A DNA stretch of 63,833 nucleotides, counting the filler, from Pelomyxa schiedti (taxonomy: Eukaryota; Protista; Evosea): the NCBI GenBank assembly GCA_020536535.1. It is 9 parts of 9 records of this genome, joined end to end, with 100 filler letters (N's around TTAATTAATTAA, not from the genome) between each part and the next. Parts side by side here need not be neighbours in the genome. Positions count along the whole stretch, not along the records: positions 36,708 to 59,883 come from JAHLWZ010000259.1; 8 more parts are not named here. One strand, 5' to 3'. Shown here piece after piece: positions 1 to 63,833 of this stretch; positions within the stretch are counted from its first letter, which is position 1; every line of letters starts with the position of its first letter. Below the pieces are notes generated by a model. The model ran no database searches. It saw only the letters and a list, made by a program, of their open reading frames with translations, and was not told where the DNA came from. The position numbers and the translations under genes are program-made.

Positions 1-699
1 CTGGAATGAACACAACACCAGGCCCTACTTCCACCCACCTGCTAACTCCCATGGCTCAGCTCCATACTCACCCTCTTACTCTTGCTCTCAGCACCGCCAG
101 CAACCAAGATCTACGCCGCGACGGAGAGTGCGGTGCCAACGAAGGTGACACCGCGATGATGAACAACGAGACGACGAACAACGACGGCGGGAGCAGCACC
201 ACGAGCGGCAACAGCGCGTTCAAAGTAGAAGAAAAACCCATGGCTTATCTTTTTCTTTTCTCTTTCCACTGGCTAACTCTGCTTTAGACTTTGATGTTTA
301 CTATACCATGCCATTTTTCATTATATATGTGTTTCTATATATTTGCCATGGCTTTGGCCACAAGCAACACAAAGTGTGATGACACTCCCCACTTGCCTCA
401 CCTCCTAACCAAAAAAAAAAAAATACCAGGTTGTTTTGTGAGCCAGAACCAGAAAAGGGAAGGAAGAGGGAAGTGGCCTGTGGCGGGGGCTACCGAAACC
501 GCCAGAGATCCACCAAAAAAACGAAAATTTTGGATATGGAAGGGAACACTTTTGTGTGCGTACTACTAGTGGTTCACTGTTCCTTCCACTGGCCATTTCC
601 CCTCTCTTCCTCTTCACTTTTTGGAAACTCCCAATCCTGGCATTTTGGGAGAAGACAACAAGGTGATTTATCACCAACTCATGATTTTCTTTATGTTTG

Positions 700-2432
700 T
701 CTCACACACTACATAGTTCTGTTTCAATTAGGAGAACCTTGCATTTCCAGTACGTTAAATCTCGCATTCAGTGCGTCAGGAACTACGTTGGTAATCCCCT
801 TTATGTATACATCTTTTGTTGGTAAGCAACTTTGTAGAGTGAGACACCATCTTTATACTTTACTGTGAGGCGGACATGTATTATTTAACTTTACCAATAC
901 TGTATGATCACAATAAAGTATCCAGGAGTGATTTTCGAGGTATTCTTAGAATCAAACAATTCCACAAACAACAGCTAATACTTCCAATTTGGTAATAGGG
1001 TAATTCTGTTCGTACTTCTTCAACTTTGGTCTTTGGAACTCCCATGACAATATAGCAACATAACTAATGATATGTCCAAGGAATTAATTGTATCAAGACA
1101 AAATTCACACTTAGAAGGTTTCAACTTCACTCCAGCTTCATATAACCATTCAAATACTTCTAGATGCTTCACATGAATATGTGAAAATATGATGATGTTA
1201 ACAATATAAGTTAAAACATTTGCCATTGCTTTATGTCGTTGGTAAGTCATTTACCAAACCAAATGGCATTCTTACCATCTCCAGGTGTCTAATGCACAAT
1301 AAAAGCAGTTTTCAGTATGTCTTCCTCTTTCATCTGCACTTGCCCACAGCCACTGAATGCATCTAACTTTGGCCAAAATCTGTTCTCTCCTAGCAGATGT
1401 GTTGTACTCATGACATTGGGCATAGCAAATCCATCCTTGACATGATTGTGTTGAGATGTCAATAGTCAACACAAAAACGAATTGAACCGTATTTCTTCAC
1501 AAGAATGACAGGTGCTGAGTATGGGCTGTTGCTATATCTAACCACACCCACATCAAGTAATTTTTGCACTTCTTCTTTCTCCTTTTCACACTTATCAGGA
1601 TTCACTGTCTCTTCACATTGATGGGTGCATCAGATGTCAACTTGATTTCATGTTCAACTCCCTTTATTTCTCCAAGTTCCTATGCTATCACTGTGAAAAC
1701 TTTGCGATAAGCCATTGAGGAGTTTCAACAACTTTTCTACTTCTGATGCTCATCCAAATGTGATCCAATCTTGTTTATTGGTTCTCTAGGTACTGTATTC
1801 TCATCTTTCTTGTTAATGTTAATCTCATAAACTGCAAGTGATCCTACTCGTTTCCAGCTTCCATTACATCTTGGCTGGGATTTTCCCCTTGAGGGCTTGT
1901 CCTTTGTACAATCAAATAGGAGCTTCCCTTGTGTCTGCCACTTCGATTGCAAAATTTCTAGTTTCTGGTATGATATATACAGAGCAGAATGTGCAAGATA
2001 CCATGTATGATTCCTTATTTGCACTTCTCAACAAGTAATAATTCTCCAGGATACAATCCAACTGGTAGATTGACTGCAATCTTCATAGTAGTCCAGCCAG
2101 CGATTGTCAAATTGTTGGCTGATACTATCCTCTTGGTGGTTCTATTCTTCGTAAGTAAATGTACTTTCTTCCCACCTTACCATCTAAATGAATTACAAGA
2201 ATTCGAGATTTCTCCTTAGTACATTGTAGTGGTATCACAGCCCAGTAGAACTATATCCTTCAGTCCTTTGGTCACTGTACAAGTTACAATGTGCTTTGCA
2301 TTTCCAATTTCTGCAGGTAAATCAATTCATCCCCAGAATTCCAGTAATGTGTCATTGATAGCTTCAGCTTTTGCAATACTATTCAAAGTGGACAACCAAG
2401 TGCCCAACTTACTACGAAACGCGTGTTTGCTT
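700..2432 (-). mobile_element. Degenerate Ty3/Gypsy LTR retrotransposon pol (protease-RT-RNase H remnant)
   Basis: Minus-strand translations give LLDVGVVRYSNSPYSAPVILVKKYGSIRFCVD (~1465-1560), KTAF..PFG (~1255-1315), GVKLKPSKCEF (~1100-1135), the RNase H end YIKGITNVVPDAL (~765-810) and a protease-like IVLLGCD (~2235-2255). There are many stops and frameshifts. Confidence 0.85.
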
Positions 2433-2880
2433 CCGGTAACTCCTGGATATCCTCATGTCCTCCCAGAGTTTCGCTATGTGCGTCAATGATCGCACCTTGA
2501 TGTTGGAGTCTTTTGTCAAAAGAGGACATAGTTTTCTGTTTACACCGTGTGTATTCTGTCCATGTTTTACTGTTGTCGTTAACAGTTTTCTGTAAGTTAG
2601 TGATTTGCTCTGTGCTATTATGATTTCTGACAAACTCTTGAGCATGATTTGCACATCATGGACATTTCATCTGTTGGGGTCAAGATCGCCAAGCTTGCAG
2701 TGTCGAAGTACCGCCTGTATTATGTCCCGTATCATGTGATTGATTGGTTGGATCTGTAGTCACCTCGACATCATCAATGTACCCCACAGTTTTGGATGGT
2801 ATCAAGCGTCTCTACATATACAAAATTCAGCCTATTGAAGCCATGTACAAGTTTGAGGATTTCCACTTAAGGATTCCGAA
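2431..2880. repeat. ~450-bp duplicated segment, copy 1 (copy 2 at ~4693-5165), ending in the 5' part of an EHD gene
   Basis: Near-identical to 4693-5165. Both copies begin ttccggtaactcct, and ORFs 2412..2654 and 4714..4929 are almost identical. Confidence 0.9.
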
Positions 2881-3860
2881 TTACGCGTCTCTATGGGAGT
2901 GGAAATGGATGGCTACCTAGCTTTGTAGCTGATCAGTGCACACAGATAGAGTGCCACCAAAACATTATGTATGTATTCCTCACTTCAAAATAATGTTTAC
3001 CATGACTATTTCGAAAATCTCTCTATCATAGAGTGAAATTCAATAATTCCAATAGAATTAATGCTTAATAAATGCCAAGACAAGTTAATAAAACAATAAA
3101 TACAACCAAAATGAATAAATAGAGTTGTACTAATGGTACATAGCTTTGGAGGATTTCTAAGCTTTGAATTTGCATATCTAGCATTCCCGCGTTTGTAAGA
3201 ACACTTGCCGTATGTTGTATGCATGATTCCCATCATTTCCGCGCTAATCCTGTTGCAGTATGCACGCTGCCAGTGCTGGAAATGTCTGCTTCAGTGATTA
3301 TTTAGGCTTCTGGCTGTTCTAATATCACCTGCTGTGTATTGTATGCGTGAATCTCTTTATTCCCACAATAATTACATGCTGCCAGTAATGCCTCTGGGAG
3401 TGAATGACAAAGAAAACACCTCTGCAACTCCAGCCGACTCTACCACTACACAGTCTCAAATCGGGCACAAAATGGGGATTTTTCCAGGTTGCCTACAAAT
3501 TGGAAGACATAATTTATTTTTTTTTTCCCCTTACACCTGTGTGGTTGCGTGGTTGCTAGCTGGTGGTCCAGTAACAGAGAGGCTGTCACGGTTGTACTCT
3601 CAAAATAATTAAAATAAATAAGATATGCGGAAAGAACAAACTCTCTTGCTCTTTGGCAAAGGTGCTTACATCAAATAATTGTCATGCGAACCTGTGTGGA
3701 TGTTAGAAGCAGAAAGCCAATAAAAAGGACAAACCAAGTTTGCTGCCAACTAGCGGAAGTNNNNNNNNNNNNNNNNNNNNNNNNNNNNNNNNNNNNNNNN
3801 NNNNNNNNNNNNNNNNNNNNNNNNNNNNNNNNNNNNNNNNNNNNNNNNNNNNNNNNNNNN

Positions 3861-4692
3861 TTTTGCAATACTATTCAAAGTGGACAACCAAGTGCCCAAC
3901 TTACTATGAAACGCGTGCTTGCTTGCCTTGGCGTCAGAGTAAGCAGCTGTAGATGAGGGAATTGCCTTTCCTCCACCGTTATGTAGGCTACAAGTTTTGG
4001 CGGAACCTGTGCAGCTACCAGACCCGGCTACCAGACCCACTACCAGAGCTTTCCTTCACGTCTGTTTGCTCTTCTTCATCACTGTCTCCTAATTCACATA
4101 CTCTAGGCTTAGTACAATCTCTCCACTTGTGACACAGTTATGACATTTGATGTGACTCTTTCCAGAATGAGATGTGTTCAATGATGAATCAAATGTGGTG
4201 TGCTTGGTTGGTGGATAGTGGTGACTTCCTGATGTGCTAGTGCTAGCAGATGTACTAGTGGTGGTAGTCGAGGGAGAATGGTGAGAGGTGCTTCCATGTG
4301 TCTGGTTTGAATGGAATTGTTCTGATGGTAATATCCATGATCATTATATGTCACGTGAATTCGTTTGTTGTGATCCTCAACCTCTTGTAGTTTCTGGATC
4401 AACTTTGGAATTGTTGTCACTTGGCCTTTCACTGCCGTGTGGTAACACACTTCCCATACAATGCATTTATGGACATCTTGACTTTCATATCTTCATCCAG
4501 TGGAGTTCTCAATCTCGCCACTTCTTTCTGAAATTCACTCCCAGAGTATACAATCTTCTCACCACATTTTTGTCTCATATTTGCCAGGTAGTGCAACTGT
4601 TGACCTTCATGGTGGTGTGCAGTTAATTTCTCAGGTTCATCAAAAACATCATCAATAGACAAATATTCTTCCCAGAAATATGATTGCATCGT
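3861..4692 (-). mobile_element. Degenerate Gypsy gag / protease start
   Basis: A broken zinc knuckle CHNC..HKWRDC lies at ~4114-4150, with gag-like ORF fragments at 4178-4689. Bases 3861-3924 duplicate the protease region at 2369-2432. Confidence 0.6.
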
Positions 4693-5059
4693 TTCCGGTA
4701 ACTCCTATAAATTCTAATCATTGCTCCTCATGTCCTCCCAGAGTTTCACTATGTGTGTCAATGATCGCACCTTGATGTTGGAGTCTTTTGTCAAAAGAGG
4801 ACATAGTTTTCTGTTTTCACCGTGTGTATTCTGTCCATGTTTTACTGTTGTTGTTAACAGCTTTCTGTAAGTTAGCGATTTGCTCTGTGCTATTATGATT
4901 TCTGACAAACTCTTGAGCATGATTTGCACATCATGGACATTTCATCTGTTGGGGTCAAGATTGCCAAGCTTGCAGTGTTGAAGTACCACCTGTATTATGC
5001 CCCATATCATGTGATTGATTGATTGATTGGTTGGATCTGTAGTCACCTTGACATCATCA

Positions 5060-5573
5060 ATGTACCCCACAGTTTTGGATGGTATCAAGTGTATCTACAC
5101 AGACAAAATTCAGCCTATTGAAGCCATGTACAAGTTTGAGGATTTCCACTTCTTAAGGATTCCAATTTCGATGCCAAACCTTTGGTCATGTTTATGGCAC
5201 TCTACTGGAAAAACATCTTTTATCAGGTATGGATTGACTGCTGATAACTTACTTCGTTTGAGTATGAACACCTCTTGTTCTTGTGGGATTTTTGTTTTGT
5301 GTTCCATAAGTGAAGAATTTAATCCCTTCTAAAGATACCTGCTTGAAGTGGATTACCTGTCAGAATATTGGCCCTGAGCCCACTCCAACCAATTTGTGGC
5401 TGTAATTGGTTGTGCAAGATGATATGCCTTTCCAAGCTTCATCACGTTTTGGTAATGTCTCTATTTATCCCTGTCCCACTTACCTTTTTGAAGGTAATGA
5501 TTTCTTGACTAAATTCCAAGCTTCTATGGTCAATGTTCCAATTCTCGAGGATTTAACCATCATTGACACCCCT
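5060..5573 (+). pseudogene. EHD1: EHD/RME-1 (EH-domain dynamin-like ATPase) N-terminal gene fragment with introns and frameshifts
   Basis: Reads MYPTVLDGIK.IY..KIQPIEAMYKFEDFH, DSNFDAKPLVM..STGKTSFIR|YLLE, GPEPT, VVQDDMPF...FG|NDFLTKFQAS..NVPILEDLTIIDTP, colinear with the EHD G-domain. GT-AG introns at ~5228-5334 and ~5452-5493. Small deletions break the frame and it stops at DTP. Confidence 0.8.
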
Positions 5574-5574
5574 G

Positions 5575-6059
5575 AAGCCCTATGTGTTCCATGAAGGGGA
5601 CAGAGTAAAGGTGTATAAGCCTATCAAGTCACCAACCTCAGGGAAGCTGGATATAATGACACCAGGACCTATACACTGTTGAAGAAGATAGGAGATCACA
5701 CATGGCTTACCACTGCAGAAGACTCTGGAGAGCCACGAGTTAAACATGAAGATAATCTTATCCCATGGCATGATCCAGACAAGGCTCCACTGATACCAAA
5801 AGCCATTGGACCTGAAGCAGTAATCCATGGCAAGGTTATTGAAGAGATACTTGAGCACAAGGAAGTACCTGGAGGAATGTTATACCTTGTGAAATGGAAA
5901 GGCTTCACGAACAAAGGAGACTGGATACACAGCAATGCACTCTATTCATCACAACATTAACAAGATGAGATCCACTCCTATTGGGCCAAGTATTATTTGG
6001 CAGCTCTAAAGAGGAAAAAGGAGTGCAACGTGAGGACAGTTGCACAGTAAGAGGGGGGA
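5575..6059 (+). mobile_element. Chromovirus integrase C-terminus (GPY/F motif + chromodomain) and polypurine tract
   Basis: GDRVKVYKP...GKL...GP/YTLLKKIG is followed by the chromodomain VIEEILEHK...YLVKWKGF..GDW (ORF 5679-5960). A PPT aagagggggga at 6049-6059 sits directly before TG. Confidence 0.8.
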
Positions 6060-6339
6060 TGTTAGTGATATGGATAGAAATTGAACTTTAGATGATCAAC
6101 ATGATGGCCATGAAGCAAATGCATGGGAATGGAATCCACAGATTGATCATGTCAGCACCAATATCAAGGATCGCACCGAGACAGTAGCGAAATCCACAAC
6201 AGTGTCACCAAACAACGTTAGCCACAGAACTCCACACCACCACACGAGAAAAGTCACGCACTCTTAAGCCGAACCAAAATTGTTTAATTGTGGCCAAAGT
6301 CGAATAGAAAAACATTATTCATCTTGCTTGTTTCTAACC
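6060..6339 (+). repeat. Putative 3' LTR of the chromovirus element
   Basis: Starts TGTTAG immediately after the PPT. A near-inverted CTAAC at 6334-6338 follows an A-rich stretch. No second LTR copy was recognised in the window. Confidence 0.5.
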
Positions 6340-6483
6340 GTTAGAGTGGGATGGATAAAAGTAGAAGTTAATCAATGTTTGGGTGGTGCGGTACCAGACT
6401 CGGGCTCGGCACATGCCTGAGCATCCCGTAATTTCTTCTCTGTCTCGAGAGGTACTTGCGGTACTCGACAGGGTGGTCTGTGG

Positions 6484-7347
6484 CTCACTTTCGGCACGCA
6501 TATCGGCTGTGTATTGGTTTGGTGTCGCACATGTGGCATGGTTTGGGGCACACTGCCCAATAGTGGCCAGGCTCATCGCAGATGGCGCATATGCGGCTGT
6601 GGAATCAGCCTGGTGTACCCCATTGTGGTGTTGTGTATCCTCTATTGTGTTCGGTATTGTAACCACTGTTGTAGCCAGTGTTGCTATTATATCTGCCGTT
6701 GTAGCCAGTTTTGTACCTTGAGTTATTGCTGGCATCGTTGCTGGTGTTGGTGCTGGTGGTGTTGGCGGTATTATAACCACCGTCGGTGCTGTAGTTGTGA
6801 GTTTGGGTGTACGTTCCCTCTGGGATGGTTGCACTTGTTGCTGGCATATCAGGTTGATGTTGTGCGGATAGGCTTGCTTGGCTGGGGCGTTCCTTAAGTG
6901 CCCCCTCCACAGCCATAGTAATTGCCTTGGTGATGGCGTCAGGGAGCTCTTCATTGTAGCATGGTTTCTTGCTGTCCGGCTCTTCCACTTCTTCTTCAGA
7001 GTAATTTCCGGTGATGCAAGCTGTAGCCTCCCTGCTAGTGCGGCTTGGTGCCACCTTGCTCTTGGAAAGTTCTCGGTTTGCTTTCTCATACATTGTACTT
7101 TTCTCAATTAGCTTGTCAATTGTGCATATGTTTTCCCACTCCTTTGGTGGCTCTCAGCAGTTGTTCGATGGCCTTCTTGTTCCCACTCCTTCTCCTTCTT
7201 GGTGTCCCGGAAAGCATATAGCCATTTCAACAGCTTCCCTGTTGTGAGTAGTGCAGGGTCCACCTGAGTAATGACGTACTTTCTTTCCATAATGGTAGTT
7301 AGACTGGGGTTAGTAGTGCTGGTGTTGCCAAGCTGATAGGGTGTCAT
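6484..7347 (-). mobile_element. Gag-like pseudogene with two zinc knuckles
   Basis: Reading ORF 6605-7093 through one TGA gives CAICDEPGHYWAVC (CX2CX4HX4C) and then CHMCDTKPIHSRYAC. A G/Y/N-rich low-complexity linker precedes them. Confidence 0.7.
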
Positions 7348-7449
7348 TTGTTTGGTATGTCGTCTTGGGTTAGGAGTTTGGGTTATTGGGATAGGGATAT
7401 TATAGGGTAATAGTTAAAATAAACAGAAAACCTACAGTGATCAATCGTT

Positions 7450-7850
7450 TTCTGATGCCTAATGACTCACAATGTTGTTTAAAAAGTCTCATTTTGATGT
7501 ATGATCGATGTAGTTCTGTTATCCAAGATCGCAACTACATACATGATTAGAGACTTTAATGCAGAGAACAAACCTTCTGAATTGCAGGTAAAGTTGGATC
7601 AAGAGCATGTTTGTAAACCAGTGCTAATCGGTGTGCCATACACCATGTGTACGATACTCCTAACTGTCTGCTGACACCCTCCAAAGCGCCATCAGCAACA
7701 ATACCAGCAACATGAAATCCCTTTGGTATTTCTGAGGTGTTATCAGAACAAAATGCGGACAAATGCGGAAAAAGTAAATACTTGAACAACTGCAGCAATT
7801 TCTGGGCAGGTTCTTTGGTTCGAAAAGTTTCAGTTCTGTTAATCATCAAT
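7450..7850 (-). mobile_element. hAT-family DNA transposase fragment
   Basis: GIVADGA...TWCMAHRLALV matches the D-G-A plus CxxHxLxL signature of hAT transposases. Confidence 0.65.
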
Positions 7851-10800
7851 ACATTGAGGGATCATGCGGAGATACCGGCATCATGGTGGCGAGAGAAGAG
7901 AATCCGGCATGGTGGAATCGTGATTGCACTGCGAAGTGATACTGCGGAATCGCTTGCACAAGCCGCACTCTGAAGGAGACTACCGGCACTGATGCGGCCA
8001 TTTTCGGGACAGCATGCATCCTGCAACAGGAGGATTAGTACGAAAATTATGGGAATCGTGCCATACAACAACCTGAAAACGGGGGAAGAATGAGAATGAA
8101 TGCTAGATATGCAGAATCGAAGCTCGGAAATCATCCAAAGCTATGTACAATTAGTACAACTGGATTTCAATTCATTTCGGTTGTATTTATCGCTTTATTG
8201 GCTTGTATTTGCGTTTTATTGAGATTATTGAATTTCACTGTATATGATATGTAGGAATTTTCAGAATAGTAATGACGTATTATTATTCCAAGTGAGGAAT
8301 ATGTACCTACTAATGTTCTGGTTGCACTCTCTGTCTGTGCACGCTGATCAACTGCAAAGATACATATCAATTTCCACTTTTAGAATTGTCATAAAATCGG
8401 TTTTGTCAAAGCTGAATAATTTGTGAGTCAATTCGATTTTAAAAAACCTTTTTCACCTTTCTTTTGATGTAACAGTCTTCGTGGTCGTTCTTGCATAGAG
8501 TACGTTTGTGTATTCTATCTACTGCATGACACACTCATCTCTGATCCTCCTTCCGAAGATCTTGGGATCAGAGATCTTCTTCTGAAAAACCGAAAATTGA
8601 AAAGTACCGCGCTTTGCTGCGAGTCTCGCGTAGTATCAGCTCATGTACAGCGTAGAGTTGTTGTTGTTGTTGTTGTTGTAAGTGAGATGGTGAAGTGGAT
8701 GGTGCGTCTGGGTGTCGATGTTGTAGGTTGATGTTCGGCGTTTGGTGGCGCAAACCTGCAGTTGTATGCATGAAGGAATGATGTATGAGTCTAACTGAAT
8801 GCAGGTGTTGGATTGGATTCGTCATTTTGTACAATGTGGATTGGGATTCGGGTATGCCACTGCATATAATATATACCATATATATGTGCAAACACCCATC
8901 AACGCATTATGCCTGGTGGCAATATGGAAGGCGTGGCCTTGTAGACATGGGAATGTAGTAAAGTGGGAGAAGGAACATACCAGCCACTGTGGAAAACTGG
9001 AGAGAAAAATAAGGAGTTCATGTCCCATTGAACCTGAATTGAATGTAAATTAGATTGAAGTAGTTCAGATGGTGAACATGCCGGTTGTTGTCCATCTCCT
9101 GTCTGGGTCCAAGTTGTCCAGTGTAACAACAAGTTAGAATACAACACAAATGGAACACGGAAGAGACCTGGGCATGACTTGCGTTACGGAAGAACCACCT
9201 GGAAAGAAATACAAATTTTCCTAAAGGGAAATCCTGCTGCAACTTGTAACCGTGTCTAATTCATAAGGAAAATACTTTCCACAGGTCTTCAACCAAAGCA
9301 CTACATAAAAGAGATCGGATTACCAGTAGAAACAAAATAGAGAGGCGGACCTGAGTAGCAACAGCAATGCGAAAAGCCGAGCTGGGTCGTCAGTTCCACT
9401 ACACTCGGTGGCCAGATCTCGCCAACAGATTTTTGACAACCACTGGCACCCACCACTCACCCTTGTGTGCTTATTTCGTCGTATTACTGCTGGAGCAACA
9501 TTTTTGATGGGAAATAGTGGAGCAGATTGGCCCTGAATGAGTGAGTAGTGTGAGTGGTGTCCCCGACGGGGAGTGACGAACACGTTTGTGGCGAGACAAG
9601 GAGGGAACAAAGTCTTTGATCATTTTAATTGGCGTTTGGTGAAAGGGGTGTCGCTATAAGCCCTGTCTCCCATTGAATTCCCAGAAGACGTCAACAAGCG
9701 TGTGTCCCCACACGCGTTACCCCCCGTGGCGGACGAGTTCGCGATTTCTTCAGGATGTCGCTGCGGCACTCATGTTGGTCTTGTAACTCTTTGTTGGCGA
9801 TAGGGTTCGTCGTCTTGGCGGCTTGTTTGTGGCGATTCGGGTTTGTCGTGTTGTCGGCGCGCGTCATCGCCGCTGTTGTCTTCTGGTGTCTTCGGTGAAG
9901 CGGGCGTTACGCCGTTGCCATCGCATCTCGTCGTTCCGCAACGTGTTGCACACTCTGCTCCGATTCATCGGTATGTTGTCTCCTTGTTGTTCCCTCTCTC
10001 ATGTGCTTTTTGCATTATGTTGGTTTGCATCGCACTGAAGAATAATTCTTCCTTTGCTTGGTTCTCACTCTTTATCTCCGTGTATTGTTTTGAGTTGTTT
10101 CTATTGTTGTTTTGTTCCTTTACTCGTTTTGCTTCCTGCTTTGACCTTTCTTCCACAGAGACTATTCCTGTCATCTGGGGCACCAGCGCCATCAGCTGTA
10201 ATGGTAATGGTGGATTTGTTCACCATGCTCACCTCACTTGCAGCAATTCGGCCTCTCTTGACTTCAAAATGGGCTGGCACCTCCCCCTCTTTGTATTGCC
10301 TGTCCCCAGGCAATCGCTTTCCAATGAGAGTATGATACTGACTCCAGATGGATGGTAATCCTACTATGTCAGCACTCCATCCTTGTAGGGGTCAGGTTCG
10401 TTTCAGAGGCTGTCTTTCACTTTGTGCAGGTAGAGGGCCAAAGCTTTGTATTAATCTCAATTGAAAATCAGGATGACTATCTAATACTCAAAGCAAAATT
10501 GGTTGCTTGATGGATACATCTCTTTTGGGTGCTTACTGGGCACGCTCTCAACTATGGATTTCTAGCCTTGCAACTCTTGTATGAATTCTTGCCATGTATT
10601 GTGCAGACACTCTTTATTCCCAAAACGCAAAGGTCATATGCTGATTTGCTCTTAGGAACATGGAAGTGTCACGCTGTTGGAATCCATTTTGAAACAAAAA
10701 GCTTCAAATGTGTATCTAGCACTTCAGACTTGTCTAAACGCCTACTCAATGTTGTATGTGGGACTCTCACAATTTCTGCACTAATCCCATTTCAAGATCT

Positions 10801-11773
10801 ATGGTGACAGTGTGCCTGAAATGTGTGCTTCCCTGCTGAGAATATCCACTGACAATATGCCAGCTGGCACCGTAATTCCACAGCAAAATAGCTTGGCTGT
10901 GCTGTTTTCTTCTCTGAGGAGCTTCTTGAGGTTCACTAATGAACTTGCACTCGTTTTTACCCTGTTGAATTGAATACAAATAATTGGTTGAAATGCCGTT
11001 CATGCATCTTTGCACTTAATCACCAACAGGCTTCTACTGCACCCCTGAACCAACAAATCCTGTTACCTGAGTGTGAAAACACTCAGCTGTGAGACTACTC
11101 CATGGTTTCCCGCAGTTCAGGAGCTTTGAGCAGCACCTTTGCCCCAGGAGAATGCTCCTCATTTCCACCAGTGCTCAATGCATGCTCAGGTGTGTCAATT
11201 CTTCCTTGGCTACTACCTTATCACTCCTAAGATAAATTGCCTTGCATCACAACATGAATTTCCTCTTGGCGACAGCACACAGGTGTGTCATAAGGATTGA
11301 TGCTGATATCTCCTGCGCCTCAGAAAGTGCTCTGTATGCATGCCTAGAGCCTTTACTTAGGTAAGTCCATAATAGTTGCTGTTCTGACTTTTGACAGAAC
11401 AAGGGACTCTTGTGGAACTGAAATTGGGCTGATTACATTTCCAGGCTTGAAGTGACTTTGAAGCTGACTTGCCAATTCGTTCTGCAGTTGTTGGGATGCT
11501 GTCTGCTCCTTGCAGTGCTTGGTCTGGGTGTTCTCCTTGAAATCTGCGCTGCCAGCTTCTAGCTTGAATGAATTGCAAGCATGAATTGTTCCCAGGTATG
11601 GTTCTATTTTCCATAAGATGATTCCTTACTCATGGTGAAGATAGCAAAGACTGCTGTTGTTGCCAACTGCTCCTAGCTTGTGCAGCTTGAATGCTCTAGC
11701 ATGCCTTGAGCTGTGCTGATGTGCTTCTTGCGTTTTGCTGAATCAGGTTTGCTCCTACCCTTTGTATCAGCAT

Positions 11774-11873
11774 NNNNNNNNNNNNNNNNNNNNNNNNNNN
11801 NNNNNNNNNNNNNNNNNTTAATTAATTAANNNNNNNNNNNNNNNNNNNNNNNNNNNNNNNNNNNNNNNNNNNN
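11774..11873. other. Artificial scaffold-concatenation linker (N44-TTAATTAATTAA-N44); also at 19193, 24097, 29923, 32753, 36608, 59884 and 62708
   Basis: An identical 100-nt six-frame-stop linker occurs 8 times. Confidence 0.97.
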
Positions 11874-12950
11874 ACTTTGGTTCTAACTGGTGAAAACCTA
11901 GTCAGTTTTGGGCAACTGATACTGGGTCACCTATTAGAGTCTTCAAACACACACTGGGTGTGGGTGATGTGGTTGGGTGCATGTCCTGGCATCCGTATGA
12001 TGATCTAGTCTGTGTTTGTGCATTGGGAGATGACCAACCTGCTTTACTCCTTACCTGGAATCCAAGTCTGAGTAGTTCCCAAGAAACTGAAGAAAATATG
12101 GTAGAGGGTGCTTCTATCATCAAAAATAACCAAAAAAGACAATCAACGAAGATTCCCCTGAACATAGTACGCCACCACGACTTGATGCACAAGAATATGC
12201 CCAAAGAATGAAGTTACGAAATGAACAGGTGTCAAGTCCACAACAAAAACAGAATGAACCTTACCTCCAGCTAGTTCCTCAAGAAAGTGGAGGCACTAAC
12301 CAAAACAGTAAACAATGTGGAACCGGATTTAACTTCGCCGCGGTTCCTTAATGTAACTTCATTTTCCCCTTCTCATCCATGGCAGGGAAGAACAAAGTGA
12401 TCAGCAAAGTGATCACCCAAGTGACGAACAGCCCATTATACAGGAGGAACCTTCTAGTGAGGAGGATGAAAGACCTCCCACATATGAGGAAGAGGAAAAA
12501 CCTCCAAAACCAAAGGCACCAAGAAGACCGAGAAGCGGTGAAGAAGAATCACTCTCTCCTCATCCCAAAGAGCGCAGACAATACAGTCCGAAAAAGCTTC
12601 ATACCCCACGGCAGACTGCTCTCCCCAAACCAAAAGTACATACACCAACAAAATCGAGTGCCGGATCATCAACAATATCAACCCACTTACAACACTTTGA
12701 ATCGCAGCCCACGGATGCAAAAATAGAACTTATTATGGAATCAAGAGCACCAAATCCTAAACTCAGCCAGTCCCTCCACCCTCAAAGACAAATGTATGAT
12801 ACTCAACAACAGGTTAGTAACCGCCTCCACTCAATCCCCTCTCTCACCAAAATAGGCTCACCCTCTTTATCACACAATTGGCTCAACTAGGCCTCTCCCG
12901 ACAGATGAGGTTTCCTCAATTTCCCTAAAGCAAATGCCTTTTGTTCATTG
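11874..12950 (+). CDS. 3' part of a WD40 protein, Jouberin/AHI1-like last blade followed by a low-complexity tail (possibly degenerate)
   Basis: VGCMSWHPYDDLVCVCALGDDQPALLL resembles the last WD40 repeat of AHI1 (from recall). The downstream sequence is Pro/Ser/Lys-rich, with frame changes and an uncertain end. Confidence 0.4.
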
Positions 12951-13578
12951 CCTAACGAATTCCCAGGAACGCGCCAGACTAAACCGCATGGTGAGAATCA
13001 AACGGCATGAAGCCGAGATATCCATGTTGGTCACAACTCAACTTCAATCATCCACCAATTCCACAGACCACAATATCACACTCGCCAACAGCACCTAAAA
13101 AAAAAAAACCAAATCGGATATGAACAGGAAGAAAGAAACAGGAAGACCTCAAAAAAACAAAAAAAAAAACTTGGTGGGGAACACTCCACGCTCGTTGTCG
13201 CCTGCGAATTCGCCTGTGCTGGGTGCAGAGACTGTGAACTGCAACAGTGGGAAGTTCAGAAGGAGGCTGTGTGATGATGAGGGGTTCACAAGTGGTGACC
13301 ATGACCAGGCGGCTACACTGGTGCTGCTGGTGGTGGTGGTGGTACTAAAGATGGTGCACCGGGGAAGGCGACCAGTGGGTGGGCAATGCCGTGGGCAAAT
13401 GCAGGCAGCGGGAGGAAAGTCAAGAGGGCGGTGGCTCCGCTCAAGACGCTGGTGGTCACTGTGCGAGGGCGGGAACGAGGCAGTGGCCCTGCCGAAAGTG
13501 TTTTGCTCTGTCCAACGTTGTGGCTCTGCAGAGGCACTTGGATATTGGATCGCTGGTTGTGAAGTCTGTGAGGCCCAG

Positions 13579-13634
13579 TAGTGCCTAGTGCCTAGTGCCT
13601 AGTGCCTAGTGCCTAGTGCCTAGTACCTAGTACC
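13579..13634. repeat. 7-bp tandem repeat (TAGTGCC)6(TAGTACC)2
   Basis: Read directly from the sequence. Confidence 0.95.
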
Positions 13635-14578
13635 TGCATCATGACGGAACAACTTAACAACTTGACTTGGCTTCTTTGCCGGTTTGTTAAATCACAATCT
13701 CGTATTAATATTAATAATAACCATGACTGGGAGAGGGGAGAGTATAGTATAAACATGACAAAAGCAACCCAACACGAAATACCATCATAACTGTGGCGCA
13801 AAATCCATACAAGATCATCAGAGAGTATAAATAAAACAAACCATAAGTCAACTGCACCTGCAAATTCAATCACGCTTATAAATGTAATTAAACAACCATG
13901 ACTGACATCATAACATTGTTAGGGGAAGAAAGGAGAGGAAGGAAAGATAACCTCGCCTGATTATCGTCGTGTGTCAGTTCCAACCTTTTTCTTTCTTTTT
14001 CTTACCTTACTTTCAGGAACCGTTCTACCCGCCACAGTTACTAGTGGCAGTTGCGGCTATGTTAGAAACTAAGGAAATCTACGATGGGGAGAGCCGCCAG
14101 TAAGACCACAAGAATCAATACATACTACAACGAGTGAGTTGAGTGGGGTTGAGTTGTTCACATATACACCACCGGCCAAGGAATAGCGATCCAACTTCGC
14201 TGTGTGCACTCTCCTAAAAGAGGAGACAGTAAGTAATTACCGATTCTATCGTTCTTCAAACTAATTGATACCGTAGTAGAAGAGGGTGCTGGCCACTTGG
14301 CCCAGGCTTTCGGGTGAGCCGTCGGACCCACTTTTGATTTGATTGAGCACGTTCTAACATCACCACTTACTCGTAAAACAACACAAATCGATAGACCTGT
14401 GTGGGAATGCTTCCCAAGCAGGCTTTATTGCGATTTCAATCGCGAAAAAAAGCGTAAAATTTTGGTGAAACGGGCAATAGCGTAACAGGGGCAAAACATT
14501 GACTCCCTTCTTTTTTACTCTTTTTCATTTTTTTTTTTAAAAAAAGCACTCACCACGTTTGTTTGTGGTGAGCGCCAG

Positions 14579-15378
14579 CGAGAGACACTTGGGTGAGTGT
14601 GCTCGCCGTCGTAAGTTGTTTGGCACTTCGGTGAGTGCCTGTTGTGGTTGTTGGTTCGAGCCGCCTACTTGGGTAGGTAGGTTTGTGCTCGTAGTATTTC
14701 GTTGTACACTTGACACTGCAGTGAGTGTCGTTGAGTTGTTCTGGAAATAATAAAGTTATTATTATTTCCGTTTTGTTTTCGAGCCACCTACTTGGGTAGG
14801 TAGGTTTGCTCGTGTAGTTGTCGGCCACAGCGCTGTTAGGGTGGTTTTTTGTTTGCCGCGGTGGGCAGAGAGAAATGCCGCTGTGGGAAGAGAGCAAAAG
14901 AAGAAGGCGAATGAAGAGGGCGTCTATAGACAGAGAGCACCGGTTACAGCCGAGAGCGAGTCAGTCGGTGCCGACAAGACCTCTCGATGGCAAGCAAAAA
15001 CACAAAACAAGAGGGTTTTTTAAAAAAAAAACAAGGTTGTGCTTTGTTTTTTTTTCCTTGGTTGGTACCTACTTGGGTAGGTAGGTTTTGGTCGTTTTCG
15101 ACACCTCGGTGGGTGTGCTCGTTGTAGTAGTAGTAAGTTGTGTTGGTCGAGCCACCCACTTGGGTAGGTAGGTTTGTGCTCGCCAGTTTTTTACGCTTTG
15201 GTGAGCGCTGGTTCGATTTGAGCCACCTACTGGGGTAGGCAGGCGGCTGCTCGTGGTTTTTCGAGCCGCCTACGGGGGTAGGTAGGCGGCTGCTCGTGGT
15301 TTTTGGTTCGAGCCGCCCACTGAGGTAGGTAGGTTGCTCGAACCAACGAGCCGCCTACTGGGGTAGGCAGGCTGCTCG
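14579..15378. repeat. Interspersed array of ~8 hairpin-forming ~33-nt units (CGAGC-CRCCTAC-TTGG-GTAGG-TAGG..-GCTCG)
   Basis: Units at 14657-14691, 14780-14812, 15067-15094, 15148-15182, 15219-15253, 15262-15296, 15309-15340 and 15347-15378. Degenerate copies at ~14579-14606 and ~15099-15121. Confidence 0.9.
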
Positions 15379-16099
15379 GGGTTTGTACAACCAAAAGACG
15401 ACACAAAAAAAAAACCAACACGAAATACCTTGCATCAATACACACCTGACGCGGACGAACACACATGTGTCTCCCACCAAACACCAACTCCAACGATCCC
15501 CTGTCGCACACCCGCCGCACCGGCTCTAGTTGCGATGATCTTTATCTTGTCGGTTGTTGTGTGTTTGGTTTTTTTATTATTATGACTTTTGATCTTTCTT
15601 GTGGCTTTTATACAGAAAGATTTAATTTGGCACGTCGAAATTTGCGTACAACTGCGATAGAACAAGTCGGTGAAGGGAATAGAAAGTGTTTCTAAAAAAA
15701 TTTAACAGATCTGAATGAAAGGAGAACGATCGAAAAAAAGGGTTCTTCTTTGTGTTGTCCAAGGCAAGGCCTTCGGAATGGATACTCGACAATGGATTGC
15801 AACCCTTTTGGAAGATTTAGGATATGAGCCTTTGGGGCTTCTTTGTGTTGTGGACAAGGCAAGGTGTTGTGTGAATTGAGATATTCGAATAGCACATCAA
15901 CCTAGTTTATGTCACGGTAGGGAATAATTGGAAACACACATCCAGAGCCACCACTGGCCTGGTTTCTTCTTTTTGGTTTTTTTAGTGGGAAAGGTAAGAG
16001 TGACAAAAGGGCAAAATTATTACCGGGTCTATAGCATGCACAGGGTCAAATGTCGAAATTCAAAATCTGCCAAGGTTGTAAACCCCCAAAACAAAGGTA

Positions 16100-18050
16100 A
16101 TTCATGGGGCACTCACACACGCTTCCAGAGGATATTTATCTGCAAGTTCATCGACGAAAAGAACAGCACAGCACAGCACAGCACTCTTGGGAATTGCTTG
16201 CCAACTGACAGGGGAAACTGTGTTCGGTTTCAGGGTTCCATGATCTTTCTCGGAATATGGCGAACACAGACTTAAAATGTGTCTTGGGAGCAACCACCAG
16301 GAAGACCAGAAAGTTCTGGAATGATCATCAACTGCAGGTAGGGGATTAAATGGATGGTGAATAGAGTACATGGACAATCTTGTGGAACTCTGTCCTGGCT
16401 TCCTCTGCGCGAGTCAACAACAAATATGATTCCAACTGCACCTTGATAGTCTTGTGGAAGTTAATTTTTAAGGCAAGCTACAATTCTAACTACTCTTACA
16501 TGTGGCTGTATTTGCTGCCTGTGGATACATGAGTAAAATATCACCTGAACTTAATGACCATATAGCCACAGCCATGAATGTCCTGTGTAATGGTTAATGG
16601 CATGCGAGAATAGAAAAGATCTCACCAAAACGAAATGTAAATTCTTGAACTCCACTGTTCCAATATCTTATTATTTGTTTCATGTGTGTTCCAGTAAAAG
16701 GTTTTTCAAACTTACTGCATCCAAAGGAAGTTACGCTTGAGTTGCTCCCTGTATCATTCAACGTAATTTTATAAAGCATTGTGGTTTTTCCTAGAAATAA
16801 GATCAAGAATGACAGTTAACCGGCAGGAGTACCTGCAGCATCTAACACTAAAACTAGAACACGCCGCGGAATGGCATACCTGCTTATCCTATTGTGCACA
16901 CTGGAAAAAATAGAAGAAAGCAAAGAGCTATGTGTTTTGGAAGGTCTATAGATCTTGAGTGAATAAAATCCTTCCGTGAAATCTTACGGGCTTCCTTCAT
17001 AAATGGCACATGAGAGTAATCTCTTTGTTTCTTTGAGCAAAGCTGCTAGATATCTCTTCTTCCAATTTCCATTGAATCCCCCCAATTTGATTTGAAGGTG
17101 GTCCTTGGAATAAGTAAGTGTAACATACAAGGAAAATCTGAAATCAGTTACATTCACTAAAAATGCAGTAGTTCTTGACCAGGGACGACTTTCATACCAA
17201 GTCTTCCAAATGTGGTCACTTGACGCAAAATGGTTCATTGTGCGGCACATACAACAAAGTTTGCACAGACATGCAGCATCAAGTAGGGATAAAATGTGGC
17301 TCGAAAAAATTAGCAGAAACAAAAACAGTTTCTTGACATACATCAGAACATTTGGATGCAGGGTTGCAAAAAGGCCTAACTCTTTCGAACGAGTTAATTT
17401 TGCAATTGACTTAAGAGAATACCTGTAGAAGTACCGGGCAAGTTGTAGGGGGAGCAATGTCTTCCAAATGAACAACAAGCAACATGGATAATGTCATTCT
17501 TCCCCTTAAGTGTGGCTACATTCTTCCCCTTAAGTGTGGCTATTTCTGTAGGTATTGATCGATTGAGTGTATCTCCCAGGCCTGCAGACACTGAGATTTC
17601 GGAAAAAGGGAAAATGGAGGGACACACCAAGTTGCCCATGTTCATTTGATCCCCAACTATAAACTGAATTCTTTTTTGTGACAGTGATTGAATGTGAAGC
17701 AGTGCAACTAGCGGCAATTTGAGCAATACCGTCAATTGCCACAAGGCATGGAATGTTACGATTTTCATTGTCTCCAAGACCAAGTTGGCCCTTGCTGTTT
17801 TCCCCAAATGAAAGCAGCATTCCACACTCGTTTACTACAAGGGAGTGACTATCTCCACAGGCGATTTGTGTGACGGTACTTCCTTGAAAAAATGAGATAC
17901 TTTCAGGAGAAACCTTGGAACACTACAGACAAGGTTACATTATTGTAGGGATTAAGTCATTTCACACGTAATCTCCATTTCCTATACTCGGTTAGTAAAT
18001 GGTCCCCACCAGCAAAAGTGTGACGGAAAACTACAGGCCCTTTGATATTC
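16100..18050 (-). CDS. RCC1-repeat + F-box + divergent ARF-like GTPase domain protein (multi-exon; boundaries approximate)
   Basis: RCC1: QIACGDSHSL..FGENSKGQLGLGD and YSWGSNEHGQLG|LGD. F-box: ILSLLDAACLCKLCCMCRTMNHFASSDHIWK. ARF: RVLVLVLDAA|GKTTMLYK, TVEFKNLHFVL|DIHG and YQGAVGIIFVVDS. Confidence 0.65.
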
Positions 18051-18149
18051 TATCAGTTCCATAGTCTGGTACACAAAGAATTACATACGGATAAAAAAAT
18101 GTTTTGGCAATCTGTTGCACCAGCTTGTACCGCTTGGAATAGAGGGCTC

Positions 18150-18890
18150 TTCCAGGTCCCACACCCATATGTGGTCATGAGTTCCAGAAATTGTCCACAC
18201 AGTACTCCTTCCACAGGTTAACCTTTTGAGCCACAGTTTGTTTTAGCTGTTGGGACATAGGACTGCTGGTCTCTTTGGCTATTCAAACTTGACAGGTTTG
18301 TCCTATATTTCACCTATTTTATCCAACGCAGCATTCACAGGGGCTTACCCTTGGGCTTGTGGTAAGGTGGGTCATTGCAAAAGGGGAATGACGTGGAGCA
18401 AAGGAACGACAACTTTGACGAAGATAGTTTAAGTTGTTGCTGTTGGGGGCAGTGAACACCGAGAGCCTGGGGTCATTTGTTACCCACAAGAGAGTGTGGT
18501 TTGAGCAGATAGGGTGTGGTAAGCATGTGCTCGCTGGGCACATTTATTCTTCCACGGTGGTTCTATAATAACACAATCGAAGCCATGGGGCCCAGCTCTT
18601 TGTTTTAGTGATTCCGGAAGTACGATGGTCGACTGAGGGAGCTCCTTTCCAGCCAATTGAAAGGAACTGGCCTCAGTCATTACCAACGCTGAGTGTGGTG
18701 TCTTTTCGACGAGCCTGTTACAGGCAGAGCCCAAAGGCCTCCTTCCCACAATTGAGCGGTCGGCGTCCTTATCACCCCGCTGCTCATCGCATCTTCTGGG
18801 TTTCGTGGAAACAAGTTCTTTTTAGAAATCTTGTCTTCTAAGGGATTCCTATTGCCAAGGTAGAAGCAGTACTTTGACATCATCATCACT
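18150..18890 (-). pseudogene. MT-A70 family (METTL4-like) adenine methyltransferase, apparently frameshifted
   Basis: GFDCVIIEPPWKNK..AYHTL and, in another frame, LLWVTND match the METTL4 motifs (DPPW.NKS...Y; VWVTN). No clean ORF could be reconstructed. Confidence 0.55.
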
Positions 18891-19292
18891 CTTGCTATCA
18901 AACACAGGCCGGTGAGGAATCTGGAGTCTTGTTCATCACCGCATTATTTTCCTCTAAAACCAAAGGAAAAAAGTCCAATGGACACCAAGGCACCACCCAC
19001 AGCGAGTACGCAGCTGCGCACTTCTGCCTCCAACATCAACCTGCCGCTGCAAGGGGGCGGAGACAGGCAAGTGCAACCTACTGCAGGCGGGACGGCGCCG
19101 CCGCCCACGGCCCCCCTGCTGCTGCTCCTGGGGCCCTCCTCCGCGTCGAGCTCCGCTGCGGCGTCGCCCGCCACCTCCCCCGAGTCCGCGTCNNNNNNNN
19201 NNNNNNNNNNNNNNNNNNNNNNNNNNNNNNNNNNNNTTAATTAATTAANNNNNNNNNNNNNNNNNNNNNNNNNNNNNNNNNNNNNNNNNNNN

Positions 19293-19420
19293 CTCAACAA
19301 GGACGATAGGATATCATTTGAGGTAAGGATAGATTTTATTTCGACTTTCTGTTATAACCACAATATGAAGGAATTCAAAACGGCAATGGCCTCAGGCAAA
19401 CTCACTATGAAAAGGTCCTA
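19293..19420 (+). CDS. C-terminal EF-hand of a calcium-binding protein (partial)
   Basis: LNKDDRISFE|EFKTAM across a GT-AG intron, with a TAG stop at ~19420. Confidence 0.6.
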
Positions 19421-19579
19421 GTTGTTTCAATTTTACAGTAACATAGACTAAAACCATCATGTGTTTTTTTTTATCTCCAAAATTTATTTACACTTTCTTG
19501 TTTGTTGTATTAACTTAAGTACACATTCTGGTGCAACTTGGGTTCGTTTTGCTTTGCTTTGTTTTGAGCCTTGCCATAA

Positions 19580-21950
19580 CATACATTTCACAAAAATTTG
19601 GCTTGAGAGGCCCAGCAGAACTTCCGGCTCCCGACCTGTGTAAATCAATTAATCAAACAACATATTTAGTGGTGTCTGCGTACCCGTTGGAAGAGCACAG
19701 CTCCCATTGTTGTTTGGCAAGTGTATTGAAAATACGAGTAAGGTAAATTCCGCGTAGCTTCCTTCAGCAATGGTTGAGTAAGGAGGATTAAGCACGGGTG
19801 AATACCATCCAGTGGAGGGAATGCCACACATCAGCCTGGCATCAGGGTGGTCCGGCGTCTCAGGAGGGAGTATTCCTCCATTCAATTCCGCTATTTTTCG
19901 TGAATGAATTTGTATATGGTTCCGTTTGTTACCGATGCTATCAGAGTCTACGGGTCCTTCCAATCGAATACCCCAGCCATCAAATGTGGCACCAGGAAGA
20001 TATCGCACTGTGCAGTACTCCTTAATTTGGCTTTAGTTGTACAAAAAAAACAACGGGAGATTACATAAAACTCAGGATCCAGAGATTTATCCACGAGCTT
20101 GACTAACCCAGGGAGCTGGTAGTACTGGGCTTCAATTTGTATTGCCCGCAATGTATTCCGATCCGTAGGTAGGGCAACAACTCCATCACGCAAATAGTTT
20201 AGAATATATCTGTAGAACAATCAATTAATGTTGAACTGGGTTGGTGCCAACCTAAAGTAGGTTCCATCCCTGTCTATAAAGTAATAGCCTTGGTCATCTT
20301 TGAAAGGGGTGTACCTTCCGGAAAACATTACAGCCAACATACTGCCATAAACCTGCATAAAGTAAGCATCATATCAATTACTGAAGTTATCAAGGAGTTT
20401 ACTTTTGTTAAAGTGGTGAGGGAAGTACAGTGATATATTCCACCAACATTCAGCCGGACCATATCACTGCCGGGATTAGAGTTTAGAGAATACTGGGGCA
20501 TAAAGGATTCCTCGACTGAAGAGCCCCAGAGTACGTCATGGGTAGTGTGGTTCTCGCTATTATGTTCTTGAGGTTCCGTGGCGGTGACCAACAGTTTTGG
20601 GGAAGTATCGCTTGGTTCTTGAAGGCGAGTTTCAGTGTTAGCTCGAAAAGACCCGCTGTCCCGACTCCCACCTTCTGCTCCCTTCGTATATTTGGTGCTG
20701 GAACGATGTTTCTGCGAATGCGAACCAACTTTCTTCTTCTTGCTATCATGCCTTTCTCGACCGTCCACAGCAGGGGATGATGGCGGGATGTCCGGCGGTA
20801 TTCCAATGCATCCCCTAAATTTTGGAGTTGTCAGGTTTCCACCCACAGTTTTTACAACAGCCGCGTGGGGAGGCACAGGGGCAGCAGCATCTTCCGCTGC
20901 GTCGTCAATGTAACCACCAACGTATCTCGTCTTTCCATCACCCCCACCACGGAGGTTACTTGGACTCATAGCCTCCAGATTCTTAGACCCCCTTCCCTTC
21001 CGCCTTCCGGTCGCCGTCGCAGTCCCGCAGCCATTGGCCTTGTCCCCTAGTGCACTATCACCATCACCATCTCCATTCTTCTTATTGATCTTGCCCTTGC
21101 TCTTGCCCTTATTCTTTTTCTTCTTTTGGCGGTCCCTTTCATCCTCGCTCCCCTCCCCTCCTCGTCCTCCTCCTCCTTCATCTTCACCATCCTCCTCGTC
21201 CTCCCCAAGCCCTGCCATCCTTCTCTCCCTCTCCGTCTCTTTTCTTTGTCTTCCATGCCTGTGACATGGGCTGCCCCCCGTGGTGCTGTGGTCACCATCG
21301 TTGTCGTCGTAGTCGTCGTCATCACCACCACAGCGGCCCCCGTCCTCAGCCTCGTCCTCGTTCTCGGCCGCCTCGCCCTCGCCGTCGCCGTCGCCGTCCT
21401 CGCTGCTGGTTCTCGCCGGCCGCCCTGCTGCTGGCTCCCCGCCGCCGCCCTTGGGGCTTCTGGTGGTCTTGCTCCTGCTCTTGCTGGTGCTGCTACTCGG
21501 GTTTTCGCCGCTGCGGGACCCCGTGGGCCTGAAGTCCGCCTCCTTCTCATATTCCCCCTCTTGCACCAGCACATCGGCTCCCAGCGCGTCGCACTCATCG
21601 TCGTGGCTCTCGCCCCGGGCGTTGCGCCGCGCGTCATTGGCAGCCACCGCTTCCGTGTGCCTAGCTCCCGATGATGATGGTGTCGTGGTGGTTGTGGTTG
21701 TGGTTGTTGTGGTGGTGGTAGTTGGGGGGCGCGTGGGCCTACTAGTTGCCGAGTTGGTCAATTGGCCGTGGTGGTGCTTGTTGTGGGACAGCGCGAGGAG
21801 CCGCTCCTCGTCCTCCAGGGTGGCGAGGGAGGGGTCGCCGGCCCCGACGAAGAACGAAGAGGTGTGCGAAGAGGCTGTCGATGACGGGGGAGCCGCGGCA
21901 GCAGCTGCGGTGGCCACGTGTGCCTTGCGCTTGTGCCTGCTCACAAACAT
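19580..21950 (-). CDS. BTB/POZ (KCTD-type tetramerisation domain) protein with a long low-complexity N-terminus
   Basis: VRLNVGGIYHCTSLTTLTK|..SMLAVMFSGRY....DDQGYYFIDRDGTYF|RYILNYLRDG.....EAQYYQLPGL across several GT-AG introns. Start inferred at MFVSRHK. Confidence 0.85.
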
Positions 21951-22138
21951 CGACCTGATAACGCTAGAGTGATTGAATGGTGTGCGAACGCGAAAAATCT
22001 CCCTTGGAGGAAATCCTGGCGAGACGCCTCGATGATGAGAGGGACGCGAGCAATATATAAGTTTGTGATCCCCAACCAGAGAAGTGATCAGAACGAGACT
22101 ATCAGAGGGAGATTTCGTGTAAAAATATACGACGGGCG

Positions 22139-23413
22139 ATGGACATGTTCCAGTCATATGGATTCCATTTTGGCCCTCCTCGGCACGGAGCGGCGGCGAC
22201 CCAGGAGCACAGGCGTGGGCCTCCATCGAGCGACCCCCGCACCGCGGAGGCCCGGTTCCTTGCCCTCGTGGCGTCGTCGCACCCGCGGTGCGGCGCCCGC
22301 AGCCCCGCCCGCGCCCTGTGCTCGTCCCCGCCCCTCGTCGCCCTGCTGTGGCACGCCGTCGTCGTGGGAACCCGCACCGACTTCGTGGTGGTAGTCAAAG
22401 AGTGCCCGGGGCTGTCCCTGCACGCGGTATCGTTCTCTGTGTGCGGGGCCCTGCTGTGCCTGGTCGGGGGCGCTAGCACCAGGCCCAGTCCGTACTTGTT
22501 CAGGGGCGGGAGCAGCACAGGGGACATGACCAGCAGCCTCGCGGCTCCTCGGTGGGTGACGCAGCACGTCGCCGTCCACCAAAGCTCGGCTGGGATCCAC
22601 ACTGCCGTGGCCGTGATCACTGAGGGAATGGCTTTGTCGGGGAGCCTGAGTAGGGGGAAGTCCGAGGGTCTGTGTGCTGGTTTACAGAATGATACTGCCA
22701 ACTCCAAGTGGTTCGTGGATTATTCGATCTGTGTGGAAACTCTTACCATCCAGAACATCGAGGGATGGCCCGATTCGCACAAGGGATTTGATCCTGTGAT
22801 GGTGGCAGTTCCTGGAAGTAGAGGACTTTACCCACCCATAATTTCCTTCAACAGGGCGGTTCCCGACGAGGCCATTCTGAATTTCCGGAACCCCTCATCT
22901 GTGGAGCTCATTTTGTTTGATGTCAACCTCTCACACTTGACTGGGAAGCTTGCTATTATCACCTCCGTATCACTGAATGCAGAAAACATTTATGATACAG
23001 TTAGAGCAATGAGGTTGCGCAGTGGTGCTGTTGTTTTCATTGCCAGGAGAGAGAGTGACAGGGAGGTTGTTTTGATTGATCCAGCAGCAACTGAAGTGGT
23101 GCCCAAGCGAGTGACAGGCAACTGCACTGTGATCACACAAGTTAGTTCCTCGGTGTTCTGTGCTTGGCATTCCACGAGGTCGTTTGAATTGTGGGACTGC
23201 AACAACCTGGACAAGCCACTGAGGGCAGTCAACAGCAGTGACAACTTCTCACAGGTTGTTGGCGGGAGGGGATACCTGCTTGGGATTGTTGGCCGGAAGG
23301 TTGTTGTGATGGAGGCATTCACTGGTGCCACTGTGGTAACCTTGGATGTGTCTATTGGGCTTCAAACCGCAACTGAGTTCCTCATCATCAATCAACTCTC
23401 TCTTTTGGAATAA
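22139..23413 (+). CDS. Intronless hypothetical protein of a lineage-expanded family (beta-rich C-terminus)
   Basis: 424-aa ORF. Its C-terminal motifs (FELWDCNNLDKPLR, VVMEAFTG) recur in the ORF at 32865-33188 (YQLWDSTN...PLR, VTEASTG). Confidence 0.7.
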   Translation: MDMFQSYGFHFGPPRHGAAATQEHRRGPPSSDPRTAEARFLALVASSHPRCGARSPARALCSSPPLVALLWHAVVVGTRTDFVVVVKECPGLSLHAVSFSVCGALLCLVGGASTRPSPYLFRGGSSTGDMTSSLAAPRWVTQHVAVHQSSAGIHTAVAVITEGMALSGSLSRGKSEGLCAGLQNDTANSKWFVDYSICVETLTIQNIEGWPDSHKGFDPVMVAVPGSRGLYPPIISFNRAVPDEAILNFRNPSSVELILFDVNLSHLTGKLAIITSVSLNAENIYDTVRAMRLRSGAVVFIARRESDREVVLIDPAATEVVPKRVTGNCTVITQVSSSVFCAWHSTRSFELWDCNNLDKPLRAVNSSDNFSQVVGGRGYLLGIVGRKVVVMEAFTGATVVTLDVSIGLQTATEFLIINQLSLLE

Positions 23414-23483
23414 CAACCTCGACTCCCTCACCACCCACCAACACTGACCAATAAATAAGACTTACTTCTTTCTTATTCTTGTA

Positions 23484-24096
23484 TTCATTCGTGGTTTGGG
23501 TCAGATTTCCCTTTGTTGGTGTGTGTCAGCAAACTAGTGTTAATCGGTGTTGCCACTTCTGTATGGTGTGACCACATGGCACAGAAGATGAGCGAGAGGA
23601 GTGCAATCACTCCACCGCCGGTGAGTCCAGCAAATACCAGGAACGTAACTCCCAACGCAAAGTAATTGATAGAGCCGCCGTTACCAGGCTGTTCATATTC
23701 GAACCAGGCATACTGAGAGTAGTCTCCATCTATAAAAGGGTATCCTTGAACTGTGGAGTTTAGTACATGGTTAGGATCGATGGGTACTTATGTACGTATT
23801 CTAATGGATGAACGAACTTTCATCTGGATTGAACCAGCAAGTGTAGTTCCGACCAACGTGCCACTGATCCAGCTGGTCATCAGCATCTGAACAGTCAAGC
23901 CAAATACCAGCATCAGAATCAGCCAGGGCTGTTTTGCCATAGATTCTACGTTCATGTGCGAATAAGTTAGTGGAGTCTATCTCACTCAATAATATTATTG
24001 TTACATTTGAAAGGCTGTTGAGTTGTCTTGTTGTACAATGGCCAATGTAATGTCAACCTGCCACAGAGCCATGCATTTTCCATACGAAGAAGAATA
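23484..24096 (-). CDS. Membrane protein, 3' part (partial)
   Basis: Spliced ORF fragments with WHVGRNYTCWFNP and a C-terminal hydrophobic helix FALGVTFLVFAGLTGGGVIALLSLIFC. Confidence 0.45.
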
Positions 24097-24210
24097 NNNN
24101 NNNNNNNNNNNNNNNNNNNNNNNNNNNNNNNNNNNNNNNNTTAATTAATTAANNNNNNNNNNNNNNNNNNNNNNNNNNNNNNNNNNNNNNNNNNNNAAAA
24201 CAACGACGTG

Positions 24211-25140
24211 ATGGACGACTCGCATGTCAACATGTACAAGGTGGTCGTGGTTGGCGACGGTGGCGTAGGCAAGAGCGCCATCACCATCCAACTCACTCAG
24301 TATATTCAATCTCTCTATCTTATCCCATTCTTTTTTTTTTTTCACGGTTTCTTCACGTTGCTGACTCTTTTTTTTTTAACAGGGGACACTTCATTACCGA
24401 GTGAGTTCTAATTTTTTTTTTTTTTTGCCGGCTTACTGTCGATCGACTTATTTATAATAAGATATGACCCAACCATTGAGAACTCCTATCGAAAACCGAT
24501 GACTATAGACAACGACGTTTGTGTACTTGATATTCTTGATACTGCTGGTCAGGAGGAGTACGCCGCCATGGTATCTTGTTCTGCTGTGTTAATTGTGGGT
24601 GTTGCCTATTTACTTGTTCTCAGAGGGACCAGTACTTCCGGTCCGGCCACGGTTTCATTATTGTTTTCAGCGTTGTGGACCGCCCAACGTTTGAGAATGT
24701 ACAAAACTACCGCAGTCAAATCCTCAAGGTTCACGCTTTCTGTTCCGTTCTGCATTCTCACGGAAAACAATAAAGGTGAAAGAGGAGCCTTCGTACCCCA
24801 TGGTTATTTGTGCCAACAAGGTGGATATTCCCGATCGTGAGGTACAAATGAAGGAAGGACAGGATTTGGCTCGCACTTTCAATATTCCATACCTTGAGGT
24901 AGATGTTTTCTTTCCCGGCCTTCGCGCTTCACTAAATCCGCAATACAGACGTCAGCCAAGCTCCGCCAGAACATTGAGCCAGCTTTCATTGCTATTGTAC
25001 AAGAGATAAAGAAGCACAAACCAGCAACTGACAATGAAGTGCAACGCTTGGGGAGCAAGGAAACAACCAAAGCAGCCAAACCCGCCAAGAAAGAGGCCGC
25101 CAAAGGAGGAAAGAAGGGAGGTGGTTGTAACATACTGTGA
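24211..25140 (+). CDS. ras: Ras-family small GTPase (paralog A)
   Basis: [51 protein letters not shown] and C-terminal CaaX CNIL. Five GT-AG introns. Confidence 0.95.
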
Positions 25141-25242
25141 TGAGGATTAAAGTAATAATGAATACCTTCCCAAATTCTTTTTTTTTTTTTTTTGAAGTTT
25201 TTGTTTTCCATTCTATGACATACATAAACTGTTGTTACTGCT

Positions 25243-26825
25243 TCAGGAGTCTTGCTGTATGAGCCTCTGGCAAACATCAATAAAGATTTGTTTCACATTC
25301 TGCCCAGTCTTGGCACTGCACTCATAGAAAATTATCTTGTCACTAACTGCAAAGATTTGTGTCCTGGCTGTTTGTGTTGGTATTTCCCTGTGCGAATCCC
25401 CAAGGTCTAATTTGTTCCCAGCAACAGCAATTACTATATTGGGGTCTGCTGTGCCGTGCTGAAGCTGACCTATCCACGTTCTTACAGATTCGAGGGTAGG
25501 CTTGGGCAAGATGTTATTGTCCACATAAGAGGGAATAATAACTAACCCCTTCAGTTATGGAATAAACTGTTTACCGGCAATGCTGTTAAGGAAAGAAAAA
25601 TTTGGTGGGGTTAATACCTATCAGAGCGGCTGCGGCACCTATGAAGATGGTTAAAGCTGAAGTAGTCAAAATGAGAGGAACCTCGAAAGAACATTGGAGC
25701 TAAGGAACGGTACCGCTCTTGGAAGAGTTAGTTTTCGTGTTATGGATGTTTCAAGAACCTTGCCCGGCGGTGTCCCATATCTTTGGGAGTTATTATACAG
25801 GGATTTTGATAGAATAACTTACCTCCAATTTAATCGCTCTTCCATCAACAAACATTTTATGGGCAAAAAATGAAGCCCTGCATAAGGATTGGAATTAATG
25901 TACCTTAAAAAGGAACAGACCCAACAGTGGTCTCAGAGAATTCTGTCCACTCGTCGCGTACAAGGCGGGTGACAAGTGCAGTTTTCCCGGTATTCATATC
26001 ACCGAGTATGACCATCTTAATCCCTTGGTCAAGGCATCTCTTTGGCTGACTATTAACAACAACTACGGTAATTGAATGAGAACCAGTATGGGTGAGAAAA
26101 GGGAAACAACCAGAGGGAGGCGGAGCAGTACGTCGTGACAATGGTGAAGAGTGACTACTGCACGCCGAGCTTTCTCCCTATATTCCTTATAAGTCATTCA
26201 GTAGCATTCAAAAATCCAAAACCCCCAACTACTAACTAACTAACNNNNNNNNNNNNNNNNNNNNNNNNNNNNNNNNNNNNNNNNNNNNNNNNNNNNNNNN
26301 NNNNNNNNNNNNNNNNNNNNNNNNNNNNNNNNNNNNNNNNNNNNAGCAGTACGTCGTGACAATGGTGAAGAGTGACTACTGCACGCCGAGCTTTCTCCCT
26401 ATATTCCTTATAAGTCATTCAGTAGCATTCAAAAATCCAAAACCCCCAACTACTAACTAACTAACTAACAACTCAATTCCACTATGTGCAAGGCCATGCA
26501 AATAGGGAAAAAAAAACCCCCCATAAGTTAGAAAAAGAAGTAAAACAACAACAATAATGAAAAAGTAATCACACACATCCGACTCGGACGGCGACGAGGA
26601 AGAGGACGAGGACGAGGAGGACGAGGGAGCGGAGCAGGGGAGTTCGTTTGCTAGTGACAGGCACTTGCTGTGTATTTTGTAGCCGCACGACGCGCACGTG
26701 CAGCCCTGCTTCCCAAACGGGTTCTTGACGAACCCCTTGCAGAAATCGCACCACGTCGGGCTGTTGAACCGCGCCTCCTCGAACCGGTGGTGCCGCCGAC
26801 CGCTGCCCGTTGTTGTTGCCGCCAT
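25243..26825 (-). CDS. C1 (DAG/phorbol-type zinc finger)-Rab5-like GTPase fusion (paralog A)
   Basis: C1: HRFEEARFNSPTWCDFCKGF....GKQGCTCASCGYKIHSKC. Rab: GDMNTGKT, IWDTAGQ|ERYRSLAPMFFR|GAAAA, GNKLD, ECSAKTG. The gene spans a 100-N gap with duplicated flanks. Confidence 0.8.
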
Positions 26826-26864
26826 CTTCGACCACAGGTTTTTGTTTCTGATTCGTGCAACAAC

Positions 26865-29662
26865 CTAATTTTCTGTTATCTTTACGGTGTTGTGGCTGTA
26901 AATGCTTACAGCAGGATACAAGCCCCTTGGGATGTTGTTCACCGTTGCGGTTGCGTTGTTGTGTCGCGGCCACGTTGCAGTGAGCGTGAGTGTGCGTGCG
27001 TCATACCTGAACATAACATCCTCACCCCCGCTGGCTTTGAACTTGGGTGTGCTGCCTGGTATACGCCAGGAGTCATTGTTTGTGCTCCAGGCATACATGA
27101 GACAGTACGGAGCCCCCGCGTTTTGGTCCAACGGCCTCTGAATGAGTCCGTAGGCAACCCAGTGGTATCCATCCGCGAGGTCAGAGATTGAGAACTGCCA
27201 CTCATACACGCGGTCAGGATCAGAGAGCTGTGTGGTGGCTGTCACTGTTGACTGCTGGCCTTGTATGGGGTTGGACACTGGCTTGCGCACCATTGACTTG
27301 TCATGTGGTGGGATCACAAGGAGGTCCCCACAGCACCCTGTATCCCACTCCCACGTTGTTTCTGTTTTGGTAAGAAGGAAGTGACTGATTGTGAACATTA
27401 AACAACACACCAAAAATCAGAGGAGTGGATGAAACATGTTGACCAGCAACTGTGAGAACCAATGTTGCGTGGTTGGAGTTGTTGTCTCGGGGTTGTGGCG
27501 GCACTGTGCACGTAATCTCAGTGTGTGGATGTGTCACTTCAACGCTGGTGCATTCCACTCCTTAGTTGTGTGTCAGACCCCAAAGCATACAAGGAAAAAG
27601 AAAGGGGTGCATGCCATTGACAGACACCGTGATTTCGCGAGGTGAGGCACCAAAGCCATGTCCTGTGATTGTTGTCTTACCACCTTGTCGAGGAACCTTC
27701 GTGACATTCTGAATCACTGGCGCTGTTTTGTGTTCATGGTCAAAGTTGGGAAAAACTTCACTACGATATACCTCTGAATGAGAATCTCGTGTCATTCGGT
27801 CTGTGAGCAGGAGTTCCAAACACAGAGAGTGACACAGGAAGGTCACATCCAACACCACAATCAGGCAATGTGAAAGTGAGAACCGAGCCAGGAGTGACAA
27901 CGTTCACGTTTGTGCACTCGGATTCACCAACTCCCACTCGAATATCTTGGTTCATTGCCTGCGGTGCCCACTGTCCACACAGCGTAACTGAACGTACTCC
28001 TGTTGTTTCCTCCTTTATGCATTCAAGCACTGGCCCTGTGTTTTTTTTTTTGGATTTCAGAATAGTGAATGGGGAAAGTGAAGCAACCAACCAGTTGAGA
28101 TGTAACAGAGGCCAGGAATCTTTTCCTTGAGGGGTTCAATGTCATCAGTGCAACGGCTCAAAGTTGCACTGACACATGGTGTCAAGTGCTCCGGTTTGCA
28201 TTCAATTTGCTGTTTTCATTTGCGTCAGATAAGTATCCCACAAGCTAGGTCATTGAAACAGCACTTACCCTCAGGATGACAGCCATTGAATCGCAAGATT
28301 CGATGATTCTGGAGGGATCGCCAGTCTTCAAGATTGATTCAAACCTGGATTTGAAACTCTCAATGTGCATCACTCCTGCTGTGATGCTCTCAAGTTGCTG
28401 CGACAACTCACATGCTGTTGAAATCAAAGCTTCAAAAAAGAAAGAGAAAGAACTAGAGGACACACTCTTGGAGGATGCAATTGACCTTGACAACGAAAGC
28501 AGTTCCTCTTGTCTTCTTTGCAATCTTGAAATCATCTCACTGAATTCCCGGCAGACTTTTTCCTCAAACTCACTGTGAATCTTGTTGTTTGTATTGAATT
28601 GGTTGAAAGAAAGCCATTTTCAAATGAAAAGAAACCTGTTTCACATTTGAGATCACCGGCTCAATGGACTTTGCACTCAAGCTCAAATCAGTTTGCAATT
28701 TGGTGAGTTTCTGCACAAAGGCCTCAACACTCGATTTTTTGGAGCTGCACAGGTCTTCCACAGTCGAAATGTTGTGTCCCTTCAATGCGAGATCAGCCAA
28801 ATGAGCAAAGGTAGGAGAAAGAAAACCTTGTGTGAAGATGAGAACGAGCATGTGGGGCAAATGAATGTGCTATCACTCTCACAGAACAAGTCCATCTGAA
28901 GACGGTGCTTCTCACACATCATCCTTCCTGTTTGTTCATCGGATTCAAAAATATAAATCATTCAAATGAGAGAAGGAAAGGGTTACGTTCGGGGGCCTGA
29001 TCCACAACAGCAGACACAGGGTCACATTTCACATGTGACATCAAACCAGGAGCCCAATGCGCGGTGGGCCAACACGATTCGCAGAACAACACCGGGGAAC
29101 CCCCTCCAAATGCCCTCGTGCACTCCTTGCACCAGTGCTTGCCACTCACTCCCATAAGTCCCATCGCTGCGCACCTGCTGCAACTCGCCACAGCGCCACC
29201 GCCACTGGCGCTGCCCGCAGTGGGTCCGGTGGTTGAATCAGCCGATGGTGGTGATTTGTTGGGCGGGGGCGTCAGTTGGCGCACTGTGGCGTCCCTTGTG
29301 GCCCCGCACACGCCGCACCACACTCGCAACGCGGCTGCCGACGTCGGCGAGTTGCGGTCCCCATCCCCGGGAACACCGCCACCGCCGCCGCGGGCGCTAC
29401 TTCCACGTTTTGTGACCGGACCCTCCCGCGAGGCAGAGGATTGTGGGATGTCCCTCGAGAACGTGACGATGGCTCCGCTGCAATCGCCACACACCACGTG
29501 GCCACACTCCGGCTCAACGACGACAGGGGGGTGACGACCACCACGCTCCGACGCGTTGGGTTGTTCGCTTATGGGATCCCTGCACACACTGCATCGTCTT
29601 TGTTGTTGTTGGTGTGTTGACGGTGGTGCGGCAACAACAACGCCCGTTGTCACTCCTGCCAT
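26865..29662 (-). CDS. TRIM-like protein: RING + two B-boxes + coiled coil + IPT/TIG repeats + SPRY-like C-terminus
   Basis: RING CSVC..CGHVVCGDC..CGVC. B-box 1 CSRC..WCKEC..FCESCW..H..H. B-box 2 CEKHRLQMDLFCESDSTFICPTC. Coiled coil ISRLQRRQEELL. TIG GGKTTITGHGFG..ITCTVPP. SPRY-like YEWQF..AYG..LYPAVSI. Confidence 0.75.
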
Positions 29663-29922
29663 CCTCAGTTCCCCCTGTGGCCGCAAAGGTAAATGTTCCT
29701 TTGGGAAGATTGAAGGCACTCGAGTCTGTGGACCATCCATACAAGTATGTAGTGTAGGGAGAACGGTTGCTTTGGTCAAAGGGTCTCTTCGGAATGAGAC
29801 CATACGCAACCCACTGGTCTCGATTGAGGTCAGAGATTGAGAGGTGCCACTCATACACGCGGCCAGGATCAGAGAGCTGTGTGGTGGCTGTCACTGTTGA
29901 CTGCTGGCCTTGCATGGGGTTG
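29660..29922 (-). pseudogene. Truncated SPRY-like exon of an upstream tandem paralog
   Basis: QGQQSTVTATTQLSDP.RVYEW matches 27180-27270 at DNA level and breaks off at GAGGATG. Confidence 0.7.
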
Positions 29923-32852
29923 NNNNNNNNNNNNNNNNNNNNNNNNNNNNNNNNNNNNNNNNNNNNTTAATTAATTAANNNNNNNNNNNNNNNNNNNNNN
30001 NNNNNNNNNNNNNNNNNNNNNNGCACACCTGTCCATTTCCTACCTCACCTCCGCAAAAGGGCTGCTAAGCAACCTATATCTATCGCCACACTCCTTCCTG
30101 AAGAGTGGTGGGACTTGGTTTTACGTGGAGAGGAAAAAGCTGCACTCAATCGTTTGGCAAGGATGGACTTCAGCATTATTCTTGGACTGCAAAGTGTGCT
30201 CTTGGATTCAGCACAGCCATCGATTGAATGCTGGAGGCCCCATGCATTCTGAGTACACCACCCCAAAAGTTGTTTTCTATTAATGATTCCTTACAGCAGC
30301 TGCCAGAAGCCATATGCTGTGGAAGGTCTGGTCTGGTGTTCTTCTGGAAAAATCCCAGGAAGCCAGAGATATATTTTGGATAGGGTGTCAACACACCATA
30401 CACCAAAGCGTACTCCAGTGTATGTGTCCCCCCTCCAAACAACAAATCCTTTAAATTAACCTTGCTGAATTACAGAACCGTTGTCCAAGCTGCCCTGTGT
30501 GCCTTCGTTCAAAGTCGATCAGCCGTTAAAAAATGGTGTGTACCCTCGGCGTCAAAGAGGAAAAGGCCGCCACAACCTTGTCCTCCTGCCGCCACACCGA
30601 AGCCAGAATATACTGCCATACACAAGGGCTGGGACCCAGACAAGTTCAAAATCGTGGGAAATAATTGGCATTTCTGGGTCTTGAAGGAGGAGGGCAAAAT
30701 GTTCATTCTGGAGAACCGTGACCTTCTTCTGGAAGGAGCCAGCAAGCAACTGGAGGCTGCAGGGTTGTACTGCAAGCAACATCCCATGCCGATTGGTGAA
30801 GAACTGGATACCCTACTTTGCACTGGCAGGGCTAGGGGTAGTGCCAAGAAACCTAGAAAAACATGACATCATCATCACTTTGCTGCACTTAAAATATTTG
30901 ATTTTTTCTATTTTCTGGCCCCGGCTGGAATTTTAGATTATTTGGGAGGACATTCTTGACCATGGCCGTCTCTTGGAATTATCAGTGATTCCAAGCCCCA
31001 GCTGCACTTTTATATTCCCAGTATTTGCCATATTTCTAGCCTTTGCCGGACCTAAAAAAAAATCTAGCATTTGCTGGATTTTGCGGACATCGGGATCTTG
31101 CATACTGCACAATTGGTTTCATAAACCTGCACCATGCAAGTTTCCTAGACTGTGCTCAAAAACCTGCACCATGCATGTTTCTTGGACCATGCTTGAAAAA
31201 TGCACAGTGCATGTTTTCCAAACGGTTCAGCCTTCCTTTGTTTTCTTTTTTCTCAGTAACTCTCAGGATAATCTGCAAGACGGAAAAACTTTTTCCGGAG
31301 CTAGCATTACACATAATTTGCGAAACCGCAATGTACGGACCAGCACTGTACCAATATTTGGAGGCTTTTCCTGACCCTGGAACTATCCATAATTTGCACA
31401 CACGAACTCTCCATTGTGTTAAGACTGGGAAAATGGGACACTACTCCCAATCATGGTTCTAAATTCATTTTAACAACATAAAAAAATGGGCTTTTGCCAC
31501 ACTGAGCACTTGAAGCTCTGGTGAACAGACAAACCTTAATATCAAAACTCTAATAGCCAAAAAAAAAAAGTTCTTTTGTCTAAGAAGATGTTTTCTCAAA
31601 GTCCTTAGAGGAAAAACATATTTTATGTTTTCCCAAACAGAATTTTATCATGTTTGGTAAAATTGTACATCTCTTGTCAAGTACAAGGATTTCGATTTCT
31701 TGGCCTGACTTCAGAAAAGACTACACCATCAGAGCCAATACTCTGGTAAAGAGAATGTCTGGAGAGTGGAAATGGGGTCGTGGAATGAATGTATTCGACG
31801 ATTTGAAGAAAAGACTGTGCAAAGAACTGATGGAATGACATCCAAACTGGAAGTGACTTAGCTATGTGTCCAAAGCTCCAGGTCGTTGATTCCCTCAATG
31901 GTGGCTTCTTTAACCTTTATTATTACAGCGTGTATGACTTGCATTGTACGAGGACAAAGCGTACTGGAAGTTGCATTGTCATCTCAGTTTGAGTGTCCCC
32001 ACTGACAGTTTTTGCAAATATCCCAAAAACAGAAAGCATAAATGTGGAAGGATTAAATGGAGACATCAGTACTCCTAAGCCCAAAGACTGTTGAGCCGCT
32101 TCCAACATAAAATGATGAAAGCACCCACAACAGATTAGAAATGCGTAAATATTTTCAGACCTGCGTGTCCGCTCCTCCCACAATAAACTCCACTTGCAAC
32201 CGCCTGGACGAAGCCAAATAAATCGTAAGACGTGGCGGTTACCACGGAGCTAACGACGTCCTGGCCCGACATTATGGGACGGCTACAGCCCCCTCGGTTT
32301 GGTTTCGCGCAGTGGAACTACGCAGCTGCCAGTCCTTGAAGGCACGTAGGTTAGTTGTCTGATGCTGCGTTGATAATTCTGAGCACGGGGCAATCAACTT
32401 CTGGCACCCTCAACAATGCACAAGAAGAGGAAACCAGTTTTTTCTTTTGGTTGCTACTCATCACAGTTACAAGAGTGCACCAGTTTGAACATTATATATC
32501 ACATGGTGATGCACGTTGGTGGCTCCATCTTTTTCTCTTCTGCTGATGGTTACGGAGTGCTGTGGAACGCCTTGGTTGATGGGAACCTTGACCTCTCCAA
32601 GTGGCTTGTCACCACCTTGAGGCACGGCAAAAGGTTATATTCTTCGCAGTGCGGTCCCATGAGGAAATCGTGTGCGATTCCGTCTGAAATGAGCTGCTCC
32701 ATCCATCGGATGAAAGGGAGGTCACCCTTTGAACAGCAGTCCGAAAAGGCACNNNNNNNNNNNNNNNNNNNNNNNNNNNNNNNNNNNNNNNNNNNNTTAA
32801 TTAATTAANNNNNNNNNNNNNNNNNNNNNNNNNNNNNNNNNNNNNNNNNNNN

Positions 32853-33188
32853 AATGCACTAAGGTTGTCACAGCTGGATGAAACCATGTTCTGTGTGTCA
32901 CTGAAAGAGGAGTACCAGCTGTGGGATTCAACAAATATCCAGGCAGGTCCACTGAGGAGGTTTCCAATTGATCACAATGGCAATGTTGGTGTTGGTGCAC
33001 AACAACTCGTCACAGCAGAGCGTGGATTGTTATTCCACCACAGTACAGAGATGTATGTTACTGAGGCTTCCACAGGGGCACTGCTCATGCACCTCACTGA
33101 TGTCCCTCCAAATTCCATGGTAACTATTTCAAGCTTTGAAAATGGCAAGGGCAGAGTAGAAAACCAGCAGGTACAAGACAACCCCTAA
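32853..33188 (+). CDS. C-terminal fragment of the same lineage-specific family as 22139-23413
   Basis: Shared motifs SQL...FCV..YQLWD..PLR..VTEASTG. Confidence 0.6.
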   Translation, partial: NALRLSQLDETMFCVSLKEEYQLWDSTNIQAGPLRRFPIDHNGNVGVGAQQLVTAERGLLFHHSTEMYVTEASTGALLMHLTDVPPNSMVTISSFENGKGRVENQQVQDNP

Positions 33189-33492
33189 AAAGCAAAGTAA
33201 CACTTACTGATTGGCTGTGGGAAATAATGCAATGTGTGGGTTCAGCAATGAAAGTGGTGACCCTGACGGGGAGTTGTGTTTGTGGTGTGAAAGTGATGAC
33301 TTCCCGAAAAAGGGAATCGCGGTGTCGGCACAGAGCAACCCTCAGAAGTCGGACAACTTCCAGGAATTCCATGACCCCTGCCACTGTGCATTGCGTCCAC
33401 AGAATACTCGGAATTCATGGGACTCTGGGCTTCTAAGCAACACCGCTTTCACACCGGTTGGTTTTTTGGGAAACCATCAAAAAAACTAAAAG

Positions 33493-36400
33493 ATGGCACA
33501 CGTCAACGAGACACTCCTCCAGGCGGTGCGAAGTGGTGACGAAGTGGCAACTCGTGCCATCCTCAAACTCAACTCCCAGATAGACATCAACGCCACGTAC
33601 GGCTACCAGGGCACCACGACCGCAACCACGCTGCTCCACGAGGCCGGGAACGCCGCAGTTGCGCGTCTTCTGCTGACGTCACCCCCGCCGCCGCACACCC
33701 CTTTCGATGACGTCAACAGGACCGACGCGTGGGGAAACACACCACTGTGGATGGCATGCAGCACTGGCAAAGAGGACGTTGTGAGGGAGTTGCTGGGCGT
33801 GGTGGGCGTTGACCCAAACAAGAGCCACGCGTTCGCTGGGGCACCGCTGTGGTGTGCGAGCTACAAAGGGAAAGCAGCGATAGTAAAGCTCCTGCTTGGG
33901 CACCCTTACACCGACGTGAACATCCTGGGGTCGTCTAATGAGAGTCCCCTGGCCGTGGCTCTGAGCAGGGGGCACCTGGAAGTGGCCAGTATGATTGTAG
34001 CACATGGTGGCAGAGTCAACAAGGAGGCCACAGCTGAGGTGGACAAGGCCATGGGAGGGCATGACAAGTACATGGAGTGGGTCAAGTCTGTACTATACCC
34101 ACAAGTTGAGAAGGTAATCCCACCCCATAAATAGGCATCTTTACCTGCAAAAAGGGCAAGGAGAACGTTGGAACAGAGAAGTTGGACAAGGTGGGTACTA
34201 CTGCTACATTGGAAACGGAAAAGATGGCGGCAGCTGTTGTGATGGTTGTTGACGATACCTCATCCCCTGCTGGGGAAATTTACACAGGCAGGCTCGTGAA
34301 CGGCCAACGTGATGGAAAAGGGATGTGCAAATGCAAAAACGGTGACACATATGATGGTGAGTGGAGGGATGGTCTGCAGCATGGACGAGGTGTTTATAAG
34401 TGGGCTGATGGTGAGAGCTATGAAGGGGAGTGGTTCAGTGGCAAATATGATGGGTGGGGAGTGCATCGCTATCCTGATGGGCTTTGGTTTGAGGGGTTGT
34501 ACAGGGACAACCACTGGAAAAGAGGAACCTGGCATGATGGAGTGGATATTATGGATGGTTCTTGTGAGTGGAATGCAACAGAAAACGTGCATGAAATGCA
34601 GGGGTGGGGTGTTCAAAGGAGAGCCATCTCCAATCACCCCGAAAGTGCCCCTGCAAGCCCCACTGGTATCATAATGGAGACAGTGTATGAAGGTGAGTGG
34701 AACAGGGACCTGTGGCATGGGCAGGGTACTTGGAATTCACCTGATGGCTCAGGTGACATCTACCATGGTCAGTTTTACCATGAAAAGAAGAGTGGAACAG
34801 GGAGGATTCTGTTTGGTGATGGAGGGAGTTATGTTGGTGAGTGGAAGGATGACCTGTTCCATGGGAGGGGTGTGAGGCTGTGGGGAAATGGTGACAGGTA
34901 TGATGGCCAATGGGTGGGTGGAAAGGAGCATGGTGAAGGAACAAAGATGTGGTCAAGGGATGGATCATCATTCACTGGGTTGTGGGAGAGTGGTCTGCCA
35001 ACAAAGGGAATGAGGAGGTGGCCAAATGGCGACATATTTGAAGGCACATTCACATGCGATGGCAGCACTGGTTGGGAGTGCCGTGGTGAGGGTGTTGCTA
35101 CACTGTCTTCATCAACTGTGGTGGAGGGCACCATCAACAACACCCTTTTTCAAAGTGGGAGCTCTGAAGTTACACATCGAATGGGATCATCCCTGCCCCA
35201 GTTTGAGCATCACAAGCAAATTGAGGTGCAATCCATCTTCTTTTGTTTTCTAATTTGGAGTACCAACAACAAAACAGAATTTGAAAAAAGAGCAAGGCGA
35301 AGTGGAGAAAAAGTTAAATGAAGAAATTTTGGCAGTGAAAATAGAGGCTGAGGTGTGTTACTTCTTACGAAGCTCCTTTCTAACTGTTTGGATCAAAAAA
35401 AGACAAAACATGATGAAGAAATAAAAGTCAGCAAAAGGGGATGGGAGGTGTGCAACTCCTGCCACTTATCACACCAGACTAAAAGAACAAATAAACAGTT
35501 GAGAATAAAGCAGCTGGAGGAAGAGGTACATACATCAAGCATACCTCTGAAGGCAGAGGTGGCACACTGTATGTCCACCCCATACTTTTTTCTTTGATCA
35601 ATGGGGAAAAGGGAAGGAGAAATATTTGAATCTTCAAACTAGATTTTCATCACTCTCTTATGAAATCCAGAAAGAAAAGGTTACTGTACTTAGTAATGTG
35701 AATGACTCCCAATACACATACTCCCCCACCATTATTACAGAAACAGATTGAGCAAATGATTTCACTGATTCCGGCAGATGTTTCTGACTTCTCCCTTGAA
35801 AACCTCCTTGGAACTGGGGCCAGTGCAGCAGCTTTCAAAGTGCAGTTTTCCAATGGCCTTTCTTCTTCTGGCGGTACAAACAAAGTGTCAAGCATGGTGC
35901 TTAAAGTGCTGTTCAACTGGGAGAACACACCAAGGCACACAAAGCTCAGGCAGAAGTACATGGCTGAGTGTGTGATACTCTGTTCCATTCCTCCACACCC
36001 AAATGTTATTCATCCCCTTGGTGCTTTGGTGATTCCCAGGTAATTGTGAGAGAAAGGGTCATTCTCATACAAAAAAAAAGGTTGCCTTATGAGTTTATTG
36101 AGCAGATTCCAAAAAGCCAACCTGCTTTCAGAGAGATGGCACTGAGTAAGTCACTTGCGTTTGTGATGCCATTTGGGGGGGTATCCTTGGCTAGCTTCCT
36201 CCAGTTCCTTCTTTCCTCTCGTCCCTCCAATCAGTGGGAAGTAACAGTAAATTTGTTCCAACAGGCACTTGCAGCAGTGAACCACATTGAAACCAACAAG
36301 ATCGTTCACAGGTTTTTCCACCCACCCTCTGCCCCTTCTTGACAATCAACTCCTAAAAAAAAGGGACATCAAAGAAGACAACATTTTGGTTGACCCAGCA

Positions 36401-36607
36401 ACAAACACACTCTCTCTGATTGACTTTGGAGAGGCCACAAGGTGCCTCAAGGCTGACCTTGTGGTCACAGTCTCGTCAGACATGCAAGTGTGGGGGAATG
36501 TAGGTACTATGCCACCAGAGCTGAGTGTACTCCTGAGGACACTCAGGGCAACAGGGCCATCACCCTTCTCATACTCCAAATGTGACTCCTTTGCAGTTGC
36601 AATAACT
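33493..36607 (+). CDS. Ankyrin + MORN + coiled-coil + PINK1-like Ser/Thr kinase (3' truncated)
   Basis: Ankyrin repeats (GNTPLWMAC, GAPLWCAS, ESPLAVA) and about 9 MORN repeats (YxGxWxxGxxHGxG). Kinase motifs LGTGASAAAFK, VLKVLFNWE, HPNVI, IVH|RDIKEDNILV, IDFG, GNVGTMPPE, YSKCDSFAV. Confidence 0.9.
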
Positions 36608-36722
36608 NNNNNNNNNNNNNNNNNNNNNNNNNNNNNNNNNNNNNNNNNNNNTTAATTAATTAANNNNNNNNNNNNNNNNNNNNNNNNNNNNNNNNNNNNN
36701 NNNNNNNGCCGTGGCGTAAATT

Positions 36723-39166
36723 ATGAAGGAGGATACAGCTACGGGTTGGTTGTGTTATGTCTTACTTTTGTTAACCCCCTCGGAGGTGGTGGAGGAAATG
36801 AATACAACCCAAATATACCAGAGCACTACCTGTATTTTTTTTTTTCCCCTCCCCTTTGCACTTGGCTCTTTTACACTCCTTTTAGGTATGGCTACCGCGA
36901 ACCGCTGCAGAGACTCATGTTTGATGGAAAGAAAATGAAGAGAACTGTGACCAGAAAGACGGTGGACTACAATACTCCTCTAATCCAACACACCTTGGTA
37001 CAGTCTCGTTGCTTTCTCTAAGAGTTGGGTTGCTCGTTAACTGTTGTGATAGCTCAGGCAGTACTTGAGAACGGAGAGGGATTTTCCAGTTATTCAACCT
37101 CATTACTCTTGGATGCGAGATGTAAGACAGTTTGAATTTCTTTATTTGTGTAATATCTCGATAGGTTCTGCCTCCATCGGCATTGGAAAATGTTCCCTCA
37201 ACAAGCATTTCAACACGCTTTGTCCATACAAGTATAAATAAAGTCAGATGTCCTATCAACTGTCTAGCTGTATGTCATTCAGTTGTTTACCCACCCCCCC
37301 CTTTTAACCCTCTCTGTAGTGGACCCCTGAAGGGAGACGGCTCATAACAGGAGCTGCAAGCGGCGAGCTCACATTGTGGAATGGCTTTACTTTTAATTTT
37401 GAATCGATTCAGCAGGTAAAAACGTGGTCATTTTTAATAACAGTCAAACTTTGCTCAAGCAGTTCACGATGTGACTACGAACGTCACTTAGCAAGCACGC
37501 TAATCTCATCCATTCACTAGGCACATGAAGATGCCGTTCGAAGCATGATATGGACACACAATGACAATTGGCTAATATCTGCAGGTACTCACCAGAAACG
37601 CATTCGCTTTGAAATAAATGAATAACGTTTAGATAACCGCGGTGTAATAAAATATTGGCAAGCAAGCATGACCAATGTCAAAGCTTTCCCGGCACATAAT
37701 GAATCAATTCGTGATTTGGGGTATATAGGCGTGCATACTTGTGAATCAAATAACAAAAAATTAGAATATCTATTACTGACAACAAATTTGCATCATGTTC
37801 AGATGACAAACTGATAAAAATCTGGGACTTTGTGCGCTGTGAGGCAGAGTCTACACTTGAGGGTAACTCATATTTCGCCTGCTTGTTTAAACGAACGAAT
37901 GTAGGCCATGGATGGGATGTGAAGTCAATTTCTTGGCATCCATTCAATTCACTTCTGTTGAGCGGTGGTAAAGATCAGCACGTAAAATTATGGGATACAA
38001 GAACAGCTAAAGAGCTTCAGTCACTGTACACCTCCATTTCTGAAATCTTAAGCCTAACCAATTCAGACAAGCACATACAAATACAGTCCACCGTGTGAGA
38101 TGGAATAGGAATGGCAACTGGTTTATCACTGGGTCCCGTGACCACCTCATCAAACTGTTTGACTTGAGGTAATACCTTCTCAGATGACTCTCTTAACCCT
38201 ATTGACAATTAGAACTCTGAAAGAACTTACAGTTTATCGTGGCCATAAACGGGAGATTACCGCTCTTGCTTGGCATCCAGTTCATGAAGAAATGTATGCC
38301 AGTGCTGGTGCTGATGGGTCAATCCTTTTCTGGGTTGCTGGGTAAGCCTAAACATTGTGTTCACTTGATAACAACCAAATCCAGACATGAAGACCCGATT
38401 GCAGAAACTTTCAATGCACATGACAGCGGGGTGTGGGACTTGGCCTGGCACCCCCTTGGTCACATTCTTGCTTCGGGTTCCAATGATTATACAACCAAAT
38501 TTTGGTGTAGAAACCGGTATCCCAGTATTGGCCACGAAAACAAAGCAACTCTAACTTTGAATAGACCGGGAGACTCTTTGAAGGATAAACATAACCAGTC
38601 CAAAGGGTGGGAAATCGAACCCTCCTACGAAGGTTATTCTTTTTCTATCCATCAGTTCCACTAACCCCCAACTAGATCCCGAATTCTCCTACAAAGGCGA
38701 TCACCACAGCACGCAGTATGTTCCCCCTCCACCCGCCACAACTGCCGCATCCGTCGCCCCTCCGCCCGTAACACCAGCAGCGGCCTGGATCCCAGGCCAA
38801 GTAGCCCCCACCAACATCCCAGGCCTCACCGCACACCACCCACAAGGCCCCATAGCACCGCCTCCCACTAACATGCCTCCCCAACCACAACCGCAACCAC
38901 TACCCCAATCCATTCCTCCCCCACAACAGCAACAACCCTATGCCTTCCAGCCACCTGTATCACAGTACCCGCCACATCCTCCCCCACCCACATACTATCC
39001 ACCACCGCCACAGCCACAGCAGCCATTTGACCCCTACACCACAGGCTACCCCCCTATGCAATTCGGCCAGCCTCCAATGGGCCCTCCACCTTCATACAGA
39101 CCTCCTCCCATGTCACAATACCCACCACCTCAGCAAAGAAACTACCAACAATCAAACTGGGGCTAG
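36723..39166 (+). CDS. WDR33: Polyadenylation factor WDR33/Pfs2
   Basis: [86 protein letters not shown] and a Pro/Gln-rich tail. About 10 introns. Confidence 0.93.
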
Positions 39167-39353
39167 GGCTACTTGAGAAATAACAACACAACAATATGTT
39201 TGTTCTCCAATGCATAGGAAATAAATGTGTCAATACTTTTTGACTTTTTGATTCAGTCATTTATTGTTTATATTCCAACTAGTTGTTGCTACAATCGTTG
39301 AAGGTGATTCAACCAACTATCAAAACACACAAAGTTATTTTTGTGTTTGATTG

Positions 39354-40742
39354 TTAATTTGTGCTTATTGGTGTGTATCCGCGGTGGTCCTTGTAGTACA
39401 TAACAAGCCCAATAATGCCCAGTAAAGCGACTAATGAGCCTACACCGATTAAAGCAGCTCCAATTCCAATCATTGCAACTTGCCAGGATTCATACCGGGG
39501 TTCATCTGAAGATGAGGACGAGGAGGAAGAGGAAGAAGAGGATAGGGATTCGGATATGGACTCAGAGTTTGATAGGGAGTGTGATGTGGATGTGGATGCG
39601 GAGGTGGAGATGGAAGTGGAAGTGGATTCGGAGCCAGAAAGAGATTTGGATGTAGACAGCGATACGGAACTTGAAACAGAAGTGGAGGTAGAGGTTGACA
39701 TTGAGTCGGAACTTGAAATAGAGTTTGAGGAGGATATTGAATTGGATATGGAATTAGACGTGGATATTGAGTTGGATGTGGAAGAGGAGCTTGATGGTGA
39801 AAAGGAGAAGGATCCTGAATGTGAAGAATCAGAGGACGAAACTGAGTTAGACAGTGACTTAGATTCAGACACAGATAAAGAGCTGGATGAAGACTCGGAG
39901 AGTGAGACAGATTCAGATTCCGATGAGGAAAGCGAAGTGGAAGTAGATTCCGAAGAAGAAGATAGGGAGTAGGACAGTGACTGAGATAAGGACGAAGAAG
40001 AAGTCGAAGTGGATGAAGAGACAGAGTCGGAAGAGGAAAAAGAATCGGAACTTGATACTGACAAAGAGGAAGATAGAGAGTCAGAGGTCATTAGTGACTG
40101 TGATGAAGAAGATAAAGAAGCAGAAGTGGACGAAGACAAACTGCCTGACACGGAATCGGAAATAGAGGTAGAATATGAACTAGATGAATCTGAAACTGAA
40201 ACAGAGTCCGACATTGACACAGACTCAGAAACAGACTCCGACATTGAACGTGAGGCAGACACCGAAGACGACGAAGATGAAAAGGAAAACGACGCGGACG
40301 TCGATTCCGAAGACGAAGACGAAGACGAAGACGAAGACGCAGAGGAAGACGTGGACAGGGACGCCGACGCTGAATCAGACGACGAAGACAGCGACGACTC
40401 GGACGAGGACGAGGACGAGTGCGACGAAGACGACGAGGACGGGGCGTCGTCCCCAAACCACCGCCCAAGCCCACGACCGGCTGCCTGTTGCTGTTGTTGT
40501 TGTTGATGGTGGTCGTGATCGACGAGGAGGGTGGTGCTGCAACATCCTCCCCCTCCTCCTCTTTCGGAGGCGGCACCCTCGGCAGCCGCAGCCGCCACCA
40601 TAATGACCACCATACAAAGAAGAGTCGCCGCCGGCCGGCGTACGGCGCACGCGTGTACGACACTCGCGGGGACTCCCGCGGGATGTCTCTGTCTCCTCGC
40701 TGCTGTGACCCACCGTCGCTGTGCCATCACACGCAACGACAC
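39354..40742 (-). CDS. Ser-rich mucin-like type I membrane protein
   Basis: Hydrophobic N-terminal segment, ~300-aa Ser-rich ectodomain, TM helix VAMIGIGAALIGVGSLVALLGIIGLVMYY and a short tail KDHRGYTPISTN. The start codon is uncertain. Confidence 0.8.
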   Translation of the reverse strand: MSLRVMAQRRWVTAARRQRHPAGVPASVVHACAVRRPAATLLCMVVIMVAAAAAEGAASERGGGGGCCSTTLLVDHDHHQQQQQQQAAGRGLGRWFGDDAPSSSSSSHSSSSSSESSLSSSSDSASASLSTSSSASSSSSSSSSSESTSASFSFSSSSSSVSASRSMSESVSESVSMSDSVSVSDSSSSYSTSISDSVSGSLSSSTSASLSSSSQSLMTSDSLSSSLSVSSSDSFSSSDSVSSSTSTSSSSLSQSLSYSLSSSSESTSTSLSSSESESVSLSESSSSSLSVSESKSLSNSVSSSDSSHSGSFSFSPSSSSSTSNSISTSNSISNSISSSNSISSSDSMSTSTSTSVSSSVSLSTSKSLSGSESTSTSISTSASTSTSHSLSNSESISESLSSSSSSSSSSSSDEPRYESWQVAMIGIGAALIGVGSLVALLGIIGLVMYYKDHRGYTPISTN

Positions 40743-41048
40743 CCACCCAAACGGCAGATTTTCGGTACGACGAAACGAGAGGCAGATCCAGTCGCGGGGG
40801 GCTTCCAGGAACCACTTGTTAGGAAGAGCTTAGTAAAATTGGAGAGTGCTCCCAATGAGTCTTGGTGGGGTGGTTGTGAGGAGTGAACATCAATGGAGTA
40901 TCGCTGAGAATCCTAATGAAGATTCAGTGAATCTCCTTCAAAAGAAAAAAGGTCTAAGGTGGTACGCACGTTGAAAAAAAAAAAGTTTCGTTATTTAAAA
41001 ACAACAGAAGAGCAATCCCAAACTGCCAATAGTAATAATAAACAAGAG

Positions 41049-41945
41049 ATGAACGACTCACACGTTGAGACATACAAAGTTGTGGTTGTTGGTGACGGAG
41101 GCGTAGGCAAAAGTGCCATTACCATTCAATTAACTCAGTGCGTGTTTTTTTTTTCCTCTCCCTCTAGTTCCTTACGAGTCTAACATATTTTTTTTTAGAG
41201 GTCACTTCATTACTGAGTGAGTTCGTAGTTTCTCTTTTTTTTTCCCGCTTGTACTCGGTAATTGACCTCGGTGTTAAGATATGATCCAACCATTGAGAAC
41301 TCCTACCGAAAACCGATGACAATCGATAACGACGTATGCGTTCTCGATATTTTGGATACTGCTGGGCAGGAGGAATACTCCGCCATGGTGTGCCCTTGTG
41401 ATAATATCGTCCTACGCATTCTAACATTTATTTCTTCAGAGGGATCAGTATTTCCGATCGGGGCATGGGTTCATTGTTGTATATAGCGTTGTGGATCGCC
41501 CCACATTTGAGAATATACAGAATTACAGAAGCCAAATCCTCAAGGTAGTCTCCATAACCCTGACCGAATAAAAAAAAACAAACCTGACAATTACAAAGGT
41601 GAAAGAGGAGCCCTCATACCCAATGGTCATGTGTGCCAACAAAGTGGATATCCCTGAGAGGGATGTCCAACAGAAAGAAGGACAAGACCTTGCCCGCACA
41701 TTCAACATTCCCTATCTCGAGGTATACTTGCATATCTTCCGTGATACCCATTACTAATTCTTTCACCCCAATAGACCTCCGCGAAACTGCGCCAGAACAT
41801 TGAGCCTACATTCATTGCCATTGTGCAGGAGATTAAGAAGCACAAACCCTCCACCGATAATGAAGTGGTCCGCATTCAAGGCAAAGGAGGCAAAGCCAAA
41901 CCCGCCAAAGGAAAGAAAGAAGGTGGTGGCTGCAACATCCTGTGA
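41049..41945 (+). CDS. ras: Ras-family small GTPase (paralog B)
   Basis: Same motifs and intron positions as 24211-25140. Ends GGCNIL. Confidence 0.95.
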
Positions 41946-42179
41946 GAGACCAAGCATTCCCATGCTTCAATTTTGATTATCAGCACACAGCAGTACCACT
42001 CAACACCAACAAACACAACAACCAAAAAAAGAGAATCGCTGTAATTACCGGTTTCATAATTCATCGAACTTCAAACACCGTTTCTATCGAACGAATTCTC
42101 CACCAAATGTCGATCTGCCCTGTTCAACAAAGAAACAGAATAAAAAATTAACCAAAAAAATCCACCGTAGCCCATTGAA

Positions 42180-44461
42180 ATGTCGTCGTCGACACCAGCA
42201 GCGGGTGTGTCAACGTCCCACCCAACTTGTATTCGTCGCTTCGCGTTTGAGAGGGCGTTAAACGTGAACGAACGCTTTTTTTTTTTTTTTTTCGTTCGAA
42301 CGGCTTTGGCAGCCAAATATTAAGTTGTATGGTGTCAATAGGGAATAAAACATTTCGAATTTGGATTTATTTATCTCTTTAGAAAACAGGGTGAATGGGC
42401 AGTACCACACTGGGGGACCAAGATCACTGCCCCCTGCTACTTCTGTTGTATCAGTCCCTTACACTCTTGACTATGATGGTATCACTTTTTTTTTTCCCAA
42501 CAACAGTATGGTGGTAATATACATTGCTACACAGCAATTTTGAGGAGAGATGCCGAGCGTGTGTGGGATAAACCTACAATTCTACAGTACATCAGAGACA
42601 ACACTGTTTTCACTTGGGGAGCATCTGGTCCTTACTTCGACAATGCAATTCACCTTAAGAGTGGAAAGGGTTAGCTCTTCTTCATATTTCCTTCAACTCA
42701 GATGCCTTTTGTTGGCAACAGGTATTTACTTGTTCGATCTCGACGGAAAGAAGTACATTGACTGGAATTCTGGTGCTATGTGCTGCACACTTGGTATGGA
42801 CAATGAAGAAATTGCCGCCGCCGTGGAGGTTCGTGTCTTTTTTTTTTTATGTATGTTGAACTTAATACTGAAATCAAGGAACAAATGAGGGAACTTCCTT
42901 ATGCCTATCCTTGCTCGTTTTCGTGCCCAGTCAAAGCTAAGCTATCTGCACTCATGGCCGATATGTGCCCTGGCGATTTGAAGCATTTCTTTTTCACAAC
43001 TGGTGGCGCTGGTACACTCATTGCTTTATTTTCTTTCCCTCAAATTTGACAGAATCCAATGAAAGTGCCATCAGAATGGCTCGACTTTACACTGGAAAGA
43101 AGAAGGTAGGTCCTCGATCTGTGACTCTTTCTTCTAAAACATCTCCAGATTCTTGCTCGGTACCGCTCATATCATGGTGCAACAACCACAGCGGCTTCCT
43201 TAACTGGAGACCCAAGAAGGCTTCCCGCAGAGCCTGCTGATCCAAATATTGTGCATTTAATGGACCCATTTGGCTACAACTTTGATGTTCGTTTCCAAAG
43301 CATTTAATGATTGATTTAATATTGACTAGTGGGGATGCTTGTCAGAAGAGGAATTAACTAACAAGAATCTTCAATACATCCAAGAAGTTGTAGAGTTTGA
43401 AGGTATGTGGGAAAAGTGACCCGTAGCATCAACTGAAACGCGTAAAGGAGCTGGAACTGTTGCGGCAATCTTCATCGAGACCATTACAGGAACAAATGGA
43501 GTCCTGATGTATGTCCCCACATTTATTCATTTACTCTTACAAACAAATAAAATAGGCCACCCAGGGGATACCTGAATGGCTTGAGGGCCATCTGCGACAA
43601 GTACAACATCCTCCTTATATGCGACGAAGTCATGTGCGGGTTTGGCCGAACAGGTTAATACCTGAATGCCACGCTTACGCAATGCTCATATTCACTTCAA
43701 AAAAGGGAAATTGTTTGGTTTCATGCACAGTGATCCAATGATCATTCCCGACTTAGTCACAATGGCCAAGGGTATCAATGGAGCCTTTATCCCACTTGGT
43801 TGTGTTGCAATGAGGACCAGGATTTCTGATTACTTCAAGACCAAGCCAATCAGTGTAGGTTCTACATACAATTCACACCCCATTGGTCTTGCTTCTGCCT
43901 ATGCAGCTCTAAAGTGGAGGTATTCTTTCTTTAAGTTCATACATCCCGTTTTCCTTACTCACATCGAAACAGTTTGAAGAATAGGCTCTATGACCACGTA
44001 AAGGAGATGGAACCTGTCATGATTGATTGCATGAATCAGCTTGCCAGAAAGCACCCGTGCTTCAAGGTATTTCTTTTGATTTGTTTTGGTTTTTCCCTCT
44101 TCACTTTTAAAAGTAACTTTAATAAATTAATTTAATGGTGGTAGATACACCGTAAACTGAAACGCGAAACTAACCAAACGAATCAATACAACAACAGCAA
44201 GGACGTGTAGTTGGCCTCTTTGGCATCTTTGAATTACAGCGCAACTCCAGGGGAGAATGGCTCACTGGGTTCAATGGAGGAGTTCACCCAGCTCTTGATA
44301 AGTTCAAGAAAGCCCTTATTGAAAATGGTCTGATCACGCTCATGCGCTGGTCAAGCGTGTTCTGCAACCCTCCTCTGGTAATCAACGAGGAGCAAATAAG
44401 GGCCTCATTTGCCATCATTGACAAGTGCCTCCCAATCATTGATGAGGTCTTTGAGCCCTAA
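42180..44461 (+). CDS. Class III PLP-dependent aminotransferase
   Basis: [25 protein letters not shown]|[60 protein letters not shown]. Many introns; the start is uncertain. Confidence 0.92.
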
Positions 44462-44626
44462 GTAAAAAAAAAAAAGAGCCTGTTCTATGCCTCCGAAAAA
44501 CTTTATTTAAAAAAACAGAAAATTCTCCCCCATGTGACGGAATGTGTTGGTGTCTTTGTACCTGGAGGGAGTGAGCGTTGCAGTAAACTCTTGTGGGAGG
44601 ATATACAAGGTTGTCAATGGATGTGG

Positions 44627-45892
44627 TCAGCTGTTTTCTTGTTCTATGAGTTTCTGGCAGATGGCGGTGAAAATTTGTCTGATATTCTGCCCTGTTTTTG
44701 CACTGCATTCCATGCAGATTACATTGTAGGCATCACAGAAGTCCTTCTGACAAGTGTGCATGGGAACCTGCCTGCTTACTTCCAAGTCAAGCTTGTTTGC
44801 AGCAACAGCAATCACCATGTTTGGGGGTCCCCTTTCACGCAGCTCCACAATCCACGATTTGGCCACTTGAACAGTTTCCTACAGAAGTATTATTCACCGA
44901 CTTTTGAGAGAAAGTGCGGAGTTAACCTGTCGAGTGATAGAATACACTGTTCAAGAAAGTCAATATAGAATGCAGGGCTATCATTTGGAAAAATACCTAC
45001 GAGGGCTGCTGCCGCTCCTGAAAGGAAAAGATATCGTTAGTAACAGGGTGTAACAATAAAGAGGGATACCTCTATAGTACATTGGGGTCAAGGACCGAAA
45101 TCTCTCTGCATAATACATTGTTAATGACTTTAAGGGATGATTTGCGATAATTTAAGTGTGTAATGCACCATGGCCTTTGGTATCCCAAAGCTATTGTGAA
45201 GAACATATGAATGCATATTACGAATGTGAATGTGGATACCTCCAGCTTTACTGCTTGGCCACCCAAAACAATGGTGTGTGTACTGAATGAAGTCCTAATT
45301 TGTCATTGAGTAATTTCACCCAAAATGGTTTTTCAAACTACATAACACCGGCTTCCGGATTATCGTTCCATTCGTCCCTGACCAGTCGATTTAATATTGC
45401 CGTCTTTCCTGCCTCCATGTCACCCAGGAGCACAACCTTGACCCCTTTGTCCAGAGGTCTCCTTGGAGTTTCTCCTAAACCCCCCATCAACGTTAAACGA
45501 TAAGGTTCCACCCGACCCACATCATCAATTAATGAATTGAATGCACTAGATATTCCTCCAGTCACTGTTATTATTTACATTTTTTAGTACAAACACAACG
45601 ACATAGGAAACACACCAGAAGATGACGCCGACGACGAGGACGAGGAGGAAGAGGAAGAGGAGGAAAGGGAAGTTGTTGGGGGGGAGCCCGAGCACCTGGT
45701 GTCGCGGGAGGCAGCCTCCATGCACCGCGAGTGGGTCTTCATGCCGCACGCGTCGCAGCGGTAGCCCTGCTTCCCGAACGGGTTCTTGACGAACCCCTGG
45801 CAGTACTCGCACCACGTCGGCGTGTTGAACCGCGCCACCTGGAACACGTGCCGCTTGCTGCTGCTACTACTGCTGACACCGATGGCCGCCAT
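44627..45892 (-). CDS. C1-Rab5-like GTPase fusion (paralog B; G3 motif WDTKGH)
   Basis: C1: HVFQVARFNTPTWCEYCQGFVKNPFGKQGYRCDACGMKTHSRC. Rab: GDMEAGKT, LWDTKGH|ERFRSLTPMYYR|GAAAA, ANKLD, ECSAKTG. Confidence 0.85.
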
Positions 45893-46077
45893 CACCCCCA
45901 CCACCAATTTGGGTTGTATTTTTTCAGGTTCTTCGTGAATCATGCAGTAGTCGGGCCAGGCGAAGATGTTGAAGGAGGAAGATTCCGACTAGTGTCAGAG
46001 CTGCACTGATGAGATTCGGTGTTCCCTTCCCAGCCTTTCCCGGAAGGTCGCACTTCCCGGAAATTAGGATTCTTTTG

Positions 46078-47250
46078 ATGGACGGCGTATGGGAGAAATT
46101 GAAACGAACAGTCGGTGTTGTGAAGGACGACAACTGCAGGACGAACAATGATGGGAGCGTAATGGTGTTGTGGAACACGGAACGTTGGCGAAGGGTGTGC
46201 GTCGCTGTCATTTTTGGCTGCACTACGACGAGGGTGGGACCTCGCTGGTGGCGCAGGGATCGCGGTTGTGATTGTGGGATCAGGGACCTGCCGTGGCCTG
46301 TGATCAAGTCAATTTGTTTGCTGATAAAACCGGCCTTCTTTGGTGTATGTGTGTTTCCTTTTTTTTTTTGAGTCTTGGTTTTTACACTTATTCGCTTTGA
46401 TGATGTACTAGAATGAACTCTTCACTGAATAAATTGGAAATTCAGTTTAGGAACAATGAAGCCTTTTGGTTGAGGGACCAAGGACTGACTGCCACTAGAA
46501 TATTGGAAAGGGATGATATGTATTGGTGGATTCTCTCGAGTAATAGCTTTTGTCTGCCTGAAGACTCTGGAGTGGACTTGTCACGCCTTGTAATCAACTT
46601 TAATGAGAGAGCAACGTGTGGGTGGGGAGTCACTGGTGACCTCCTCACAGTTGACTTCAACCCAAAACAAAACGCCCGATGGAAGAAAAATGCCACAACC
46701 AGGTGCGTCCCTCACACAGTTTTCTCTGACTACCACCAATTTAAATTGCGCTACCCTTACACACAGGTGCTACAAAAGAATGTTCACAACAGGTGGTCTT
46801 TTGGTTGGAATCCTGGGCTACACATCTGAAATCGATGTCAGAACTTTCAAATTCGGCGGTGATTTCTATTCGAGGCCTCCAGGCTGCGAATACTCCGTGA
46901 TACTCCATTGTTACAACGGAGCAGTTTCTTGGAGACACACTGATTACTTCGTTTTATTCACACCATCTCCCAGAAATTATCCTGGGGCAATGGAAGAAAT
47001 TGGAACTGAGTTCACAGTTGAAGTTGACTTGGGTGCTGGAACCCTTGAAACCTTTGCTGGTGATGGGTCACTTGCCCAGCCAGTGGCACTCCCAAGGTTT
47101 GTTTTTTTATTTTGCCCCTTTACTTAATAAAATCATTCTCCCAAAACAGGGTGTCAGCACAAGGTAAACATATTCATTGGTATCACGCATGTGCACTTTT
47201 CTACAGGAACTCCTCAGTGAAACTCATCCCAACACAATACGGCTGAGGAA
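46078..47250 (+). CDS. Hypothetical protein, possibly SPRY-like C-terminus
   Basis: ORF fragments include GTEFTVEVDLGAGTLE. There is a frame break near 46700-46800. Confidence 0.3.
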
Positions 47251-47534
47251 TACAAAAACAAAAGGGCGTGTTATTATGATTAAATTTCTAAAAACTGTCA
47301 CCATTCAAAGGAATATTTGAAGGAGACAGCACCACGCTTTGCGGGTGAAAACAGTTTATAAAACTGCCTTACGACTGCCCGTGATCTCCATGGGCTAATT
47401 GATTGAGTCTTCTTTCTCTTGTGCCCGTCGATTATTAAGGCCGTCGGGAAGAGCCGGTATTATGGGTGTGCTCTCCGCCCCTCGTGTCCTCTTCTCTGTG
47501 GAGATGAGATGAAGTTGTGTGAAGTTATGTGAAA

Positions 47535-47606
47535 TTTGATGTGGTGTAGTTGGCAACATCTCTGACTTTCACTCAGTGGCCCCGGGTTCGATTCCCGGCA
47601 TCGGAA
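47535..47606 (+). tRNA. trnE-TTC: tRNA-Glu(TTC)
   Basis: A box TGGTGTAGTTGG, anticodon arm CTGA-CTTTCAC-TCAG, T arm CCGGG-TTCGATT-CCCGG, acceptor TTTGATG/CATCGGA (two U.G pairs), followed by an oligo-T Pol III terminator. Confidence 0.88.
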
Positions 47607-47693
47607 TTTTTCTTTTTTTTTGTTAGTGCCCCTTCGCGCTCTCTGTGGTTTCTTAGGTTGCTCGTTTCCAGAAGTGTACATTATTATTTGAGA

Positions 47694-50205
47694 ATGCAAC
47701 AAGAAGCTGTATGCGCGGCTATGGACGGTGCCAACGGCGTTGTGAACACAGCGTACATGGTCACCGCTGACCTCGAGGAGGCTTACGCGGCACTACGTGA
47801 CGTGTTCCCATACTCTGGATTCATCCCCTCCGCAACCTCGTACTCATCCAAAAACAACGAACGGGCCGCTGCCTTGAGGCGATCGCTGATCTCAGTCCTC
47901 AATGTGGGGCAGCAGTGCCAGACAGATTCTACTGCTACTACGAGTGCTGCTGGAGCTGGGAGTACTGGATTGTGGGACGAAACGCGGGTGGAGTCCGTGT
48001 TTAGGGTGGTTTTGAACTCGTGGGGGAATCTATTGCAATTGACGGGGACAATTTACACTACGGAGGATGTATGAATGTGTTGATGTATATATATACAATG
48101 TTATAGAAATGAGAGTGCCATTCCTCTTCTTTGTTCGGTTACTTCACTCGCTTGTTATTATTAATATCTTTCTTTCTTTCTTTCTTTTAGAATACATTGG
48201 AACACAAGTTCACAATGCCCGAGGGGCCGGGAGGCACCCGACTTTCTTTGGCTTTGTTATTTCACGTATCATTTCCGTTGCACTTTGAGCTCAAGAGATA
48301 CGGGGAATCCAGCACCGGTGTGAAGAGGTTTCTGCCACACATCTTTTTTGAGGTTTCCGCTTATAGAATTTGTGCAGAGCATTCCACGCCTATGAAAGCT
48401 CTTACACTATTATCGAGGATGTTGAACCTGGGGACTATGTACTACTCTGCACTGAGGAGCACAGCCCTTGCGAAGGACACGTTTTTTGTGTCGGAGGTAT
48501 GTGTAAGGGCCGTTTTGCCCCATTTTTTTTACTGTGCCCAGGCGTTGCAATTGATAGGGCCAAGTACAACGTGTTAAAACAAGCTGTTGAGGTTCAGAAA
48601 GAGAACCTTTCTGTACTCTCCAATGTATTCCTCGTGAAATTGTTATCATTTTTTGAGTCTTGCATGCAGAACCAACACCAGAAGACGAAAACGGCTGAAG
48701 CCAACTTCATTTCTCAAGGACTAGGCAATTTGCTTGACCTCCAGACATATCACCTGAGGTTACTGTGTGAAGCAAAGATCTGGAACAACAAAGCCCTTAC
48801 GGACCTAATGAAATCGGCAGCTCCTCCCTATTCTCTTCCAGAACACTTTGAAAGGCTCTTCCAGGGAACCACCAGCTGCGAATTCTCTATTCACGAGCAG
48901 GGATACAGTATGAACAACAAATCATCTCACAACACGAAAGTATTGACTCGCTTCCTCCAGATGAAACCAAGGAAGTTATTACTCTCAGGAAAGACGGCAC
49001 ATGTCGGTACACCTCTGAAACTTACAGCTGGAGCCAGATGGATGAGAGGAACCGCAGTAGTAACCGACTCATTATCGAAGGTGTTTGGGCAGCCTCAATC
49101 CCGAAAGCAACAGTATCATCAGAAACCACAACAGGCGGAGAGCAGCCACAAGCCCAGAACCAACAGCCGCTAGGGGTGGCTGACATTTCCCTCACACTTT
49201 GCACATATGTATTCAGAAGTGGAGCGCATGATGCAGTTGTGGAACATCCCAGTGGATTGGGCCAGCTCAGCTGCAAGCTTATTGAGCCGGCCGCGACCTG
49301 CACCTGCGGAAGCACGTTCCTCACTGATGACATAGAGGCCATAGAAGGAGGCACATCACAGTGCCACACACACAAACAGTACGTGCTGTGGACTAGCTGT
49401 AGGCTGAATGCGCGGCGAAGAACAGTTTTCACATGGAACCCTCTGACAACCCCACAATCGGAAGCTACCACAGCAACCCCACAAGAAGTTATTGCACCAA
49501 CATCAACAACAGCCACGGTGTCATCAGCAGTACCCATCAGCAATAACAGCCACAGTGCTGGGATTCCATCAGTTGGGCTGAATTGGGATGATTCCAAGTC
49601 AATGCTTGATTGGATTCTGTCCCCTTTTCTGTACATGCCAGTGATGCCTTGGTGGGCTCACCTTGTACTCCGCAGCAGGGATCAGTACGGGGTCATTTTT
49701 GAGATGCCAGGGACACTGTACCAGTGGTTACCGCAATACAATCCACCCTCACAAACAGACAACCCTCAGGGAAATCAAGTGTAAAATACCTTTCACTTTT
49801 GCAAAAATCAGTTTTTTACAAAAACTTGTTGTAGAGAGGCTAACGAAGCAATTGCAATTGCAACTGTCAGCCATCATGCCCACCTCTTCCCGCGATAGCA
49901 TGACCGCCAATACTTTGTAAAACCGTTTCCAGGCCAGTGCGTTGCGATAATGGGAAATGGGGGTGTTGGACAGAAAACTGGTGTCATGGTTGTTTGTGAA
50001 TCAAAGCAGGGTCAATGAGGCACAAATAGGAAATTATCAACAACCTAACAAAACGTCAGTCAATGGCAGTGATTGGGAGTCCAAAGCAAACCAGTTCGGC
50101 TTGTCAACATTGGAAAGGTGGCAAAGAGGTTCGCCGGTATCACTGGCAAGAACCTGCCCTGTGGATAGCGTGATGCTCCCAAGTGGCTCATACTGGTTGG
50201 TCTGA
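47694..50205 (+). CDS. Hypothetical multi-exon protein
   Basis: Long successive ORFs (47694-48074, 48197-48577, 48370-49173, 49038-49784) can be joined by GT-AG introns, e.g. ~48908-48960. No domain was recognised. Confidence 0.55.
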
Positions 50206-50329
50206 AGAAGTATCGAATCATCCTTGAGAGTTGCCATAAATGCCCTCAGTCCAATGTTGTCTGTTGCTATGTATGGACTGTTGCTAACTTCTCCAAGATA
50301 TTTAAGGGACCTAGACAGTGGCAGGAAAA

Positions 50330-52993
50330 TCAATTAGAGAGGAGGCAAAAGGAGGAGGAGAAACCTTGACAGAACTGTAATGCCAGATGCAGCTTGCTTG
50401 ATGTATGCAATCACTTCACCCATCATATTCGCACAGCAAGCTGTCATCCCATCTGGTGTCACTGAAAGAGGAAATGAGAACTTTCTGAAAGGAAAGGNNN
50501 NNNNNNNNNNNNNNNNNNNNNNNNNNNNNNNNNNNNNNNNNNNNNNNNNNNNNNNNNNNNNNNNNNNNNNNNNNNNNNNNNNNNNNNNNNNNNNNNNGTA
50601 ATGCCAGATGCAGCTTGCTTGATGTATGCAATCACTTCACCCATCATATTCGCACAGCAAGCTGTCATCCCATCTGGTGTCACTGAAAGAGGAAATGAGA
50701 ACTTTCTGAAAGGAAAGGCAAGCTTTACCTTTGGGCACAAAATAAGCTCGCGGTGCGTTGTCAAATGCAACAACAAGTGTTGCGTCTGCTGGTGGAACCT
50801 CCATCAGAGTCCCCTCCTCGAAAGAGGGCGGCAATGTAGGCCCCCTCTTTGTGTGGCGCTTGAACGGATTCTCCCAATATGATGAAGAGATAAGAGGCTG
50901 TGCAGGAAGTGGCACCGCAGAAAATTCTGGAATAACTCTCCGGGGGAAGAAGAAGAGCATAATAGCTACGGCAAAATTGAGGAATGCAATGCACGCCAGC
51001 ATGCCCCACATGATATGAAACCCTCTTGATGTGGGCCAAACTTCATCACTTTCGCACGAGGAACTTCCGGATCCACTGCAGCTGCCTGTTGAAGTGACAA
51101 CATAGTTCTGGTCCATCACGGCGTTTATCAAAATTGGGCCGAGTGCTTGCCCAAAGAATCGTACACATTGCAGAAAACTCATTGCTGCTGGGTAGAACTT
51201 CTCTGGAACGAAGTGCCTGAGAAACCNNNNNNNNNNNNNNNNNNNNNNNNNNNNNNNNNNNNNNNNNNNNNNNNNNNNNNNNNNNNNNNNNNNNNNNNNN
51301 NNNNNNNNNNNNNNNNNNNNNNNNNNTTCTGGTCCATCACGGCGTTTATCAAAATTGGGCCGAGTGCTTGCCCAAAGAATCGTACACATTGCAGAAAACT
51401 CATTGCTGCTGGGTAGAACTTCTCTGGAACGAAGTGCCTGAGAAACCCGATCATACATTAGATAGATCGTTGAACTGTAACAGTAACATACCCAAGTGCC
51501 GAAACAGCAGGGATACTTGCAAATACAAATGCAGCACCAAGGAAAGCCTCCAGTACAGCGGTAAGCCAGACTGTATGAACAGGCAAGAAAAGAAGAAATA
51601 ACACGCAAAGTGCAAGTGCGCCAAAGACAAGCATCAGAGCAACCCATATCCTTCTCTTTGATAGCTTTGCAACAACCAACCCGAATACAATGTACTCAAG
51701 CGGAACAATGCTCATAAGCAGCCCAGCTTTCCAAGACTCTTCAATGCCCAAGCCATTGGTTGGCGATCCTGGAGGAGCCTCAAGGAAAAACGGCATGAGT
51801 TGATAATATGCATTCGATGACAGAGCAGACAAAGTTCCAACTGTAACGAAATGACTTGAATTGAGAGAGATTGGAGAGCGAGAATGGAAAATTACTGCAA
51901 GAAATGATTATCATCGATGGCCCCAATAAAACAACCATGGAGAGCATAACAGGCTTGTTTTGGGCTTCTCGTCCAAACTCCCAAAGGCCGAAAGACCAAC
52001 CAAGGCATGCACTCAGTAAAAATCCAAATATCGTCGCCACTGAATACCAACCCCAAACGTCGCCTTCAGTGATTGAAACCATCAAGACAAGTGCAGAGAG
52101 GCCAAGTTGAGCGCATCCCAGCCAATCGATGTGCGCCTCCTGGCAGAAAAGGGGTTAGCTGTAATCATTTTTTATCGCAAAGTTGGAGCCTACCTTTTTA
52201 ATATTAGATAGAGGCATGAGTTTCTCGAACTTGGGGATCAGAGAGATGAGAAGCAAACAGAGTGGTATGAGAACCAAAAAGGCAACAACAAAGAAGAGAT
52301 AGTGCCAGTCCATCACTGACACCAAGACACCACCGAGAATCAATCCTGCTGCAATTCCGGTGCCGCCCATTGAGAATAAAATTGCATCTGATCCTGGTGG
52401 TCCATACTCCCGAGCATCAGACATTGTTAAAGAGGCCATACCGGCACAGCCACCCTATACCATAACAAGCATGCAATCAATGAAATTGTGGTAAAGGAAT
52501 GTGAAGTACCTGCAAGAATCGGCACACTATCAGGAAGAAAATATCTGGTGAGAAACCGGCTGCAACGGTGGCAATGAAATAGAAGAAGAGGGTGGAAATC
52601 ATGACGTTCTTGTTGCCAAACTGCCTGCCCAGCTGAACCAGCACTGGTACAGTCACAACTCCACTCATCATGAAACCAGACTGCACCCAGCCTATAACTC
52701 TAAGTTACAGGAAGCTCAAAACTTTCTTAAACCCAATAAGAAAGACAAAAAAAAAAGCCCTCTGAGTATTGTATTGTCATTATGTTAGGTGCATTGCATA
52801 GTTTGTATTTTGGGCGCCCAGCACACATAATCCCATAATCTCATTATCTCATCACATACCAATGTACTCTAGGCCGTACTCGTTTGCGATCTCAGGCGTG
52901 GCAGACACGAGCATGAGCTCCTGTGACATCATGAGCACGTTGACAAGCGCCAGCACAACCACGTGGAAGGTGTTGAGCCGACGTGGCGGCGCC
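50330..52993 (-). CDS. MFS transporter (drug:H+ antiporter DHA2/EmrB-like); 5' end lies in a gap
   Basis: Many TM segments. VTVPVLVQLGRQFGNKNVM (motif A-like), FLIVCRFLQ|GGCAG, GLILGGVLVSVMDWHYLFF, IDWLG, RFFGQALG. Confidence 0.85.
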
Positions 52994-53093
52994 NNNNNNN
53001 NNNNNNNNNNNNNNNNNNNNNNNNNNNNNNNNNNNNNNNNNNNNNNNNNNNNNNNNNNNNNNNNNNNNNNNNNNNNNNNNNNNNNNNNNNNNN

Positions 53094-56000
53094 CACCACC
53101 AACCTACCGTTATTCCCCTCACGAGACTGCGTGTTGCATTGTGCTCCGGCCTTAGCGAGGACCGCCAGGTCGGCAGCTGGCTACTAGACAGAGTGGGCCT
53201 GTGGTCCCTCAAATTTCCGGCACTCAGACGCTGGCTCTCCCGCCTATGTGCTGACTACGCACTTCGGTTCGAGGCTGATGGTCTCTCTGCCAGGATGTGG
53301 GCGTTGTGCCCAACCAGTGTTGCGGATTTCCTCGACTGGTAACTTTTCTCACTTCAGCTAAAGGTTCCTAATTGGCAAAACGAAACTTTTGATTAACAGG
53401 ATCGAAAATCCAGCAAGCCGCCCTAAGGACGATGTCTTGACACACCCGATTATTATCTCCGCCCTTTTGGTCCTTTACTCGTCTTCGTGCTTCGTGGCCT
53501 CGGCCCTGTCCCATAAGCCTGGCGGCGCAACCGACGATGACCACTTCTCCGGCGACGACTCCGCCAACTCTGAACTTGACGATGACAGGCGGTTTCGTTC
53601 TTTCGTGGAATCATTCGACGTGGCGATTGGATATTGTGGCGGGCTGTGGTCGTCTTGTGCTATATCAAAAGCAGGTTTGTAATTTGCCATTCTGACCCCA
53701 TAATCTAGTTCCTTTGCACACGTAATTTAAGTGTCCACTGCCATTTGGCATTTTGCTCATTTTTTTTTTTTGCAAAGATTCACTGGACAAAATGAGAGAA
53801 ATATGTCTGGAGGGCATGATTCTTGGAGATATGCTACTAATGGATGTGATTGAGGCTCACACAAGATTGTGGGGAAAGCAGGCAATGCTTCGGCCGTGGA
53901 TGTGTTCTGTCAAGGGTCCGTTGGAGGTCCTGGAGGAGAATGTCAATACAGTCAATTGCCAGTTCCCAACCACGCCAATATCGGTGTCAATCAGACTGCG
54001 ACCAAATCATGCAGTTGTATGTGGTGTGTTTTCTACTATCTTTTTTTTTTTTTAACCTTCTTTGCCTACTTGGGGAAAGCAGGTGAAGAAGTCCTTTTTT
54101 TATTTATAAAATAATTTGTAATTTTGTAATTTATGAAGCTTCGCAATCCCTCATTCGTTCCATGATAGGTCACCCTGATGCCCTTGACAAACTCGTATGT
54201 CTTCTTCCACTTCAGTCGAAGTTATTGCCTGTCCATGAAGCCTTCCACATGCCATTTTACCAAAGAGAAGTCTTGGAAGCCTTCCTGAGAAAGTATCCCC
54301 AAGAACGGTATTCCTGCTGGGCTCCAGTCCCGAATGGCTGTTCATTTATCAGCACGAGCTCCCATACAGACGTATCTCAGGTTTCATCCCTCTTTTAGTG
54401 GTCAAGTCTAATTCCATGGCAGTTGGATGCAGTCTCATTCGCGATTCAGCTTCAAAAGGATTCACTGGAACAAAATATCAATTGGCCTGAAACTGTCAAG
54501 TAAATTCTCCCATGTCCCACACACTCTTTCTCAGTGTCTTCAGGGCTGCCATTTCCCACAACCGAAGAGGAAACTGTGACACCATTGAGATATTTGACTT
54601 CGGCCCGTCTGGGATCGGTGCGTTGACACATAACTTGTGTACCACCATGTTCCAGAAGACATGCACAATTTTCAACTGTGTCACTGCACACGATCCACCA
54701 AAGATAGCGTCGGAACCATCCATGTCTATTATTACCAGGGCCGCAACAAAAATTGACATCACATCGCTGACACCAGTCGAGATAAAGGTCTTGGAGATTT
54801 GGTGCGAAGCACTTGGATCACCACCAGACTCCATTGACAAAGAATTCTTTGCGGCAGGCGGTGACTCAATTGCAGCCCTCAAGGTGCTTGCTTCCACCAA
54901 CAAGTTGGGGTGGAACATGAACCTCTCTGACCTTTTCCGCAACTCAATTACAGTCAGATCCATGGCAGCAGCGGTATCAGCTGTGGATTCACACCACCCT
55001 TGCAGTTTCAATTGTTACTCACCAATAACCGCAAGGAGATCGACCAAGGGAATAATACCACTGTCACCTGCACAGAACAGGCTGTTCTTCTTGGATCAGC
55101 TTCAGCCGAACTCTGCTCAATACAGTGTCTTCATCGGATTTCACTTGCTTGGGCACCAGGAATCGAAGCCCCTGTGGGAAGCCATCCGCGTCATCGTCAA
55201 TCGCCACGAGAGCCTCAGGACAACCTTCTTCATGCCTTCGTCTTCATCGACAGAGGAAGCAGCAGAGGGAACAGGGCAACCATGCCAAAGGATTCTCTCC
55301 CCAGAAGACTCTGCACATGCAATTGGAACAGCTGAGTTTTTTTTCAAACCAGAGACGGAAACCACAGATACGAAGACAACTGACGATGATGATGAAGAAA
55401 GCCATTATAACATGAAGAAGAAAGAGAAATGGCTTTCCGATCAGTGCCAGAAGGAAGTGAAGAAGCCATTTGATCTCCAAACGGGTCCTCTTCTCAGAGT
55501 GACCCTTTTCCGGCTGGATGAGGAAGAAGACACCGTTCTGTTCTTAAACATTCACCACATCGTCACCGATGGGTGGTCGTTGGTTCTCTTCCTGAAGGAA
55601 CTGTCCCATCAGTACAACACCCAATTAAATCTGCTGACAGCATGCAACAATAGAATAAGCACCTCCCACCAAGTCCAAAGTTCTCCATTTCCTCCACTCC
55701 CATTCCAATATGCTGACTTCGCCATTTGGCAAAGAGAGGTGCTGCTGACTCCCGCGAGCGAGTTGAGGGAGAAGCAGCTGTCATTCTGGAAAAAGGAGCT
55801 TGATGGAGTGAACGACATTTGCCCACTTCCACTCGACAGGCCAAGGACTGACAAACGCACTTATGCTGCAGGGGCACACTCCCACACAATCCCAGCATCC
55901 CTCTTTTCGGACATCGCGGCCCTTGGGAAGTGCATGTGCACAGCAACACCATTCGTTACGGTCTTGACTGTTTTCAACATCCTCTTGCACCTCCACAGCC

Positions 56001-59000
56001 CCCGATGGAACCGAGAGGAATCCCCACGGAGCGACATCGTTGTTGGGATACCAACGGCCAACAGGCATTACCCAGGCGTGGAGTCCCTCATCGGGTTCTT
56101 TGCCAACACTCTCGCGATCAGAACCGTCGTGGAGGACGGCGATTCGTTCAGAAAAACACTGGAGAAGGTGAAGAGCAGGGTGATTTCAGCACAGGGAGCC
56201 CAGGACATTCCATTTGACTGGGTCGTGGATGCCGTGGGTGTGGAGAGGCGGCTGAGCGTGCAGACCCTCGTTCAGGTCATGTTCGTGATGGATGACTGGA
56301 ACTTCGCCGATTCTAAAACCTTCTCGATGAATGGAATCAGGGAGGTGACTCAAATTCTGGACACCGAGCCCGTCATCTCCAAGTTCGATCTCACTCTCAG
56401 GGCAGTCCCACAACGAAACGGCACACTCCACCTCCAATTCGAGTTTGCCAGAGATATCCTGGATGATTCCACTGTTGCTCGGATTGCAGATGACATGGAA
56501 CAGATTATGAGAAGCATTGTATCTTTGCCTGACAAGCCTATTCGTGAGCTGCCCTGCATCAACGCGGTGGATATCAAGCGGCTTGCCACCTGGAACGAGA
56601 CAGAAAAGGAGTATCGAGGTCAAAGTGTCGAACTCCACAAGGCGGTTCACTACTTGTTTGAGGAGGCTGTTGTGGAACATGCTTGTCTCCCTGCGTTGAA
56701 GTGCGGGAATGTGATCATGAGTTACCGGCAACTCAACCAGAAGGTGAACCAGTTTGCGCACTTCCTGAGGTCGATTCCAGGCGTGGAGCCAGGGAACTTC
56801 GTCCCAGTTGTTGCAGAGAGCTCGGTGGAGTTGTTTGTTGCGATTTATGGTGTTCTTAAGGCTGGTGCTGCATACATCCCAATCGACCCTGAGGCACCAC
56901 CCGAGAGAGTGGCGTCAATTCTGGAGGATGTTGCAGCCGTTCCAGTCATACTTCTCTCCCACAGGTCCCTTAAATCTTGCCTGTCCTTATACTTGGAGAG
57001 GTCCAGCAGCTCTCCCAATGCTGCGGTGATTCCCACAGTCATTTGCCTGCACGAGGACAGTGACACGTGGAAGTCTTTCCCAAAAACCAACCCACCACAC
57101 AACATCAGAACAGGAAGGGAAGAGGTTTACGCAATTTGCACATCTGGATCCACTGGGAAACCAAAGGCTGCCATAAACACTCACATCGGGATCTGCAATT
57201 GGGCCTTGTGGGCGAGGGAGGGGCTGAAGTTGACAAAGAATGACAGGGTGCTTTTCAAGACTCCGTTCTTCTTCGATGCTGCGAACTTTGAATCATTTGC
57301 ACCACATGTCTTGGGTGCCTGTGTTGTGGTCGCGCCACCAGGGGCACACAAAGATCCTGAAGAGATTGTCAACTTGGTGGATGACGAACGCATCACCTTC
57401 ATCTTCCTTGTTCCCACCGCGCTGAGGGAGTTCACCAGCGCTGTTGTGCAGAAGAAAAAGGAGCAGTGGCAACAACACACTGGCAATGAAACCAGAGGTA
57501 AAGTGACGAATGGATCGGCAGTTTGCAACTCTTTGAGAATGGTGATGGCTGGAGGGGAATCCCTTGACTGGAGCCTTGTTCACCAGGTCTTCGAAACACT
57601 GGACAGCAGCCAAGTCGCATTATTAAATGCCTGGGGACCCTCTGAAACCGCCTGCAGCACAACACTCCTCGACTGCTTCCAGGCACTCAATGAGCACCCA
57701 GAGATGGAATTGAACCATCCAGTGGTTCCAATCGGGAAGCCAATCTCCAATGTGAGGATTCTGATTCTGGACAGGAACATGCAACAAGTTCCTGTTGGTG
57801 TTGTTGGAGAGATATATGTGTGTGGGATTGCAGTTGGGAAGGGATACCTCAACAGACCAGAGGTGACTGCCGACAAGTTTGTCAGGACAACCACGCTCAC
57901 ATCCGATGGGAAAGAGTTCGAGGGGTTGACGTTTTACAGGACCGGTGATCTTGGGAGGTTCCTTGAGAGCGGAGACATCGAGTTCCACGGGAGGATCGAC
58001 TTCCAAGTGAAACTGCACGGCCTCAGGATCGAACTGGGAGAGATCGAGAAAGCGATTCGCAGCCACGAAGTGGTTGACAACTGCACCGTTATTCTCAGAG
58101 AAGATTCCTTCCCAATCAGAAGGAAGTTCCTTGCCGCGTACATTGTTCCAAGAGACAAATCGATAAACACTCTCAAGGCCAGCTCAGTTCCTTCTGCCAT
58201 CAACACCAGCCAGTCACAGGCACTGGTTTCAGAAGTAAGCCACATCCTGCAATCCAAGTTGCCACCGTACATGGTTCCGAAATCCATCACGGTGATGAGC
58301 AAACTCCCATGCACGCCATCTGGGAAGGTTGATCGGAAAGCATTGCCGGTTCCATGCGCCACTGCTGCACCAGTTCAAGATGATTCCTCGAGTTCGGGAA
58401 TTTCCGAGGAGCCCACTGTTGTTGGGTGTGAGGAGGAGAAACTGTTGCTGAAGTGCTGGAAGGAGATTTTGCCCGGTGGTGGTTCGGGTCTCACACTGGA
58501 CACCGATTTCTTTTCAGCGGGTGGGGACTCCATCATGGCACTGCAGGTAGCGTCGCGGGCACGTGCCTGTGGACTCAAGGTGACTCTGCGAGACTTCTTT
58601 GAACACAAGACAATTCGCAGGATCAGCAGTTGTGCCGCCTCAAAGCTTGGTGCCGTTTCTGTGAGCATTGCAGATGAAAGACATCAGATATCACATCTCT
58701 CACCGGGTATTGAGCATCCTATTATCCCACAAGAGCTCCTGGAGTTGCTGAAGGAGAAAGGAATCACAGAGGACCAAGTTGAAGAACTTTTCCCAGCAAC
58801 ACCAAGCCAAGTGGACATTCTCGAGAGTTGTTTCCGCAATAATAATGGTGATGTGGGGGGAATGTACAACGTTCAACTCCGCATCGACTACGCAGGTGAT
58901 CTGGATGTTGCTTCCTTCAAGAGGTCCTGGGAGATCATTGTTCAAAACCATCCTGCCCTTCGAACTGCAATAATCTCTCCATCCCAACCACTAAATGGCG

Positions 59001-59883
59001 GAGACGTCTCAAAACCCAGCAACACCTTAAACAAGCGAACCACAACAACATCACCACTTGGAGGTCCCTTTTTCCAGGTTGTTTTGAAGCACGTTGACCT
59101 CGAGTGGGACCAGCAGGATTTGCCCGCACTTGAACAGTCCCTCACAGATGAAGGAGACGATAATACCTCCCAGGGTTACCAACTGAGGCATCAAATTGAC
59201 GAAATCGCGGCCGAGATGAGGGAGGCTCCTTTCAACTTCGAACAACCAGGACTTCTCCGTTTCCACATTCTCAGGCACACACCACCACCACCACAAGCAA
59301 GACCCCTCATCACTTCCCAAACAACGTTCCTATGTGATCTCCACCACCTCATCATTGATGGTTGGAGCATGGCAAATATCATCCACCAACTCCACGAGAC
59401 TTATGCCTCATTGACCGGTGTCAAGGAGGTTGTTTGTCACCACCACCACCCAGCGACGTCTCCACCACCTTCCACTGCTGCTGCTACTTTGCCGATGATC
59501 AATGGCGACGGTGGGAAGGGATGCTCCATCACCCGCGACTTTGTGAAGTGGCTTTCAGGGAGAGACCACGCTCAAGCCATGGAGTTCTGGAACAGATACT
59601 TTGACGGTTTTTCCGAACCCACACCTCTGCCTCTGTGCAGTAACAACAACAACAGCAACAGCAACAACAACACAACCTGTGCCAAAACCAAAGATTCCAG
59701 CACCACCTGCAACTGCAACAAGCCTCTGTTCCACTTCGAAATTGGGGCTGAGCTCACAAGAAAAGTGCAGGATTTCGCCAAGTCACACAGCACAACCGTG
59801 AACGTGATCCTCCAATTGATTTGGGGTCTGGTTCTCCGCACTCTCTCGGAACCAGCAGGAACGCCCGCGGAAGTGACATTCGG
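53094..59883 (+). CDS. Non-ribosomal peptide synthetase: FAS-type (starter) acyltransferase - T - C - A - T - C (5' end in gap, 3' truncated)
   Basis: AT: W|IENPASRPKDDVLTHPII, AIGYCGG, VVC|GHPDAL, LLPVHEAFH, INW, IFDFGPSG. T1 FFAAGGDSI. C1 HHIVTDGWS. A TSGSTGKPK, FDA, WGPSE, YRTGD, QVKLHGLRIELGEIE, PSGKVDRKALP. T2 FFSAGGDSI. C2 HHLIIDGWS. GT-AG introns at 53339-53399, ~53675-53778, ~54025-54168, ~54381-54422 and ~54500-54543. Confidence 0.93.
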
Positions 59884-59983
59884 NNNNNNNNNNNNNNNNN
59901 NNNNNNNNNNNNNNNNNNNNNNNNNNNTTAATTAATTAANNNNNNNNNNNNNNNNNNNNNNNNNNNNNNNNNNNNNNNNNNNN

Positions 59984-62217
59984 TGTGTGAGTTGTGCTGA
60001 TTGTTAATGACAACAAACATGAACAGAAAGCTTAGCACCTGTGAACAATGGAATGTGACTCGATGTGGTGGATAGCCTTGAGCCCTTGAAGAAGGAGATC
60101 GTGTACCAATTCAACTGTTTTCTTCTGGAGGCTGAAGGAAGAAGAGAGGAACGCAGACAACGTGATGCCACAGTGGGGCATGAGGATGGCCAACGATTTG
60201 TTGTTGCACAGTTCTTCCCTGAGATACTTTTTCTCACTTGGTATTTTCTCCACAAATTCAGATGGGAGGCTGGATCAGGAGTTGAGTGGGTGAGCATTAA
60301 TGAGTTAATAATTATCACACACCAAGGGAGGACCAAGGCACCAAGGGGGTGGATCACATTTGAGTGATTTGGAAGCAACGAGAGGATCACACACTCAGCC
60401 ATGTATTTCTGCCTCAGCAGCGTCTGCTGTGGTGTGTTCTCCCAGTTGAAAAGCACTTTCATCACCATCTCCCTGCTGGTGCTGTCTGTAGTGCTGTTTG
60501 CTGAACAAAGTGTTGATTCTTCCCCTCCTGCTCCTCTGTTGTTGAGTGATGAAACTGATGGTGGTGTGCTGTTATTGCCTTTGCCTGCGATGTATTGCAC
60601 CTTGAATGCAGCTGCATTTGAGCCAGTGCCAAGCAGTTTCTCAACCCTGAAATCAGCAGCCGTCGCTGAAATCAGAGACGTCATTGTGTCCACAGTGTTC
60701 TGAGTTTCAAAAGAATGAGTTGATTTCAGAAATACCACTCACTACCTTGTATCTTTTGCACATTTCCCCTTCTTCCATGAGGTCTTTCCTCAAGTTTTCA
60801 ACGGTCTTTCGTTGTTGAGACAGAGCTTCTTCTGTGTCTGAGACACGCCTCTCAAGTGTTTCATTTTCTTGTTGCAACTGGAGGAAAAGGAAAATTGAAT
60901 CAGGAAAACGAAAATCTCATCAGAGTGGGAAGGTACCTTCTCATTCTGTTTTTCCAACTCTGTGATTCGTCTTTTCAGAGATTCACATTGTTGTTTCAAA
61001 CTCTCTTCTGCGTCACCATTGCGGTGCTCTTCCAACCCTCCATTTTTGTGGAAAGTTGTTGTGGTTGCTGTTTGACACACAATTGATCCATCAGTAGTGG
61101 AGATGGTGGTTGGTTTGCGTTGTTCAAGAAGGATCTTCTGTGCACCTCTGTGTTCCAACCTGGCAGCCTTCTCAAGCCAGAGGCGTGACTCCTCAAGGTC
61201 ACAACCAACGCCATCACCATCCCTTAGACATACACCAAGGTGGAACATTGAAACGGGATCGCCACCCCCGGCGCCAATCCTGAAATATTCAACAGCTGCC
61301 CTCTTGTCTGTTGGAGCTCCACAATCCCCCCCGAGAAAATACACTCCTAGTTCTGTCAATGCCGGGGCACCGTCACAAGAGGACTTCTTTGCATTGTTGT
61401 ACAACTCCTTGGCCCTGTTGATATCCTGTCGCACACCCAAACCCCTCTCATAACAACACCCAAGGAATACCTCAGCCCTGTGCCAGTGGTTGAGAAGAGC
61501 ACTACTGAGCAGCTCAACAGCCTTGGACATGTCCCTTTCCACACCACAACCCCACAAGTAGCACCACCCGAGGTATGCCTGTGCGTTCCCATCAATTTTG
61601 GAGCATTGTTTGAGGAGCTCCACAGCCTGTTCCCAGTCTCTCTCCACACCCTCACCACACAAATAGCATTGAGCCATACGCCAATGGCTCTGCAATTTGA
61701 TGCACACTGTTTTGAACAGTGACAAAGCATTCTGTGGATCACACTCCACACCCACACCGTTTTGGTAACACCACCCAAGTTCCACCTGCGCAAGTGGGTC
61801 ACCCAGCTCCGCACCCTTTTTCCACGCTGACACAGCCTTATCCACGTTGTAGGTTGCTCCCATGCGATCATTATAGTAGTAGTTCCACCCCAAGCCCCAC
61901 ATGCCCCCTCCACCAGGCACAGCCTCAAACAATCGAATTGCCTTTTCCCTGTCCCTCGGCAAGCCATGCCAACCGTCCCACTGGCACCGCGCAAGCCTCA
62001 ACATGGCACTCACGTCGCCGCCGTGGGCAGCACGTTGCAGCAGTGCCACGCCCTTTGCTTCGTCACGGGGCACGCCGGGCTCCCCGGACAGGTAGCAGTG
62101 AGCGAGGCGATACATCGCCGCGGCATCCCCGGCATCTATCTGATCGTTCAACCTCCGGACGTTCAACCCCGAATCGCCATCGTTGCTGCTGCTCGTGGTA
62201 GTCGTACGGTCTGACAT
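59984..62217 (-). CDS. SEL1-like repeats + coiled coil + PINK1-like kinase (3' truncated)
   Basis: About 8 SEL1 repeats (AQVELGWCYQNGVGVECD and similar). Kinase motifs LGTGSNAAAFK, VMKVLFNWENTP..LRQKYMAEC, HSNVIHPLG, IVHR. Confidence 0.9.
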
Positions 62218-63833
62218 TCCTAACCAACTCTGTTTGATCGGTAAGTTGGAAGGAGAATGAAAAACACCACCCAGAATCCAACATTATCCAATGGAAGATT
62301 ATTCGTCTCGCGAATACCGTCGCCGAAAACGTTCGTTGGGTGCTGTGGGAGCCAAAAAATTTGGGCAACGAAAGTTTTTGGCAACGAATTGTTGGAACGA
62401 AGGTTTCTCAACATACGGTAATCTCCCCACCATTTCTGATTGAGCCAGCAGCGCTGTTTAGGGGTAAAAGCAGCTTTGGGGGGGGTGAAAAGTGCTCCAA
62501 ATGGGGGAAAAGCACTTTTCCCCCACCTGGCGCAGGTTCAAATTTTATTATTTCTCCGAAACCCATCAAGTGATGGTAGAAGATTTGATCAGGGTAAAAA
62601 AAGTTCTTTTATTAGGAACTGAGGTGTTGAACAACACCACCCCGAACTTTAGCCTCACTCTGTATCGGATTCTTCTTCTGATACAGAGTCAGTGTCTAAG
62701 GTATCAGNNNNNNNNNNNNNNNNNNNNNNNNNNNNNNNNNNNNNNNNNNNNTTAATTAATTAANNNNNNNNNNNNNNNNNNNNNNNNNNNNNNNNNNNNN
62801 NNNNNNNAATTCTGCTGTTGGATGGAAACCTGAACCAACAAGAACAAGTTGAAACTGCACCACCACCACAACAACAAGTTGTTTTGGAGTCATCCTCAAT
62901 TGTGTAGGCCATGCTAGCCTGCCTTGAAGTGGTGGAAGGTGGCCTAAACAACAACACAAACACAAATCAAGCCACAGCCACCTTGAGTACCTCATTGTTG
63001 AAAAACAACAGACGAGTTGAAAAAATAGCCAAAAAAGGGAAAACTCTCCTACAACTTGCTGTTTGTGACCCCAGCAAAGCCAGGTTCCACGTTTTGTTTA
63101 GCTGCCCATACAGCAACTCACCACCATTGCCCATGGACTTTGTATGTATTCTGGCCTGTTCCACCTGGTTCCCTTCAATTGATCTTTCAGTGATCCTTCC
63201 TTCGACAGTTCTTTCATTACTAGTTCCTGTTCAGCCTGTTGTTTGCACTTGTACTTTCCAGCAAGTCATCACTTATCCACACTCTCTTTCGCACATGATG
63301 AAAACCTGAGAGTATGTTTCCACCTCTTCCACTGAATATCCAGTATGTATACTGGTGTGAAATTCTGAGGTTGGGAAAAACAAAAAGCATGGATCACTTG
63401 CTCCACGGTTTATCCTCCAAAGAACCAGGGTGCAGGATCGGTTTCCAGGAGGTCCATCTTTTTTTTTGGATTTCCTATGTGAACCTCCCAGACCCTCTTT
63501 CTCCCCAGGAAGTGATTCGACTTCTCACTCCTGTGAATAGGGGGCAATGACTTGTACAACACAATGGACACACTTTCATTGAAGCCACACAACGCATTGC
63601 GTACGAGGACCAGTTACAAGGGATTGGGAATTGCGACTTTCTGGCAATTTTATCGGAATTTGATTTCAAGTTGATTGTAATTTTTATTACAATCAAATAA
63701 ATTATTCCTTTAAATCGAATCGTTTTGTCACCGACCACAACCTTCGAGTACTCGAATTGAGAAATGGCTGAATAAAATCAACAGACAGGAACGCTGTCAT
63801 TTTTGTTCTCGTCGCTCAGGATCGGCGGTCCCT

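What the first reader, a model, noticed from the sequence alone, without database searches (positions are those of the whole stretch)
53094..59883. Spliced protist NRPS initiated by a FAS-type acyltransferase with a Cys nucleophile (SAT-T-C-A-T-C)
Seen: a complete T-C-A-T-C line. It is preceded, through five spliceosomal introns, by a domain that follows the acetyl-transferase of the fungal FAS beta subunit (WIENP.S.P..D.L..PI, FLPV..PFH-like LLPVHEAFH, ILDFGP-like IFDFGPSG). The catalytic GHSxG reads GYCGG. Known: GxCxG is the starter-unit acyltransferase (SAT) signature of fungal non-reducing PKSs, whereas lipopeptide NRPSs normally start with a C-starter or FAAL-ACP. Inference: an acyl group is loaded from acyl-CoA or FAS onto T1 and condensed with the amino acid on T2, an unusual lipo-initiation route. 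The introns argue against bacterial or symbiont contamination. This is the best candidate for an undescribed system in the window.
Basis: partly seen in the sequence, partly recalled or inferred. Interest (0 to 1): 0.9.

Follow-up and report, generated by a model that had tools for sequence, protein, structure and literature searches.

The report
Amoeba peptide synthetase with starter acyltransferase
An oxygen-avoiding amoeba has a family of peptide-assembly enzymes that begin with an acyl-loading domain otherwise known from fungal fat and polyketide synthases, a combination I could not find described and that probably makes acylated peptides.

Summary
The gene is real and belongs to the anaerobic amoeba Pelomyxa schiedti (NCBI KAH3764772.1). 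Six stop-free exons and five GT-AG introns give SAT-T-C-A-T-C; both ends run into assembly gaps. One intron is seen spliced in an RNA contig and all five positions recur in paralogs. A paralog's copy of the front domain folds like the fungal FAS-beta acetyltransferase and NR-PKS SAT domains (Z 12-15, low-confidence model). The more telling find lies elsewhere: one copy sits in frame between the ACP of a highly reducing PKS and the first NRPS carrier (KS-AT-DH-MT-ER-KR-ACP-SAT-T-C-A-T-C-A-T), and one is free-standing. Best reading: the domain moves an acyl chain, probably from a PKS carrier, onto T0, and C1 joins it to the first amino acid. No close relative was found outside Pelomyxa and no paper I could search describes the architecture. 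The chemistry (load T0, then condense) is known from fungal lipopeptides; doing it with a fused SAT appears new. Nothing is biochemically tested.

The parts
53094..53338 (+). Exon A of the SAT-like acyltransferase (RVALCSG loop); open to the N gap, start codon not in the assembly
   Evidence: Stop-free; matches first exon of paralogs P0005/P0003
53339..53399 (+). Intron 1 (61 nt, GT-AG, phase 2)
   Evidence: same position in paralogs
53400..53674 (+). Exon B with the nucleophile motif GYCGG (Cys codon 53635-53637)
   Evidence: Pfam SAT E 0.089 for the exon; Ser at the same place in six other copies
53675..53777 (+). Intron 2 (103 nt), RNA-supported
   Evidence: Joint skipping 103 nt, GT..AG, in RNA run X4 only
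53778..54023 (+). Exon C (helix after the nucleophile, lacking the malonyl-binding Arg; ferredoxin-like subdomain)
   Evidence: 40-45% identity to paralogs; Arg register, residues
54024..54168 (+). Intron 3 (145 nt)
   Evidence: frame-breaking indels between runs fall here
54169..54380 (+). Exon D with the catalytic His of the AFH motif (54246-54248)
   Evidence: Aligns with AFHS of an extender AT; His kept in all copies
54381..54422 (+). Intron 4 (42 nt, in-frame stop)
   Evidence: same donor position in paralogs; unspliced in one RNA-library contig
54423..54499 (+). Exon E (ends NWPETVK)
   Evidence: matches paralogs
54500..54543 (+). Intron 5 (44 nt, phase 2)
   Evidence: same donor in all paralog loci that reach it
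54544..54720 (+). Start of exon F: end of the acyltransferase (IFDFGPSG)
54780..54990 (+).
   Evidence: GGDSI; PP-binding; bounds approximate
55049..56563 (+). C1 condensation domain, LCL-like, HHIVTDG intact
56657..58327 (+). Adenylation domain; pocket residues read as DAFFMGACSK
   Evidence: substrate not determined
58442..58630 (+).
58784..59883 (+). C2 condensation domain of another class (closest to DCL-type structures), HHLIIDG intact, cut by the gap
49984..52993 (-). MFS transporter gene, head-to-head with the NRPS; same pairing at paralog locus L006
   Evidence: Pfam MFS_1; 70-83% nucleotide identity to L006; bounds approximate

Best explanation
The gene is one of a Pelomyxa family of NRPSs that start with a SAT/FAS-type transacylase and an empty carrier (SAT-T0). 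The Cys (Ser in the other copies), activated by the His, takes a non-carboxylated acyl chain from a donor thioester, most likely a polyketide on the ACP of a partner reducing PKS, and passes it to the phosphopantetheine of T0. The A domain loads an amino acid on T1, C1 joins the two to give an N-acyl amino acid, and C2 extends or releases it using parts lost in the gap. The neighbouring MFS protein may export the product. Shown: exon structure, domain order, fold class (on a paralog), intact catalytic motifs, the paralog architectures. Inferred: every chemical step, the donor, the product and export.
For: Fold search on the family model ranks fungal FAS-beta AT (Z 15.2, 13.9) and NR-PKS SATs CTB1, PksA, CazM (13.2, 12.9, 12.2) above extender ATs and FabD (11.6 or less); Atlas features give SAT clusters at 0.96; Pfam SAT hits all four aligned members. 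Nucleophile and His register with GHSxG and AFHS. At L003 the same domain lies in frame after KS-AT-DH-MT-ER-KR-ACP, which has no release domain, and before T-C-A-T-C-A-T; the genome paper's model Pelo_9594 starts with that KS and ends in the SKL that ends the NRPS (PMC8887013). HR-PKS-to-SAT hand-over is established for fungal NR-PKSs (PMC10401856). C1 resembles elongation C domains, fitting a carrier-bound donor. A PPTase is annotated (Pelo_7030). Exonic indels between runs are all in frame (3 of 3), intronic ones are not (0 of 6).
Against: No biochemistry or metabolite. The model has mean pLDDT 50 and is of a paralog alignment, not of this copy. No PKS is on this scaffold, and the PKS-fused copy is the most divergent. 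Its PKS ACP motif is GIGSL rather than the usual GxDSL. The loop that reads FGGQG in FAS ATs (own knowledge) reads CSGLS here. RNA coverage is thin and one RNA-library contig is unspliced across intron 4. No RNA contig was tested across the PKS-SAT or SAT-T junctions.
Confidence: 0.5

Rival explanations
1. The domain loads T0 directly from a free acyl-CoA (acetyl or a short fermentation acyl-CoA), like the FAS-beta acetyltransferase; no PKS partner is needed for this copy.
For: Top structural matches are FAS-beta ATs. No PKS near this gene. The amoeba makes acetyl-CoA by fermentation (PMC10579272). The site of the malonyl-binding Arg is hydrophobic here.
Against: Does not explain why a copy sits between a PKS ACP and T0 at L003. 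FAS-AT and SAT Z-scores are close and the model is weak.
Confidence: 0.27
2. In this copy the acyltransferase is decaying or only structural; the Ser-to-Cys change is a tolerated substitution, and T0 is loaded in trans, for example by the free-standing copy P0125.
For: Cys is unique to this copy and one base from TCT. Long branches for exons B and C. Catalytically inert SATs exist in active NR-PKSs. A free-standing copy exists.
Against: Cys is a working SAT nucleophile; the His, all exons and frames are intact; no stop or frameshift among the differences between runs; exon D has a short branch.
Confidence: 0.13
3. The domain is an editing acyl hydrolase that clears wrong acyl groups from T0, as AT-fold hydrolases do in trans-AT PKSs.
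For: AT-fold acyl hydrolase PksD is among the fold matches (Z 9.0).
Against: SAT and FAS AT score much higher; no other loader for T0 is fused or adjacent.
Confidence: 0.06
4. The architecture is an assembly or annotation artefact, or comes from a symbiont or another eukaryote of the mixed culture.
For: Fragmented single-cell assembly; cultures were polyxenic and polyeukaryotic; C and A domains look bacterial.
Against: Single contigs in two runs span 53094 to about 55100, across SAT and T0; the SAT-T-C join recurs at four other distinct loci with shared introns; neighbours are intron-rich eukaryotic genes.
Confidence: 0.04

Closest known systems
SAT domain of fungal non-reducing PKSs (PksA, CTB1, CazM, AfoE)
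   Same: Same fold class; GxCxG/GxSxG nucleophile plus His; sits at the start of an assembly line; can take a chain from a partner HR-PKS or FAS.
   Different: Followed by T-C-A, not KS-MAT-PT-ACP; no sequence relative at E 0.001 among 1.84 billion representatives; also occurs fused after a PKS ACP and free-standing.
Acetyltransferase of fungal FAS beta subunit / mycobacterial FAS-I
   Same: Best structural match over the whole domain (7q5s residues 164-571, Z 15.2; 4v8l Z 11.4); DFGP-type end motif.
   Different: About 13% identity; no ER, DH or MPT domains follow; GYC/GYS instead of GHS.
Fungal lipopeptide NRPSs with an acyl-accepting first T domain (emericellamide EasA-D, pneumocandin GLNRPS4/GLPKS4)
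   Same: T0-C-A-T start; HR-PKS chain loaded on T0 by an acyltransferase (proposed; PMC3901194, PMC3672099).
   Different: There the chain is released, activated by a separate acyl-CoA ligase and moved by a separate acyltransferase; here the transferase is fused and of SAT fold, and no ligase is adjacent.
Fungal PKS-NRPS hybrids (PsoA type)
   Same: L003 paralog joins a KS-AT-DH-MT-ER-KR-ACP PKS to NRPS modules in one chain.
   Different: Hybrids go ACP directly to C (own knowledge); L003 inserts SAT-T0, has two modules and ends in T-SKL with no R or TE domain.
Bacterial lipoinitiation by starter C domain or acyl-ligase-ACP (surfactin, iturin)
   Same: Gives N-acylated peptides (PMC11751314).
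   Different: C1 is LCL-like and preceded by a carrier; no acyl ligase domain.

Membership tests
NRPS | C-A-T module with intact motifs | tested here: met
NRPS | Release domain (TE, R or terminal C) | tested here: inconclusive
   3' end in a gap; C2 is cut; the complete paralog P0002 ends in T without TE/R
NRPS | PPTase in the genome | tested here: met
   Pelo_7030 listed in PMC10579272 supplement; its activity on these carriers not tested
SAT / FAS-I acetyltransferase fold | Alpha/beta hydrolase plus ferredoxin-like AT fold, closer to SAT/FAS-AT than to FabD | tested here: met
   on paralogs, model pLDDT 50; this copy linked by 33-58% identity exon by exon
SAT / FAS-I acetyltransferase fold | GxS/CxG nucleophile elbow and His | tested here: met
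SAT / FAS-I acetyltransferase fold | Transacylase activity onto a carrier | not testable with these tools
   Needs an assay
Fungal NR-PKS | SAT followed by KS-MAT-PT-ACP | tested here: not met
   SAT is followed by T-C-A
Fungal FAS beta subunit | AT followed by ER-DH-MPT | tested here: not met
Malonyl-specific extender AT / FabD | Arg that binds the carboxylate, about 25 residues after the nucleophile | tested here: not met
   Register; hydrophobic here and in L001, L004; Arg present in L002, L006, L008; register uncertain by one residue
Starter-C lipopeptide NRPS | N-terminal starter C domain | tested here: not met
   C1 follows a carrier and matches elongation C domains best; no formal subtype phylogeny was run
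Emericellamide-type T0 lipopeptide cluster | Clustered HR-PKS, acyl-CoA ligase and free acyltransferase | tested here: not met
   Neighbours within 10 kb upstream are MFS, three unknowns, aminotransferase; downstream side missing

The most novel reading that the evidence does not exclude
Pelomyxa has built an undescribed PKS-to-NRPS relay in which a SAT-type transacylase moves a polyketide from a PKS ACP to an NRPS T0, existing as free enzyme, N-terminal NRPS domain and internal domain of a roughly 5,300-residue PKS-SAT-NRPS with a peroxisomal targeting signal; the expanded family, with differing A-domain pockets and acyl sites, makes a set of unknown acyl peptides in an anaerobic amoeba that houses bacterial and archaeal symbionts.
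Probability: 0.45. Interest if true: 0.85.

Novelty: new variant of a known kind. Interest (0 to 1): 0.72.

Why it matters
It would add a further way to start an acylated nonribosomal peptide, using a fused SAT-T0 didomain, and a natural PKS-to-NRPS junction that could interest assembly-line engineers. It also shows a sizeable, unstudied secondary metabolism in an anaerobic Archamoeba: the two genome papers do not mention NRPS or PKS in their main text. The Ser and Cys copies, with and without the Arg, form a natural series for asking what sets SAT donor choice.

Tried and rejected
Search for the domain outside Pelomyxa: profile against 1.84 billion representatives gave only Pelomyxa proteins and one weak actinobacterial PKS AT (E 2e-4; two-sequence profile); word-indexed searches gave only Pelomyxa (length-limited); pattern scans of metagenome and GTDB genome contigs gave nothing; Atlas search with SAT-T-C gave no cluster above 0.78. 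These do not exclude distant relatives in unsampled protists. Sequence search of the PDB was only suggestive (E 0.26-2). Paper searches for the architecture found none. Rejected: Cys as sequencing error; Cys as family signature; the ATG ORF at 52862 as the gene start (it is the antisense of an MFS exon); my first acceptor for intron 4 at 54449; NCBI's extra 45-nt intron in exon D and its frameshifted tail (paralogs keep those residues; the tail closes the model at the gap). C-domain classing by context failed for lack of E domains among hits.

Full report
Source and observation. The long frame 54512-59881 is identical to NCBI protein KAH3764772.1 of Pelomyxa schiedti, labelled only 'non-ribosomal peptide synthetase'. 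It carries T-C-A-T-C with intact carrier serines and C-domain histidines. Upstream, five stop-free exons are separated by GT-AG introns of 61, 103, 145, 42 and 44 nt whose phases fit. Intron 2 is skipped in a contig of the RNA run; three other runs of one sample cover the region unspliced, and single contigs span the acyltransferase and first carrier. Another RNA-library contig is unspliced across intron 4, so RNA support is partial. Differences between runs include no stop; the three exonic indels are in frame and the six intronic ones are not; 11 of 26 substitutions are silent. Both ends of the gene lie in N gaps.

Method note. Whole-domain searches and the structure prediction used database proteins of paralogs by id (P0003, P0005, P0121, P0125). 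NCBI's own spliced model of this gene (P0001) was used by id in one Pfam scan (SAT E 6e-9) and two look-ups.

What the front domain is. A model from four paralogs (pLDDT 50) matches fungal FAS-beta acetyltransferases (Z 15.2, 13.9) and the SAT domains of CTB1, PksA and CazM (13.2, 12.9, 12.2) ahead of extender ATs and FabD. Language-model features give SAT clusters first (0.96) and Pfam SAT hits all four members. Profile alignment puts GYSAG on GHSVG and AFH on AFHS of an ordinary AT. So the SAT/FAS-AT assignment holds; the data cannot separate FAS-AT from NR-PKS SAT ancestry.

The cysteine. Seven distinct copies were found in this genome (window, L001, L002, L003, L004, L006=L007, L008=L005). 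Six have Ser (TCT or TCG); only the window copy has Cys (TGT). All share the intron positions wherever the locus reaches them, and the window copy groups with the Ser copy L001 in exon D (95/94) and weakly in exon B. The Cys is therefore most simply a late one-base change. Since NR-PKS SATs use either residue (PMC10401856), it is compatible with activity but is not a signature of NR-PKS origin.

Three architectures. (i) N-terminal SAT-T-C-(A): L001, L002, L006/L007 and, by synteny, the window. The window gene is head-to-head with an MFS transporter as at gapless L006, where about 1 kb separates them, so a PKS is unlikely to hide in the 5' gap. (ii) Free-standing: P0125, 436 aa, ending at a stop. 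(iii) Internal: at L003 an unannotated copy begins at the end of a 2,225-codon exon encoding AT-DH-MT-ER-KR-ACP, preceded by KS exons and followed by T-C-A-T-C-A-T. The genome paper's supplement lists Pelo_9594 starting with that KS and ending in a predicted PTS1, SKL, the end of P0002 (PMC8887013; the middle of the sequence is cut in the stored file).

Mechanism. In fungi, an HR-PKS without a release domain hands its chain to the SAT of a partner NR-PKS, and lipopeptide NRPSs are proposed to receive a PKS chain on a first T domain through a separate ligase and acyltransferase. The Pelomyxa proteins combine the two: a SAT next to T0, once directly behind a PKS ACP that has no other exit domain. 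I infer transfer of an acyl chain through the Cys/Ser to T0, condensation by C1 with the amino acid on T1, and further steps by C2. C1 resembles bacterial elongation C domains (about 35% identity); C2 is a different class whose best solved matches are McyB, BacC, SrfA and TycB domains, which I know as DCL-type, although no E domain precedes it. A-domain pocket residues differ between copies (DAFFMGACSK here, DAAFYGVCGK, DGLLIAHCCK); the window's looks hydrophobic (own knowledge, low confidence). The malonyl-binding Arg site is hydrophobic here but Arg in three copies, hinting at different donors. A PPTase is annotated. Confidence: active loader about 0.77 in all, split 0.50 carrier-bound donor and 0.27 acyl-CoA; inactive 0.13; hydrolase 0.06; artefact 0.04.

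Novelty. No close relative of the domain was found outside Pelomyxa, and no searched paper describes SAT-T-C-A or ACP-SAT-T; the genome papers do not discuss these genes in their main text. The searches are weak for distant relatives and for protists without protein sets, and most subscription journals were not searched. All parts and the overall chemistry have precedent, so I rate it a new variant of a known kind. Interest 0.72.

Noticed in passing
L003:758-17146: Giant KS-AT-DH-MT-ER-KR-ACP-SAT-T-C-A-T-C-A-T gene with C-terminal SKL; the NCBI record calls only the last 2,381 residues. A second PKS gene (KS, AT, carrier) lies head-to-head at L003:1-674.
   Followed up: partly
L003, P0002 residues 613-1086 and 1752-2225: The two A domains are identical over 474 residues with 2 nucleotide differences in 1,422: very recent duplication or assembly collapse.
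   Followed up: no
L008:10001-11589: Free-standing SAT-like protein P0125 (Pelo_7205), annotated hypothetical; a 98% identical partial copy lies at L005 on the same scaffold.
   Followed up: partly
window 58784-59883: C2 looks DCL-type but follows a T domain with no epimerase; unexplained.
   Followed up: partly
window about 42500-44460: Class III aminotransferase gene about 9 kb upstream of the NRPS; link to the pathway unknown.
   Followed up: no
window 44600-49800: Three called genes of 271, 316 and 591 aa with no Pfam family between the aminotransferase and the MFS gene; a tRNA-Glu at 47535-47606.
   Followed up: no
window 51107-51447: About 120 nt are repeated on both sides of the N gap at 51227-51326, an assembly overlap inside the MFS gene.
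   Followed up: no
window 39354-40742: Long Ser-rich low-complexity ORF on the minus strand ending in a hydrophobic segment, like a surface protein.
   Followed up: no
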